64,000 nucleotides of DNA from Vulcanimicrobiota bacterium (GTDB lineage Bacteria; Vulcanimicrobiota; Vulcanimicrobiia; Vulcanimicrobiales; Vulcanimicrobiaceae), in assembly GCA_963795855.1 (NCBI GenBank), contig CAWCIZ010000003.1, forward strand, positions 384,001 to 448,000, written 5' to 3'. Positions 1 to 64,000 of the stretch are shown here, piece after piece. A model generated the notes under the pieces. The model was not told where the DNA came from. It worked only from the letters and a program-made list of their open reading frames with translations, and searched no databases. Within the stretch, counting starts at the first letter, position 1. Every line of letters begins with the position of its first letter. The position numbers and the translations under genes were made by a program.

Positions 1-746
1 ATCGCCGGATTGCCGGGATCGTTCCGGCGAATCTTGTTCGGATCGGTGACGTATTTGCGGATCTTCTTCGCGGTCTCGTCTTCGCTTTCACCGATGAGAA
101 TGAAGTTGTCGTACGACTTGCTCATCTTGCGACCGTCGATGCCCTCGACTTCGGCCGCACCTTCGACGAGCATCGCTTTGGGTTCGACGAGGACCTCTTC
201 GCCTTCGCCGTACAAGTAATTGAAACGGCGCACGACCTCGCGTCCGAATTCCAGGTGCGCGACCTGATCGCGGCCGACGGGAACTTCTTGCCCGCGAAAA
301 ACGGCAATGTCGCAAAGCTGCAGCAGCGGATATCCGAGAAACCCGTACGTCGCAATTTCCTGCCCGAGCGCTTCGATTTGGCCCTTGTACGTCGGCACGC
401 GCTCGAGCCACGACACCGGCGTAATCATGCTCAGCAGCACCTGCAGTTCGGAAATCTCCGGAATCGCCGACTGCAGAAAAAACGTGGACGAATTCGGATC
501 CACGCCGGCCGCCAGCCAGTCCAGAACCATCTCGTTTCGCGCGTTTCGAATGACTTGCGGATTTGCAAACCCCGTCGTATACGCATGGAGATCCGCGATT
601 TCGAAATATGCGTCGGCCGTTTGACAATACGTCACCCACTGCGTCAGCACGCCGAAGTAGTGGCCGATGTGCAGCTGCCCCGTCGGGCGCATGCCGGACA
701 TGACGCGCGGACGAATGCGCGGCGTCGGCGGGGCGGTGGTCATCAT
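1..746 (-). CDS. trpS: Tryptophanyl-tRNA synthetase (3' end runs off the window)
   Basis: Manual translation from ATG 746 gives SGMRPTGQLHIGHY (HIGH motif), VPVGRDQ and GIDGRKMSKS (KMSKS motif). ATGA overlap with the thiD stop. Missing from the ORF track because no stop lies in the window. Confidence 0.95.
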   Translation of the reverse strand, partial: MMTTAPPTPRIRPRVMSGMRPTGQLHIGHYFGVLTQWVTYCQTADAYFEIADLHAYTTGFANPQVIRNARNEMVLDWLAAGVDPNSSTFFLQSAIPEISELQVLLSMITPVSWLERVPTYKGQIEALGQEIATYGFLGYPLLQLCDIAVFRGQEVPVGRDQVAHLEFGREVVRRFNYLYGEGEEVLVEPKAMLVEGAAEVEGIDGRKMSKSYDNFILIGESEDETAKKIRKYVTDPNKIRRNDPGNPA

Positions 747-1483
747 GAACGCGCGATATTCGCGCGGACGTACGCGCGAGCCCCCTTCACTGCGTCGCGC
801 GGCTCGCGCCCCAGCGCTAATTCGCAGGCGAGCGCCATCGCGAGCGCGCAGCCGGTGCCGCGCATGCGCTGCGCCAGGCGTGAATCGGCGAAACGCTCAA
901 CGCTTTCGTGCGTCACGAACACGTCGACGGGATCGCCCGGGAGATGTCCGCCTTTTACGAGGGCGGCATTCGCGCCGCAGTCGATGAGGCGGCGGCCCGC
1001 ATCGGCCATGTCGGCGTGCGTTACGATCGTCATGCCGGTCAACTGCGCCGCTTCTTCGATGTTGGGCGTCAGAAAGGCGGCGGCGTGCTGCATGAACGCG
1101 CGAACCGCGGCGAGCGCATCGCCGTCGTAAAGCGATCCGCCTGCACTCGCGCGCATCACTGGATCGAACACGACCGGCACGCCGGACTGCCGCTGTAGGA
1201 ATCGCGCGATCGCTTCAGCATTCTGCGCGTTGCCCAACGCGCCCACGCGAATCGCGCGTGCCGACGAAAAGCGTATGGCGTCGAGTTGTCCGGTCACCAC
1301 CGCGCCCGGTAGCGCGAAGATCGCATGCACGCCTCCTTCGTCTTGCGCGCTGACCGCGGCTATCGCCATTTCGATTGCGACGCCGTAGTCCGCCGCCGTG
1401 CGCACGTCGCGTCCCAGCCCCGCGACGTTGCGCGGGTTCGTCGTGCCGATCGATACGACCAGAGGCGCGCCTGCCGTATTCAC
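743..1483 (-). CDS. thiD: Hydroxymethylpyrimidine/phosphomethylpyrimidine kinase
   Basis: VVFDPVMRASAG, LTPNIEEA, LVKGGH and RGTGC motifs of the ribokinase-like ThiD family; GTG start overlaps the thiE stop. Confidence 0.88.
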   Translation of the reverse strand: MNTAGAPLVVSIGTTNPRNVAGLGRDVRTAADYGVAIEMAIAAVSAQDEGGVHAIFALPGAVVTGQLDAIRFSSARAIRVGALGNAQNAEAIARFLQRQSGVPVVFDPVMRASAGGSLYDGDALAAVRAFMQHAAAFLTPNIEEAAQLTGMTIVTHADMADAGRRLIDCGANAALVKGGHLPGDPVDVFVTHESVERFADSRLAQRMRGTGCALAMALACELALGREPRDAVKGARAYVRANIARS

Positions 1484-2115
1484 TCGCCGTTCCACGCGCA
1501 CACGAGCGCGTGCGCCGCCGCGGCCGGATCGGCCGCCGAGGAAATTGCCGAGATCACCGCCGCCATCGCAACGCCGCTAGCACGCACATCCTGCAACTCC
1601 GCGGTAGTGATGCCGCCAATGGCGGCGACGGGCAAGCGCGTCTCCGAGGCAACCGCGCGCAACCCGGCGATGCCGATCGGAGCGCCTGCGTCGCTCTTCG
1701 AGGCCGTTGCGTACACCGAGCCCACGCCGATGTAGTCCGCATCGATCGTTTCTGCAAACCGCGCCTCTTCGGCCGAGCCGCACGAAACACCGAGGATGCG
1801 GTCCGCAAGCGCGGCGCGAATCGCCGGAAACTCTTGCGCAAGCGCGTCGTCTGGCCCGAGATGCGCGCCGTCCGCGTCGTAGAGCGGAACCGAGCGCCAC
1901 GCGTCGTTGAGAATGAAAAGCGCGTTCCGCTCCCAGGTCATCGCGCGAATTATGCGCGCATGTTGCGGAACGATGCCGCCTTTCGCGCGGTACTGCACGA
2001 TGCGCACGCCTGCATCGAGTATCGCGCGGCTTACCGCGATTGGATCGCACTGCGCGCTTTCGTTTACAATCGCATAGATGCCGTGCAAAAGCGCCGCACG
2101 CTGCGCGCGCGTCAC
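1480..2115 (-). CDS. thiE: Thiamine-phosphate synthase
   Basis: VQYRAK, FILND, DGAHLG, GSVYATASK and AAIGGI motifs; adjacent to thiD. Confidence 0.92.
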   Translation of the reverse strand: MTRAQRAALLHGIYAIVNESAQCDPIAVSRAILDAGVRIVQYRAKGGIVPQHARIIRAMTWERNALFILNDAWRSVPLYDADGAHLGPDDALAQEFPAIRAALADRILGVSCGSAEEARFAETIDADYIGVGSVYATASKSDAGAPIGIAGLRAVASETRLPVAAIGGITTAELQDVRASGVAMAAVISAISSAADPAAAAHALVCAWNGE

Positions 2116-2303
2116 GATCTTCGCGAGTTGCGCATCCGCATGAAAAGCCACGCATTGAACGCCAGGTACAGCACGAATACGACGACGACGATTGCGGCGA
2201 TGCGGTAATTGTGACGCTGCATCGCGATCGGTACGAGAAACGCAAACACCATGGCTGCGGCCATCAGCAGCGCCAGAATCCGTTGAAACGGTACGAAACT
2301 CAC
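2112..2303 (-). CDS. Small two-TM membrane protein (63 aa), function unknown
   Basis: Two hydrophobic stretches and a basic tail; 4-nt overlaps with both parB and thiE. Confidence 0.7.
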   Translation of the reverse strand: MSFVPFQRILALLMAAAMVFAFLVPIAMQRHNYRIAAIVVVVFVLYLAFNAWLFMRMRNSRRS

Positions 2304-3182
2304 TCTTCGAGCAGCAGTTCGGCGATGCGGATCAGATCCGTTTCGTTCGCGTACTTGATCTCGATGCTTCCGCCGCTCGCGCCGCGCCGCAAGGCCACCG
2401 GCGCCGCGAATTTGGTTCGCAGCCGTGCTTCGAAATCACGATCTTCCGGCGTGCCCCGGAGGCTTCGGCTTGCCCGGCACCGGCGGGCGACTCATCGCGG
2501 TGACGATGCGCTCGAGCGCGCGCACCGACAGGCCCAGCTGCGCGCTGCGTTTCGCCAGATCCACGCGCTGAGCTTCGGGCGCGGCCAAAAGGACGCGCGC
2601 GTGCGCGGCGCTGAGCGCGCCGCCGGCGATGAACGCTTTGATGGTCTCCGGCAATCCGAGCAGCCGCAGCGCGTTCGTGACGGCGGGACGGCTCTTGCCC
2701 AAACGCTGAGCGACTTGCTCCTGCGTGAAGTCGTGGGAGTCGATGAGTTCGGCGATACCGGCGGCTTCCTCCAGAGCGTTGAGATTCTCGCGCTGGAGAT
2801 TCTCGATGATCGCCACTTCCAGGGATTCGCGATCGTCGCTCGTGCGCACGATTGCAGGCACCGTCGGCCGCTGCAGCACCGCGCAGGCGCGCCACCGGCG
2901 TTCGCCGGCGATCAGTTCGTAGCCGTCGCCGCGCTCCCGCACCAGGATCGGCACGAGCACACCATGCTCACGAATCGACCCCTGCAGTTCTTCGAGCGCG
3001 ACCGGATCGAACGTTTTGCGCGGCTGGTGCGGATTCGGCCGAATCCGCTCCACGGGTATCTGCCGAATCGCATCCACGACCGGCGGCGCAGGCGCCGTGA
3101 CGTTAGGGGCGGCCGGCAGCGCGGCCTCGCCTAGGAGCGCACCCAGTCCGCGTCCGAGCCCGCGTTTTGGAGCGGTGCTCAC
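2300..3182 (-). CDS. parB: ParB/Spo0J partitioning protein (frameshift near 2450-2500)
   Basis: KRGLGRGLGALL, NPHQPRK, IAGERRWRA, IIENLQRENL and HTH; the C-terminal domain (GSIEIKY...LLLEE*) continues in another frame to the stop at 2300. Confidence 0.93.
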
Positions 3183-3967
3183 CAGGCGGCCGCCCGCGAC
3201 TGCTGCGAGGCCTGCTCGAGCATCTCTTTTGCCAGCGACATGTAGGCCTGCGCCCCGCGCGACTTCAAATCGAACAAGATAACCGGCTTTCCGAAGGATG
3301 GCGCTTCCGAGAGCCGCACGTTGCGCGGAATCTGCGTCTTGAACATCTGCCGTGGAAAGTAGGCGTTCAGTTCGTCGAGCACTTCCATCGCGAGTTTGGT
3401 GCGGCCGTCGAACATCGTCACCAGGACGCCGCTGACCTGCAGCTTCGGATTGAGCGCTTCTTGCACGCGCCGGACGACGTTCGTGAGTTGCGAAAGTCCT
3501 TCGAGCGCATAATACTCGGCTTGGACCGGAATGATGATTTCTTGCGTTGCGGTGAGCGCGTTGATCGTCAGCAAGCCGAGCGACGGCGGACAGTCGACGA
3601 GCACGAAATCGTAGCCGCCGGCGATCGGCGCAACGACGCCTTTGAGACGGTTTTCGCGCGAGAGCGCCGACACCAATTCGATTTCCGCTCCGGCAAGATT
3701 AATCGTCGCCGGAATGATGTCGAGATTGTCTATTTCCGTGCGGCGCAGCACTTCATCGAACGACGCGTGATGCATCAGGAGGTCGTACACGTCGCGCTTG
3801 AGCTCGGATTTGTTCACGCCCAGACCCGTCGACGTGTTGCCTTGCGGATCGAGATCGATCACGAGCACGCGCTGCCCCATCACGGCAAGTGCCGCGCCGA
3901 GATTGACGGTCGTCGTGCTTTTCCCGACTCCGCCTTTTTGATTGACGAACGCGATGATCCGCGAGAT
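3179..3967 (-). CDS. parA: ParA/Soj ATPase
   Basis: NQKGGVGKSTT deviant Walker A, DLDPQGN, DCPPSLG, IPRNVRLSEAPSFG. Start placed at the ATC that aligns with the usual Met. Confidence 0.93.
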   Translation of the reverse strand: MSRIIAFVNQKGGVGKSTTTVNLGAALAVMGQRVLVIDLDPQGNTSTGLGVNKSELKRDVYDLLMHHASFDEVLRRTEIDNLDIIPATINLAGAEIELVSALSRENRLKGVVAPIAGGYDFVLVDCPPSLGLLTINALTATQEIIIPVQAEYYALEGLSQLTNVVRRVQEALNPKLQVSGVLVTMFDGRTKLAMEVLDELNAYFPRQMFKTQIPRNVRLSEAPSFGKPVILFDLKSRGAQAYMSLAKEMLEQASQQSRAAAW

Positions 3968-3980
3968 CGGCCGAAACCCC

Positions 3981-5372
3981 CTAGGAAATTGGGCGCGCCT
4001 CTTGAGCGAAGAACCGCTCCAAAAGCGCGCGCAGCGTGGCTGGCTCATTGCGCTCCGGCTGCTCCGTGACCTGCTCGAACAAGTACTGCAGCGCGTCTCC
4101 GACGCGCTTGTCGCCGCGAAAGCCGCGCGCCGCCAAACCCATGCAAACCATCGTCTCAATCACCGCAGCGCCGTCGATGCGCAAGTCCTTTACGGAAAAC
4201 GGCGGTTTTCGGGCGATTTCGGCGTAAACGCGCGCTTGAAACCGCTCGTTCGAATCGTCGCGCTTCGGTAAACCGCTGCCCGCGATGTCGGCTGCCCGCA
4301 GGGCGAACTGGCGATCCACCCGGTCGACGCCGATGCGCCGTATGAAGCGGCGAATCGCCGCGTCGCTGAGATCGGGGTCGGCGACGTACATATGCTGGCG
4401 AACGAGGTGCTCGGCGGTATCCGTGACCTCGTTCGAAAACCGCAGGCGCGCGAGCATCGAACGCGTCATGTCGGCGCCCACTTGTTCGTGCCGGTAGAAA
4501 TGCGGCCCATCTTTGGTGCGCGGTTTTCCGATGTCGTGCAGCAGCGCCGCAAGACGCAGCGTCAAATCGCCCGCCGGCGCTGCATCGAGCGTTTCGAGGT
4601 TGTGCCGGTGAACGTCGTACGCATGCCACTCGTTCTGCTCGACGCCGACGCCTTCGAGCAATTCCGGCCACACGTGTGCGAGGACGCCCGTTGCGCGCAG
4701 CAATTCGAGACCGAGCGAAGGTTTGGGAGCCTGAACGATCATCTTGGTGAGTTCGTCGGCGATGCGTTCCGCCGATACGGACGCGACCTTACCGGATGCC
4801 TGCTCCATCGCCGCGACCGTTTGCCGTGAGGGTGCGTAGTCGAAGCGCGCAGCAAACTGCGCGGCGCGCAGCATGCGAAGCGGATCTTCTTCGAAGGCGC
4901 GCGGCGTGAGAATGTCTATTCGCCGCGCGCGGATGTCCTCGGCGCCGCCGTACGGATCGACTATCTCGCCCGACGGCAGCGCGCGAGCAATCATGTTCAT
5001 GCGAAAATCACGCCGCGCCAAATCGTCCGCGAGTGGAACGTGCGGACCGCTCTCGACGCTGAAATCGCGGTGCCCCGAGCCGGTGGAGTGTTCGCGCCGC
5101 GGAAGCGCGACGTCCACGGTGCGCCCGTCGAACGTTACCTTGAATACGGCGAACGACGCGCCGACCAAATCGACGCGGCCGAGACGCTCCAAGCGCTCTC
5201 GCAGTTCGCCTTCCGGAACGCCCGTGACGACGTAGTCGAGGTCCTTGAGTACGATTCGCGCATCTTCGCTTTCGCGCCGCAGTTCGTCGCGCACGCGGCC
5301 GCCCACGGCAAAGAGCGTACCGGGCGGCACGACCTCGGCGAGGGCGCGGTCGGCGGGAAGCAGATCGTACAT
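3981..5372 (-). CDS. cca: Class II tRNA nucleotidyltransferase (CCA-adding) with HD domain
   Basis: VGGRVRD..DLD, DLARRDFRMN, EDPLRMLRA template motif, AALLHDIGKP HD domain. Confidence 0.85.
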   Translation of the reverse strand: MYDLLPADRALAEVVPPGTLFAVGGRVRDELRRESEDARIVLKDLDYVVTGVPEGELRERLERLGRVDLVGASFAVFKVTFDGRTVDVALPRREHSTGSGHRDFSVESGPHVPLADDLARRDFRMNMIARALPSGEIVDPYGGAEDIRARRIDILTPRAFEEDPLRMLRAAQFAARFDYAPSRQTVAAMEQASGKVASVSAERIADELTKMIVQAPKPSLGLELLRATGVLAHVWPELLEGVGVEQNEWHAYDVHRHNLETLDAAPAGDLTLRLAALLHDIGKPRTKDGPHFYRHEQVGADMTRSMLARLRFSNEVTDTAEHLVRQHMYVADPDLSDAAIRRFIRRIGVDRVDRQFALRAADIAGSGLPKRDDSNERFQARVYAEIARKPPFSVKDLRIDGAAVIETMVCMGLAARGFRGDKRVGDALQYLFEQVTEQPERNEPATLRALLERFFAQEARPIS

Positions 5373-5445
5373 CTATCAGGCGCGGGTTCGCGCGGCATCG
5401 TAATGCTGCCTCGCGCTCGGGTAACCCACTAGAGCGTAAGGATGG

Positions 5446-5532
5446 TTACTTTAGTTGACTCGCCGCTACGACGGCGATCAGGACCGCGAGCATCGCGGCA
5501 GAAAACAGCAAGTGGCGAAGGGCGTCGGTCAT
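5446..5532 (-). CDS. Candidate 28-aa single-TM small protein MTDALRHLLFSAAMLAVLIAVVAASQLK
   Basis: Manual translation, ATG to TAA, with a hydrophobic core and purine-rich GGGATGAG upstream; below the ORF track cutoff. Confidence 0.45.
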   Translation of the reverse strand: MTDALRHLLFSAAMLAVLIAVVAASQLK

Positions 5533-5629
5533 CGGTTTCTCATCCCAAACCGTACTACCCGCACAGACGGCGCGCTATTGCTTTCGCCGCAAGTGCGCCC
5601 TAGGTCTTTTGGCCCAGTACGGTTCTTAA

Positions 5630-5645
5630 TGTTTCTCGGGAAACT
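5630..5645. promoter_or_regulatory. parS-like site 1 (TGTTTCTCGGGAAACT)
   Basis: 16-bp imperfect palindrome, 3 mismatches to TGTTTCACGTGAAACA, upstream of cca-parA-parB. Confidence 0.7.
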
Positions 5646-5667
5646 TCGGGCATGTCGAGTGCCTTAA

Positions 5668-5683
5668 TGTTTCCCGGTAAACA
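5668..5683. promoter_or_regulatory. parS-like site 2 (TGTTTCCCGGTAAACA)
   Basis: 16-bp imperfect palindrome 38 bp from site 1; both are preceded by CTTAA. Confidence 0.72.
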
Positions 5684-6364
5684 TCAGAGGCAGAGCGGGC
5701 GCTTCTCCGGCACGCCGGTACGGCGCGGAAAGCGTGGGGGTGTGGCCGCGATCTTTTCCACAAGCAAAACGCGCCGCTCTCCGTCGAGGCGCACTTCTTC
5801 CGCGACCTTCGCGCCGAGCATCGGCGCCGCATCCGCGACAGCCTCCCGCTCGCGATCGTCCATGCGCCCGCGCTGAAGCACCGCGACGCCGCCGATCCGA
5901 AGAAATGGAACCGTGAGCTCTAAAACCGTCGGCGCGCTCGACACCGCTCGCGCGGTCGCACAAGCGAAGCGCTCGCGCAAGTCCGCCTCGCGCGCCGCCT
6001 GTTCGGCTCGCTCCGGAATCACGCGCGCGCGTACTCCGAGTACTGCGGCTGCGGCCTCGAGAAAGGCGGCTTTTTTGGTCGTGGACTCAACGAGCACGAT
6101 TTCTGCGCCGGTCGCCAGCGCGATCGGTAGAGCCGGCAATCCGCCACCGGAGCCCACGTCGATGAGCGGACCCGCAATAAATCGCGTAATGCTCAGGCTG
6201 TCCACAATGTGAGGAACTAGTGTTTCGGCGTCATCGGCGCCGCTGACGTTGAAGCGCCGGTTCGCATCGAGCAGCATTGCCCCGTAGTCCGCCAGAGAAG
6301 CGATGAGATTCTCCTCGATGCCGGCCCGGCGCAGAAGATCCTCGAGGCGGTCGCGCTCGTCCAT
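5684..6364 (-). CDS. rsmG: 16S rRNA m7G527 methyltransferase
   Basis: [20 protein letters not shown] and [13 protein letters not shown] motifs; ATG 6364 overlaps the mnmG TAA. Confidence 0.93.
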
Positions 6365-8224
6365 TACCCGGCCGGCACGGCCGGACGACGCAGGTAGAGA
6401 CTCACAATCGCGACGTCCGATGGCGTGACGCCCGGGAATCCTTCCGGCGGCGCCGAGCGTTCGCGGACGCCGCAGGCTCAACTTCTCCCGCGCCTCCCGG
6501 GAGAGCGCCGCAATCGTGTCATACGCGAACTCCGCGGGAATGGGCACGTCTTCGCTCTTTGCCGCCTTCTCGATCGCAAGCTGCTCCCGCCGGACGTACC
6601 CTTCGTACTTCACCTCGATTGCGACGCGCTCACCGATGAGGTCGGGAACGTCCACCATGTAAGTCGCCACATCCGAAAAGCCGAGCCTCGGCCGGCGCAG
6701 CGCGTCCGCTATGGTGGCGCCCCGCTCGAACGCCTCATCTTGGATCGCCCGAACGCCGATGTCCGTGGTCTTGGCGACCGCTATCGCGCTTCGCAGCATT
6801 GCCTGCCGCGCCTCGAAAGCGGCCCAAGCCTCATCGTCGACGAGGCCCGCAAGGCGTCCGACAGGCGTAAGCCGTGAATCGGCGTTGTCGTGCCGCAGAA
6901 TCATGCGGTGCTCCGCACGCGAGGTCAGCATGCGGTACGGTTCGTCGACGCCTTTCGTAACCAAATCGTCGATCAGGACGCCGATATACGCCTGACTCCG
7001 CCTGAGGCGCAGCGGTTCCCGGCCTAACGCCGCACTCGCGGCATTGATCCCGGCTATCAGGCCTTGTGCCGCCGCTTCTTCGTATCCCGACGTGCCGTTG
7101 ATCTGTCCGCAGTGATAGAGCCCGTCGAGCCGATGCGTCTCGAGCGTGTCGCGCAATTCCGTCGGGGGCACCATGTCGTATTCGACGGCATATCCCGCGC
7201 GAAGCATCTCGACGCTTTCAAGTCCGGGCAGCGTGCGCAGCATGTCGATCTGAACTTCGGCCGGCAGCGAGGTTGAAAAGCCGCCGACGTACCAGGTCGG
7301 TTCGTCCCAGCCTTCGGGCTCGATGAAGATCTGATGCGACGGATTATGCGCGAATTTGACGACCTTGTCTTCAATCGACGGACAATACCGCGGGCCGATT
7401 CCTTCGATCAAATCGAGGCCGTACAATGGCGACCGATGCAGGTTTTCTCGCACGAGGGCGTGCGTGCGCGCGTTGGTTTCCGTGATGTAACACGCCAGTT
7501 GCAGCCCCGCAAACACCGCGTCGCTGCCGTACGAAAACGGAAGCGGCGCCGCGCTGGGCGGTTGCAGTTGCATCGCTTCGACGGTGACGCTCGCGCGATC
7601 GATCCGCGGCGGCGTACCGGTTTTCAAGCGCTGCGTAGGAAAACCGAGCGAGCGCAGCGCGTGCGAAAGACCGACCGCGGGCGCTTCGCCGAAACGTCCT
7701 TCGGCTTGCACGACGTCGCCGCGAAACGTTTTTCCGCCGAGGAACGTGCCCGTCGCCAAAACGACCTGCCGCGCGTAATACCGCGCACCGCCGGCGCAGG
7801 TCACACCGCGAATGCGGCTCGCGGAAACGATCAGCGACTCGACCATGCCCCGCACGATGTGAAGATTCGGTTGCGACCGCAGCGTTTCGATTGCGATTCG
7901 CGCGTACGCCGGTTTGTCGGCCAATGCGCGGAGAGCGCGCACCGCCGGCCCCTTCGATTCGTTCAAAAACCGCGAGTGCACCGAGCACCGATCGACGATT
8001 CGCGCCATTTCGCCGCCGAGCGCATCGATTTCGCGAACGAGTTGGCCCTTCGCGCTTCCTCCGATGGAAGGGTTGCACGGCAGCGTGCAAATCCGATCGG
8101 GATCGCCCGTCACCAGCAGGGTCGGCACGCCCAAGCGCGCCGAGGCCAGCGCGGCTTCCAGCCCTGCATGGCCGCCGCCGACGATGATGACGCCGGCATC
8201 ATCCGGACGCAAGGGTTCGTTCAC
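6364..8224 (-). CDS. mnmG: tRNA uridine-5-carboxymethylaminomethyl synthesis enzyme (frameshift near 6432)
   Basis: GGGHAG FAD motif, [34 protein letters not shown]; true C-terminus [16 protein letters not shown]...* lies in a shifted frame. Confidence 0.95.
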
Positions 8225-8304
8225 AACGCTCTATTCTAACAGGTACGTACAAACGCACCTTTCGGCGCGTGGGCGCGCCGCAGCCGCTCGTCGAAAGTGG
8301 CGGC

Positions 8305-8629
8305 ATGAACTTTGCGCCGCATCTCTGTGCCGTCCTGATGCTCGCCGTGCTGATGGGGCAAATAACCGATAAGACGACCGGGCAGCCGCTACGCAGCGTG
8401 CGCGTACAGATCCGGCAAGGTAGCTCGACATTGCAGGCGACGACCGATGCCGACGGCCGTTTCCGCATTTCGGGCGTGCGAACCGGCTCGCACACGCTGC
8501 GGTATTCGTCGGCGGACGTTCCGCCGCAGAGCATCGCAATTCGGGTGCGCGGTGCGCAACAGCGCGTATCGATTCGTGCCTGCAGTACGACGCTCGACTA
8601 TAGACTGCGCGGGACCCGGCGGCGGTTAA
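8305..8629 (+). CDS. Small secreted carboxypeptidase-regulatory-like (beta-sandwich) domain protein, probable indel near 8603
   Basis: Signal-like N-terminus, then GQITDKTTGQPL...TTDADGRFRISGV..G.HTL; C-terminal Cys pair if the frame is corrected. Confidence 0.65.
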
Positions 8630-8635
8630 CCGGTC

Positions 8636-9979
8636 CTATTTTCCGATGCAAAACCGCGCGAAGATGCGGCTCACGAGTTCTTCGTTTGCCACATCTCCGG
8701 TGAGGTGACCCAGTTCGGCGAATGCACGCTGCAGCTCGCCCACGATGAGATCGCTAGGCTCGCCGCAATCCAGCGTGTCGCGCGCGTGCCCGATGGCATC
8801 GATCGCTTGCGCGACGGCGTCGAATTCGTTCAATGACGCGAGATGCGGCCGTTCCAGGTCGGGCAGTTCGCCGCCCCACGCGGCTCGCGCAAGCGATTCC
8901 CGAATACGTTCCAGCGTTGCGGAGTCGCGCGTCGTTCCGATGACGTCGATGCTTCCGTCGAGCCGTTCCGATCCGGCTCGTCCGGCGTCGGCCTTGTTAG
9001 CGAACACGACGCGCGCGCGGTTCGCGGTCCGATGCAGCAGCGCGAAGACTTCCGCCGATGGCGGCTCGGAGCCGTCGATCACGACGAGCGCGACACGCGC
9101 ACCGGCGAGCGCGCGCTCCGTGCGTTCGATGCCCGCCGCTTCCAAACGGTCGGCATGACGCCGAATGCCCGCGGTGTCGATGAGCCGCATCTGCACGCCC
9201 TGCACCGCGATCGATTCCTCGATCGTGTCGCGCGTGGTCCCCGGAATCTCCGAAACCAGCGCGCGCTCTTCACCGAGCAGCGCATTGAGCAGCGAGGACT
9301 TTCCGGCGTTGGGCGGGCCGACTATTGCGACGGGCACACCTTCGCGCACGAGCCGTCCCGCTTCGCCTTCGCGCTGCAGCCGCAGCAAATCGCCGGCGAT
9401 TCCATCCAGTTCCCGATGCAGCTCGCGGCGATCCGGATCGGGCACCTCGTCCGGAAAATCCACCGCGCCGGCGAGTTCTTCCAGCAGCGAGGCGAGCCGT
9501 TCGCGCAAAGCGCGCACCTCGTTCGCAAGCCCGCCGCCGAGGTTCGCTACCGCGGCCCGCGCCGCCGAACGCGTTTCCGCGTCGATCAGATCCGCGACGG
9601 CTGACGCCGCATGCAAGTCCAGTTTACCGTTCAAGAACGCGCGGCGCGTGAATTCCCCTGCCGTCGCGTACCGGGCGCCGCACGCGACGATCGCGCGCAC
9701 GACTTCGCGCGCGACGACCGGGGAACCGTGCACGTGGAATTCGACGGTGTCTTCGCCCGTGTAAGTGTGCGGCGCGACTGAAAGGATCGCCAGGCCGCGG
9801 TCGAGCGGCGTGCCGCGTTCGTCGACTATCGTGCCATACGTTGCGACGCGGTTTTGCAGCGCGCACTTCGAAACGAACAAGCGCGCAGCGAGCGTCCGTG
9901 CATCCGCGCCCGAAACGCGAACGATCGCGATCGCCCCTTTGCCGGGAGGCGTCGCGATCGCCGCGATCGTGTCGTTCAT
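8636..9979 (-). CDS. mnmE: tRNA modification GTPase
   Basis: DTIAAIATP, GPPNAGKSSLLN, GTTRD, DTAG, NKAD and C-terminal FCIGK. Confidence 0.97.
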   Translation of the reverse strand: MNDTIAAIATPPGKGAIAIVRVSGADARTLAARLFVSKCALQNRVATYGTIVDERGTPLDRGLAILSVAPHTYTGEDTVEFHVHGSPVVAREVVRAIVACGARYATAGEFTRRAFLNGKLDLHAASAVADLIDAETRSAARAAVANLGGGLANEVRALRERLASLLEELAGAVDFPDEVPDPDRRELHRELDGIAGDLLRLQREGEAGRLVREGVPVAIVGPPNAGKSSLLNALLGEERALVSEIPGTTRDTIEESIAVQGVQMRLIDTAGIRRHADRLEAAGIERTERALAGARVALVVIDGSEPPSAEVFALLHRTANRARVVFANKADAGRAGSERLDGSIDVIGTTRDSATLERIRESLARAAWGGELPDLERPHLASLNEFDAVAQAIDAIGHARDTLDCGEPSDLIVGELQRAFAELGHLTGDVANEELVSRIFARFCIGK

Positions 9980-10834
9980 CGCTTGCGTACGACGATTGCC
10001 AGGGACGTCGGCGAACGGAAGTTTTGCGGCAGCGTGCCCGCGCGCATCGCGTCGCGCATGCGAAGCGCGGTACCGCGAATTGCTTGTTTGCTGGAAAGAT
10101 CGAAGTGCGCGGCCACGCGTTCTTCGACCGGAAAATCGTTTCCCGCAGCAACGATATCGCAGGAAAGCGCTTGAAAAATACCGGCGAGCTGAAACAGCGT
10201 GACCGGAAATATCTGATCCAATCCGCCATGGGGCCGCTCAAAAGCGTCGAGCCATTCCTTAAGCATCCAGCGCGCGGCAAACGGCGGCCACGGAATTTCA
10301 TAGTGCGCTTCGAACGGCGCGCGATAATCGGGCGCGTACAAGCAGAGGAAGCCGCCGGGTTTGGTTATACGCAGCAGCTCGCAAATGATGCCCGCCGGAT
10401 CGGGAACGTGTTCGATGAATTGGTGGCCGAGCACGACGTCGAAGCGGTTGCATTCCAACCCCGTTTGAACGGCATCGCCGAAGATCAGCCGCTCGCGCCA
10501 AGCCGGCGGCAGCGCGTAAGCATCGAGCTTCGCGTACCCGACGGACAAACGTTTCGGATCGTTGTCGACGCCGTACGCGTCGTGACCGCGTTCGAGAGCG
10601 GGAAGGACGAACGAGCCGGTGCCGCACCCCGCTTCGAAAACCGACGCGCGGAGTCGAGAAGTAGCCCGCGCCCAACGTCCGCTCCATCTCCCCGAAAAGC
10701 CGCTCGTGGCCTTCACGCGAGATCAGCCGCGGAAAGACGCGTTCGAGGGCGGCACGTTCGGAACCGAAGTCGCGCGCGCCGTCCTCGAGCAATGCCCACG
10801 CGCTTTGCTCCAGGTCGCCCTGCGCGTTTTTCAC
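9976..10834 (-). CDS. Class I SAM-dependent methyltransferase (frameshift near 10640)
   Basis: VFEAGCGTG motif I, GVD, GDA, FDVVLGHQFIEHV, LLRITKPGG; N-terminus from ORF 10298..10834 joined to ORF 9976..10716. Confidence 0.8.
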
Positions 10835-10839
10835 GACTC

Positions 10840-11467
10840 TTATTTCGGGAAGATGACGACGCGCCGTTCCGGTTCGACGCCTTCGGATTCGGTACGAACG
10901 TACTGGTTTTCCGCCAACGCGAGGTGGACGATCTTACGTTCCGAAGGAAGCATCGGATCCAAGCGCTGCGGTTTTTTCTCACGAATGCAGCGTTCGAGCG
11001 TAACCAGCGCGAGATTCTTCAGCTGGTCCGCGCGGCGGGCACGGTAGCCTTCCGCGTCGATCGTGTAGTATTTGCGGTTGCTCTTGACGCCGGCGTTCAG
11101 GATGTTGTTGAACACGAGGTTCAACGCTTCGAGCGTGTTGCCGTGGCGTCCGATCAGCATCGCGAGATCGGGCCCGTTCACTTCGAAGTATTCGCCCTCC
11201 GGCCGCGGCACATATTCGATCTCGACGTGCGGCACGCCCATTCGCGTGAGAATGTCTTCGAGCAAATCGCGCGCGCGGTTTCGCGGCTTCGGGCAATTCG
11301 GCTTTGACGCGAGGCGTTCGGGGAGCGTGGCCGTTCCCATTGCCGCGCTGCGCGCCTGCGGCGGGTGGCCGCCGTCTTGCGGTGCCGCCGCGCGGGCGGC
11401 GCGTGCCGGACTCACGATCGCGCACGTCGGCCGGCTGGTCTTCCAATTCGAAATCGTCTTCGAACAT
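10840..11467 (-). CDS. jag: Jag/KhpB (EloR) RNA-binding protein, KH+R3H domains (frameshift near 11280)
   Basis: LIGRHGNTLEAL KH motif, IDAEGYR, ERKIVH R3H motif, SEGVEPERRVVI; canonical position after yidC. Confidence 0.92.
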
Positions 11468-11470
11468 CGC

Positions 11471-12331
11471 TTATCGTTTTGCGCCTTTCTTTTTCTTTGC
11501 GGGCTTGGATGTGCTGCCGATCTGCTTGCGAGCACCGTTGGTGGCGACGGCCTTTTGCGGCTGCGCGTCTTGCGGAATGTCGGTGATCGCATGTTCGTTG
11601 TCGAGCACCGAGAGCGGCTGGTGATATCTCTTGAGCAAATAAAACTGCTGACCCATGGTGAAAACGTTGTACGAAAACCAGTACAGCACCATCGCCGACG
11701 GCCACTTCCACTGAAAGCCGAAGTACCCGAGCATGATCGGCGAGAACCACGCCATGAGTTTTTGCGTCTGCGCCTGCTGCGGATCGGTCGACGGCATCGT
11801 CGCGTAGCGCGAGAAGAGATACATCGAAACCATGTAGAGCAGCAGCAGCGGCAGGTCCGGCAACGCCAAGCTGGCCGCGAGCAGCGGCGCTTTCCAGACC
11901 GGCAGAACGGGCAAATGCTGCGTGAACGCAGAGCCGATCCACACCCAATGCTCGTTGCTGTACAGTTTTTTCTGCTGCAGCACCGCCCAGTAGACGCTGA
12001 TGATGAACGGATACTGCACGAGCATCGGCCAGCAGCCGGCGAGCGGGTTCGCGCCGTTTTTGCGATACAGCTCCATCGTTTCTTTTTGATAGCGCTGCGG
12101 ATCGCTCTTGCCGAATTTCTCTTGCATCCGTTTGAGCTGCGGCGCCAGCTGCTGCATCTTGATCATGGCCATGAACTGCTTGGAGTTGAGCGGCCAGAAC
12201 ACCAATTTCAGCGCGAGCGCGAAGATGACCAGGCTCCATCCGCGGTTGTGAACCACCAAATTGATGCCGCCGACCACGTAGTTGACGGCAAAAACGATGG
12301 GATCGAGCCATGAGGCGAGGATCAGGTGCAA
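11471..12331 (-). CDS. yidC: Membrane protein insertase YidC/Oxa1, short form
   Basis: MELYRKNGANPLAGCWPMLVQYP, LYWFSYNVFTMGQQ. Confidence 0.95.
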   Translation of the reverse strand: MHLILASWLDPIVFAVNYVVGGINLVVHNRGWSLVIFALALKLVFWPLNSKQFMAMIKMQQLAPQLKRMQEKFGKSDPQRYQKETMELYRKNGANPLAGCWPMLVQYPFIISVYWAVLQQKKLYSNEHWVWIGSAFTQHLPVLPVWKAPLLAASLALPDLPLLLLYMVSMYLFSRYATMPSTDPQQAQTQKLMAWFSPIMLGYFGFQWKWPSAMVLYWFSYNVFTMGQQFYLLKRYHQPLSVLDNEHAITDIPQDAQPQKAVATNGARKQIGSTSKPAKKKKGAKR

Positions 12332-12334
12332 AGG

Positions 12335-12550
12335 TTACCTTTCCGGGACCGGATCGAAGCCGCCGGGATGCAGCGGCGTACATTTGACGAGGCGTTTCGC
12401 GGCGAGAATACCGCCGCGCGCCAGCCCGTGTTTCGCGATAGCCTGCGCGGCGTACTCCGAGCAAGTCGGATAGAAACGGCAGGCGGGCGGAAGAAGCGGG
12501 GAAATCAGCCGTTTATACGCGCGCAGCCCAAAAACGATCGCGGGCCGCAT
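12335..12550 (-). CDS. yidD: Membrane protein insertion efficiency factor
   Basis: [11 protein letters not shown]...[14 protein letters not shown]. Confidence 0.95.
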
Positions 12551-12871
12551 CAGCCGAGGGCCCGGCGCACTTCGCCGCACAGATCGCCGTACGAGAGGTT
12601 GCGCGGCCGAAGGCCGGGCGACGATCAGCAGACGCATGCGCGTCGCGGGATCGAGCAGTTCTTGGAGCAAGGCTGAAAGGCGGCGGCGGAGCCGATTGCG
12701 CACGACGGCGTTGCCGACGTTTTTCGAAACCGTGATGCCGACGAGCGGACGCTCGTCGTGCGAGGCGCCGTCCGCCCGGTAGAACGCGAGATTCGCGGTC
12801 GCAGTTCGCCGGCCGCGCTGGCGCAGGCGGCTGAAGTCGGCCGTGCGGCGCAGGCTGGCGAAGGATCGCAT
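12550..12871 (-). CDS. rnpA: Ribonuclease P protein component (frameshift near 12600)
   Basis: [24 protein letters not shown] motif; lies between rpmH and yidD. Confidence 0.93.
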
Positions 12872-13005
12872 CAGACCGTCAGGCGCTTGCGGCCCTTCTT
12901 GCGGCGGGCGTTGATGACGCGGCGGCCATTCTTGGTGGCCATTCGCTCGAGAAAGCCGTGCACGCGTTTGCGACGGCGGTTGTGCGGCTGGAACGTCCGC
13001 TTCAT
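12871..13005 (-). CDS. rpmH: 50S ribosomal protein L34
   Basis: Manual translation: [44 protein letters not shown]. Confidence 0.98.
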
Positions 13006-13064
13006 GGCGCTCGAAATCTCCTAGAAGAAAATGGCCGCGGAATGAGCGGCACACACAGCCACTT

Positions 13065-13094
13065 AGTATAGGACCCCGTAAGCCGGAGCGTCAA
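13065..13094 (-). promoter_or_regulatory. Sigma70-type promoter of the rpmH operon
   Basis: TTGACG-18 nt-TATACT on the minus strand, 60 nt upstream of rpmH. Confidence 0.7.
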
Positions 13095-13159
13095 GCGCCG
13101 CGAGTCAAACCCCGCCCGCAGGCCCGCGCCGCGCCGGCCAAAGTGGGCGGCCGGGCACT

Positions 13160-13360
13160 CTCTCCACACGTGTGGAAAACGCTGTGGAAATCCCCTGCGC
13201 GGCGCACCCGCCGAATGAGCGAAAAAGCCCGGTTTTCCGCACGTTTTCCGGCTTGTCAAGAGCCGCGCGCCGCTTGGGGTGAATGCGCGAAATCCCGCGT
13301 AAAATGGGGGGTTTTTCACCTGTGGATAAGTGGATAAAAAAAGGCGCCGAATTTCCGCAG
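13160..13360. promoter_or_regulatory. DnaA-box cluster upstream of dnaA (oriC part 1)
   Basis: TGTGGAAAA 13171, TGTGGAAAT 13183, TTTTCCGCA 13233, TTTTTCACC 13312, TGTGGATAA 13321 and AGTGGATAA 13329, compared with consensus TTWTNCACA. Confidence 0.88.
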
Positions 13361-13476
13361 GATAGGACCCTGATTAAGCCAATTCCGGCGCCTCCCATGC
13401 TCGGGGTGACGCCTGGCGACTTTCGTCTGAGCGCCGCTCGAAATGCTACTTACTCACTCGACAAGGACGATTCAGG

Positions 13477-14853
13477 ATGGCGCTTGTGGTTGGCAATCCG
13501 GACATCTCGAACGAACTCTGGCAATCCGCATTGGCCGCGCTGGAGCGCAAATTTTCGAAACCGATCTTCGAGATGTGGATCAAGCCGCTGCGGCTGGTTT
13601 CCCTGACCGGCGACGAGCTGCTTCTGGCGGTACAAAACAACTTCGCGCGGGATTGGGTCGAAAACCGGCTCAAGAGCCAAATCTCCGAGGTGCTGAGCGA
13701 GATTTTCGGCACCGGCGTGCTGGTGCAGTTCACCGTGGTGCCCGAAGCTGCCGATGGCGGCCACACCGCGGCCGCGCCTGCCGTTCCCGCTCGCCTCCGG
13801 AGTGCGCGCCCAAAACGATTTCCGGCCGGGAAATCTCAACTCGCGCTACACCTTTGAAGAGTTCGTCATCGGCAACTCCAACCGGTTCGCGCATGCGGCG
13901 GCGCAAGCCGTGGCGGCGGCGCCGGCTCGCGCTTACAATCCGCTGTTCCTCTACGGCGGCGTGGGCCTGGGCAAAACCCACTTGATGCACGCCATCGGCC
14001 ATCGCGTGCTGCAGGATAATCCCGAAGCCAACGTCGTCTACGTTTCGAGCGAGAAATTCACGAACGAATTCATCATCGCCGTGCAAAACAACAAGACGGT
14101 CGAGTTCCGCAACAAGTACCGTCTGGTCGACGTGCTTACTGATCGACGACATCCAGTTCTTGGAGGGCAAGGAAGGAACGCAAGAAGAGTTCTTCCATAC
14201 CTTCAACGCGCTGCATGAATCCGGACGGCAATTGGTGATATCGAGCGACCGTCCGCCGAAAGAGATTCAAACGCTGGAAAACCGCCTGCGCTCGCGTTTC
14301 GAGTGGGGCTTGCTCACGGACATTCAGCCGCCGGATCTCGAAACGCGCGAAGCGATTCTGCGTAAGAAGGCCGAGTCGGAAAAAATTCCCGTGCCCGACG
14401 AAGTGACCTCGTTCATCGCGAAAGTCATTCCCTCCAATATTCGCGAACTCGAGGGCGCGCTGATTCGCGTCGTCGCATTTTCGTCGCTCACCAAGTCGCC
14501 AATCACCGTCGATCTTGCCGCCGAAGTGCTGAAGAACGCGGTGGCGCAAGCGCCGCTGCGCCGCGTGACGATCGCATCCGATCAAGGAGAAGATTGCCAA
14601 AGCGCACGGCCTGACGGTCAAGGAGATGGACAATCATCGCCGCGATCAGCGTGTCGCCGCGCCGCGCCAAATCGCGATGTTCGTCTGCACCGAACTCACG
14701 GACTGCTCGCTGCCGCACATCGCGCGCGAATTCAACAAGAAAGACCACACGACGGTCATGTACGCCCGGGACAAGGTCAAGGAACAGATGCAGCGCGACG
14801 AAGCCTATCGCAACAAGATTCGATCGCTCATCGCGCTTTGTCAGAGCGACTAA
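13477..14853 (+). CDS. dnaA: Chromosomal replication initiator (about 3 frameshifts near 13790, 14137, 14575)
   Basis: Pieces in four ORFs: [66 protein letters not shown]. Confidence 0.96.
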
Positions 14854-14868
14854 CACGGAGGCTTTCGA

Positions 14869-14894
14869 ACGGTCCGGTCACTCCGGGCCGTTTT
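14869..14894 (+). terminator. Hairpin/possible intrinsic terminator after dnaA
   Basis: ACGGTCCGG-tcact-CCGGGCCGT followed by T residues. Confidence 0.55.
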
Positions 14895-14899
14895 CTCTG

Positions 14900-15113
14900 C
14901 GCGCTTTCATTTGTACACGCTCTGCTGCACAGGGCGCACCCGGAAGCGTGGATAAGTGTCCCGCGGCGCGCGGGGGTGCAGATGTGTACGGCCGTCCCGG
15001 GGTCATGCACAGGTTGTGCGGGCCGAAAAACCGCGCAGTAACGAGAGAATCGGCGGTTGTTCGCAGAATACACCGCCTTACTACTAATACGGTTATCTTT
15101 GTAATTAAAAAAG
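14900..15113. promoter_or_regulatory. oriC part 2: degenerate DnaA boxes, DnaA-trios and AT-rich unwinding element
   Basis: CGTGGATAA 14947 and TCATGCACA 15003; then TTGTTCGCA-GAATACACC-GCC-T-TAC TAC TAA TAC (15079-15090) followed by TTATCTTTGTAATTAAAAAA. Confidence 0.8.
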
Positions 15114-15147
15114 AGCGGCGACGCGCCGGACGCGAAGTGGAGAACTC

Positions 15148-16263
15148 GTGAAGTTTACCTGCAATACGAAAGACATCGCCGGCGCGGTAGGTGCCGCGAG
15201 CAAGGTCGTCAACGCCCACACCACGGTGCCGATCCTTTCAAACGTGCTGCTCAGCGCGGAGGAAGGCAAAATCGCGGTGCGCGCTACCGACCTCGAACTG
15301 ACCTTGCAGCACGCCTTCTCGGCGGAAGTCAGCGAGTCGGGCAGCGTCACCGTCCCGGCCAAACTGTTCAGCAGTTATCTAAGCAACCTGCAGGCGGGGC
15401 TTCTCGAGTTGACCGGCACGCCGACGCGCGCGAGCATCAAGGCCGAGCGCAGCAATTACGACTTCCACGCCCTCCCAGCCGACGAATATCCGCCGCTTCC
15501 GGCGGCCCAGCGCGGCCAGCATTTCAAAATCGGCGGCAAACGCTTTCGCGACGGGGTGAACGCGACGATCTTCGCGGCATCGAGCGAAGAAGCGCGCGGC
15601 GCGGTGCTGATGGGCACGCTGCTCGAAATCGAGGGCGATTCGCTGACGATGGTGGCGACCGACGGATACCGGCTCGCACGCTACCAAACGACGCTCGAGA
15701 GCGGCATTTCGGGCGCCGAGAAGTACATCGTGCCGTCTCGGGCGCTCGCCGAAGCCTCGCGTAACTTGGGCGGCTCGGAGAGCGTCGAAGTAACCGCGCT
15801 CGGCGCGCAGAGCAACCAATTGATGTTCGCAGGCGGCGACATTTCGATCGTTGTGCGTCTGGTCGACGGACAATATCCCAATTACGGACAAGTCATACCG
15901 TCGAAGTTCGATCGCTCGGTCACGGTCAATACGGCCGCGCTCATCGGCGCTCTTCGCCGGGCGGAATTGGTCGCGGGCGATCGCGCGAGCATGGTGAAAC
16001 TCTCGGCTGCGAATCAAACGCTCATCGTAACCGCGAGCTCCGACGTCTCCGGCAACGCATATGAGGAACTCGAAGTCGAGCAGCAGGGTGAAGACCTGAC
16101 CATTGCCTTCAACGCGCGCTATCTCGTCGAAATCCTCAACCACATCGATTCCGCGCAAACGGTCATGGAGTTTCTCGGGCCGCTCTCGCCCGCGGCAATT
16201 CGCCCGGTCGAGCCGCTCGAGAGCGCGCAGCAGCTCTATGTGCTGATGCCGCTGCGCCAGTAG
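15148..16263 (+). CDS. dnaN: DNA polymerase III beta sliding clamp
   Basis: PILSNVLL, ATDLEL, VATDGYRLA, IAFNARYL, YVLMPLR. Confidence 0.97.
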   Translation: MKFTCNTKDIAGAVGAASKVVNAHTTVPILSNVLLSAEEGKIAVRATDLELTLQHAFSAEVSESGSVTVPAKLFSSYLSNLQAGLLELTGTPTRASIKAERSNYDFHALPADEYPPLPAAQRGQHFKIGGKRFRDGVNATIFAASSEEARGAVLMGTLLEIEGDSLTMVATDGYRLARYQTTLESGISGAEKYIVPSRALAEASRNLGGSESVEVTALGAQSNQLMFAGGDISIVVRLVDGQYPNYGQVIPSKFDRSVTVNTAALIGALRRAELVAGDRASMVKLSAANQTLIVTASSDVSGNAYEELEVEQQGEDLTIAFNARYLVEILNHIDSAQTVMEFLGPLSPAAIRPVEPLESAQQLYVLMPLRQ

Positions 16264-16284
16264 TGACGCGCGCCGGCGCGCCGC

Positions 16285-17409
16285 ATGCTGTTGAAATCGC
16301 TGCACCTTTCCAACGTGCGTAACTACGCGCAGCTCGAACTCGAGCCCGGCGCCGGCCTCAACGTGTTCGTCGGCCGCAACGCGCAAGGCAAGAGCAATCT
16401 TCTGGAATCGATCTCGCTGCTCGGAACGGGCAAATCCTTTCGCACGTCGCGCGAACGGGATCTCATCCGCGAAGGCTTCGAACTCGCCGCGATTTCCGGA
16501 GAGGCGCGCGTGCGCGCGGGCGACGTGCGTTTGGGATGCACGGTTGCCGCGACGCCTCGTGGAACGCGCAAAGTGTACACGGTAAACCGGCAAAGCCTGC
16601 GCTATGCGAAGTTTTTGGGGAACCTGCGCGTCGTGACGTTCGTTCCCGCGGACTTGCAACTGGTGAGCGGCGCTCCGGCGCTTCGCCGTTCGTTCCTGAA
16701 CGGATCTCTCGCGCAGGAACAGCGGACGTATTACCACGATCTCGCCCGCTATCAGAAAGCGCTGGCACAAAAATCCGCGCTGCTGCGCAGCGGCGAGGAG
16801 CCGGACAACGAGCTGCTCGCGATTTACAACGAAACGCTGATTGACGCAGGGACGAAGATCATGCTCGCCCGCGAGCAATTCGTGCGAATCTTGAGCGCTG
16901 CCGCCTCACGCGTTCACGCGCAGTGGAGCGCGGGCGGCGAGCACTTCGAGGCGGAGTACCGCCCCAGCGTGGCCTTTGAGGTTCCGAGCGAGGAAAGCAT
17001 CGCCGGCGCTTTTGGAGCGCAGCTGAAGGCGCTTGCCGCGCAGGAACGCGCGCGGCAGATGAGTCTTGCCGGCCCGCATCGCGACGATCTGGATCTGCGG
17101 TTGAATGGGCGTTCGCTTGCAGCATATGGATCGCAGGGTCAGCAGCGCACGGCGGTACTTGCGCTGAAAGTCGCCGAATACACGGTTATGCACGAACGCT
17201 CCGGCGAGGCGCCGCTGTTACTGCTCGACGACGTTCTTTCGGAACTGGATCCGCAACGCGCGCAGGCGTTCCTCGACGGCGTCGGCGGCTTCGAGCAGGC
17301 GTTCATCACCGCGACGCACATGCCGGAAGGGCTTCCGGACTCACGCCTTTACAGCATCGAAAACGCGCAAGTCCGACTTTGCGGCGCCCTCGGGGAGAGT
17401 TTGTGCTAG
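16285..17409 (+). CDS. recF: DNA replication/repair protein RecF
   Basis: RNY, GRNAQGKSNLLE, GPHRDDL, GSQGQQRT, LLLDDVLSELD. Confidence 0.97.
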   Translation: MLLKSLHLSNVRNYAQLELEPGAGLNVFVGRNAQGKSNLLESISLLGTGKSFRTSRERDLIREGFELAAISGEARVRAGDVRLGCTVAATPRGTRKVYTVNRQSLRYAKFLGNLRVVTFVPADLQLVSGAPALRRSFLNGSLAQEQRTYYHDLARYQKALAQKSALLRSGEEPDNELLAIYNETLIDAGTKIMLAREQFVRILSAAASRVHAQWSAGGEHFEAEYRPSVAFEVPSEESIAGAFGAQLKALAAQERARQMSLAGPHRDDLDLRLNGRSLAAYGSQGQQRTAVLALKVAEYTVMHERSGEAPLLLLDDVLSELDPQRAQAFLDGVGGFEQAFITATHMPEGLPDSRLYSIENAQVRLCGALGESLC

Positions 17410-17436
17410 CAGTGCGTTCTCGCGCCATGAATTTTT

Positions 17437-17535
17437 GGGGGCCCCACGCAGCGGCCGTTCCCGTTGCACCTCGTGTGCGGAACGGCAGGCTCACATCCTG
17501 TTCGCTCGGGGGCGCGCAGGCTGGGCCGGAGCGCC
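17437..17535. other. Structured intergenic element (nested inverted repeats; REP/MITE-like or cis RNA)
   Basis: CCCC..AGCG/CGCT.GGGG outer stem, GCCGTTCC/GGAACGGC and CAGG/CCTG inner stems, plus GGCGC/GCGCC. Confidence 0.4.
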
Positions 17536-17542
17536 TTTCAAA

Positions 17543-18379
17543 ATGAAGCCCCTCGCGCGCGTCTTGACCGGGTGGAAACCCCAAGCCGAAGAAACTTCGG
17601 ACCCGCTTTTCGTGTTGCAGAGTGAGTGGGCCGCGATCGTCGGCGCTGACGTCGCCGCACAAACGCGACCTGCGGAAATCGTTCGCGATTCCCTCGTCGT
17701 GGTCACGCGCTCCGGAGCGTGGAGCCAGCAGCTCGCCTTTTTGAGCGAGCGGGTTCTCGCGGCCGTGCAAAAGCGCGCGGGCATAACGATTCGAGGCCTG
17801 CGTTTTCGCGTGGGCCGTATTCGCGAGAATGCCGCGCCGCGCGGCGCACGCACCGGCCGCAACCCGCGCCTCAAAACGCAAGCGCGCGTGTTGGACGAAG
17901 CTCCCACGCTGCAAGCCGCGATCGAACGTTTTCGGACGGACGTTGCGGCGGCTCAGCGGGCGAAAGAGCGTGCCGGGTGGAAAGAATGTCTTCGGTGCGG
18001 CGCGCGGACTCATACGTCGTCAGGGTCTTTCTGCGTGCCCTGCGCCATCGCGCACGCACAGGACCGGGATGCGCAAGTGGCGCGGCTGCTGTTCGAGGCA
18101 CCATGGCTCGGCTACCAAGGTATTGCGCCGCTCGTAAAGGGGCTCACGCCGCAAGACTACGAGGCCGTGCGTCTGCGGCTGCTTCGGCGCTGGAAGGATA
18201 CGCTCGAACGAATCCGGCGCTCGGCCCGGCCGCGCGTGACGATGCGCGATCGCTCTATCGCGAGTTCGTACGTGCTGCTCAAGAGTCAACTCGAACCCGA
18301 TCGCATTGCGCCGGCCGTCGTGCGCGATCTGCTCGGTGACGAGTTGCACGATATTTTTTACGGAAACGAGAACAGTTAG
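17543..18379 (+). CDS. DciA/DUF721 family protein with CxxC..CxxC zinc finger and C-terminal extension
   Basis: WAAIVGADVAAQTRP...LVVVTRSGAWSQQL DUF721 signature; CLRC..CVPC; typical position between recF and gyrB. Confidence 0.82.
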   Translation: MKPLARVLTGWKPQAEETSDPLFVLQSEWAAIVGADVAAQTRPAEIVRDSLVVVTRSGAWSQQLAFLSERVLAAVQKRAGITIRGLRFRVGRIRENAAPRGARTGRNPRLKTQARVLDEAPTLQAAIERFRTDVAAAQRAKERAGWKECLRCGARTHTSSGSFCVPCAIAHAQDRDAQVARLLFEAPWLGYQGIAPLVKGLTPQDYEAVRLRLLRRWKDTLERIRRSARPRVTMRDRSIASSYVLLKSQLEPDRIAPAVVRDLLGDELHDIFYGNENS

Positions 18380-18385
18380 GAAAGA

Positions 18386-20290
18386 ATGGCAACGAATTAC
18401 GGCGCGGAACAAATCGAAGTCCTCAAGGGGCTCGAAGCGGTCCGCAAGCGCCCCGGCATGTATATCGGCAATACCGCGGAACGCGGGCTGCATCAGCTCG
18501 TGTACGAGGCGGTCGACAACGCCGTCGACGAAGCGCTTGCCGGATACGCGAAAAACATCAAGGTCGTTCTGTACAAGGACGGCGCGTGTTCCGTAGAGGA
18601 CGACGGCCGCGGCATTCCGGTCGACGTGCACGCCGAAGAGAAGATGCCCGCAGTCGAAGTGATCATGACGATCCTGCACGCCGGCGGTAAGTTCGGCAAA
18701 GGCGGCTATAAAGTATCGGGCGGTCTGCACGGCGTGGGTATTTCGGTGGTCAACGCGCTCTCGTCACACATGACCACGCGCGTGAAGCGCGACGGGAACG
18801 TGTACGAAATCAAATTCGAGCGCGGCCTCACTACGCAAAAACTCAAAAAGGTCGGCAAGACCTCGGAAGACGACAGCGGCTCGTACCAATGGTTCATGCC
18901 CGACAAGGAGGTGTTCGAGGTCACCGAGTTCCATTGGGACGTCCTGGCAAAACGTCTGCGTGAACTCGCATTCCTCAATCGCGGGCTGTCGATCACGTTG
19001 CACGACGAACGCCAAGACCCGGTGCGGGAGCGCACGTTCAAGTTCGACGGCGGCATCATCTCGTTCGTGCAGTGGCTCAACGAGAAGAAGGATCCGATTC
19101 ACCCGGAACCGATCTCGACGCACAACGAGCGCGACGGCGTTGACGTTGAAGTCGCGATGCAGTGGACCGACACTTACTCCGAGATCATCTCGTCGTACGC
19201 GAACAACATCAACACGATCGAGGGCGGCATGCACCTCACCGGTTTTCGCACGGCGATCAGCAACGCGGTGAACAGTTACGCGAAGAAACGCGGCATGCTC
19301 AAGGAATCCGAAAGCAATCTGTCTACCGACGACTGCATGGAAGGACTCACGGCGGTCGTCTCCGTGAAACTCGCCGAGCCGCAGTTCGAAGGCCAGACCA
19401 AGACCAAGCTCGGCAATGCCAGCGTGCGCAACATCGTGTACGGGCTGGTGAATGAACGCCTCGAGTTCTTCTTCGAGGAGACTCCGAAGTACGCGCGCGC
19501 GATTATCGACAAGTGCATGCAAGCGCAGCGGGCCCGCGAAGCGGCGAAGAAAGCGCGCGACTTGTCGCGCCGCAAGAACGCGCTGGAAGGTTCGGGACTG
19601 CCCGGCAAACTCGTCGACTGCAAAAACAACAACCCGGCCGAGAGCGAAATCTTCCTGGTCGAAGGCGACTCCGCCGGCGGAACCGCCAAGGGCGGACGCG
19701 ATCCGAACTCGCAAGCGATTCTGCCGCTCCGCGGCAAGATTCTCAACGTCGAAAAGGCGCGGCTGGACAAGGTGCTTTCGAACGAAGAGATCCGCACGAT
19801 GATCACGGCGTTCGGCACCGGCTTCGGCAGCGAGTTCGACGCGACGAAACTTCGATACCACAAGATCATCATCATGACGGACGCCGACGTGGACGGTTCG
19901 CACATCCGCACGCTGCTGCTCACGTTCTTCTACCGCCAGATGAAGCCGCTCGTGGAAGAAGGGTACGTGTACATCGCGCAGCCCCCGCTGTACGGCATCC
20001 GCAAAGGGAAAAAGCAGTGGTACGCGTTCAGCGACAACGAACTGCGATCGATCGTCGGCGAAGACGGTAAGGATTACGTCGTCCAGCAGTACAAGGGTCT
20101 GGGCGAAATGGACGCCGAGCAGCTCGCGGTGACGACGATGGAAGTCGGGAACCGCCGCTTGAAGCAAATCACGGTCGAAGATGCGGTCGAGGCCGAGCAG
20201 ATCTTCACGGATTTGATGGGTGACAAAGTGGAGCCGCGCAAGCAGTACATCTTCGACTTCGCGAAGTCGGTAAAGAACTTGGATTTGTAA
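18386..20290 (+). CDS. gyrB: DNA gyrase subunit B
   Basis: LEAVRKRPGMYIG, SGGLHGVG, VEGDSAGG, PLRGKILN, MTDADVDG, YKGLGEM; short form without the proteobacterial insert. Confidence 0.96.
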   Translation: MATNYGAEQIEVLKGLEAVRKRPGMYIGNTAERGLHQLVYEAVDNAVDEALAGYAKNIKVVLYKDGACSVEDDGRGIPVDVHAEEKMPAVEVIMTILHAGGKFGKGGYKVSGGLHGVGISVVNALSSHMTTRVKRDGNVYEIKFERGLTTQKLKKVGKTSEDDSGSYQWFMPDKEVFEVTEFHWDVLAKRLRELAFLNRGLSITLHDERQDPVRERTFKFDGGIISFVQWLNEKKDPIHPEPISTHNERDGVDVEVAMQWTDTYSEIISSYANNINTIEGGMHLTGFRTAISNAVNSYAKKRGMLKESESNLSTDDCMEGLTAVVSVKLAEPQFEGQTKTKLGNASVRNIVYGLVNERLEFFFEETPKYARAIIDKCMQAQRAREAAKKARDLSRRKNALEGSGLPGKLVDCKNNNPAESEIFLVEGDSAGGTAKGGRDPNSQAILPLRGKILNVEKARLDKVLSNEEIRTMITAFGTGFGSEFDATKLRYHKIIIMTDADVDGSHIRTLLLTFFYRQMKPLVEEGYVYIAQPPLYGIRKGKKQWYAFSDNELRSIVGEDGKDYVVQQYKGLGEMDAEQLAVTTMEVGNRRLKQITVEDAVEAEQIFTDLMGDKVEPRKQYIFDFAKSVKNLDL

Positions 20291-20293
20291 ATG

Positions 20294-20322
20294 AGCCCCT
20301 CCGCGATGGAGGGGCTTCTTTT
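20294..20322 (+). terminator. Intrinsic terminator after gyrB
   Basis: AGCCCCTCC-gcgat-GGAGGGGCT followed by TCTTTT. Confidence 0.8.
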
Positions 20323-20357
20323 CCCGCTCGGGGTATAACTCGCAGCGGAGGGACGGC

Positions 20358-23300
20358 TTGCGCAAACGGATCGGTGCCGTGGCGGCGGCGATGCTCATCG
20401 TACTTCTCACCCTCGCGGCGATCTATCACAACGGCGCCGTGCGCTTTGCGCTCTCATCCATCGTTCCGCTTGCGACCGGCTACGACGTCAGCGTCGACGA
20501 CGTGCGTCTGCAAGCCCATCACGGCGCACTCGTCGGCGTGCACGTCTCCCGGCACGGGCAGCGCGTGCTGGATGCCGCGCGCATTGACCTCTATTACGAT
20601 TTGCGCGAACTTCTTCCGGGAAGCAAGCACCGCTTCGGATTGACCGCTATCGCGATCGATCGCCCGCACATCACGATCGTGCACAACCAGAACGGCACGT
20701 ACAACATCGCAATCCCCAAGGCCGTAAGCGGAGGCACTCGCCGCCGCGGCGTCAACGGCGTGCCGCTCGATTTCACGGTGCGCGTTCGCGACGCGTCAGC
20801 GGCACTCATCGACGAATACCGGTTCTACAAGGAAAGCCGCCGCCAGCGCGTGGATCGCATCGACGTCGACTTGTCGATCGACTCGGCCGTAGAAACGCAC
20901 TACAAGGCGACGGGCTTTCTCGAGGATACCGGCGCTCAACCCTTTCGTATCGCCGGCACGATAAACTATGTCGACGGGTATGCGCTGCACCACGTGCACG
21001 TGCGCGCGATCCCGATTACCGCCATCGGCAACTACTTCATCAACTCGACGGCCGCGCGTATCCTCGGCGGCACGGTTCGCAACTTCGATCTGCACGCGTG
21101 GGCTTATGGCGTCGGCCCGAATTCAAACGCCGCATATCACCTCTCCGGCAGCGGCTATCTGGCTGACGGCATGATGAACGTAAAAAGCCTCGACTCACCA
21201 ATCGCGCACATCAACGGGGTCATCAACGTTTTCGACAGCGGCTTCGCCGCGCCGCGCGCGACCGCGATCGTCGGGCACATCCCGATCGTCTTTGCCGGCG
21301 GCATCTTCGACTTCGCGCATCCGCAATTCCGGCTGGGCGTGGACGGCCGCGGCGACCTGCGCAATCTGGGAGAAGTCGCCAGGTTCGCCGCTAACTTGCC
21401 GATCCACGGCGGCGTGCGCATACACGCGCTCGTCGAAGGCGACATCTCGGATCCCGTCCTGATGATCGGCTACGGCGGTAAACTGTTCAATTACGGCGCG
21501 GTTCCGATTCAAAACCCGCGCGGCGTGGTCGCGCTGTATCGAAACAAATTGATCGTGCTGCCGTTCCACGCGACGTACGACGGCATGCACCTGCACCTGC
21601 AAGGCATGCTTCAACTCGGCAAACAAGTGCAGAGCACGCTCGCGCTGCACGCAATCGGACCCTCGTCGCGAATGCCTTACCTCAGCGGCTTGGTGACCGA
21701 CCAGCCGGTCGCGACGGAAGCGCTGCTGCAAGGAACGGACGTGCTCTTCGATGCACGCGGGTACCTCGTTTCCCTGGTGCAGCCCGAAAACGTCAACGGC
21801 TTCTACGACATCAACCGCCGCGGCGTCGGCACGTTCGGCCCCATCAGCGTAAACGACGGCCGCGGCGGATCGCTCGTCGCCGGATTCAGTCTCGATCGTC
21901 CGAACGGCAACAGCGCGTTTTGGGCTTCGGTACACGGCATGCGGCTGCATCAAGCGGTGCCGCTGAAGATGCCCGGCGTGAACGTGCCCGAGCTTCCGCC
22001 GATCGACGCGCACATTGCGGAAGCGAACGTCGCCGGCGCCGGCTCCGCGCGTGGAGTCGTCATCGGCGGCTCGGTATACATGTCGCCGGCAACGATTGCC
22101 GGCGTGCCGTTCGACACCATCTCCGCGCGATTCGCCGGACCGTTTGCGGCTTCACGCATCAGCTCGGTTCATGCGGACGGCCCGTGGGGCAGTTTCGACG
22201 GCAACGGAACGTTTGCGCCGAATTTGATTGTCGCGCGCGGCGGATATTCGGGCACGTTCGAGGGCCTGCGCACGTTCCTCGGCGGATTCCCGGTGCAAGG
22301 CGCGATTAGCGGACCGATGGCGATCGCCATCGCTCAAGGCAAAATTTTCGTTCAAGCGCAAAACGCGCAGTTGCGCAACGCGAACATGCACGGCATCCCA
22401 ATCAGTGAAATTTCCGGAACGATGGCGTACGACAACGGCATCTTGCGCGTGTACTCCGCGCAGGCGCACGCCGCCGGCGGCACGGTGGTGGCGGCGGGAA
22501 GTTTCGCGACGCAGCCCAGCGCGGTTTCGACGCGTCTGACGCTCGCGACCACGACGCTCGATGCGGCGCAGGCCATGCGCGGCTTCGGCGTTCCGATCTC
22601 CGGCGGCAACCTGCGCGCGGTGGGCGGTATTGCACCCGGCAAAGCTATTCCCGACGTTGACGCGGGCGTCGTGCTGCACGGCGGACGCGCAGCGGGGTTC
22701 GGACCGTTCGCCGCGAGTTCCGAAATCGCGATTAAGGACGACGCGCTGCACGTTCGCGACACCGTTGCGGCCATCGGGCAAACGTACGCACACGTCAACG
22801 GCACCATGAGCGGCCTTGCCGGCGGCGCGCCGGCGTACGACATCGCCGCGGCCGTACCGGTCGGCGACATCGGCGCGATGTCGCAGCTCGTCACCGTGCC
22901 CACGCATAACGCCGAAGGGAGCTTCGGCGGGCAATTCGTGATTGGCGGATCCGGCGTTAATCCGCATGTGAGCGGCACGCTCGAGGTTCCCGTCGGAAGT
23001 TTAAACGGTTTGGGTTTCGCGGATGCGCGAGCCGACATCGACGCGAGCCGCACCGCCGTCGCCATCCGGCACGGCTTCGTTCGCGTCGGTTCGACGCAAG
23101 CCGATTTTTCCGCGGCGGTGAGCAAAACGGATCTGGCATTTTCGATGCGCTCGCCGCGGGCGGATCTAAGCGACTTCAACGACTACTTCGACACGGGTGA
23201 CACGCTCGCGGGAACGGGCGCCGTTGCCGTGTCTTTCTCGCACTTCGATCGCTTGACGTACACGTCGGGAGACGTTGACATTCAGGGCTTCCGCTACCGG

Positions 23301-25598
23301 CGCTTTCCGATCGGCGACACGATGGCGGACTGGGCAAGCTTACGCAACGTCGTGCAGGGCAACGTGAACATCGGCGGCGAGCACGGCCGGCTGCGTGCCG
23401 CGGGCACCGTCGCCCTTTCGCCCGCCTCGCAGCTCGCGAAGCTGATCGTGGGATCGCGGTACGACATCCGCGGTACGCTCAGCGACTTCGATCTCACGAC
23501 CTGGCTTCCGGCGCTCGGTTTCGCGCAACTGCCGATTACCGGCCGTATCGACGGAACCGCGCAAGTTCGCGGCTCCTACCCGCACATCGGCGTGAGCGGG
23601 AACGCGTCGCTGCAGAACGGCACGGTCGGTCCGGTCGCCATTGAAAAAGCGCAGCTGACCGCGCATTCGGCGGCGCACGATCGCATCGACGTCACGAACG
23701 TGCTCGTGACGCTTCCTGCGCTGCAGGCGACGGGCAGCGGCAGTTTCGGACTTTCGGCCGCCGCACCCATGAACTTCCAAGTGCATGCGGTTACCGACGA
23801 TCTTCCGCGTCTGGTAGCGCAGGTTTCGAAAAAGAGTTTCGACGTGCGCGGTCACATCGAATCGACGCTCTCGGTGGAAGGTTCGTTCGGCGCGCCGCGC
23901 GTTTCCGCCGGCGTCGACGCGTCGAATCTCGACGTCTATGGGTTGAGCATCCCGTCGTTCGTCGGGATGGTGCAACTACACCGCAGCAGCATCGTGGTTC
24001 GAAATGCCGAACTCGGGCTGGCGCATGGGCGCGTGACGATTGCCGGATCTCTGCCGCTGCAGATGCGGCCGTTCTCGTTCGGCCCCGCGAGCGCGCCGAT
24101 TGCAATGGACGTGAGCGCGAGCGACGTCGACCTCACGCCGTTCGGGGCGCTGCTGGGAAACGGCACGAAGATCGGCGGAGTCCTGACCGGACATCTGGGC
24201 GTTTCCGGTACCGCCGGCAATCCGCGGATGTTCGGGCAAGTTTCCGCGAGCGGCGCGACTTACGTGAGCGCGCTCGAAGTTACGCCGATTACGCAAACCG
24301 TCGCGCAGCTCACCTTCGAAGGCACGCATGCGACGCTGGACCGCGTCCATGCGGTGCTCGGGCGCGGCACGATCGACGGCAGCGGTTCGCTCAACTTCGG
24401 CGGCGGAATCAGTGGCGGACCGCTCGGCTACGCGCTCGCACTGCGCGCGCGCGGCGCGCAGATCTCGATGCCGCTTTTCGGATCGGGAACGTTCGATTCG
24501 ACGATTTCGCTCGACCGCACGCCGGGACGCCTCGCGTTGCTCAAAGGCAACGCCGCCTTGAGCGATACCGTGATTTCCTTTAACTCGCTGCTCGCGCTCG
24601 GCGGCGGAACGCCGGGAAGCAAGAGCGCGGGGCCGCCGTTCAATCTTGCGTTCGATTTGGGCGTCACGGCCGGACGGAACGTGCACGTTCGCAGCGGAGG
24701 CGTCGGGCTCTTCGGTCTCGACATTTCGGGCCAGGGCCACGCGCATCTCGGCGGCACGCTGCAGAAGCCGACGATGTCCGGGCAGTTCAACTCGGCGGGC
24801 GGTACGCTGACGCTCATCGACCGCGCCTTCAAAGTACAGGAAGGGCGCGTGACCTTCAATCCGGCGAACGGAGCGTTGCCGGACATCTACGCCGTCGCAA
24901 CGACGACTGTCACCAATCCGGATCCCAACACGCAGCGGAACCCCACCGGAAGCACGCAGGTCACCGCGAGGGTTTCCGGCACCGTGCCCCAGGTCAACAT
25001 CGACCTCAGTTCGAGCCCGGGCGGCTATACCAAAGAGCAACTGATCGCACTGCTTCTGCCGCTGAACTCGCTGGCGGGTCCCATCCAGTTCACGGATACC
25101 GGCGTTATCCTCTCGCAAGGGCAGCTCGCCGGCGCGCCGGCGCCCGGCACCGGGGCGGCGCTGCCGAATATCTTCGAAGTCCGGCAGAACGGCACGGTGA
25201 CGATCGGACAGGAAGCCTTCAGCATTCTCAACGCGCAATTTGCGAGCGGGTTGCTCGCACCGTTGGAAACGGCGCTCAGCAGCACGCTCGGCCTTTCGGA
25301 CGTGAACCTGACCGTCGATTACGGAGGCAATCTCGGCATCAGTTTGCGCCGCCCGTTGTCCGGCGACTTTTACGCGGTATACGGAACCACGTTCGGCGTG
25401 CCGATTCGACAGACGTACGGCTTCGCTTACCAGCCCAACGCCTTCACGTCTGCGCAATTCACGATGTTTTTCCAGCAGGGGCCGACGCCGCTGTTCCTGA
25501 GTCCCGGGCAAGTGCTCTCGACGAATTCGCGCGCTACCGCCGGACAGGCGGTCCAGGGAACCAGCGGCTTCACCTTCCTGTTCCAACGGCTGTTTTAG
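20358..25598 (+). CDS. TamB/AsmA-like translocation and assembly module protein (1746 aa)
   Basis: N-terminal TM anchor, long Gly-rich amphipathic beta repeats, C-terminal DUF490-like region; directly upstream of bamA. Confidence 0.85.
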   Translation: MRKRIGAVAAAMLIVLLTLAAIYHNGAVRFALSSIVPLATGYDVSVDDVRLQAHHGALVGVHVSRHGQRVLDAARIDLYYDLRELLPGSKHRFGLTAIAIDRPHITIVHNQNGTYNIAIPKAVSGGTRRRGVNGVPLDFTVRVRDASAALIDEYRFYKESRRQRVDRIDVDLSIDSAVETHYKATGFLEDTGAQPFRIAGTINYVDGYALHHVHVRAIPITAIGNYFINSTAARILGGTVRNFDLHAWAYGVGPNSNAAYHLSGSGYLADGMMNVKSLDSPIAHINGVINVFDSGFAAPRATAIVGHIPIVFAGGIFDFAHPQFRLGVDGRGDLRNLGEVARFAANLPIHGGVRIHALVEGDISDPVLMIGYGGKLFNYGAVPIQNPRGVVALYRNKLIVLPFHATYDGMHLHLQGMLQLGKQVQSTLALHAIGPSSRMPYLSGLVTDQPVATEALLQGTDVLFDARGYLVSLVQPENVNGFYDINRRGVGTFGPISVNDGRGGSLVAGFSLDRPNGNSAFWASVHGMRLHQAVPLKMPGVNVPELPPIDAHIAEANVAGAGSARGVVIGGSVYMSPATIAGVPFDTISARFAGPFAASRISSVHADGPWGSFDGNGTFAPNLIVARGGYSGTFEGLRTFLGGFPVQGAISGPMAIAIAQGKIFVQAQNAQLRNANMHGIPISEISGTMAYDNGILRVYSAQAHAAGGTVVAAGSFATQPSAVSTRLTLATTTLDAAQAMRGFGVPISGGNLRAVGGIAPGKAIPDVDAGVVLHGGRAAGFGPFAASSEIAIKDDALHVRDTVAAIGQTYAHVNGTMSGLAGGAPAYDIAAAVPVGDIGAMSQLVTVPTHNAEGSFGGQFVIGGSGVNPHVSGTLEVPVGSLNGLGFADARADIDASRTAVAIRHGFVRVGSTQADFSAAVSKTDLAFSMRSPRADLSDFNDYFDTGDTLAGTGAVAVSFSHFDRLTYTSGDVDIQGFRYRRFPIGDTMADWASLRNVVQGNVNIGGEHGRLRAAGTVALSPASQLAKLIVGSRYDIRGTLSDFDLTTWLPALGFAQLPITGRIDGTAQVRGSYPHIGVSGNASLQNGTVGPVAIEKAQLTAHSAAHDRIDVTNVLVTLPALQATGSGSFGLSAAAPMNFQVHAVTDDLPRLVAQVSKKSFDVRGHIESTLSVEGSFGAPRVSAGVDASNLDVYGLSIPSFVGMVQLHRSSIVVRNAELGLAHGRVTIAGSLPLQMRPFSFGPASAPIAMDVSASDVDLTPFGALLGNGTKIGGVLTGHLGVSGTAGNPRMFGQVSASGATYVSALEVTPITQTVAQLTFEGTHATLDRVHAVLGRGTIDGSGSLNFGGGISGGPLGYALALRARGAQISMPLFGSGTFDSTISLDRTPGRLALLKGNAALSDTVISFNSLLALGGGTPGSKSAGPPFNLAFDLGVTAGRNVHVRSGGVGLFGLDISGQGHAHLGGTLQKPTMSGQFNSAGGTLTLIDRAFKVQEGRVTFNPANGALPDIYAVATTTVTNPDPNTQRNPTGSTQVTARVSGTVPQVNIDLSSSPGGYTKEQLIALLLPLNSLAGPIQFTDTGVILSQGQLAGAPAPGTGAALPNIFEVRQNGTVTIGQEAFSILNAQFASGLLAPLETALSSTLGLSDVNLTVDYGGNLGISLRRPLSGDFYAVYGTTFGVPIRQTYGFAYQPNAFTSAQFTMFFQQGPTPLFLSPGQVLSTNSRATAGQAVQGTSGFTFLFQRLF

Positions 25599-25741
25599 CA
25601 GCACAATGCCCAGGCAAGGACACCTCGGCACCATCGCGAACAGGCGGTGCGGGTCGAAACGAAACACTGCGCTCGTGCGGCGCGTTACAGTCCTAACGCC
25701 ACCAGCGTTGGAGCGATCGAACTCTCAAGGGAAAGAATTTT

Positions 25742-28033
25742 TTGATGACCTCAAGCCTCTGGCGTGCGCGCGGCGCGCTCCACCGGTGTGCGGGCCTGGT
25801 CCTGGCACTTGCTTCCATCTTGATGCTGATTTCACCGGGCACCGCGCGCTCCGCGACGGCTCCGAAAATCGTGTCGGTGGACGTGTCGGGCAACGTGCAT
25901 GTCCCCACGCAAACGATCATGGCGGTCGTGCAAGCGCGTCCCGGGCAACCGTACAATCAGCAGGTGGTACAGGCGGACCTGCAGCGGATTTTCGCGCTGG
26001 GCTATTTCGCCGACCAAGCGGCGCCGCTCATACGCCAGCGCCCGGGCGGCATTGCGATCACCTACCGCGTGATCGAGAACCCCGTCATAACGAAGATTTT
26101 GTTCAGCGGCAACCAGCACGTCCCGGCGGACACGCTGCTCGCGCTGATGGATACATCGGTCGGCCAGGTGCTCAACATGAACACGCTGCGCAACGATTTC
26201 TTGAAGATCAATTCGTACTACGAACGCATCGGCTACAGCGGCCAGATCGCCTCGCACGTCAAGAACTTGAGCATCGATCCGAAGACCAATGCGCTGACCA
26301 TCGACATTCGCGAGGGCCTGACCATTACGAACGTGACGGTCACGGGCGATCCGTTGCTGCCGGAGACGGTGATTCTTCCGGTTCTCAGCGCGCAAAAAGG
26401 CCAAGAGTTCTCGCAGCAGATGGAAGACGCGGATTACAACGCCGTGCAGAAGCTGTACGACAAGTACAACCTGATCGTCGGAAACGGCTTTAGCGAGGGC
26501 ATCGATCCGACGACCGTCGACCAAAACGCCGGCACTGCGCAGGTCAAGGTCAACATCTACGTTGCGCGTGTCGGACTCGTGCAGATCACCGGCAACACCA
26601 AGACCAAAGACCAGGTCATCCGGCGCCAACTCGGAGAGCGTCCGGGCATGATTTTGACGAAGACCGGCGTGCAGCGCGATCTCGAACGCCTGAACAATAC
26701 CGGCTTCTTTTCAAAAGTAGACGTGAATCCCAAAGCGTGCCCCGAAGAGATGAGCAAGAAAGACCCGGGCTGCGTCACGCTGCAATGGATCGTCACGGAG
26801 CAGAAAACCGCTTCCGCGTCAGTCGGCGCGGGATACTCCGGCGGTCTAACGGGTCAAGGCCTGTACGGCACCATCGGCTATCAGGACAATAACCTGCACG
26901 GCACCGGCAACGCCGTCTCACTGCAAATTGAGCGCGGCGCGCGCAGCTACGTTACGCAGGCGCAAGTCTCGGTCCCATACGTTGGAAGCACGGTACAATC
27001 GCAGAAGTGGAGCCTCGGCGGATCGATCTTCACCAACGGCTACACCTACTTCTATCCGGTATATACGACTGCGGTAGGCGCGGGCGCGATTCCGTCTCCG
27101 GCCCCGGGTGCATCGCCGGTTCCGATTCCCGTCACGCTGCTGCCGAGCGGAAACGCGCAAATTCTCAACGGCCTCGTTTCGACCAGCACCGCGAAGTCAG
27201 CAGGCGTGAACCTGAGCGTTGGACGCCGGCTTTCGGATTACATTACCGCGACCGTGCTCACCGCCGTCGAGAACGTGACGAACAGCACGACGGTGCCGTC
27301 GCCGTACTATTTCCAGAGCGCGCAGCCCAATATCGTCGTCGGCCCGACGCCCGGACCACTGAACAATTTGAACAACTCGACCGGCAGTTTCGGTATCGTC
27401 GCGACGTCGATTGCCAACATCAATACGGGAACTCCGTACCGGCTGAATCAGGTGACGTTCGGACTGGGCACCAATCCGGCAACGATGCTCGACGACATCT
27501 TCAATCCGCGCCACGGTGAAACTGCCTCGCTCAGCGAGACGGTTTCCACGCCGTCGATCGGGTCGAACTTCAGCTTCACGCAAACCACGCTCGACCTCGC
27601 GAAGTTTTTGCCGATCCTCAAAGATTCGACGCTCGCATTGCACGGGCAAGGCCGCACGTCGACGGGAGCGATTCCGCCGAGCAATCTGTACACGTTTTCC
27701 GATCAGCAGCTGCGCGGCTATGACAGCGTCTTCTACGGAACCGATACAATGCTCGGACAGATCGAACTTCGCAAGCCGCTGACCGCGGATCGCAAATTCG
27801 GCATCGCGCTCTTCGCCGATGAAGGCGGCTATCGCGTGCGCGGAGCGCAACCGCTGCTCGATCCGTACACCAACCGCATCATCGGCTACCCGAACCAATG
27901 GTCGTGGCGCGGTGATTACGGCATCGGCCTGCGATTCGACGTGCCGCAGTTGGGCTTGCACACGATCCGCATCGATTTTGCCAAGGGCTCAAACGGAACG
28001 CATACCAGCTTCGGCATCGGCCAAAGCTTCTAG
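25742..28033 (+). CDS. bamA: Omp85/BamA outer membrane protein assembly factor, about 3 POTRA domains
   Basis: POTRA motifs (VSGNVHV, FSGNQHV, ITGNTKTKDQVIRR, LNNTGFF), NLHGTG barrel start, LRGY loop 6, C-terminal FGIGQSF. Confidence 0.9.
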   Translation: MMTSSLWRARGALHRCAGLVLALASILMLISPGTARSATAPKIVSVDVSGNVHVPTQTIMAVVQARPGQPYNQQVVQADLQRIFALGYFADQAAPLIRQRPGGIAITYRVIENPVITKILFSGNQHVPADTLLALMDTSVGQVLNMNTLRNDFLKINSYYERIGYSGQIASHVKNLSIDPKTNALTIDIREGLTITNVTVTGDPLLPETVILPVLSAQKGQEFSQQMEDADYNAVQKLYDKYNLIVGNGFSEGIDPTTVDQNAGTAQVKVNIYVARVGLVQITGNTKTKDQVIRRQLGERPGMILTKTGVQRDLERLNNTGFFSKVDVNPKACPEEMSKKDPGCVTLQWIVTEQKTASASVGAGYSGGLTGQGLYGTIGYQDNNLHGTGNAVSLQIERGARSYVTQAQVSVPYVGSTVQSQKWSLGGSIFTNGYTYFYPVYTTAVGAGAIPSPAPGASPVPIPVTLLPSGNAQILNGLVSTSTAKSAGVNLSVGRRLSDYITATVLTAVENVTNSTTVPSPYYFQSAQPNIVVGPTPGPLNNLNNSTGSFGIVATSIANINTGTPYRLNQVTFGLGTNPATMLDDIFNPRHGETASLSETVSTPSIGSNFSFTQTTLDLAKFLPILKDSTLALHGQGRTSTGAIPPSNLYTFSDQQLRGYDSVFYGTDTMLGQIELRKPLTADRKFGIALFADEGGYRVRGAQPLLDPYTNRIIGYPNQWSWRGDYGIGLRFDVPQLGLHTIRIDFAKGSNGTHTSFGIGQSF

Positions 28034-28039
28034 AGGAAA

Positions 28040-28847
28040 ATGAATATTCGCAAAGTCACTCGTTTGCTGGCCGTCGCGCTCGTCCTGACGTTCGTCGCGG
28101 CGCCGGCCGCCATTGCCGCCGATCTGACCGACGTTGGATTCATCGATCAGGCGGCGATCGGATCGCTTCCGCAATTTCAAAGTGCAAACGCGCAGGTCGC
28201 GAAGTACAAGTCGCAGCTCGATCCGCAGTTCGCCGCGGCGATGAAGCGCGCCAAATCACCTTCCGACCAACAGCGCGTGCAATCCGACTTTCAGCAGCGT
28301 TTCGTGAACGAACAGCGCCAGGTGCTCGGGCCGCTGTTCGGCCGCGCGCAAGCCGCCATCGCTCAAGTCGAGCTCCAACCGGCGCTTGTCGGTGATCGTC
28401 GACCGGCGCATCGTCGTTTACGGCGGTCAGGACATCACCAAAGACGTCATCGATCTCATCAACGGCCCCGGACAAGTCGTGCCGCCCGCGTCGGCGCCGG
28501 CGACGTCTTCAATCGGCTTCGTCGATCAGAGCCAGATCGATCAAGTTCCGAAGATCAAGAACGCAAACGATGGCTTCAATACGTGGGCGAACGATCAGCG
28601 CACCGCGGCGCTCAAGCAGATGCAAGGCGCCAAGAACGATCCCAAGAAGCAGCAGCAGATTTTTCAAAACTACCAGAAGACGCTGACGGCACAACAGGAG
28701 AAAGTGCTCAAACCGCTCGTCGATCAGACGCGCGACGCAATGGCGAAGGTCGCCGGTCAAAAGCACCTGATTCTCGTCGTCGATCGCTCGGACGTCATCT
28801 ACGGGGGCACGGACATCACCAAGGATGTCCAAAATGCGCTTCAGTAA
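28040..28847 (+). CDS. Skp/OmpH-family chaperone with two tandem OmpH domains (frameshift near 28375)
   Basis: Signal peptide; two copies of (V/I)GF(I/V)DQ...coiled coil...V(I/V)DR..V(V/I)YGGxDITKDV. Confidence 0.85.
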
Positions 28848-30134
28848 GGCGGCGGCGCTTTTGCTGGCCACGCTCGCGCTCGGTGCCTGCGCGCACCAAC
28901 TCAAACCGGACGATCCGAACGTGCGCGGTATCGGCTACGTGCGCGTCGAGGACGTGATCAAGAAGCACCCGCTGTATCCGCAGCTGGCGCAGCTGCAGGA
29001 TTCCATCGACGCGCTGAACCTGAAATCGCTCGGCGCTGCGGCGGTTCCTCGAACTGCCGCGCAAATCGCCTCCGAAACGCGAGAATTGAACCGCGAGTTG
29101 AAACAGGCGCAGGATCGCGCGAATGCGATCCTCCGGCAGAAGCAGGCGGATTACGGACAGCGCGAACAGGCGGCGATTCGAGCGGCGCTCGCGGCTGCGG
29201 ACCAAGGCACGAACGGCAACGCGCCCGTCTCCGCGATGCAGAACGTGAGCGCGCAGCAAGCGCAGCAAGTCACGGCGCAGGCGAATGCGGATTTTCAAGC
29301 CTACCAGCAGAGCGTCATCGCACAGGACAACGCCGCGGTTCGTCAGATCAGCGGTCAACTCAGCGCGCGCGCGGATGCGGCATACCGCCAAAAGGCAACG
29401 CAGCTTCAAGAGAAGGAATCGCAGCTCGGGCTCGAGCTCTCGCAGCGCGACGCACCTCAGCGTCTGGACCTGCGGATGAAACTCGGCAATCTGGCGCTCT
29501 CCGATGCGCAGCGCAAGCAGTACCGCGATCAGACTCTCTGCGCTCGACACGCAGGAGGCGGCGGCCGTCGACGCGCAGCGCAAGCGCGATCAGCAAGAAC
29601 TCGCGGCGTATCAAAAGCAACTGCGGGCGCACACCGCCTCGCAAATCGCCGCCCAGGTTGGCAAGATACGCGGTGAGACGCAAGCCAAACTGCAGAGTCG
29701 CCGAAACGAGGTGAGTCAGCAGGTCAGCTCGCAGCTGCAAGGCTTGCGCCCTGCGGCTATCCCGACGAACCTTCCTGCGGCAACTCGCGACAAACTCGCA
29801 TCGATAGACAAACAGTTCAAATCGCAGTTTCAGGCGGACGCCCAAAAGACCATCGACCAATACCAGCAAACGAAATCCGATCTGGACGCGCAATACGCTT
29901 CGCTGCAGGGCGCAGACGGCGCCGCCACCGGGACGGCCAACAAGCAACTTTCGGAGACTTCAGCGGCAGCGCGACGATCTGTACTCCAAAATGGTGGACC
30001 AAGTGAAACGTGATGCCGGAACGGTTGCGGCAAAACGGGGATTGCAAGTAGTCTTCATCAGCGTAGTCGCCGCGCCCGGCGGCATTGACCTGACCGACGA
30101 CGTGGAAAAGGACATCGAGAGCTTACATCAGTGA
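28834..30134 (+). CDS. Skp-like lipoprotein with very long Gln/Ala-rich coiled coil (frameshifts near 29530 and 29950)
   Basis: LGAC lipobox, IGYVRVEDVIKKHP at the start, GLQVVF...GGIDLTDDV at the end (manual translation 30030-30134). Confidence 0.7.
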
Positions 30135-30538
30135 AAAAAAGCATCGTCATCATGGCCGCGCTAGCGGCTCTTACGCTGACCGCATGCGGTCAATCCAGTC
30201 CCGTCGGGCTGCTCGACGTACAGCGGCTTACGGCGAACTGGCCACAGTACAACAACGTGCAGAATCAACTGCTCGCGGATCAGCGCGCCATCGAAACCGG
30301 CAGCGGCTCGATGCAGCAGAAACGCAAGCAGGCCGCGCAGCTGCAAGCCAAATATGCAGCGCTGTCCAATCAGCTGGTTTCTCAAATCAAAGATGCCGCC
30401 GCCAAAGTGGCGCAGCAGAAGAGTTTGAAACTCGTGTTGACGCGCGAATTCATCGGATACGGCGGAACCGACATCACCGGCGACGTCGAAAAGCAGATGG
30501 GCATAACGGAATCCGCATCGCCCAGCCCGAGCCCGTAA
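30131..30538 (+). CDS. Short Skp/OmpH-like lipoprotein
   Basis: LTAC lipobox, VGLLDVQRL, KLVL..YGGTDITGDV. Confidence 0.82.
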   Translation: MKKSIVIMAALAALTLTACGQSSPVGLLDVQRLTANWPQYNNVQNQLLADQRAIETGSGSMQQKRKQAAQLQAKYAALSNQLVSQIKDAAAKVAQQKSLKLVLTREFIGYGGTDITGDVEKQMGITESASPSPSP

Positions 30539-30545
30539 GGCCGCG

Positions 30546-31574
30546 TTGCTCGGCACCGTTGCGCAACTCGCGCAGCGCGTCGGGGGACGCGCGATCGGCG
30601 ACGGCGCGCTCTCGATTGCGCGCATCGCCGCCATCGACGAAGCCGGCCCTGATGCGCTGACGTTCGCAACGACGCCGGCGTATTTGCAGGCGGCGCTGAA
30701 ATCTCGCGCAGCCGCCGTGCTCGTCGACGAGAGCATCGTGCAGACTGCGCCTCTCGATGCGTCCAAGCCGCTCATCGCCGTGCAGAGCGCACGCGTTGCG
30801 CTCATGCAACTGCTGCGCGCTTTCGATCGGCCGCGCAAACGCGGACCGTTCACGCATCCCAGCGCAGTCGTCGACGAAAGCGCGCAGATCGGGGACGGCG
30901 TGTACGTTGGCCCGGCGGCGATCGTGGGGGCGCGCAGCCGCATCGGCGACCACAGCGTCTTGGAAGCAGGCGCGTTCGTCGGCGAAGACGTCACGATCGG
31001 CAGCGGCGTTCTATTGCATCCCCACGCCGCGGTCATGGACGGCTGCGTCGTCGGAAACGATGCGATCGTACATCCGGGCGCCGTCATCGGCAGCGACGGA
31101 TTCGGATACGTATTCGTCGGCGGGCGGTTCGAACGAATTCCGCAGGTCGGCAACGTGGTGCTCGGCGACGGTGTGGAGATCGGCGCGAATACGTGCGTCG
31201 ATCGTGCGCAAACCGGAAGTACGCACATCGGCGACGGAACCAAAATAGATAATCTTTGCCAAATCGGGCACAACTGCCGCATCGGCGCGAACACCGGTAT
31301 GGCGGCGCAAACCGGGCTTGCCGGCAGCACGATCGTCGGAGATTACGTGCTAATCGGCGGGCAAGCGGGATTCAAGGGACATATCACCATCGGTTCCCGC
31401 GTGAAGATTGCGGCGGGCGCAAAAGTGTGGGGCGACATCGCGGACGAGGCATTCGTAAGCGGCACGCCCGCGCGTCCCCATCAGGAAGATTTGCGCCGAG
31501 AGGTCATGCTTCGCGGCCTGCCTAAGCTGATCGCCCGTGTCGAGGCCCTCGAAAAGAAACAGCGCGAGTCCTAG
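30546..31574 (+). CDS. lpxD: UDP-3-O-acylglucosamine N-acyltransferase
   Basis: Hexapeptide repeats, IGSDGFGY, IPQVGNV, VEIGANTCVDR, KIDNLCQIGHN. Confidence 0.95.
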   Translation: MLGTVAQLAQRVGGRAIGDGALSIARIAAIDEAGPDALTFATTPAYLQAALKSRAAAVLVDESIVQTAPLDASKPLIAVQSARVALMQLLRAFDRPRKRGPFTHPSAVVDESAQIGDGVYVGPAAIVGARSRIGDHSVLEAGAFVGEDVTIGSGVLLHPHAAVMDGCVVGNDAIVHPGAVIGSDGFGYVFVGGRFERIPQVGNVVLGDGVEIGANTCVDRAQTGSTHIGDGTKIDNLCQIGHNCRIGANTGMAAQTGLAGSTIVGDYVLIGGQAGFKGHITIGSRVKIAAGAKVWGDIADEAFVSGTPARPHQEDLRREVMLRGLPKLIARVEALEKKQRES

Positions 31575-31580
31575 GCAGGC

Positions 31581-32427
31581 GTGAGCGTGCAGTACCAAAC
31601 GACGCTTCGCGAGGCGTTTGCGTTTGAGGGTGTGGGCTTGCATACCGGCGCGCCGTGCCGCGTCGACGTTCGCCCCGCTTCGGCGGGCACCGGTTTGCAA
31701 TTCGTTTCGGGCAGTACGGTTATTCCGGCGCTCGCCGAGCACGTCGTGGAAACGGCCCGCGCAACGGTCGTCGGAAAAGACGGCGTCACGATATCGACCG
31801 TCGAGCATCTGCTTGCCGCGCTTTTCGGAATGGGTCTTGCGAACGCGACCATTCACGTCGACGGTCCGGAAATTCCGGTAGCCGACGGCAGCGCGAAAAC
31901 GTGGGTGGAACTCATCGCACGGGCCGGAATCGCCGCGCAAAGCGAAGTGCGCGATCGTTTCGTTCCCGCTTCTCCGGTCTTCGTGCGTGACGCCGATCGC
32001 GCGCTTGTGATTCTTCCCGCTTCGCAATTCCGCGTGCGTTTTCTCGCGGATTTCGCGCCGCCGATCGGCACGCAGTATTTCGACGCGGAGATGACGCCCG
32101 AAACGTTTTCCGCCGAAGTCGCCTCCGCGCGCACGTTCGGGTATTTGCACGAAGTGCAGGCGCTGCTCGATCGCGGCCTCGCGAAAGGCGGAACGCTCGA
32201 GAATGCGCTCGTGTTCGCGCCCGAAGGACCGATGCAGGAGATGCGCTGGCCGAACGAGCCGGTTCGTCATAAAGTACTCGATCTCGCTCGGCGATCTCGC
32301 GCTTCTCGGCGCCTGGCCGCAATGCGAAGTGGTCGCGATCAAGAGCGGCCACAAACTGCACTGCATCGCGACGACGGAACTGCGCCGTCAGATTGGCGGC
32401 AAACTGCCGTCGGCGAAAGTGCGATAA
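31581..32427 (+). CDS. lpxC: UDP-3-O-acyl-GlcNAc deacetylase (frameshift near 32285)
   Basis: GVGLHTG, TVEHLLAAL, EIPVADGS, ARTFG, HKVLDL; GDLALLG...KSGH tail in the shifted frame. Confidence 0.94.
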
Positions 32428-32429
32428 CG

Positions 32430-32903
32430 GTGCCGGAACTGGACATCCGGCAGATCATGGAGATCCTGCCGCACCGCTATCCGATTCTGCTCGTCGATCG
32501 CATCATCGAACTGGAGCCCGGCGTTCGCGCGGTCGGCTACAAAAACGTTACGGCGACGGAACCGATTTTTACCGGCCACTTTCCGGGAAATCCGCTGTTT
32601 CCCGGCGTCTACATGATTGAAGCGCTCGCGCAACTCGGCGGTTGCGTCGTCCTGGAACCCGGCGAGTTTTCGCGCAAGACTCCGTATCTTGCCGGCATCG
32701 ACGCCGCGAAATTCCGCCGTCCCGTCGTTCCCGGCGATAGGTTCATGATGGAAGTGCGGCTGACCAAGCACAAACGCAATATCGGTTGGGTGCACGCCGA
32801 AGGAAGCGTCGACGGTCAGTTCGTGGTCTCCGCGGAACTGATGTTCTCGATCGCCTCCGATCCGCGCATCTTCGGTTTCGACGCGACGGTGCTGCACTCT
32901 TGA
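32430..32903 (+). CDS. fabZ: 3-hydroxyacyl-ACP dehydratase
   Basis: LPHRYPILLVDR, FTGHFPGNPLFPGVYMIEALAQ, FRRPVVPGD. Confidence 0.95.
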   Translation: MPELDIRQIMEILPHRYPILLVDRIIELEPGVRAVGYKNVTATEPIFTGHFPGNPLFPGVYMIEALAQLGGCVVLEPGEFSRKTPYLAGIDAAKFRRPVVPGDRFMMEVRLTKHKRNIGWVHAEGSVDGQFVVSAELMFSIASDPRIFGFDATVLHS

Positions 32904-32955
32904 AAGAAAACGCTCCCGGAGACAAAGGGCGGAACCCTCCCCGAGGGCGCCGCGG

Positions 32956-33726
32956 GTGATCCATCCGACGGCTATCGTGCATCCCAATGCGAAGATCGAT
33001 CGCGGCGTCGAAATCGGGCCGTACTGTATCGTCGGCGAAAACGTTTCGATCGGGCGCGGCACGGTTCTCCAGGCGCACGTCGTCGTGAACGGTTGGACGA
33101 GCATCGGTGAGGACTGCGAGATTTTTCCTTTCGCGACCATCGGCGCTTCGTCACAAGATAAGAAGTACAGGGGCGAGCGCGCTTACACCCGTATCGGCAG
33201 CCGCACGATCATTCGCGAATATGTAAGCGTGCAGCGCGCGACCGGCGAAGATCAAGTCACCGCGATCGGCGACGACTGCCTGCTGCTCGCCTACATGCAT
33301 GTCGCGCACAACTGTATCCTCGGAAACGGCGTGACGATGAGCAACCTCGCGCAGCTGGCGGGGCATTGCATCATCGACGACAGCGTCGTGATTGCGGGCA
33401 TGGCCGGATTGCACCAATTCGTGCGCGTTGGGCGATATGCGTTCATCGGCGGCGACAGCAAAGTAACGCGCGACGTGCCGCCGTTTTTCTTGGTCGAGGG
33501 AAATCCCGCGGCGCCGTACGGGCTCAACAGCGTGGGCTTGCGCCGCGCCAATTTCAGCGAAGAAGAGCGCGCCGAAATCAAAAAATTCTACAAACTGCTG
33601 TACGGTTCCAAGATGAAGCTCTCCGAGGCAATCGAGACGATGAAAGCGGAAGTGACGACGGAATCGGGCCGGCACATTCTGGATTTTCTCGAAGGCGAAT
33701 CGCAGCGCGGCATTTTGCTGAAATAG
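32956..33726 (+). CDS. lpxA: UDP-GlcNAc O-acyltransferase
   Basis: IHPTAIV, QDKKYRGE, HVAHNC, LAGH, HQFVRVG, GLNSVGLRR. Confidence 0.96.
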   Translation: MIHPTAIVHPNAKIDRGVEIGPYCIVGENVSIGRGTVLQAHVVVNGWTSIGEDCEIFPFATIGASSQDKKYRGERAYTRIGSRTIIREYVSVQRATGEDQVTAIGDDCLLLAYMHVAHNCILGNGVTMSNLAQLAGHCIIDDSVVIAGMAGLHQFVRVGRYAFIGGDSKVTRDVPPFFLVEGNPAAPYGLNSVGLRRANFSEEERAEIKKFYKLLYGSKMKLSEAIETMKAEVTTESGRHILDFLEGESQRGILLK

Positions 33727-33727
33727 C

Positions 33728-34840
33728 GTGCGCTATTTTCTTTCGAGCGGCGAAGCCTCGGGCGAACTGGCCGCAACGCTGCTGGCAGACGCCGTTCGCC
33801 GCATCGATCCGCAAGCGGAGTTCGAAGGTATCGGTGCTGCGCGAATGCGCGAAAGCGGCGTGCACCTGTGGCGCGATCATACCGGTTGGGCCAGCATGGG
33901 TCCGCTCTCGGCGGTTCCGCGTATTCCCAAACTGCTGCTCACGATGCTGCGCACCGCGCAGCACATTGCGTCCAGCAAGCCCGATCTGGTCATTCTCGTC
34001 GATTTCGGCGCGTTCAACGTCCGGCTTGCGGAGCGGCTGCGGGCCATCGGTTACGACGGCGCGATTCTCGACATCTTTCCGCCGGCGACGTGGCTCGATC
34101 GCGAGAAAACGGCGCGCGACGTTGCACGCATCGCCGTGCCCATGACGGCGTTCGCGCATCAACGCGACTTCTATGAGTCGCTCGGACTTCGCATCGCGTA
34201 CTTCGGGCATCCGCTGGCCGGACAGTATGCGCTGCGTCCGCCGCGTCCCACGCCTGCGGCAGATGACGGCGTCCTCGCGCTGCTCCCGGGAAGCCGTTCC
34301 GGCGAGCTGCGCTACCACGTGCCGCGCCTTTATGCTGCGTTGCGCAAGCTGCGCGAACGGCGTCCGAATGTACGAGCCGTCGTCGGCGCGGCCGACGAAC
34401 ACGCCGAACGGCAGTTGCGCGCAGCCGCTCGGCGCGAGGGAATAACCGGGCTTACGTTCGCGCGCGGAACGCGCGAAGCCATTGCGCAAGCCGATGCAGC
34501 GTGGGTGGCGTCCGGGACGGCAGTGTTGGAATGCGCGCTTTCCGGCGTACCGGCGGTGGCGCTTTACGTCATTTCGCCGCTGCTGGTGAATCACGCGCGG
34601 CGCGTCTATTCCGGGCGCTTCATCACGCTGCCGAATCTGGTGCTCGATCGCGCGGTCATTCCGGAACTTCTCCAGGATGATGCCACGCCGGAACGCCTCG
34701 CGGACGCCATGGACGCCGTGCTGCGCGATCCGCTCGAGCAGTATCGCGAATTCGAACGCTTGCGCGAGGCGCTCGGACCACCCGACGCGCTCGAACGCTG
34801 TGCCGCGTTTGCCGTGCAGCTGGCAGCCGGTGCGGCATGA
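33728..34840 (+). CDS. lpxB: Lipid-A-disaccharide synthase
   Basis: SSGEASGE, VDFGAFN, FGHPL, LLPGSRSGE, ASGTAVLE, LPNLV, PELLQ. Confidence 0.92.
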   Translation: MRYFLSSGEASGELAATLLADAVRRIDPQAEFEGIGAARMRESGVHLWRDHTGWASMGPLSAVPRIPKLLLTMLRTAQHIASSKPDLVILVDFGAFNVRLAERLRAIGYDGAILDIFPPATWLDREKTARDVARIAVPMTAFAHQRDFYESLGLRIAYFGHPLAGQYALRPPRPTPAADDGVLALLPGSRSGELRYHVPRLYAALRKLRERRPNVRAVVGAADEHAERQLRAAARREGITGLTFARGTREAIAQADAAWVASGTAVLECALSGVPAVALYVISPLLVNHARRVYSGRFITLPNLVLDRAVIPELLQDDATPERLADAMDAVLRDPLEQYREFERLREALGPPDALERCAAFAVQLAAGAA

Positions 34841-35556
34841 CGATCACGATCTATCACACCTCCGATCTGCACGATCGCCGCGGCTTTGCCGCTCCGCTTG
34901 AAACGCTCCGCTCTCGCGAGCCGGGCCTGCTGTTCGATTGCGGCGATTCGCTGCGGGGAAGTCAAACGATCTATCACCGCAGCGAACCGATTATCGGGGA
35001 GATCGACGCGGCACGGTACGACGCGCAGGCGATCGGCAACCGCGAGTTTCATTATTTGTACGGCTTTTTGCGCGCACGGGCCGCACGGATGCATCACCCG
35101 CTGGTCTGTACGAACTTAGTCGATACGAAAGGGCGCGATCTGCCCTTTGCGCGATCGCTCTTGCTCGATCACGCCGGCGTGCGCGTGCACGTTCTCGGGT
35201 TGCTGATCATGCAGTATCCCGCCGGCAGCGCGTGGGAGCGGATTTTCGGCTGGCGGTTTCTCGACCCGATTGCGGTGGTTCGCGAGTTCAGCGCCGGTAT
35301 TCCCGACGACGACGTACTGGTGGTGCTCTCTCACATCGGCCTTTCGCTGGATCGAAAACTCGCGGCGGCAGTGCCGCGTATCGACTTGCTGCTCGGCGGT
35401 CATAGCCACGATACGCTCGAGCAACCGCTATTCGTCGGTGACGTCCCCATCGTGCATGCGGGCCCATACGGAAAATTCGTTTCCCGTACCATGCTGGACC
35501 GTGAAGCGCGGCGCTGGCGCGTGCGCACCTTCGATCTGGTTCCGTTGCTGCGATGA
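34837..35556 (+). CDS. Calcineurin-like metallophosphoesterase (stand-alone UshA/5'-nucleotidase N-domain type)
   Basis: HTSDLH, DCGD, GNREF, SHIG and GGHSH motifs; no signal peptide; ATGA overlap with lpxB. Confidence 0.88.
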   Translation: MTITIYHTSDLHDRRGFAAPLETLRSREPGLLFDCGDSLRGSQTIYHRSEPIIGEIDAARYDAQAIGNREFHYLYGFLRARAARMHHPLVCTNLVDTKGRDLPFARSLLLDHAGVRVHVLGLLIMQYPAGSAWERIFGWRFLDPIAVVREFSAGIPDDDVLVVLSHIGLSLDRKLAAAVPRIDLLLGGHSHDTLEQPLFVGDVPIVHAGPYGKFVSRTMLDREARRWRVRTFDLVPLLR

Positions 35557-36701
35557 TGCGCGTGCTGTTCGTCTCCAACGGCCACGGCGAGATTGCAATC
35601 GCCGCGCGCATCGCGCTGGATCTGCAGGCACTTGCGCCCGTCGCGTGCGATCATTTGGCGCTCGTCGGCGATTTTCGCCACGCCTCCACGATGCGCGAGG
35701 TCGGCCCGCGCCGCTCAATGCCCAGCGGCGGCGTGGTGGCAATGGGGAACGTGTCCAACATCGCACGAGACCTGCGCGCCGGCCTGCTCGCTCACACGCT
35801 CGCGCAGCTGCGGTTCTTGCGCGGCGTGCGCGGAACGTACGCCTGCGCAGTGGCCGTAGGTGACGTGTTCGCGCTGATGATGGCGCGCGCGGCGCAAGCA
35901 CGATCGACGGTCTTCGTAGGAACCGCGAAGAGCGTCTACGTCGCGCCGTACGGCCCGCTCGAGGAACGTGCGATTCGCGGCGCCGACGCCGCGTTTGTGC
36001 GCGACGTTCCAACGGCGCGGCGTCTGACCGAACACGGGATCGCCGCAGTTTCGGCAAATGCGATCGTCGATCTGTATTCCGCGGATGCGCCGCCTTTCGA
36101 TGCGGCGTTCGATCCGTTTTTGGCAATCTTTCCCGGAAGCCGCGAGAGCGCATATTCCGACGCGCGCTTCATGGCCGCCGTCGCGCGCCTCGCGCTTGGG
36201 GAGGATCTCCGAGGCGGCGGCGCGGTCTCCATCGCGCCCGGCATCGATGCCGCGCGCATGTGCGGGCAATTCGAAGCAGATGGCTGGCGCGTCGTACGTC
36301 GGGATGACGAACTTGCGCCGTTTTCCCTTTGCGAAGGCGAGCGCGAAGTGCTGCGCTTTTGGACGGGAGCGCTTGGAACGTTGCTTCGGCGCGCCACGAT
36401 CGTACTCGGCCAAGCGGGAACCGCGAACGAAGCGGCGGCGGCAATGGGAATTCCCGTCGTTGCATTCGCTCGCCGCAGCGAAACGAAAACGCCTTGGTAC
36501 CGCATGCGCCAGATCGGGTTGCTGGGCGAGGCGATGATCGTGGCGAGCGCCGACGCGCACGAAGCCGCTTCCCAAGTGCGCGCTTTGCTGCGCGACGCAC
36601 CGCGGCGCGAACGCATGGGTGCGATTGGACGCGAGCGCATGGGCGAATCCGGCGGCGCCGCCGCGATTGCCGCGCGCATTGCCGCGCTGGTAGAACCTTA
36701 G
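35553..36701 (+). CDS. Lipid-A-disaccharide-synthase-related GT-B protein
   Basis: FVSNGHGE, PSGG, AVGD, GTAKS, FPGSR and GQAGTANE motifs resembling the LpxB-related family seen in cyanobacteria. Confidence 0.75.
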   Translation: MMRVLFVSNGHGEIAIAARIALDLQALAPVACDHLALVGDFRHASTMREVGPRRSMPSGGVVAMGNVSNIARDLRAGLLAHTLAQLRFLRGVRGTYACAVAVGDVFALMMARAAQARSTVFVGTAKSVYVAPYGPLEERAIRGADAAFVRDVPTARRLTEHGIAAVSANAIVDLYSADAPPFDAAFDPFLAIFPGSRESAYSDARFMAAVARLALGEDLRGGGAVSIAPGIDAARMCGQFEADGWRVVRRDDELAPFSLCEGEREVLRFWTGALGTLLRRATIVLGQAGTANEAAAAMGIPVVAFARRSETKTPWYRMRQIGLLGEAMIVASADAHEAASQVRALLRDAPRRERMGAIGRERMGESGGAAAIAARIAALVEP

Positions 36702-36702
36702 C

Positions 36703-37902
36703 ATGCGGCGCTTGCTGCCGGCTGCTTTTGCGTTCACGTATTTCGTCGTGCCGCTTTTTCCGCCGTTCATCACGCTTACCGCGGTAACCATTCCGGGCGT
36801 TTCTCTCGTGCCGCGATCGTTCGCGGTCGCGTTGCTTGCGCTCATGGCGTGCGTTGCGGTGTACGCGGGTGCGCTGCTCTTGCGCCGTCCGGTCGAACGG
36901 CCGCGGACGCTGATTCCGCTGCTTCTGTGGCTCGGCGCGGCGCTCGTATCCGCGTTGCTCGGTTTCGATCCGGCGGGCGGCATGCTGTTCATCGGCATCT
37001 TCGGTTTGGGCGTGGTCTGGCATTTGGCGCTCTTACGGTACTACACGTATCCGGGCGTGAGCCGTGCGATTTTTTTCAGCTATCTCATCTCCGGCGCAGC
37101 CGCTTCGTTCGCCGCGGTCGTAATGGTCATCGCACGCGTTCCGGCGGACCAGTACACGATCGGGCATGGCCGCGCCATCGGCACGTTCATCTTGCCGGGT
37201 GAGTTGGCCGGCTATCTCATCGTCTTTCTGCCGATCGCGTTCGCCGTGGGGCGCGTCGCCCGCAGCCGCGCGCTGCGCACGCTGGCATGGATTGCGCTCG
37301 CACTCGGCGCTGCGGCGTTCATCCTTACGTTTTCGCGCGCCGGCTGGATGGGGCTTGCCGCAGCCATTGCGTTTTTCGCTTTTGCGCGCGGTACCGTGCG
37401 GCGCCGGTACGCTGCGCTTATCGTGCTGTGCGGGTTGGCCGCGGTGCTCGTCGTGTTCAACGTGCATCACGATCCGGCGGAAAATTACACGCGCCTATCG
37501 ATTTGGCAGGCGGGCGTCGAAATCGTGCGGCGATTTCCGCTCACCGGCGTGGGACCGTTCGATTTCGCGCGCATCTATCCGCTCGTGCGTCTTCCGGACG
37601 GGGATCTCACTGCGTTTCACGCGCATAGTTTTTTGCTCACGATCTTCGCGGAAATGGGCATCGCGGGCGTAGCCGCCGTACTCGCGGCATGGTGGCGATT
37701 CGGCGTCGCGCTGCGCGATCGCGTGCGCTGCGCGAACGCTCGGAACGCGACCATTGCGCTCGCCGTCGCAGCGGGACTGGCAGGGACGTGGGTGCAAGGG
37801 CTCATCGATACCGTGAGCGTGGTCATATTCGGGCTGTGGCTGCCTTCGATGGCGCTGGCGCTCGCCGCCGCTGAATACGGATTGGGAGAGGAGGCGTTAT
37901 GA
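36703..37902 (+). CDS. O-antigen ligase (WaaL/Wzy_C) family membrane protein
   Basis: Multi-TM; RAIGTF, LTFSRAGW, RLSIWQAG, PLTGVG, HAHS..L.IFAEMG. Confidence 0.85.
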   Translation: MRRLLPAAFAFTYFVVPLFPPFITLTAVTIPGVSLVPRSFAVALLALMACVAVYAGALLLRRPVERPRTLIPLLLWLGAALVSALLGFDPAGGMLFIGIFGLGVVWHLALLRYYTYPGVSRAIFFSYLISGAAASFAAVVMVIARVPADQYTIGHGRAIGTFILPGELAGYLIVFLPIAFAVGRVARSRALRTLAWIALALGAAAFILTFSRAGWMGLAAAIAFFAFARGTVRRRYAALIVLCGLAAVLVVFNVHHDPAENYTRLSIWQAGVEIVRRFPLTGVGPFDFARIYPLVRLPDGDLTAFHAHSFLLTIFAEMGIAGVAAVLAAWWRFGVALRDRVRCANARNATIALAVAAGLAGTWVQGLIDTVSVVIFGLWLPSMALALAAAEYGLGEEAL

Positions 37903-38450
37903 AACCGCTGCTCGCACTCGGGCTCGCAGCGCTGCTGCTGGCCGGCTGCAATCCGCAGCCGGAACACCGGATCGATGCAAGCGCGGGTCCGTCCTCGACG
38001 CCGACCGGGCTTCCTCCGCTCAGAATCGTGGGGCGCGGTACCGCGCGGCAGCCCGTGCGCGTCATCGGTCAACAGTCGGACGGCCGCAAAACGTATGAGT
38101 TGATCGCGCGATCGTACGAGAGCCGCTCGGCGCAGAACGTCACCGAAGCAACGTTTCAGCAAACGAAGGTAACGTTCTACGACAAAGATGGTACGAAGCT
38201 GCAGGCGCAGGCGCCGCAAGCCCGCATCGACGACCGGCGTAAGCAGGTAATCCTGTCCGGTGGAGTGCATGCCACCACGAGCACGGGAGTGACGCTCGTT
38301 TGCGATCGCCTCGTGTACGACGACGCGTCGGGACTGCTGCACGGGACGGGCAACGTCCGCATCACCGGAACGCAAGGCGGCGAGCAGCAGGTCTTGACGG
38401 GCAACACGTTTACGTCCGACGTGAAATTGACCCGGATGACGATGAAGTAA
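37899..38450 (+). CDS. lptC: LPS export periplasmic protein LptC-like (lipoprotein)
   Basis: LAGC lipobox, beta-jellyroll pattern (LSGGVHA, CDRLVYD, GNVRI); directly upstream of lptB. Confidence 0.75.
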   Translation: MKPLLALGLAALLLAGCNPQPEHRIDASAGPSSTPTGLPPLRIVGRGTARQPVRVIGQQSDGRKTYELIARSYESRSAQNVTEATFQQTKVTFYDKDGTKLQAQAPQARIDDRRKQVILSGGVHATTSTGVTLVCDRLVYDDASGLLHGTGNVRITGTQGGEQQVLTGNTFTSDVKLTRMTMK

Positions 38451-39187
38451 TGGGAAACGAAATCAAAATTCGCGATCTGGTCAAACGGTACGGCGAACGC
38501 GCGGTCGTGAACGGCGTGAGTGCGGAAGTACGGACGGGCGAGATCGTTGGTTTGCTCGGCCCCAACGGCGCCGGCAAGACGACGACGTTTTACATGGTCG
38601 TCGGTCTCGTCAAACCCGACGCGGGCACGGTGCTGCTCGAAACGCCGCAGGGCGAAGTCGATCTCGGATCGGCGCCGATGTACATGCGGTCGCGCCGCGG
38701 CATCGGCTATCTCGCTCAGGAAAATTCGATCTTCCGCAAGCTCTCCGTCGGGGACAACATCCGGCTCATCTGGGAAATGCACGGCGTTCCGCGCGAAGAT
38801 CAGGAGAAGCGCCTGGCGCCGCTGCTCGACGAGTTCGGACTGCTCCAATTTATCAACGCGCGCGGCGACAGCCTATCCGGCGGCGAACGGCGCCGCGTCG
38901 AAATCGCGCGGGCGATCGCTACCGAGCCGGCATTTCTGTTGCTGGACGAACCGTTCACCGGAATCGATCCGATCGCGGTAGCCGACATTCAGGCGATGAT
39001 CCGGCAGTTGCGCGATCGCGGTCTCGGCGTTCTGATCACGGATCACCAAGTTCGCGAGACGCTCGCTATCGTGGACCGAGCGTACATTCTGAACAACGGC
39101 AAGATTGAGGTTTCCGGCACCGCACACGACGTGCTCGAGAGCCCGATCGCGCGCCAGTTCTACCTGGGCGAAGGCTTTCGCTTGTGA
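38450..39187 (+). CDS. lptB: LPS export ABC transporter ATPase
   Basis: GPNGAGKTTTFYMVVGL, GIGYLAQENSIF, LSGGERRRVEIAR, LITDH, FYLGEGFRL. Confidence 0.95.
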   Translation: MGNEIKIRDLVKRYGERAVVNGVSAEVRTGEIVGLLGPNGAGKTTTFYMVVGLVKPDAGTVLLETPQGEVDLGSAPMYMRSRRGIGYLAQENSIFRKLSVGDNIRLIWEMHGVPREDQEKRLAPLLDEFGLLQFINARGDSLSGGERRRVEIARAIATEPAFLLLDEPFTGIDPIAVADIQAMIRQLRDRGLGVLITDHQVRETLAIVDRAYILNNGKIEVSGTAHDVLESPIARQFYLGEGFRL

Positions 39188-40300
39188 GATTTGCGCGTCC
39201 GACGATTCTGGACCGGTATCTGCTCAGCGAACTCGCCGGTCCGTTTCTGTTCGGCCTTTCCGCGTTTACGCTGATCTTCGCCGCAACGCAAATCATTGCG
39301 ATCGGCCGCATCGTCTCCGAAACGCACGCGCCGCTTTGGGCCGCCATCGAAGTCTTTCTTTGGCAGTTGCCCGGAATATTCGTGCTCGCGATTCCGATGG
39401 CGCTGCTGCTCGGTACGCTCCTCGCGATTCAGCGCCTCTCCGGCGAGAGCGAGATCACGGCAATGAAAGCGGGCGGCATAACGTTCCTGCGAATCGTGGC
39501 GCCGCTGCTCATCGCCGGTATCGTGATGTCCTTCGTTACGCTGCTGCTGCAGGAACGGGTCGTGCCGTTCGCGCGCGAGGAAGCCAACATCGTGCAGAAC
39601 ACCGTCATCAACAGGGCCAGCGCATTCGCGAGCAGTTTGAACGTATCGGCGCCGCTCCCCGGCGGCGGTTCGCAAATGACCTTCGCGCGCGCCTGCACCC
39701 AGAACTGCGAGGCGCTTCTGGGCGTGACGCTGGTACAGTACGACCGCGCCGGCAATGCGACGCGTATCGTGCTGGCGGACCGCGCCGTATTCCGTGCGGA
39801 TCAATGGACGCTCGACAACGCGCGGATCTATGAATTTGCGTCGAACGGCGACGGCATGGCCACGAGTTCGACCACGCCCAGCATGCAGGTCGAACTGGGC
39901 GAGAATCCAACCGAGATCGTCAAACGAGCCGTGAACAACAATCCAGACGACATGAACCGCGCGGAAATCGCGCAGATTATTCGAACGGGACAGCTCGTCG
40001 GCGAGCGAGCTGAAGAAATACACGATGGTGTATCAACAGAAGCTCGCCTTGCCGTTTGCATGTTTCGTCTTCACGCTGCTCGCCGTGCCGTACGGAATTC
40101 GCTCCGTGCGCGGAGGCGGCAGCACGAGCCTGGGCTTCGGGCTTGCCGTGCTGATCGTCTTTATCTATTACATCGTCCAGACGGTGTTCTCGTATGTCGG
40201 CGAGGCGTATCTGCAGCTGGCCTTTCTTGCGGCGTGGATGCCGAACATCATCTTCACGATCATCGGCGGCCGCCGTCTCTACCGGGCAGCGATGGTGTAA
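39184..40300 (+). CDS. LptF/LptG family permease (frameshift near 40005)
   Basis: ILDRYLLSEL, RLSGESEITAMKAGG, QKLALPFAC, AAWMPNIIF. Confidence 0.9.
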
Positions 40301-40303
40301 CGG

Positions 40304-41261
40304 ATGAATCTCGTCGACATCCTGCGCGGCACGGGAACTGTGGTGTTCATCGTCGTGCTGGCCGGCGTCATCGCGTACCTGGGCGACCGCGTCGGACATC
40401 AAGTCGGGCGCAAGCGGCTCACGCTGTTCAACATTCGGCCGCGCTACACGTCGACGATCATTGCCGTCGGCACCGGTATGGTGATCGCCCTCATCATCAC
40501 GCTCGTCGCGATTTTCGCCTCGAGTCAGGTGAAGACGGCTTTTTTCCGGCTCAACGAGATCAACGCGGAGATTCAGAAGGCGCAGGCGCGCGCGCAGGAA
40601 CTCGAGCGCAAGGTCACCAGTTCGCCCGTCGTCGTCAATCTGAATCAGCCGATGAGCCCGACGATCGGTCACGTGCCGATCAACGCGCCGGAAGGGCTGC
40701 GGCGCGATGTGGTTCAGGAGTTTTATTCGCAGACTGTGGCATTCGTGAACCGGCAGTGGACGCGGCCGCCGTACAACTTGAAGCGGTTCGTCCCGCCGTC
40801 CAATCTTCAGCAGATTTTGAGCGCGCTTTCGAACAGCCCGCAGATGCAAGCGTGGGTCACGCAAAGCCCCGTGCTGCTCTTTGCGGTCGCGGACCAAAAC
40901 CTGTACCCGGGAGACGCTATTCATTTCGGCGTGACTGCATATCCCGACCGGCTCATCGCGCCGGCGGGCCAGGCCATCGCGTCGCTGATCATTCCAACGA
41001 GCAAAAACGTGAGCGCCGATCTGGCGCTGGAGCAGGCTCAACGGCTACGTCGCGACGCAGATGGCGAGAGCGGGCATGCCGCCGTACTTCGCGGCGGACG
41101 TCAACGCCCAACGTACGCTGCCGACTTTGGCGCAGATGCGGCAAATGGTGCAGTCCGGCAGCGGCACCTACTTGATGACGGCCTTTGCGGCGGTAGACAT
41201 CTACCCGCACACGTTTAACGTGCCGGTCGTCGTCACGCTCCAGAAGGCTCCGGGCCAGTGA
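40304..41261 (+). CDS. DUF3084-like membrane-anchored protein (frameshift near 41040)
   Basis: GVIAYLGDRVGHQVGRKRLTLFNIRPRYTS N-terminal signature; typical position after lptF/G. Confidence 0.78.
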
Positions 41262-41674
41262 GTCCGGTTCTCGGCATCGATCCCGGAACGCGCAAAGTCG
41301 GCTTTGCGCTGGTCGACGACGAGTGCTCGCCGGCGCTGGCTCGCGGAATCGAGCCGGTCGACACGCTGTTGGAACGCGTCGCGCCCCTGCTGGAAATACA
41401 CCCGATTTCCGCGGTCGCGTTGGGCGGGGGTACCAATGCCGAACGGGTGGCACGCATGCTGCAGGAGCTCGGGGTGCCGGTGCACGTCATCGACGAAACC
41501 GACACGACCTACCGCGCCCGAGCGTTATACTTTGAGGAGCACCCGCCTCGGGGATGGCGGCGATTGCTTCCGCTTGGGCTGCAGTTGCCTCCCGGGCCCA
41601 TAGACGATTATGCCGCAATGCTCATAGCAAGGCGCTATATCGCCCAGGGAGCGGAGCCGCAGAGCGGGGTATGA
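41258..41674 (+). CDS. YqgF/RuvX-like RNase H-fold protein
   Basis: VLGIDPGTRKVG, GGGT, DETDTT, IDDYAA. Confidence 0.8.
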   Translation: MSPVLGIDPGTRKVGFALVDDECSPALARGIEPVDTLLERVAPLLEIHPISAVALGGGTNAERVARMLQELGVPVHVIDETDTTYRARALYFEEHPPRGWRRLLPLGLQLPPGPIDDYAAMLIARRYIAQGAEPQSGV

Positions 41675-41737
41675 AACTGTAGGGCCGTCCGGCCGATACT
41701 AAGAAGTGCAAAGACTCCGCGGGAATCAGAGGAAGAC

Positions 41738-42847
41738 ATGCCAAGGTTCGCTCGTGTCGCCGCAGTAGTAGCGCTCGCAACCGCGCTGTACTGCCGCGCG
41801 TACGCGGCGTCCGCGCCGATCGCGAATCTCGACGGTGCGCGCATGTTCAATCCCGCATCGGAATCGCTGCTGGCGAATCTCTTCACTCCCGTCAGAACGC
41901 TCTCGCCGATCGCCGTCGCGTTGTTCCACGAACCGAACGCGATCGATCTTCCCGCGCTGCCGCCCCCACCCGAAACCGCGAGCGGCACCGGCACCGTCGC
42001 AGCCATCGACCTGCAGGCGTATACGGCGCCGGTCAGACTGCCGTCGCATCCGCTGGATCGACCATCGATAACGCCCGTCGCACCCGTGCAGCGCGCGCAG
42101 CTCGCGCAGCCGCACGTGCGCCTTGAAACGCCGCAAACGCAGGTCCGGTTCGGCAGCTACGCGCCGTACGCGCCGGCGCTGCAAAGCGTCAGCGAAAACG
42201 TGCAGGTGCCCGTGCGCATCGGCGGCGTGCGTTTCTCCGGGCTGCTCAGCGGAGCGCAGGCGCAAACCGGAGGCGCAGATTCCGTTCGCGCGATGCAACT
42301 CTGCGGTACGACGGACGAAGCCGCCGCGTGTCCGTACTTGCACGACGAGCACGCGCAAGCGTTCGCCGCAGGTACCGACTTCAACGTGCGCGCCGGCAAC
42401 ACGCAGGTGAATCTGCAGCTCTCGGGCACCGTCTCGCAAATAACGAATCGCGACGCGATGTACGAATATACGCCGCTGGATCCGGACACGAACCTAGATG
42501 CAGTGCACGCGGGTACTCCGGCGGACACATCGCTGCTCTATTATCCTGGGCTCACGGAGGTCGTGCGTCACGGGCTGAACGCGCGCGTCGCCGTGCCGGT
42601 CTCGCCGTCCGTCACCCTGGGGCTTCAATACGACACGTCGCACTATCAAGGTAATTACGGCCAGCTGCTCGCACCCGGACTCGACGCGCGCAAGGACACG
42701 TATCTCGGCAACGTAACGTATCAACTTCCGAACTCGTCGAGCTTGCTCACGCTTTCCGCGCGGCAATATCGTTATCAGGATTCGTTCGCCCCGAACTTCA
42801 ATTTGACCGAAACCCGAGCCGACCTCAGTTTCACGGTGAAATTCTGA
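41738..42847 (+). CDS. Secreted protein, possible outer-membrane beta-barrel with Pro-rich N-terminal region
   Basis: Signal peptide (AYA), alternating beta-strand pattern in the C-terminal half, terminal ADLSFTVKF. Confidence 0.6.
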   Translation: MPRFARVAAVVALATALYCRAYAASAPIANLDGARMFNPASESLLANLFTPVRTLSPIAVALFHEPNAIDLPALPPPPETASGTGTVAAIDLQAYTAPVRLPSHPLDRPSITPVAPVQRAQLAQPHVRLETPQTQVRFGSYAPYAPALQSVSENVQVPVRIGGVRFSGLLSGAQAQTGGADSVRAMQLCGTTDEAAACPYLHDEHAQAFAAGTDFNVRAGNTQVNLQLSGTVSQITNRDAMYEYTPLDPDTNLDAVHAGTPADTSLLYYPGLTEVVRHGLNARVAVPVSPSVTLGLQYDTSHYQGNYGQLLAPGLDARKDTYLGNVTYQLPNSSSLLTLSARQYRYQDSFAPNFNLTETRADLSFTVKF

Positions 42848-42870
42848 CCGACGCCTCTCGTCGGTCATGG

Positions 42871-43692
42871 GTGAACCGCGTCCTTCTAGCTTTCGCCATC
42901 ATCGTCGTAGTTGCGCTCGCTGCCGTGCAGTTCGCGTCGGATGGCGTTTTCTCGCGGGCAGGGGAACCTGTTTCACTTCCAGCGCACATTCCGGCGCCTC
43001 TCGGCGTGGAGATCTATCGCCGCATCGCGCGTATCTCGCGCGCGCCTTATGCCGATTCTATGCTCGCGCGAGCCGCGCTCGATCGCGGCGACATTTCAGC
43101 CGCGCGCCGCTATGCGGAGCGATTACCCGAATCGGCGACGCGCGACGACTTGCTGGGCAGTATTTCTCTCGCGCGCGGCGACGTGCGCGCCGCCCGGCAG
43201 TATTACGTGCGCGCGGGTGACGTCGAGGCGATCGCACGCGTAGTCGACGCGCTCGGGAAGAGCGACCCGGCCTCTGCGTACGCTTTGGAACTCGCCCTGA
43301 TCCGGCGCTTACAGCAGACCGGAACGCATCCCGACGCCGTCGCGGAAGGCTACTGGCAGCTTGGCGTGCTTGCGTCGCGCGAGGCGAAACCCAAGGTCAG
43401 CCTGCGAGACTACGAGACCGCCGTTGCGCTCTCGCCGCTTTCGGAGAAATACTCGCTGTCGGCCGGCTATGCGGCCTACGACATGGGAGCGTACGCGGCT
43501 GCGCTGCGGCATTTTGCTCGCGTACTCAGCGTCGATCCGGCCAGTGCCGACGCATATGCGGGCGAAGGCATGGTGGCGTTTCATGAAGGCGATCGCGCGC
43601 GCGCCGCGCAGTTCGCACAGCGCGCTCGATCGATCGATCCGCACGCGCATTCGCTCGCAACGCTCCAATCGTATCTGAACGCGAAGCCGTGA
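42871..43692 (+). CDS. Membrane-anchored TPR-repeat protein
   Basis: N-terminal TM; helical repeats YWQLG, YETAVALSP, VLSVDP..ADAYAGEG. Confidence 0.72.
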   Translation: MNRVLLAFAIIVVVALAAVQFASDGVFSRAGEPVSLPAHIPAPLGVEIYRRIARISRAPYADSMLARAALDRGDISAARRYAERLPESATRDDLLGSISLARGDVRAARQYYVRAGDVEAIARVVDALGKSDPASAYALELALIRRLQQTGTHPDAVAEGYWQLGVLASREAKPKVSLRDYETAVALSPLSEKYSLSAGYAAYDMGAYAAALRHFARVLSVDPASADAYAGEGMVAFHEGDRARAAQFAQRARSIDPHAHSLATLQSYLNAKP

Positions 43693-44727
43693 TCGTCGCG
43701 CTCGACATGCAGCTGTCGGTTGGTAATGCGACCGGCATCGGCGAGTACGTCGGCGGCCTGGCTCCCGCGCTTCGCTCGTGCGGCGTCGGCGTCGTCGAAT
43801 TGTTCGAACCGAAATTCGATCCGTGGCGCTTCGACCGGCGCCTGCTTTGGGATCAGGTCTTGCTTCCGCGCCGAGCGCGCATTAGCGGTGCGGACCTTCT
43901 TCACTGCGCTTCCGGCACGATGCCGGTGCGCAGCCCGCTGCCCGCGGTCGTCACGGTCCACGACGTCGCGTGGCTGAAAGTGCAGCGGCACACGCGTCCG
44001 TATGCGCGCTACTATTTCGGGTCCTTCGCGCTGCGGCGCTACGCTCGCGCAGCGGCCATCATCGTCGACTCGGAGTTTTCGCGCAGCGAGTCTGCTCGAG
44101 GTTTTGAACGTGCCGGCGGAGCGCGTTTACGTCGTCTACCCCGGCGTTTCCGCGGACTATTGCAGGCTCGTGCGGCGGCCCGGCGGCGCCCGGACCATTC
44201 TCGTTCCGGGAACCGTCGAACGCCGGAAGAATTTGGAAGTGCTGATTCGAGCGCTGCCGCTCCTTCCGGACGACGTGCGTCTGGTTTCCGTCGGACCCGC
44301 CACACCGTATCGCGCGGAATGCGAGCGTTTCGCGCGCAATGCCGGCGTGGCCGACCGCGTCGAATTTCGCGGCTACGTCGATCGCACGCGCCTGCTCGAA
44401 TTGTACGCAACCTGCGCGATGGTTGCGGTGCCGTCGCGCTACGAAGGGTTCGGATACGCTGCGGCTCAGGCGGTGTGCGCGGCGACTCCGGTCATCGTTT
44501 CGAGTGCGGCCTCGCTGCCCGAAGTTACCGGCGATACCGCTCAGCACGTCGAGCCGGAAGACGAACACGCGTGGGCGCGCGCGATTGCAGCGCTTTTGCG
44601 CGATGCGGATGCCCGCAATGCGCGAGCCGCGGCCGCGCGTGAGGCGGCAGTCGTCCGCTTCTCTTGGGATGCGGCGGCACGCGCAACGCGCGGGGTCTAT
44701 GAAACCGCACTCCGAAGTTCGCGATAG
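43689..44727 (+). CDS. Family 4 glycosyltransferase (frameshift near 44090)
   Basis: TGIGEY, VVTVHDV, GTVERRKN, PSRYEGFG, SLPEV, FSWD. Confidence 0.88.
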
Positions 44728-44735
44728 GAGGGATT

Positions 44736-45857
44736 ATGGCTGACTCACCGGTGCCCGTGCAGCCGGAAGGCGCCGCCGTGCCGCTCGGCGCGGACGAGCA
44801 GCGTAAGCTCGACGCGCAAGTCCAAGGGTACGTGGGCGATCTTGCGGTGCTCGACGCGCACGGCGACGATTTCAAAACGCGAATCCAAGCACTCGAGCAA
44901 CTCGGCAACGCGGAGATTACGCAATCTGCGAGCGTCGCAAACCGTTTGCTCGACCGTCCGCTTCGCGCCTTACGCAATCCCGGTTCGCAGTCCGCCGACG
45001 TATCAAACGGGCTGAGCGATTTGCGCGCGACGGTTGAATCGCTCGATCCGTCCAAGGCGGAATTGCTCAAACCGCGGCGTCTGCTCGGCGTTATTCCGTT
45101 CGGCAACCGGCTGCGCCGGTATTTCGATCGGTATCAGTCCTCGCAAAGCCATCTCAACGCAATCATCGAAACGCTCTATCGCGGGAAAGATGAACTGCTG
45201 CGGGACAACGCCGCAATCGAAGAGCAAAAGACGCAGATGTGGTCGCTGATGCAGAAGACCGAAGCGATGATCTATCTCTGCAAAAAGATCGACGCCGAAT
45301 TGTCGGCGAAGGTCGCGCAGCTGGAGACCGAAGACCCCGAGCGGGCGAAGGTCGTCAAAGAATCCGCGTTATTTCCGGTGCGTCAGAAGAGCGTCGATCT
45401 GCTCACGCAAATGGCCGTAAACGTTCAAGGTTATCAGGCCCTCGATCTCATCAAACGCAACAACGCGGAACTCGTCAAGGGCGTCGACCGCGCGACGACC
45501 ACGACGGTGAGCGCGTTACGCACGGCGGTCGCCGTCGCGCAGGCGCTGACGAGCCAGCGTTTGGTGCTGGGTCAGATATCCGCGCTGGGCGCCACGACTT
45601 CCACGATGATCGAATCGACCTCGCAAATGCTCGGCGAGCAGGGCGTATCAATTTATAAGCAAGCCGCGGAGCCGACCATACAAATCGAGCAACTGCATCG
45701 CGCGTTCGAAAACGTGTATGCGGCAATGGATGCCGTCGACGAATACAAAAGCAAGGCCGCGGATAGCCTCGCGCAAACCGCTTCGGCGCTGGAAAGCGAA
45801 GTCGGCAAAGCGAAGGCGTATCTCTCGCGGTCCGGCGCGCCGCAGCTGCCGCGCTGA
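44736..45857 (+). CDS. Toxic anion resistance protein (TelA/KlaB family)
   Basis: YFDRYQSSQSHLNAII..L..GKDELLRDN, NNAELVKGVDRATTTT. Confidence 0.88.
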   Translation: MADSPVPVQPEGAAVPLGADEQRKLDAQVQGYVGDLAVLDAHGDDFKTRIQALEQLGNAEITQSASVANRLLDRPLRALRNPGSQSADVSNGLSDLRATVESLDPSKAELLKPRRLLGVIPFGNRLRRYFDRYQSSQSHLNAIIETLYRGKDELLRDNAAIEEQKTQMWSLMQKTEAMIYLCKKIDAELSAKVAQLETEDPERAKVVKESALFPVRQKSVDLLTQMAVNVQGYQALDLIKRNNAELVKGVDRATTTTVSALRTAVAVAQALTSQRLVLGQISALGATTSTMIESTSQMLGEQGVSIYKQAAEPTIQIEQLHRAFENVYAAMDAVDEYKSKAADSLAQTASALESEVGKAKAYLSRSGAPQLPR

Positions 45858-45859
45858 GC

Positions 45860-46624
45860 ATGCCGATACCCGCGCAAGCGCAAGCGAGTGTCGATCGGAT
45901 CCTCGCGCTGCTCGACGAAGCGGAAGCGCTGGAAGTGGATCGCGCGCCCGGTGAGGATGCGTACATGCTGCGCATGACGCGCGAGCGGTATCTGCCCGAG
46001 ACGCTGGACGCGTACGCACGCGTTCCGGCGGCGCTCACCGCGACTCCGGACGCCGCAACGGGGCGCACGCCGGACGATCACCTTGCCGAGCAACTCGCCA
46101 TTCTCGAACGCGCAACGGCGCAACGGCTGATGCGGCTTGCGGAACAGGGCCGAAGCGCGCTTTCCGAAAATGGGCGATTCTTGATCGATCGGTTGGGGCC
46201 GTTGGAGTCACTTCCCGAAGCGGCGGTGCTCGAAACGCGAAGCACCGGCGCGAGTGCGCGGCGATTTGCCGAAAGCCTTGCTGCCGGCGCGCGCCGCAAT
46301 CGCGATCTCGTAAACGCGGTAGCCGCGAAGCTCTACGATGCGTTTCCGCTCCTGACCGAAGTCGATCGAGGTATGTTCGGCACGGGGCCCGCGAAACGCA
46401 TCGCTATTACGGTTCCGCTCGGTAACGATCGGTTGCGCTACGCGGTGGAACTCGGCCGAAGCGGTGACGTTGCAACGACGTGCTCGAAAATCGTGCGCGG
46501 GGTCACGATCCGCAGCGAACAAGTTCCATTCGAAGAATGGGCGCGAGCATTGTACGAAGACTTGAGCGCCTACGCGCGCAGCAGCACGCAGGCGCAGGAG
46601 ATGCTGCAGCATCTCGTCCGCTGA
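45860..46624 (+). CDS. Hypothetical two-domain protein, probable TelA partner
   Basis: Tight spacing between telA and the YbjQ gene; helical N-half (YLPETLDAY) and alpha/beta C-half. Confidence 0.7.
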   Translation: MPIPAQAQASVDRILALLDEAEALEVDRAPGEDAYMLRMTRERYLPETLDAYARVPAALTATPDAATGRTPDDHLAEQLAILERATAQRLMRLAEQGRSALSENGRFLIDRLGPLESLPEAAVLETRSTGASARRFAESLAAGARRNRDLVNAVAAKLYDAFPLLTEVDRGMFGTGPAKRIAITVPLGNDRLRYAVELGRSGDVATTCSKIVRGVTIRSEQVPFEEWARALYEDLSAYARSSTQAQEMLQHLVR

Positions 46625-46638
46625 CGAAAGGTGACGAT

Positions 46639-47529
46639 ATGAGTTTCTTCGGATTCGGTTCCGGCCCACGCGCTCCGCAAGCCCCTGCCGGCACGCCCGG
46701 AGCGCCGCCCGCGGTGACGCAAGGCGGCGTTCCGCAGGACGCGATCGCGCGTTTACGCCGCATGTCCGGAGACGGCGGGAAGCCGCTCTTTACGAGCGAT
46801 CTCTCCGTCAGCGAGTTCGTGCTGCTCGAACAACTCGGCGTTAAGCCGATCGGCATGGTCCTCGGCAGTTCGATTTACCACGTCGGAATACAGTACGGCA
46901 ATTGGTATCAGAACCAGGAACTCGCTTATCTGAGCCAAGCCATGTATCACGCGCGCGAACTGGCGATGTCCCGCATGGAGGAAGAAGCGACGGTGCTCGG
47001 CGCCGACGGCATCGTGGGCGTGCGGTTGAACGTGAACGCGTACTCGTGGGCAGAGGGCGCGCTCGAATTCACCGCGATCGGCACCGCAATCAAAGCGCGT
47101 GAAGGCGAGCGCTATCGCACGATGCACGGGCGCCCGTTCACAAGCGATTTGAGCGCCCAGGATTTCTACAAACTCTTTCAATCGGGGTACATTCCGGCCG
47201 AACTGGTCCTGGGCAATTGCGTGTACCACGTCGCACATCAAGGCTTTCTGCAGCAGCTGCGCACCGTCGGGGTGAACGTCGAGCTCACCAACTACACCGA
47301 AGCGATCTACGATGCGCGCGAACTCGCCATGAGCCGCTTGCAGGCCGAAGCGGAAGCGCACGGCGCCGAGGGCATCATCGGCATGCGCATCACGGAGCAG
47401 AGTTGGATTTGGCAGCCGCACGTCATCGAGTTCATGGCGATCGGAACGTCGATCGTGCGGCGTCCCGGCTACGCAGGCGACGGCACGTTGCCGGAAGCGC
47501 CGAAGTTCACGGTCTCGATGGACGATTGA
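46639..47529 (+). CDS. Tandem YbjQ/UPF0145 (putative heavy-metal-binding) domain protein
   Basis: Duplicated FTSDLS...LG..YH...ARELAMSR...GA(D/E)GI(V/I)G...EFxAIGT. Confidence 0.85.
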   Translation: MSFFGFGSGPRAPQAPAGTPGAPPAVTQGGVPQDAIARLRRMSGDGGKPLFTSDLSVSEFVLLEQLGVKPIGMVLGSSIYHVGIQYGNWYQNQELAYLSQAMYHARELAMSRMEEEATVLGADGIVGVRLNVNAYSWAEGALEFTAIGTAIKAREGERYRTMHGRPFTSDLSAQDFYKLFQSGYIPAELVLGNCVYHVAHQGFLQQLRTVGVNVELTNYTEAIYDARELAMSRLQAEAEAHGAEGIIGMRITEQSWIWQPHVIEFMAIGTSIVRRPGYAGDGTLPEAPKFTVSMDD

Positions 47530-47549
47530 ACCGCTGCCGCCGTCTACAT

Positions 47550-49234
47550 CTAGTAAATCGGCGAGCCGGGGGCGCCGGGCGCGACGCTGCCGTCGTCCGG
47601 TGCGAAGATGAGTCGTAACGGATAACTCGAGCCGCTGTCCGGAATCGTTTCGATCGTTATGCGTACGAACCCGCGAGCCGGCACGACGTACTGCCGGAGT
47701 TTGAAGCGTGAAAACGGCGGCACTTGATGCGACTGGATCAGCACGCCGTCGATCAGGTACGTCCCAGTCGCACGGCCCCCGCGCGGGTTTTCATAGATAG
47801 CGATCGGCTGCGGCTGCGCCGTCGGATTCTGCACCTTGATGACGAAGGATTGCAGCACGCCGTAATCGCCCGCGAGCGCTTCCCCTTGCATCAGATTGGG
47901 CAGCGGAATATGCCCGATGTCGAGTTGGAGAAATTCGTCCGTCGTGTTCCACAGCGTGCTGTAATGAAATTCCGGTATTTTATACACGCCGCGGGCGTGC
48001 GGGTGATCGCCGCCGAGCAGTTCGGTGCTCGAAAGCGCCTCCTGCGGCGAGTCGTCCGCATTCTGCGCGAACAGCGTGAGATGCACGGTGCTGCCGTTCA
48101 GCACGCGCAGTTGCAGTAAGTTGCAAACGATGTTTTTCGCCGGAAGCGCCTGCTCCGCCAAATTCAGCGTGCCGTTGCCGGGAATGACGATGACGCGGCC
48201 TTCGTTCTGAACCAGACGCTTCAGAAATTCGTACGTCGCGGTGTGGCCCGCGAGCATTTCGTTCGGATCCGGGCCGCCCGCGCCGCTGATGAATTGCACG
48301 ATCGCCGGCTCGGACGACGTGTTCTGCGCGCGGAGCACGACGCGGCGGTTCGGCTCTCCCGCCGGATTGTAGTGGAAATACAGAAAGCGCGTCGGCAGCG
48401 TGCGCTTGAGGTCGCTTGCGAAGAGCACGCCGTTTTCCGTGAGCCGTTCCGGATAGTCGCTGACTGTCAGCGAGTCGGGCGTGATCTTCGGCGCCGCCAT
48501 GTTTTCGACGCGTACGTGCGTCGTCGCATCGACGCTGAAGTACTCTTCGCCCTGGATGAGTACGGGAACGTTTACCGTAGTCACGTCGTCTTGCGCGAGC
48601 GGCTGCGAGAGTTGAACTTCGTCCGGCGATGCGACGATCTGCGCGCCCGGCCGCGCCTGGGCAAGCGCTATCGCGGCGGCCACTGCTTCTTGCTTGACGA
48701 AACTGGGGCTCGCCGGATCGCCGGTGATGCGAATGGATACGTTCTCGCCCACCGTTCCGGCAGGATACGCGACGCGCACCGGTACGACCGCCGACATGCC
48801 GCGCTGATCGGTGATTCCGACGGCCGTCGCGCCGGGCGATTTGCCGGTGAGCGTGACGGTTTCGTTCGTTTGATCGACCGCGGCGTCGACGATCGCGGGA
48901 TTGAGCACGTTGACCGTCATCCGCCCGTAAACGGAGGACACGCGCAGCACCTGCGTCGCCCGACCGGAACGGCTGCCGCGGCGGGCTGCACCGTGATGGG
49001 CGGCGGCGTCGGCGTTGCCGTGGGCGTTGGCGTGGGAGTTGCGGGGATCCCTGGCGGAGCGGGCGATTGGCCTGGCGCAAGCGAGGCTGCGGGCGAAGCC
49101 GACGGAGTCGCCGTGACCGGCGCATTCGTCGCTCCGGGAGCGGGCGGGTTGACCTGGGCGCGCGGCACGGCTACGGACGCGATTACGCATCCGGCAAGCA
49201 GCGCTGCGGTAAACAGGGAAGAGCGCCGCGTCAC
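47550..49234 (-). CDS. Secreted protein with Pro/Thr/Ala linker, Ig-like domain and unknown C-terminal domain (frameshift near 48955)
   Basis: Signal peptide in ORF 48917..49234 joined to ORF 47550..49535; VTLTGKSPGATAVGITD Ig-like pattern; VSDYPE motif. Confidence 0.65.
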
Positions 49235-49237
49235 GCG

Positions 49238-50891
49238 CTAGGCGATTTTGGCTTCGTTTCGGCTCACTGCGGACGCTAGCAGCGTCTTGTAGCCGACACT
49301 CGGAAACAGCACGGTGACCAAGTCTTTTTCGGCCCGCTCCACCGTGCCCTGTCCGAATTTCGGATGATAGACGATATCCGCGATGCGATACCCGGACGGG
49401 ATGGCGCGTTCGGGCGCTTCGCCGCGCACGATGCTCGCCGTCTTGGTTTTCTCCCGCAGACAGTTGTCGCATGCGCCGCAGCCCGAGCGTTCGTAATCCT
49501 CGCCGAAGTAATTCAGAATGAATCGGCGGCGGCACGACGTGGTTTCCGCGTATTGCAGCATCATTGCCAGTTTACTTTGGTCGTACGATTTCTTCGTTTC
49601 GTAGCTCGCGAGATTGAGCACTAAATCGCGGTTCTTGCGCGCCCCTTCCGTGAGCGCGTATTTCGAGCGGCTGATCGTTTGGATGAAGCCACCCTTCTTG
49701 AGCAGCGCCAAAATGACTTTGAGTTTGGTGAGCGGCAACTGCAGAATCTTCCGAAGGTCGGTCATCGAAACGCCATCCTCTTGGGCTCCGAAAATCTCCA
49801 GCGTGCCGAAGACTTTTTGCACTTCTTCGATGTCGGGATACTTGCCGGTCAGGAAGTAATTTTGCACGCGCGTGTCGCTCATGCGGTAGATCAGCACGCA
49901 CCTCGAGGGCAAACCGTCGCGGCCCGCGCGGCCCGCTTCCTGCGTGTAGGCTTCGACCGAGCCGGGCAGATCGTAATGCACGACGAACCGGATGTTCGGC
50001 TTGTCGATGCCCAGTCCGAACGCGTTCGTTGCGACGACTGCGCGAATATGCTCCGCCATGAACAATTCGTGTACGGCGGTGCGGTCTTGCTTCTGCAGTT
50101 TGGAGTGATAAACCGCAGCCGGAATGTCGAGCGGATCCTGGAGATACTTCTGCACTTCGAGCGCGTTCTTGATCGTCGCCGTGTAAATGATGCCGGTGCC
50201 TTCGAGTTCCGAAGCAAAGAGTCTGCTTGAGGATCTTGAGTTTGTCGGCTTCTTTCTCGGCGCGCCGCACGACGTAGATGAGATTCGGCCGATCGAAGCC
50301 TTTGACGATCGGTTTGACGTTCGGAATTCCGAGCTGATGCAGGATGTCTTCGCGCACGGCGGGCGTCGCCGTCGCGGTCAGTGCGAGCACCGTCGGATGA
50401 CCGAGACGTTCGATGACGTGCCCGAGCGCCAAATAGGCGGGCCGGAAATCGTGGCCCCATTGGCTGATGCAGTGCGCTTCGTCGACGACGAACAGCGGCA
50501 CGGTGATCGACTGCAGCAACTGCATGAAGCTGTCGTCTTCGAGTTTTTCCGGCGTGACGAACACGATTTTGATGCGCCGGCTGCCGATGCGCTCGAGCGC
50601 CGCGGCTTCCTGATCTTCCGAAAGCGTAGAGTTGAGCGCGACGACGTCGGTGACGCCGAGTTCGCGCAGCATATCGATCTGATCTTTCATCAGCGCGATG
50701 AGCGGACTCACGACGACCGTCGTTCCTTCGAGGAGCAAGGCAGGCAGCTGGTAGGTCAAACTTTTGCCCGCGCCGGTCGCAAAAATCGCAAGCGTGTCTT
50801 GACCCGACACGATGCGCATGACGACCTCTTCTTGACCGGGTTGAAACGATTCGAAACCGAACTTCTCACGAAGCGCAGCCCGCAAATCCAC
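49238..50891 (-). CDS. recQ: RecQ-family ATP-dependent DNA helicase (frameshift near 50215)
   Basis: [56 protein letters not shown]. Confidence 0.92.
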
Positions 50892-51018
50892 GACTCTACC
50901 TCTTCCTGCGAGCCCTGTGAAGCGCGCATACCCGCCTCTTTAGTAAAAAACCAAAGAAGCGCCGCAAACAGTATACCCCCCGGCAGGCTCCTCGAAACAG
51001 CGAAAAGTACTACCCAGA

Positions 51019-52636
51019 GTGTCCCTGTACCGTACTTGGCGTCCGAAGACGTTTCGCCGACTTGGTCGGGCAAGACGCCGTCGTTCGCACGCTCACCAGC
51101 GCGCTCGAAAGCGGCAAACTCGCCCACGCGTATCTGTTCTCCGGCCCGCGCGGTTCGGGCAAGACGTCCGCTGCCAAAATTCTTGGCGCGCTGCATCGAT
51201 TGCGTGAACGGCCCGACGGCCAACGCCCGACAATACGTGCGAAAACTGTCAGGCGATTTTGGCCGGGACTGCTCTCGACGTGCTGGAAATCGACGCCGCC
51301 AGCAACCGCGGCATCGACGAAATCCGCGCGCTGCGCGACGCGGTGAAGTTCGCGCCGTCGACGATGCGCATGAAAGTGTACATCATCGACGAAGCGCACA
51401 TGCTTACCAAAGAAGGCGCGAACGCGTTTCTGAAAACGCTCGAAGAACCGCCGCCCACGCGGTGTTCATTCTGGCGACGACCGAGCCGGAAAAACTGCCG
51501 GTCACGATTCTTTCGCGCTGTCAGCGATACGCGTTCCGCCGCATCGCGATTCCCGTCATGATCGAGCGCATGCGCGAAATTGCGACGGCGGAAAACATCG
51601 CGATCGACGACGCCGCGCTCTCCGCGATCGCGTACCGCGCCGACGGCGGGTTGCGCGACGCGCTCACGATGCTCGAACAGGCCGCCGCGTTCGCCGACGG
51701 CGCGATCACGCCGCAGACGATCGATCTTGCGTTCGGCGCCACCGGCCGCAATTACGCGGGCACGCTGATCGACCGGCTGATCGCAACGGATGCGTCCGGC
51801 GGTGCTGCAGACGCATCGACGATGCGAGCGATGCCGGCACCGACATGCAGGTGCTGCTGCGCGGGCTGATCGCGGAGTTTCGCAATTTGCTGGTCGGCGC
51901 GCATCGATCCGGCAATTGCTCTCGCGCGACCTCGCGCCCGAAGACGCGCGAACGCTGCCGCAGCGCCGCGCTAAGGACTGACGCAGGCGCAGATCGTGCG
52001 CGCGCTGCGGCTGCTTACCGAAGCGCTCTGCGACGGCGCGTTCGTCCGGCAATCCGCGGCTCGAACTCGAAACCGCGCTGCTGCGCTACGTGCTTGCCGC
52101 CGAAGATCCCGACGCTGGACGCGCTCGACGCGCGCGTTGAGCGCGCTGGAGGAAGGCGCGAACGGCGCGCCGTCGCCGGCGCCCGCAGCCTGCAATCATG
52201 CGGCCGGCGTCCGACCCGCGTCGCAAACCGCCGACACCGGCCGCGCACGGCGCGGGCCGGCCCGGTTACGATTCAAAAGGTGCGCGCGGCGTGGGAATCG
52301 ATCGTCACGAAGGTCGAGACCGAGAAGCAGTCGCTGCGCGGCGAGTTGCGGCGCGCGATGCCGGATTCCGATCGAAGGCAACGCGCTGGTCGTGAAAGTT
52401 CCCACGCGCTTTCGGCCGAAATGCTCAGAGACAACGCGAAGCTGGTTCAAGAAGCGATCGCCGAAGCGCTCGGCACGGCGCTGCAGGTGCGATTTCAAAC
52501 GGGCGGCGCTCCGCCTCGTGCAAAGGCGGCACCGCTGCACGAACGCGGCAAGCGTTCAGGCCGGCAACCGCAGAGCGGCGCGATTGCGGAAGATCCCGAC
52601 GAACTGTTCACCTATCTGAACGAACGGATCAAATAG
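51019..52636 (+). CDS. dnaX: DNA polymerase III gamma/tau (many frameshifts)
   Basis: [57 protein letters not shown] and DGGLRDA spread across several frames. Confidence 0.92.
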
Positions 52637-52640
52637 ACCG

Positions 52641-52949
52641 ATGAATCAGGCGCAACTGATGGCGCAGATGCGCAAGATGCAGCAAGAGATGGCAAAGGCG
52701 CAGGACGAGCTTGCGAACACCGTCGTCACCGGCGCTGCCTCGGGCGAGAGCGTCAAAGTGGAGATGACGTGCGATCACCGCGTCAAGAGCGTGAAGATTG
52801 CAAAGGAAGCCGTCGATCCCGACGATGTGGAAACGCTCGAAGATCTGCTCGTCGTCGCATTCAACGACGCGCTGAAGAAAGTCGAAGAAACGGCGCAAAG
52901 CCGGATGGGCGCGCTGACCGGCGGCATGAACATTCCCGGCCTCATGTAG
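52641..52949 (+). CDS. ybaB: Nucleoid-associated protein YbaB/EbfC
   Basis: [29 protein letters not shown]; lies between dnaX and recR. Confidence 0.94.
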
Positions 52950-52950
52950 A

Positions 52951-53563
52951 TTGCCGAATCCGGGATCGCGTCGCCGGTCCGGTTCAAGCCCTGATCAACG
53001 AATTCAGCAAATTGCCGACCGTCGGTCCGAAAACGGCCGCGCGGCTGGTTTTTTATTTGCTCAACCGGCCGCGACAACGAAGCGCAGTCGCTGGCCGAAG
53101 CGATTCTCGCCGTCAAAGATCGCGTGCGGTTGTGCTCGGTCTGCTTTTCGATCACGGAAGAAGATCCGTGCGACATCTGCACGCGACGAACGGCGCGACG
53201 CGAAGACGATCTGCGTCGTCGCCGAAGCGAAAGACATTTTCGCGCTCGAACGCACGTCCGCGTACAAGGGCCGGTACCACGTGCTGGGCGGCCTGATCTC
53301 GCCGATGGACGGCATCGGTCCGCGCAGCTGCGCGTCAAAGAGCTCGTCGATCGCATCGGCGCGCGAACAGCCGCGCGGAGATCATCATCGCGACCAATCC
53401 GAACGCCGAAGGTGAAGCGACGGCGCTGTATCTTTCGCGTCTGCTCACGCCGCTCGGCGTCGCGGTCACGCGCCTGGCGTACGGTTTGCCGATCGGCGGC
53501 GACCTCGATTACGCCGACGAAGTCACGCTTGCAAAAGCGATCGAAGGCCGCCGCGCGCTGTAG
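52951..53563 (+). CDS. recR: Recombination mediator RecR (several frameshifts)
   Basis: [65 protein letters not shown]. Confidence 0.93.
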
Positions 53564-53630
53564 ACAGCGCGACATTTAAGCGCGGTGCAACGTTGTACGG
53601 AGAGAATTCGCACCAACGGAGTATCAAGCA

Positions 53631-54596
53631 ATGGCACGCAAGTTTTTCATCCCACTCGTTAGTTCGCTCGCGCTCGGCGCGGGCATCTTGTTCGCCTCCG
53701 CTCCTGCGGCCGCGGCGTCGTATTGCCCGTCGAACCAAAGTTTTTTCGGTACGATCGAGCGCGTGAACGGCCAAATGCTGACCGTTCGCACGCCAAGCAA
53801 CCACTGGGCCGACGTGCAAATCGATAGCGGCGCGCGCATTACGAGCGACGGCAGTTCGCTTCGGCCCGGACTTTCGGTCGGGGCGTACGGATGCGTCACA
53901 CCCGATGGCGTGTTCCACGCGACCGCGCTATCACTTACGACGAATCAGCGCTACTACAACGAGCAGTTGAGCGGCGTCGTACGGCAAATACAAAGCAACG
54001 GCCGTCTCTTGGTTGCGCAGACCGGACGCGGCGAAGCGATCTGGTACGTTCCCGACGTTGACGAGTATCACGTCGGTCAGCGCATGAGTGCAACCGGTAT
54101 GGTCGGCAGCAACGGTGTTTTTTACCCGCAGCGCATCAACGGCAACAGCACTGCTTACGACACCGACTATTCCAACGCACCCATAACGCGCACCGGCACC
54201 GTGCAGCGCGTGAACGCAAATTCGATTGTGGTCTGGGAACCGTCGAATCGCACGAGCGGTACGTGGATCGTGAACGATGCGGGGCGTTTCCGTAACGGCG
54301 AACGCGTCTCGGCGACTGGCACGGAAGATCGCACCGGCCGCTTCTACGTGCAGACCATCGACGTTCTGGGTTACTCGTCGGGCTGGTCGCGACCGGGCGT
54401 CGCGGCTATCACCCGAACCGGCACGGTACAGCGCGTCGGCGCCAACGCCATCATCGTCTGGGAACCGGCCAACCGCACGAGCGGCACCTGGATCGTGCCT
54501 AACGCCGGGCGCTTCCGCGTCGGCGAACGCGTCTCGGCGACCGGCACGCAAGACCGGTCCGGGCGTTTCTACGTGCGAACGATCAGCATTCTCTAG
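53631..54596 (+). CDS. Secreted protein with four OB-fold-like (DUF5666-like) repeats
   Basis: Signal peptide; repeated G.(I/V).RV...G..VSA.G....G.FY units. Confidence 0.7.
   Translation: MARKFFIPLVSSLALGAGILFASAPAAAASYCPSNQSFFGTIERVNGQMLTVRTPSNHWADVQIDSGARITSDGSSLRPGLSVGAYGCVTPDGVFHATALSLTTNQRYYNEQLSGVVRQIQSNGRLLVAQTGRGEAIWYVPDVDEYHVGQRMSATGMVGSNGVFYPQRINGNSTAYDTDYSNAPITRTGTVQRVNANSIVVWEPSNRTSGTWIVNDAGRFRNGERVSATGTEDRTGRFYVQTIDVLGYSSGWSRPGVAAITRTGTVQRVGANAIIVWEPANRTSGTWIVPNAGRFRVGERVSATGTQDRSGRFYVRTISIL
54183..54593 (+). repeat. Intragenic direct repeat (two ~62-codon copies)
   Basis: ITRTGTVQRV...WEP.NRTSGTWIV..AGRFR.GERVSATGT.DR.GRFYV at about 54183-54368 and 54408-54593. Confidence 0.9.
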
Positions 54597-54699
54597 CAGC
54601 GTCGGCACTGGGGCGGCGAGATATAATTTCAGACCGCTCCAAACGCCGCAATGCCCCAACGTCATGCGCGGCGATTAAGAGCGCGTCTCGCGTAAAGTA

Positions 54700-55104
54700 C
54701 TACGCCGACTGAGTATGAGAGAGCACTTGTTGCACGAGCCGCCGCGCCTTAGTTTTCGCCTCTTCTCTGATTTGGCGAACGCGCGCGAGCGGCTGGCCTT
54801 TCGGATCCGCAAGCGCCCAATCGGCGTCAATCTCCCGTACGCCTTGGACGTCGCAGCCCATGGTGATAACCATGTCCGCCTTCGCCGCAATATCCGGATC
54901 GATAAGCTTGGGCCGTGCGGACGAGATGTCGATTCCATCTTCCGCCATCGCTTGTACGACGACGGGCTCCGGCTTATCGGCCGGTATCGTTCCGGCGGAT
55001 GCTACTTCGATACTGTCACCCGCAAAATGACGGACATACGCCTCGGCCATCTGACTGCGTCCCGTATTATGCCGGCAAACGAAGAGAATAAACGGCTTAC
55101 TCAC
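54700..55104 (-). CDS. arsC: Arsenate reductase, LMW-PTP fold
   Basis: [15 protein letters not shown]-loop, SAGT, ITMGC, DW.LADP; GTGA overlap with acr3. Confidence 0.88.
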
Positions 55105-56157
55105 GTACCTGTTACGACTCCATAGGATTTTTGGAACTGCCGGGCCACGTTCACAAGAGTTAGCATAACCGGGACTTCGACAAGCGGACCGATTACGGCG
55201 GCGAATGCTTGACCCGAGTTGATGCCGAACACAGCCACCGCCACGGCGATCGCAAGTTCGAAATTGTTGCTCGCCGCGGTCAACGAGAGCGCAGTGGACG
55301 CGCCATAAGATGCGCCGAGCCGCTTGGCCATCCAAAACGAGACGAAGAACATCACGACGAAGTAAATAATCAGCGGAGCCGCAATAGTCAGCACGTCCAG
55401 CGGATGCTGCAGAATGCGTGAGCCCTGCAGGGCAAACAGCGCGACGATAGTCACCAGTAAAGCAACCAGCGTGAGCGGCGCGATGCGAGGAACGAACACG
55501 CTATCGTAAGGCTCGTCGCCCATATTTGGCCTCAGAACGCGACGGGTGAGAGCGCCTGCGGCAAACGGGATGCCCAAGTAAATGAGAACGTTCTTGGCAA
55601 CTTCAGCCATGCTCAAGTGGATGGCGAGCCCGTGCAACCCGACGATGGGCGGAAGTACCGTGATGAAAACGAACGCATAGGCCGCGTATCCGAATACCTG
55701 AAACAGCGAGTTGAAGGCGACCAGCGCGGCCGCGTACTCACGATCGCCGTCGGCCAGCTCGTTCCAGACGATTACCATGGCAATACACCGAGCCAGCCCG
55801 ACCAGAACCAGACCCGCGAAGAACGGTGCATTGTTGTGCAAAAAGAGCGCCGCTAGCCCGAACATTAATACCGGCGCGATTATCCAGTTTTGCACGAGCG
55901 ATACGCCGAAAAGCCGGAGGTCGTTAAACACTGCCGGCAACGCTTCATATCGAACGCGAGCAAAGGGTGGATACATCATCGCGATCAGTCCAATCGGCAC
56001 GACGATTGCGGGTAAGCGAAGCCCGACGACGCCGAGCGCGATGCCGATCCCCATCGCAATCAAGAATCCAAAGGGTGAGATAGCGGTCGAGAAAAGACAG
56101 GCGCGGAGCACGCGTCCGTGCTCCGGCTATCTTTTCGTGCCTCACTGTCGTCAACAT
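55101..56157 (-). CDS. acr3: Acr3-family arsenite efflux transporter (frameshift near 56070)
   Basis: [44 protein letters not shown]. Confidence 0.95.
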
Positions 56158-56238
56158 TAAGCCCAATGTTTTTGCGAGATGAGTTTTCCGAAGTTCGCGC
56201 AACCTTGCCGAACCGTAGACGCGCGATTGGAAAAGAGG

Positions 56239-56673
56239 CTAGGATGCGCAGCATTCATGTTCGGCGTCGGTCGCACAACACGCCGCGTCGGCGTTATCGC
56301 GCTCTTCCATTTCCTCGTGCACCGTGTAGATTTCCCAACGGCGCCCATCGGGATCCGTTGCCCACACCTTTGGTTTGATTCGCGTAGCAACACGTCGCTT
56401 CGCGCTCGACCAGCGTTTCGAGTCCTGCCGATTGTAATCGTGCAATCGCGGTCTCAACTGCTTCAATCGTATCGACGACCACGCCGAAGTGCGCTCCGTA
56501 CGGCGGTTTAACGCCGGCGATTCAAATCGAGCGCCAATTCCAGGCCGGGATTCTCGGTGACGAAGAGCGCGTAGTCGCCTCACCTCTTTCGCCGGCTCGC
56601 TGTTCAGCAGCGTGCGATAGAAGGCGATGCTCTTGTCCAAATCGGCTGTTGCGAGATTCAGATGCGTTTTCAT
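56239..56673 (-). CDS. arsI: ArsI/CadI-family VOC metalloenzyme (internal frameshifts)
   Basis: KTHLNL, AHFGV, TCCYA, WATDPDGRRWEIY; Cys-pair-rich tail. Confidence 0.82.
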   Translation of the reverse strand: MKTHLNLATADLDKSIAFYRTLLNSEPAKEVRRLRALRHRESRPGIGARFESPALNRRTERTSAWSSIRLKQLRPRLHDYNRQDSKRWSSAKRRVATRIKPKVWATDPDGRRWEIYTVHEEMEERDNADAACCATDAEHECCAS

Positions 56674-57003
56674 GCCGGGAGCTTTCTGCGGAAAGGCGAG
56701 CGTGAAGGCGTCATGCAACCGCTGCTGAGCCTCTGAAGCGATACGATAGTACACCCATGTGCCGCGCCGCTCGCATGTGACGAGTCCGGCGTCACGCAGA
56801 ATCTTTAGATGATGGGAGACTGTTGGCTGGTTTAGCGGAAGGCCCGCGGTGAAGTCGCACACGCACAATTCATCCTCGGCCCGCGTCAGGGATGCCAGCA
56901 TCGCCAAACGGTGAGGATCTGCGATAGCCTTGAACAACGCCGCGGGCTCTTCAAAATCTCCGTGCGCCAGCCCGCTGGGCGGGCAACAGGGTTGCATCGA
57001 CAT
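56670..57003 (-). CDS. arsR: ArsR/SmtB metalloregulator
   Basis: FKAIADPHRL, ELCVCD, QPTVSHHLKIL, ERRGTWVYY; N-terminal CC. Confidence 0.92.
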
Positions 57004-57039
57004 ACGTCGATATTAGTGCCTACATCGAAGATAGTCAAT
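56996..57039 (-). promoter_or_regulatory. ars promoter with two ArsR operator-like palindromes
   Basis: TTGACT (57038-57033)-17 nt-TAATAT (57015-57010); palindromes ATCGAC-N4-GTCGAT (56996-57011) and imperfect ATCGAA-N4-GTCAAT (57024-57039). Confidence 0.8.
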
Positions 57040-57156
57040 ATAGCGGCCCGGACGGACCGCCACAACACCACCGGCGCAGTTTCGCATCGCAATTTAGAAG
57101 CGCCACGGCAACTCGCCCCCTTTGCTTCCGCCTGCGCTTTGTGCTACAAAGTGGAT

Positions 57157-57756
57157 ATGACGGACCTGGAGCGCGCGCTCGCGGACATCGCCGAGGTCCG
57201 CGAACGTCTGGGGCACGTACAGCGATTCCGCGGATACTCCGGCATTGCGGCTGCGGCATCCGGCGGCTTCGCCGTCGCGGCCGGCGCATTGCAATTGCTG
57301 CTCGTTCCGCACGTGCAAACGGTGCATCAGGGACATCTCTATTTCGCGTTGTGGTTTGCATGCTGCGCCGCGGCGGTGCTGGTGAATTACGGCACTATCG
57401 CGCACTGGTACGTCAACGACGCAACGGCGCGCGATCGATGGCAAACGGCAACCGTCGGCCTTTCCATGATTCCGGCGCTCGTGCTCGGAGCGGTGCTTTC
57501 GTTCGCACTGCTGCGCGCGAACCTCTATGCGTTCTTGCCGGGCATCTGGTATGGCTGCTACGGCGTCGGCCTGTTCGCTTCACGCACGATGGTGCCGCGC
57601 GCCGTCGTGCCTATCGCAGCCGCGTTCATGCTCGCCGGAATGGGATTGCTCTTTGTGCCGCCTTCAATCGCGCTCTCGTGGTGGGTATTGGCGCTCGGCT
57701 TCGGCGCGGGACAGACTGCAATCGGCGCGATCGTGATGCGCGAGCGTACGGTATGA
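57157..57756 (+). CDS. Multi-TM membrane protein, unknown function
   Basis: About 6 hydrophobic helices; ATGA-coupled to the downstream regulator. Confidence 0.75.
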   Translation: MTDLERALADIAEVRERLGHVQRFRGYSGIAAAASGGFAVAAGALQLLLVPHVQTVHQGHLYFALWFACCAAAVLVNYGTIAHWYVNDATARDRWQTATVGLSMIPALVLGAVLSFALLRANLYAFLPGIWYGCYGVGLFASRTMVPRAVVPIAAAFMLAGMGLLFVPPSIALSWWVLALGFGAGQTAIGAIVMRERTV

Positions 57757-58124
57757 GCGAAGCTCCGTACGCGCTCGGTGCGCTCGACCGCGTCTTTCAC
57801 GAACGCGGGCGTTTGGGGATTTGCAGCGCACTCGTCGCAAATGCCGACGGCCTCTCGTTCACGCAGCTGCAGGATGCGTGCAGCCTCACGGACGGCAATC
57901 TCAACCGTCATCTCCACGCCCTGGCCGAGATCGGTATCGTCGAAATGCGGCGCATCACCGGCAAGGGACGGCCACAAACGCTGGTGCGCATCACGCGCGA
58001 GGGCCGCGAGCGGTTTCTCGATTACATCGATGCGCTGGAAGCCGTAGTGCGCGACGTTCAACGATCCCGCAAGCGCAAAGCATCGCCCGCGCGCACCATC
58101 CCCGCCAGCTCGACGTCGCAGTAA
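57753..58124 (+). CDS. Winged-helix transcriptional regulator (MarR/ArsR-like)
   Basis: LDRVFHERGRLGICSAL, LTDGNLNRHL, ITREGRERF..YIDALE. Confidence 0.85.
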   Translation: MSEAPYALGALDRVFHERGRLGICSALVANADGLSFTQLQDACSLTDGNLNRHLHALAEIGIVEMRRITGKGRPQTLVRITREGRERFLDYIDALEAVVRDVQRSRKRKASPARTIPASSTSQ

Positions 58125-58699
58125 ACGCCCATGACGTTCGCGCGCTTCTGCGCGACGTACAACAGCACGTCTTCGTCGCTTTCGCCTGTTTCCACGTCGT
58201 AGGTCGTCGTAATGCAGCGTCCGATCGTATCGCGAACGCGCACGACCGCGTCGCCGATTTCGATCGCGGCGCCCAAGAGATCGGATTCCGCGAACGTGAA
58301 GCCGGCGTCCGCACGAGCGTAAAAATTCGGACGCCATCGCCGCGGATCCAGGCGCGTCTCCAAGGCGGCTTCCACTTCGCCGATCCAACGGTCGAAAATC
58401 AGCGACAGCGGCGCATCGTCGAAGTAGTGCCGTTCCGGCTCCGCCTCCGGCTCGACGACCACGCCGCGACGCGCGGCCATCTGCACGGCGTCTTCTACGC
58501 GCGCAGTGGTGTGCAGCAGATTGTGCTCCTTGCCCCGGAAAGTTTTTCCGGCGCGCGCATGTCCCGTTCGCACCAGCAGCGCGCCCGCGCGATCTCCCGG
58601 AATGCCGCCCGCTTCGACCGGCGTCGACTCGAGCGGCTCCGCCGCCAGACTCTTCATCGGATAGCGCCAAATCGCGCCGACTCGGCCAAGATTCCGCAT
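58058..58699 (-). CDS. MOSC domain protein
   Basis: IWRYPMKSL, GDR, RWRPNF, RCITT, GVYCDVELAGMVRAGD. Confidence 0.88.
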   Translation of the reverse strand: MRNLGRVGAIWRYPMKSLAAEPLESTPVEAGGIPGDRAGALLVRTGHARAGKTFRGKEHNLLHTTARVEDAVQMAARRGVVVEPEAEPERHYFDDAPLSLIFDRWIGEVEAALETRLDPRRWRPNFYARADAGFTFAESDLLGAAIEIGDAVVRVRDTIGRCITTTYDVETGESDEDVLLYVAQKRANVMGVYCDVELAGMVRAGDALRLRDR

Positions 58700-58749
58700 G
58701 CGCGAAAACTACCATAGGATAGCGACGAAATCCTCAAGAAAGCGCTTGA

Positions 58750-59694
58750 ATGAATCCGGCGGGTGAAGCCTCACTCCTGCGGCCCTTGTCCCTAGGCGAA
58801 GTATTCGATCGCGCCGTGACGCTTTACGTGCGCAATTTGGGGCTCTTCACCGCCATCGCACTCGTGCTCGTCGTACCGGTATCGGTGCTGCGGTATTTCA
58901 TCGGCTTGCACAGCGGCGGAGCGTTCGCGCAGGTGTTCGACCAACTGCAGCATCCCGGCAAGCTCCCCGTTCCGGATACGAGTGGCGTCGATGGCGCTTT
59001 GTCGATGGCGACGATTGCAGCCGGAATTGTGCTCAATGCGTTTACTATGGTGGCGATCGCCCGGGCCGTCGGCGCGCTCTACCGCGGCGAGCAGCCGCAG
59101 TGGAGCGCGTGCTATCTGTACGCGCTGCGCCGCACGGGCGCGGTGCTGCTTACGCTCGGGTGCGAGATCCTCGCGTTTGCAGCCGTCTTCTTCGCAGGCG
59201 CCGTTGCCGTCGGCATCGTGCTCGGTATCGGTTTCGTCGTGATGCCTTTCTCCGGCGTGCTCGGCGTCGTGGCGCTCGTCTTCGCCGGCATCGCCGCGCT
59301 CGCGTGGATTTGCATCGTCCTGCTCGTCTATCTCGCATTCGCGTTCGGTTTCGCGGCGCTGGCTGTCGAGGATACCCGCGCCGGAGGCGCAATGGCAAGC
59401 GGCTTCGCCCGTATTTTCAACCGCGCCGAACTGTGGCGCGGTGTGCTCGTGTGCCTCGCCTTCGTCGTCGTGTACTTCGGCATCTCGTTCGTCTCTCTGG
59501 GCTCCGGTGCGGTGCTGGAGTCGCTTAAGCTGCATGTGGTGTGGATCGCGATCGGCGCGCTGATTTCGTTGGTGGCCACTGCGCTCGTAGGGGTTATCGT
59601 GGCGGTGTATTACTTGGACGTGCGGATCCGGCGCGAGGGCTTGGACATGCACATGGAAATGGAACGTTTGCACCCGATCGCATCGGCGCCGTGA
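58750..59694 (+). CDS. Integral membrane protein of the MoxR cluster
   Basis: LRPLSLGEVFDRA at the start, YLDVRIRREGLD at the end; multi-TM. Confidence 0.8.
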   Translation: MNPAGEASLLRPLSLGEVFDRAVTLYVRNLGLFTAIALVLVVPVSVLRYFIGLHSGGAFAQVFDQLQHPGKLPVPDTSGVDGALSMATIAAGIVLNAFTMVAIARAVGALYRGEQPQWSACYLYALRRTGAVLLTLGCEILAFAAVFFAGAVAVGIVLGIGFVVMPFSGVLGVVALVFAGIAALAWICIVLLVYLAFAFGFAALAVEDTRAGGAMASGFARIFNRAELWRGVLVCLAFVVVYFGISFVSLGSGAVLESLKLHVVWIAIGALISLVATALVGVIVAVYYLDVRIRREGLDMHMEMERLHPIASAP

Positions 59695-60350
59695 CGCCGT
59701 TCGCGCCGTTCGGGGCGCGGCTTCCGCCGCGCGCTCCGGAGGCGCTCGCGCGCGAGATTCTCTCGCAAGCCCGTTTCCGCGTTCGCCTTGCTGCGCCGCA
59801 GCGTACGTGGTGGGATGCGGTCCAAGGTTGGATCGGCGCGGAATGGAATCGCCTCGTCGATGCCTTCGCGCATCACGTGCGGATCGGCGCCGGGACGAGC
59901 ATCGCGTTCGGGGATCTTCTCGTCGCTGCAATCGTCGCGATCATCGCGATCGTTACGGTGAGATTGCTGCTCGGCATGGTGCGCGAAAGTTCCGGGCGCG
60001 GCCCCGCGCGGGCACCGGCGCACGCACACGCAAGCGCGCATGCGCTCCACGCTTTCGCGTTGCAAGCGGCGGAACGCGGCGCGTACGATACGGCCGTTGC
60101 ACTGCTTTTCAATGCTGCGCTTACGGCGCTCGACGCGCGCGGAGTGCTTCGCGACGATCCGGCGCGAACGGTCAAAGAGTGCACCCGCGACGTCCGCGCG
60201 CGCGTTCCGCGCGCCGCATTCGCATTCGAGGTTCTGGCCCGCGGATTTACGGCTGCGGTGTACGCCGAAGATCGTGTTACGCCGCAGCATTGGGCGGATG
60301 CGGAGCGCGCGTATGCGGCGTTCGTGACTACTGATGGTCATGCCGCGTAG
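59691..60350 (+). CDS. DUF4129-like membrane protein
   Basis: AREILS, one TM, DPARTVKE, F.AAVY; cluster context. Confidence 0.72.
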   Translation: MTPFAPFGARLPPRAPEALAREILSQARFRVRLAAPQRTWWDAVQGWIGAEWNRLVDAFAHHVRIGAGTSIAFGDLLVAAIVAIIAIVTVRLLLGMVRESSGRGPARAPAHAHASAHALHAFALQAAERGAYDTAVALLFNAALTALDARGVLRDDPARTVKECTRDVRARVPRAAFAFEVLARGFTAAVYAEDRVTPQHWADAERAYAAFVTTDGHAA

Positions 60351-61425
60351 TCGCAGCGCGGAGCTCGCGATTCTGATCGTTGCGGTGCTGCTTGTCGCCG
60401 TGCTGGCGCTGCTGCGGTCGTCGCAGAGCGCCGCAATGCCGAGCGAGCCGTCGACCTTCGACACGGGCGCGAACGGCTACGCTGCACTGTATTCGCTGCT
60501 GCAGCAAGAACGTGTACCGGCGGAGCGCTATGAGTTTCCCGCCGCGCAGATCGACGGCCGCGGTACCCTCGTCATCGCCGGCGACGGCGCGCTTGCAGCG
60601 GCTGCGTCTTCGCCGGAGGTACCCGGCGCGCTCGATCGGTGGACGCGCAACGGCAGCATGCTCGTGATTTTGGACGGCTCCGTCTCGCGCGCGTCGCGCT
60701 CGGCCTTCGGGCTTCTGCCGCTGTCGCGCGCGCGATCGTCTGCTACCGCGCGTACGGGCTGCGCATTCGCCGCATCGCAGCGCGGCTTGACGATCGCTGG
60801 GACGTTCGGAGGCGCAGGCACAGCGGCGTGCGATAGCCGGCGGGCCGCGGTGTTCGCGAACGGTGCCGACGCGTACGCGATCGCCTATCGACGCGGCCGG
60901 GGCACGATCGTTTTCGTGGACACTCCGAGCGTGTTCGACAACCTGCATCTCTCCCAGCGATCGAATGCGCGCGCAGCGTATGCAGTGCTCGCCGGCCATG
61001 GGCCGGTGCTCTTCGACGAGCGCGTTCACGGCTACGCCGCCGGCCGGTCGTTTTGGGAAGTACTGCCCGTCGCGATGCGCGTCGCGATTTTGCTCGCGAT
61101 AGCTGCTGCGGTACTCGCGATTGTGGGTGCGAATCTTCCGTTCGCGCCGCCGTATCGGGTGCCAAGCCAAGAAGAGCGGGATTCCGCGGCGTACATTGCA
61201 TCGGTGGCGCGTATGCTAGAGCGCGGCGGAGCAGCGAACGAAGCCGTCGCACGCATTGCGGCGCGGTGCGAACGCGTCCTGGCTCCTCGCGCGGGGGGCG
61301 ATGAACGGGCACGGATGTTGCTGCGCGAACTGCGAACACTCGAATCGACCCCGCGCCCGGGCACCAACGACGTGCTTCATGCCGGCCGCATCTTCGCACG
61401 CGTGCGAAAGGACTATGGATGCTGA
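60340..61425 (+). CDS. DUF4350-like membrane-anchored protein
   Basis: STFDTGANGYAALY, GRGTIVF, FDN, VLFDERVHG. Confidence 0.75.
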   Translation: MPRSRSAELAILIVAVLLVAVLALLRSSQSAAMPSEPSTFDTGANGYAALYSLLQQERVPAERYEFPAAQIDGRGTLVIAGDGALAAAASSPEVPGALDRWTRNGSMLVILDGSVSRASRSAFGLLPLSRARSSATARTGCAFAASQRGLTIAGTFGGAGTAACDSRRAAVFANGADAYAIAYRRGRGTIVFVDTPSVFDNLHLSQRSNARAAYAVLAGHGPVLFDERVHGYAAGRSFWEVLPVAMRVAILLAIAAAVLAIVGANLPFAPPYRVPSQEERDSAAYIASVARMLERGGAANEAVARIAARCERVLAPRAGGDERARMLLRELRTLESTPRPGTNDVLHAGRIFARVRKDYGC

Positions 61426-62387
61426 CGACGAGCGCCCACGAACTGGCCGAACGAATTACGCGCGGCATGCAAGGGATCATCGTCGGCGGCGATCGCACGA
61501 CGTTCGCGCTGCTGGTCGCGCTGTTCGCGCGCGGCCACGCGCTGATCGAAGGCGTGCCGGGGACGGGAAAGACGCTCGCGGTGCGCGCGCTCGCGTCGCT
61601 GATCGGCGCGCAGTACCGCCGCATCCAGTTCACGCCGGATCTGCTTCCCGCGGACGTCGTGGGCACGACGGTTTTCAACCCGAAGACGGCGGAATTCAGC
61701 ACGCGTCCGGGGCCGATTTTCACGAACGTTCTGCTTGCCGACGAAATCAACCGCACGCCGCCGAAGACGCAGTCTGCGTTGCTGGAAGCGATGGAAGAGG
61801 CGCGCGTGACGATCGACGGATCCCCGCTGACGCTTCCCGAGCCGTTCTTCGTGTGCGCCACGCAAAACCCGATCGAGTACGAAGGTACGTATCCTCTGCC
61901 GGAAGCGCAATTGGACCGGTTTCTCGTAAAGATCGACGCGACGTACCCGCACGAAGACCAAGAACTGCAACTGCTTGCGCGGGTGGCGGAGGGTTTCGAC
62001 GCACGCGCGATCGAGCCGCAAAGGACTGCTCCGCTTGCGCAGCCCGCGGAGATTTTGCAGGCGCAGGCGCAAGTGCGAACGGTGCACGTGTCGGCGGGCG
62101 TTCAACGCTATGTGTACGCCGTCGTCGCCGCTACGCGGGCGCACCGTCGCCTCGCGCTTGGCGCCAGTCCGCGCGCCGGCGTCTCGCTCTTGCTGGCAGC
62201 TCAGGCGTCAGCCGCGATCGAGGCGCGCGATTTCGCGACGCCGGACGACGTGAAGGAGATCGCCCCGCTCGTGCTGCCGCATCGGCTCATCGTACAGCCG
62301 GAAGCGGAGATCGAAGGAGTGGACGCGCCGGCGGTGCTCGCGCAGATTTTGCAAGCCGTTCCGGTGCCGCGTGAAACGACTGCGTGA
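61419..62387 (+). CDS. MoxR family AAA+ ATPase
   Basis: IEGVPGTGKT, RIQFTPDLLPAD, LADEINR, ATQNPIEYEGTYPLPEAQLDRF. Confidence 0.95.
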   Translation: MLTTSAHELAERITRGMQGIIVGGDRTTFALLVALFARGHALIEGVPGTGKTLAVRALASLIGAQYRRIQFTPDLLPADVVGTTVFNPKTAEFSTRPGPIFTNVLLADEINRTPPKTQSALLEAMEEARVTIDGSPLTLPEPFFVCATQNPIEYEGTYPLPEAQLDRFLVKIDATYPHEDQELQLLARVAEGFDARAIEPQRTAPLAQPAEILQAQAQVRTVHVSAGVQRYVYAVVAATRAHRRLALGASPRAGVSLLLAAQASAAIEARDFATPDDVKEIAPLVLPHRLIVQPEAEIEGVDAPAVLAQILQAVPVPRETTA

Positions 62388-63714
62388 CCGCCTGCGGATT
62401 CCGATATGGATCGCGCCGCGCGGCTATTGGGCGATTGCGCTCGCAGCTCTACTATTCGCCGCTTCGGCAGCCGCTGGACCGCTGTTCCGTATCGCTATTG
62501 CGTTTGCGGCGGCGATCGTTGCCGCGTTCATCGCGGACGCAGCGCTCGGCCCTAGCCGCGCGCGCGTAACCGTGGAGCGCGTGGAGCCGGGTGCGCTTTC
62601 GCTGCGGCGCGCAGGCATGCTTTCATACCGCCTGCGTAACGACGCGCAGATTGCGGTGCGCGCCGGCATCATCGAATCGCCGCTCTCGCTGCTGCAGTAC
62701 GACGCGGACGAGGTTATCGCGGTGGTGGCGCCGGCGAGCGAAGCGCGCCTTGATCGCGCCCTAACGCCCATCGCGCGCGGCACCGCGGCACTTGGCGATC
62801 TCTACGTTTGGTATGAGAATCCGCTCGGGCTGCTGCGCAGACGCATGCGAGTGACGCAAGAGCAGGTCGTGCGCGTGTATCCCGATCTGTCGGCGGTCGA
62901 GCGTTACGGAAATCTGCGCATGCGCAATCGTCTCATCGAGGCCGGGCTGCGTCGCATGAGGCTGCGCGGTATGGGAACCGAGCCGGAAAGCGTCCGTGAA
63001 TGGGCGGCAGGCGATCCGTTTCGCGCGATCGACTGGAAAGCGACGGCTCGGCGCGGCCGCGTCATGGTCGCGCAATACGAAGTGGAACGCACGCAGAACG
63101 TCATGATCGTTTTGGACGCGGGCCGGCTGATGACGCCTCGCGTCGACGAGCAGCGAAAGTTCGACTACGCGGTGACTGCAGCGATTTCGGTTGCGAGCGT
63201 CGCCGCGCTCACGAACGACAAAGTCGGCGTAATTGCCTTTGCGGGCGAAGTCCTGCGAGCGCTTGCGCCGCGGCCGGGCGGCCGATCCGGCAGCCGCGTT
63301 GCGGCGGCATTACACGATCTCGAGCCTCGTTTCGAAGAATCGGACTATGAGGGCGCGTTCGCCTACCTGCGAGCCCACGTGCACAAGCGCAGTTTGGTGG
63401 TAATGTTCACCGACATGGTGGATCCGGTCGCGCAGAGCGCGATGCTCGCGCAGATCGGAACGCTCGCGCGGCGCCATCTGGTGCTTTGCGCCTTTATGAA
63501 CGATGCGGCGATCGAACGGCGCCTGGAGGCGAGTCCGGACAGCGCCGCCGACGCGTATGCGACCGCCGTCGCGCTGGAACTTCAAGACGAGCGAAGAACG
63601 GCTGCCGCCGTGCTCGCGCGTATGGGCGTCCAGGTGATCGACGTTCCGGCCAAACAACTCTCGGTCGCCCTCATCGATCGCTATCTGCACGTCAAGGCGC
63701 GCGGTTTACTCTAG
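62371..63714 (+). CDS. DUF58 (vWA-like) domain protein
   Basis: VRVYP, REWAAGDPFRAIDWKATAR, VLDAGRLM; follows moxR. Confidence 0.9.
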   Translation: MKRLRDRLRIPIWIAPRGYWAIALAALLFAASAAAGPLFRIAIAFAAAIVAAFIADAALGPSRARVTVERVEPGALSLRRAGMLSYRLRNDAQIAVRAGIIESPLSLLQYDADEVIAVVAPASEARLDRALTPIARGTAALGDLYVWYENPLGLLRRRMRVTQEQVVRVYPDLSAVERYGNLRMRNRLIEAGLRRMRLRGMGTEPESVREWAAGDPFRAIDWKATARRGRVMVAQYEVERTQNVMIVLDAGRLMTPRVDEQRKFDYAVTAAISVASVAALTNDKVGVIAFAGEVLRALAPRPGGRSGSRVAAALHDLEPRFEESDYEGAFAYLRAHVHKRSLVVMFTDMVDPVAQSAMLAQIGTLARRHLVLCAFMNDAAIERRLEASPDSAADAYATAVALELQDERRTAAAVLARMGVQVIDVPAKQLSVALIDRYLHVKARGLL

Positions 63715-64000
63715 TCGTTCGCGTCCGCAAACTGCGAAATACGCAAGCAGCCCAATCGCCGTCAGGATTCCGAAGCCGGCGCGAACGTCCGCCGGGAAAC
63801 GCAGCGGCGAGAAGAAGCCTTCGATGATGCCCGCGACGCAAAGCATTGCGGTTACGCCGGCGATCAGCACGCCGGCCCTGGCGCTGTTTTGTGCGATCGC
63901 GTATTTTCGAGGCAGCCGCCCCGGCAGCACGACGCCCGCTGCCAAGAGGAGCCCCGCACCGCCGGCAATTTGGATCGCCGTGAGTTCGATGAACCCGTGG
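63706..64000 (-). CDS. SpoIIM/DUF95-family membrane protein (5' part outside the window)
   Basis: PHGFIELTAIQIAGGAGL and AGIIEGF motifs. Confidence 0.8.
   Translation of the reverse strand, partial: HGFIELTAIQIAGGAGLLLAAGVVLPGRLPRKYAIAQNSARAGVLIAGVTAMLCVAGIIEGFFSPLRFPADVRAGFGILTAIGLLAYFAVCGRERLE

Follow-up and report, generated by a model that had tools for sequence, protein, structure and literature searches.

The metallophosphoesterase gene adjoining lpxB in a lipid A gene cluster of a Vulcanimicrobiota bacterium, from a phylum of soil bacteria, encodes a member of a real, conserved and uncharacterised enzyme family, which is a good candidate for a fourth, separately evolved solution to the lipid X-forming step, indispensable for making lipid A (endotoxin). 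We consider it probable that the protein is a UDP-2,3-diacylglucosamine hydrolase additional to LpxH, LpxI and LpxG. The broader proposal, in which a 5'-nucleotidase scaffold with a convergent His-to-Arg replacement provides a fourth independent UDP-diacylglucosamine hydrolase that LpxI can replace, and vice versa, in homologous gene clusters, and that supplies lipid X throughout Vulcanimicrobiota and in most Armatimonadota, appears to us somewhat probable. A convergently recruited lipid X-forming enzyme had already been suggested in the first-pass annotation of this DNA. The suggestion is strengthened by the lack of a known hydrolase, the invariant Arg, the linkage to lipopolysaccharide (LPS) genes and the mutual exclusion with LpxI, but is weakened by Armatimonadota devoid of the family and by a neighbouring gene that is more tightly linked than lpxB.

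The window, i.e., the whole stretch of 64,000 nucleotides analysed here, carries the following genes in this order on the forward strand: lpxD (30546–31574; TIGR01853 over the cut-off), lpxC and fabZ (31581–32903; Pfam and NCBIfam scans), lpxA (32956–33726; TIGR01852 over the cut-off), lpxB for lipid A disaccharide synthase, which consumes lipid X (33728–34840; PF02684, E 9e-60; TIGR00215, 169.6 bits with a cut-off of 190), the metallophosphoesterase gene (34837–35556), a gene for a TIGR03492-like, LpxB-related glycosyltransferase (35553–36701; TIGR03492, E 2.4e-56), a gene for an O-antigen ligase-like membrane protein (36703–37902; PF04932, E 2.8e-19) and lptC (37899–38450; PF06835 and TIGR04409). 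An lptB-like ATPase gene and then an lptF/G-like gene follow, both labelled by reading their translations only. lpxC and fabZ read as one ORF, while their homologues are separated by a gap; the single ORF is probably a false fusion generated by a frameshift error near 32290. The C-terminus of LpxC appears to sit in the frame 32203–32427, and the ompH and lptF/G ORFs seem to be hit by similar breaks. The Pfam and NCBIfam scans confirmed the earlier description of the cluster as containing lpxD, lpxC, lpxA and lpxB and none of lpxH, lpxI and lpxG.

Profile scans, a 41-sequence alignment and a structure model identify the product of the candidate gene as a stand-alone metallophosphoesterase of the 5'-nucleotidase N-domain type with a GNRE motif. 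ATGA overlaps join its ORF both to the stop codon of lpxB, in agreement with the coupling to lpxB noticed in the first-pass annotation, and to the start of the next gene. Pfam Metallophos matched the protein (E 1.3e-5), and its NCBIfam matches, which stayed well under the cut-offs, were to N-domains of SoxB, UshA and CpdB; none of the LpxH, LpxI and LpxG models matched it in the NCBIfam/Pfam scan. The metal-motif residues D10, H12, D37, N68, H166, H189 and H191, which form a seven-ligand dimetal site, were unchanged in all 41 orthologues aligned. The ORF ends at residue 239 with no C-terminal substrate-binding domain, and the 40 aligned orthologues all terminate alike, at about 235–270 residues. 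Among 306 short family members, the first metal motif starts by residue ~14–15 in 95%, and the peak 19-residue hydropathy is 1.45; both values fit a protein that would lack a signal peptide. The ORF, the scans and the alignment agree with the earlier description of a signal-less protein of 239 aa with UshA/5'-nucleotidase N-domain motifs, no C-terminal domain and GNRE.

Aligned to the GNHEF motif of CD73, the codon of Arg69 (CGC, 35041–35043, forward strand) falls on the catalytic His of UshA and CD73 and on Arg80/81 of LpxH, and the motif around it reads GNREFH. The first-pass annotation had cautioned that CGC and CAC differ by a single base in an error-prone sequence, and had proposed conservation of the Arg in relatives as a check. 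Arg was present at this position in 41/41 phylum-wide orthologues aligned, in the 20 closest loci without exception (the own locus among them; codons CGC, CGT and CGG), in 120/120 of the best 120 among 1,619 database matches, and in all 30 best Armatimonadota loci. As the Arg is invariant and its codons vary, a sequencing error is ruled out and the caveat no longer applies. When the best 150 matches of a profile search were split by length, 67 of the 68 short proteins had GNRE and 80 of the 82 long ones had GNH[ED]. A FastTree tree of 112 rows placed 92 GNRE proteins apart from 20 His-type domains with a support of 0.57, which became 0.999 once two His-type rows joined the GNRE group; the group itself comprised two subclades following the two phyla, Vulcanimicrobiota and Armatimonadota. 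Judged from these subclades, which have weak support, the family was probably recruited once from a UshA-type N-domain, before the two phyla split. Profile comparisons revealed only weak similarity to an LpxH2-like and to a YkuE-like protein.

The whole-genome search for lpxH, lpxI and lpxG proposed earlier found no bona fide gene in the source genome (86% complete), and the same held across 151 genomes of the phylum. For LpxH, TIGR01854 had no match in the source genome even at E 1; for LpxI, only one 27-residue fragment appeared (E 0.17); and for LpxG, no match was obtained. tblastn searches of the source genome with LpxI, YkuE-like and LpxH2-like proteins of other genomes returned nothing below E 0.7. 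We also considered whether one of the seven other metallophosphoesterases of the genome might be an overlooked LpxH, LpxI or LpxG, but these were ApaH/YfcE-like, CpdA-like, TIGR00282, YfcE, PdeM-like or unmatched, and none matched an Lpx model. Among the 151 genomes of Vulcanimicrobiota (Eremiobacterota), a tally that takes in the unpublished genome G036, the LpxI model matched none, the LpxH model none, and LpxG was over the cut-off in none. Weak LpxG-like (YkuE-type) matches were obtained in 3 of the 81 other genomes of the source class (E about 1e-6) and in 58 of the 69 genomes of other Vulcanimicrobiota classes; such matches are unspecific because controls such as Bacillus subtilis give them too. 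The LpxI model is sensitive in Terrabacteria, as it detected all of three Negativicutes (E about 1e-50). The short GNRE form was not found in these three LpxI-bearing genomes, in which the family matches were long proteins only.

The phosphoesterase is present in 80 of the 81 other genomes of the source class. Five genomes had low first scores, and the gene was recovered in four of them; no GNRE orthologue was found in G066 (94% complete). No relative was found on viral contigs, and a metagenome scan with the divergent member P0177 gave no match. In the cultured member of the phylum, LPS covers the outer membrane and 3-hydroxy fatty acids are present (PMC9758169). Elsewhere in the source genome, another LpxB-like gene neighbours GT9 genes at about C3:347000-347800.

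Armatimonadota carry orthologues of the phosphoesterase in a different LPS operon (kdsD–kdsC). Among the 30 best-scoring loci, a sample biased toward the lineages of the query, 20 have kdsC immediately upstream and 19 have a GT-C gene downstream; among the first 14 loci, a kds and/or GT-C neighbour occurs in eight and neither in six. The conserved operon (L094 and L185–L213) consists of kdsD, kdsC, the phosphoesterase gene and one or two genes for PMT_2 (GT-C) membrane glycosyltransferases, with tsaE added in some loci. No TIGR03492 orthologue was present in five of five family-positive Armatimonadota, and tblastn detected neither kdsB, kdsC or kdsD nor the GT-C pair in the source genome. A role in the Kdo pathway was rejected because of this lack of kdsB/C/D and because KdsA gave only 30% matches of the DAHP-synthase type. 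Matches to the LpxK, KdtA and LpxL of Armatimonadota were also missing from the 86% complete source genome in tblastn, and its LPS is suggested to be cyanobacteria-like and Kdo-free. What the two phyla have in common is a lipid A backbone without a known hydrolase. LpxB was detected in 117 of 121 Armatimonadota genomes and LpxI in none of the 121, and weak LpxH-like (LpxH2-like) matches occurred in eight. These LpxH2-like proteins carry GNHD (L215, L217, L167 and five more), and all eight genomes also match the GNRE family. A match to the family at E 1e-20 was found in 102 of the 121 genomes, and in 92 the best match was below 1e-50 in a frame of fewer than 400 codons.

The remaining 19 of the 121 genomes (G280, G257, G269, G232, G303 and 14 more) lacked a match to the family, and all of them possess lpxB, with no LpxI and no match to the LpxH model; five near-complete ones yielded no family match even at E 0.01. 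Many of these genomes have lpxK and kdtA near lpxB. Fourteen of the 15 that were placed on an LpxB tree fell into two clades. As these clades retain lpxB, the GNRE family is not the sole solution, and another route to lipid X is implied in them. YkuE-like proteins occurred in four of the five near-complete family-negative genomes and in five of five family-positive ones. Inspection of 55 selected ORFs around lpxB in eight family-negative genomes revealed no candidate hydrolase; an unrelated Metallophos ORF of 397 aa lies 4 kb from lpxB in G257. Cyanobacteria and Dictyoglomi are likewise reported with only lpxA, lpxC, lpxD and lpxB (PMC3087551). Since routes to lipid X beyond the known enzymes exist, the gap alone is no proof that the phosphoesterase fills it.

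The linkage check proposed in the first-pass annotation came out in favour, as linkage to LPS genes is kept in both phyla, but the tightest partner of the phosphoesterase is the TIGR03492 glycosyltransferase gene (directly downstream in 39/40 loci chosen across families), not lpxB (in the same locus in 35/40, with three loci ending at contig ends and two truly separated). lpxB adjoins the phosphoesterase gene in all 20 closest loci. The phosphoesterase and TIGR03492 genes stay together where the pair is inverted or parted from lpxB, and three natural fusions of the two proteins are known from our searches (P0141, P0404 and P0405; 640–653 aa; 39–56% mutual identity), in which the glycosyltransferase takes the place of the UshA-type C-domain. 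A complex prediction for the two proteins scored 0.00, which counts neither for nor against their interaction. One short match in G308 adjoins a TIGR03492 gene with the gene order typical of Vulcanimicrobiota, so that we did not take it to represent a further phylum. In loci of other Vulcanimicrobiota classes (L030, L034, L037, L041 and L046), the lpx cluster holds a Gfo/Idh/MocA oxidoreductase gene, sometimes together with a DegT aminotransferase gene, which we take to be a GnnA/GnnB-like pair, as well as genes for a second LpxB-like glycosyltransferase and a PEMT-like methyltransferase.

Metagenome loci were also compared, with the TIGR03492 gene as the sole criterion of choice. Of 444 such loci, the 80 best comprised 50 with a GNRE gene, five with LpxI, none with both and 25 with neither; at 90% identity, the 61 loci left divided into 37, three and 21 with GNRE, LpxI and neither, respectively. 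LpxI was Pfam-confirmed and adjoins lpxB in all five cases. Most of the 25 loci with neither gene are incomplete, and two of them hold a partial phosphoesterase. As the five LpxI loci share one clade of the TIGR03492 tree, the exclusion amounts to a single contrast. Among ten named proteins, those nearest to the TIGR03492 proteins of the LpxI loci bear Bacillota names (41–46%).

The predicted structure of the phosphoesterase (pLDDT 97.7) resembled the N-domains of 5'-nucleotidases (Z 27.8, rmsd 2.4, 230 residues aligned; Z range 26–28) far more than LpxH (Z 10.5, rmsd 3.3, 160 residues aligned). The fold is thus UshA-like rather than LpxH-like, so that the Arg would be convergent with that of LpxH. 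Like the N-domains of UshA, CD73, NadN and CpdB, the protein shows their fold over its whole length together with the motifs HTxDxH, DxGD, GNxE, SHxG and GGHSH; it differs from them in apparently having no signal peptide, in lacking a C-terminal substrate domain, in having Arg for the catalytic His, and in that the D of GNHEFD is H, N or S in the GNRE family. Once deprived of their own C-domain, the N-domains of UshA and CpdB no longer act as nucleotidases but keep diester and some anhydride activity (PMC8071527, PMC7922932), and CpdB H117A is inactive on 3'-AMP (PMC7922932). By analogy with these losses, the phosphoesterase is unlikely to be a nucleotidase.

With LpxH (TIGR01854, PRK05340; PDB 5B49), the phosphoesterase shares a calcineurin-like dimetal site, a length of about 240 aa, the absence of an anchor, the reaction proposed here, and Arg in place of His in the GN-x-D/E motif, although it has GNRE (E, not D) where LpxH has GNRD. 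This Arg of LpxH binds the phosphate of lipid X and is reported as unique to LpxH (PMC5016852, PMC3087551). In contrast to LpxH, the phosphoesterase matches neither TIGR01854 nor PRK05340 and lacks the four-helix insertion, a lid of about 55 residues, that follows the fourth-motif His of LpxH (PMC5016852): in the model, H166 and H189 are only 23 residues apart, with a single helix in this stretch, and the short aromatic insert of the protein precedes the fourth-motif His. LpxG (NF033458; Chlamydia Ct461), a metallophosphoesterase recruited independently, sets a precedent for non-orthologous replacement; unlike the phosphoesterase, which has no NF033458 match, it carries an N-terminal transmembrane helix and GNHD (PMC4807358). 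As LpxG functions with GNHD, the Arg is neither required nor diagnostic. LpxI (PF06230, PF17930) yields the product proposed for the phosphoesterase and sits in homologous lpxA–lpxB–TIGR03492 clusters without the phosphoesterase, but belongs to an unrelated sequence family, with neither Pfam model matching our protein, and attacks the beta-phosphate (PMC4807358). The phosphoesterase falls outside the LpxH, LpxG and LpxI families, and it is not a complete UshA either. The accessible text of PMC13018214 and PMC5007114 names just the three known enzymes, or LpxI in diderm Firmicutes, and no description of the GNRE family was found in our search of a largely open-access literature.

The aromatic loop and short helix at residues 122–141 (35200–35259, forward strand; QY...W...GWRF), recognised from helix 132–137 of the model, conservation and composition, may contact lipid or membrane. 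The segment 124–143 is richer in bulky residues (0.43 and 0.40, against 0.27 in 20 His-type homologues), and helix 72–82 is basic (+2.8 and +1.9, against -0.5 in the same 20). The first-pass annotation had singled out SAWERIFGWRF as an amphipathic segment that could contact lipid. This stretch is enriched in bulky and aromatic residues relative to the His-type homologues, but the hydrophobic moment of the segment did not differ between the family and those homologues. From residue composition, a lipid-facing surface is plausible.

Most likely, the phosphoesterase works like LpxH on a UshA scaffold. It would act in the cytoplasm, probably in association with the membrane, as a dimetal pyrophosphatase that splits UDP-2,3-diacylglucosamine, or the diamino analogue of this compound, into lipid X and UMP, and the lipid X would feed LpxB. 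The two metals would bind the alpha-phosphate and activate water, Arg69 would hold the beta-phosphate as Arg80 does in LpxH, and the aromatic loop 122–141 and the basic helix 72–82 may replace the lid of LpxH and engage acyl chains or the membrane.

The main rival is a role in later glycosylation, which we judge unlikely. The enzyme would strip the lipid A disaccharide, or a lipid carrier, of a phosphate or nucleotidyl group, thereby allowing the TIGR03492 protein (Vulcanimicrobiota) or the GT-C pair (Armatimonadota) to add a sugar. The close pairing with TIGR03492, including its joint movement and the three fusions, agrees with such a role, as does the glycosyltransferase gene that follows in both phyla, with GT-C genes taking this position in 19/30 Armatimonadota loci. 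The source genome also lacks matches to LpxK and KdtA, so that the later steps of its lipid A synthesis are non-standard. Nevertheless, TIGR03492 does without the phosphoesterase in all five LpxI clusters and also occurs in Synechococcus and Deinococcus, and the partner enzymes of the phosphoesterase belong to unrelated classes in the two phyla. Moreover, loss of the catalytic His and the C-domain abolishes the monoesterase activity of CpdB (PMC7922932), and the lipid X gap would remain under this explanation.

Less likely still, the protein may be a soluble pyrophosphatase of nucleotide sugars or CDP-alcohols that trims or recycles LPS precursors (UDP-sugars, UDP-3-O-acyl-glucosamine or CMP-Kdo by-products), with lipid X coming from another enzyme. 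Its UshA-type ancestry, apparent from the Z scores above, and the absence of an LpxH-type helical lid would suit this activity; UshA cleaves UDP-glucose and CDP-choline (PMC8071527), and lineages with lpxB and no known hydrolase do exist. On the other hand, removal of its own C-domain lowers the efficiency of UshA on UDP-glucose from about 1e7 to 20 per M per s (Table 1 of PMC8071527), the exclusion with LpxI is unexpected for a housekeeping enzyme, and the surround of the active site has gained hydrophobic and basic residues. A substrate unrelated to LPS, e.g., a cyclic or linear phosphodiester, with the linkage reflecting old conserved gene order, seems very improbable to us: isolated N-domains do hydrolyse 2',3'-cyclic nucleotides (PMC7922932), and six of the first 14 Armatimonadota loci have no kds or GT-C neighbour, but the gene sits in a different LPS operon in each of the two phyla, and the three LpxI-bearing diderms searched had no short GNRE form.

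Lipid A synthesis is known to use unrelated enzymes at one step alone, the fourth (LpxH, LpxI and LpxG), and in several deep diderm lineages all three are missing. The family-negative clades of Armatimonadota mark where a further enzyme should be sought, and would point to a fifth route. If the phosphoesterase is genuinely a UDP-2,3-diacylglucosamine hydrolase, a fourth family would close the lipid X gap for two whole phyla, active sites on different scaffolds would have converged on arginine, and arguments on the ancestral outer membrane would become sharper.
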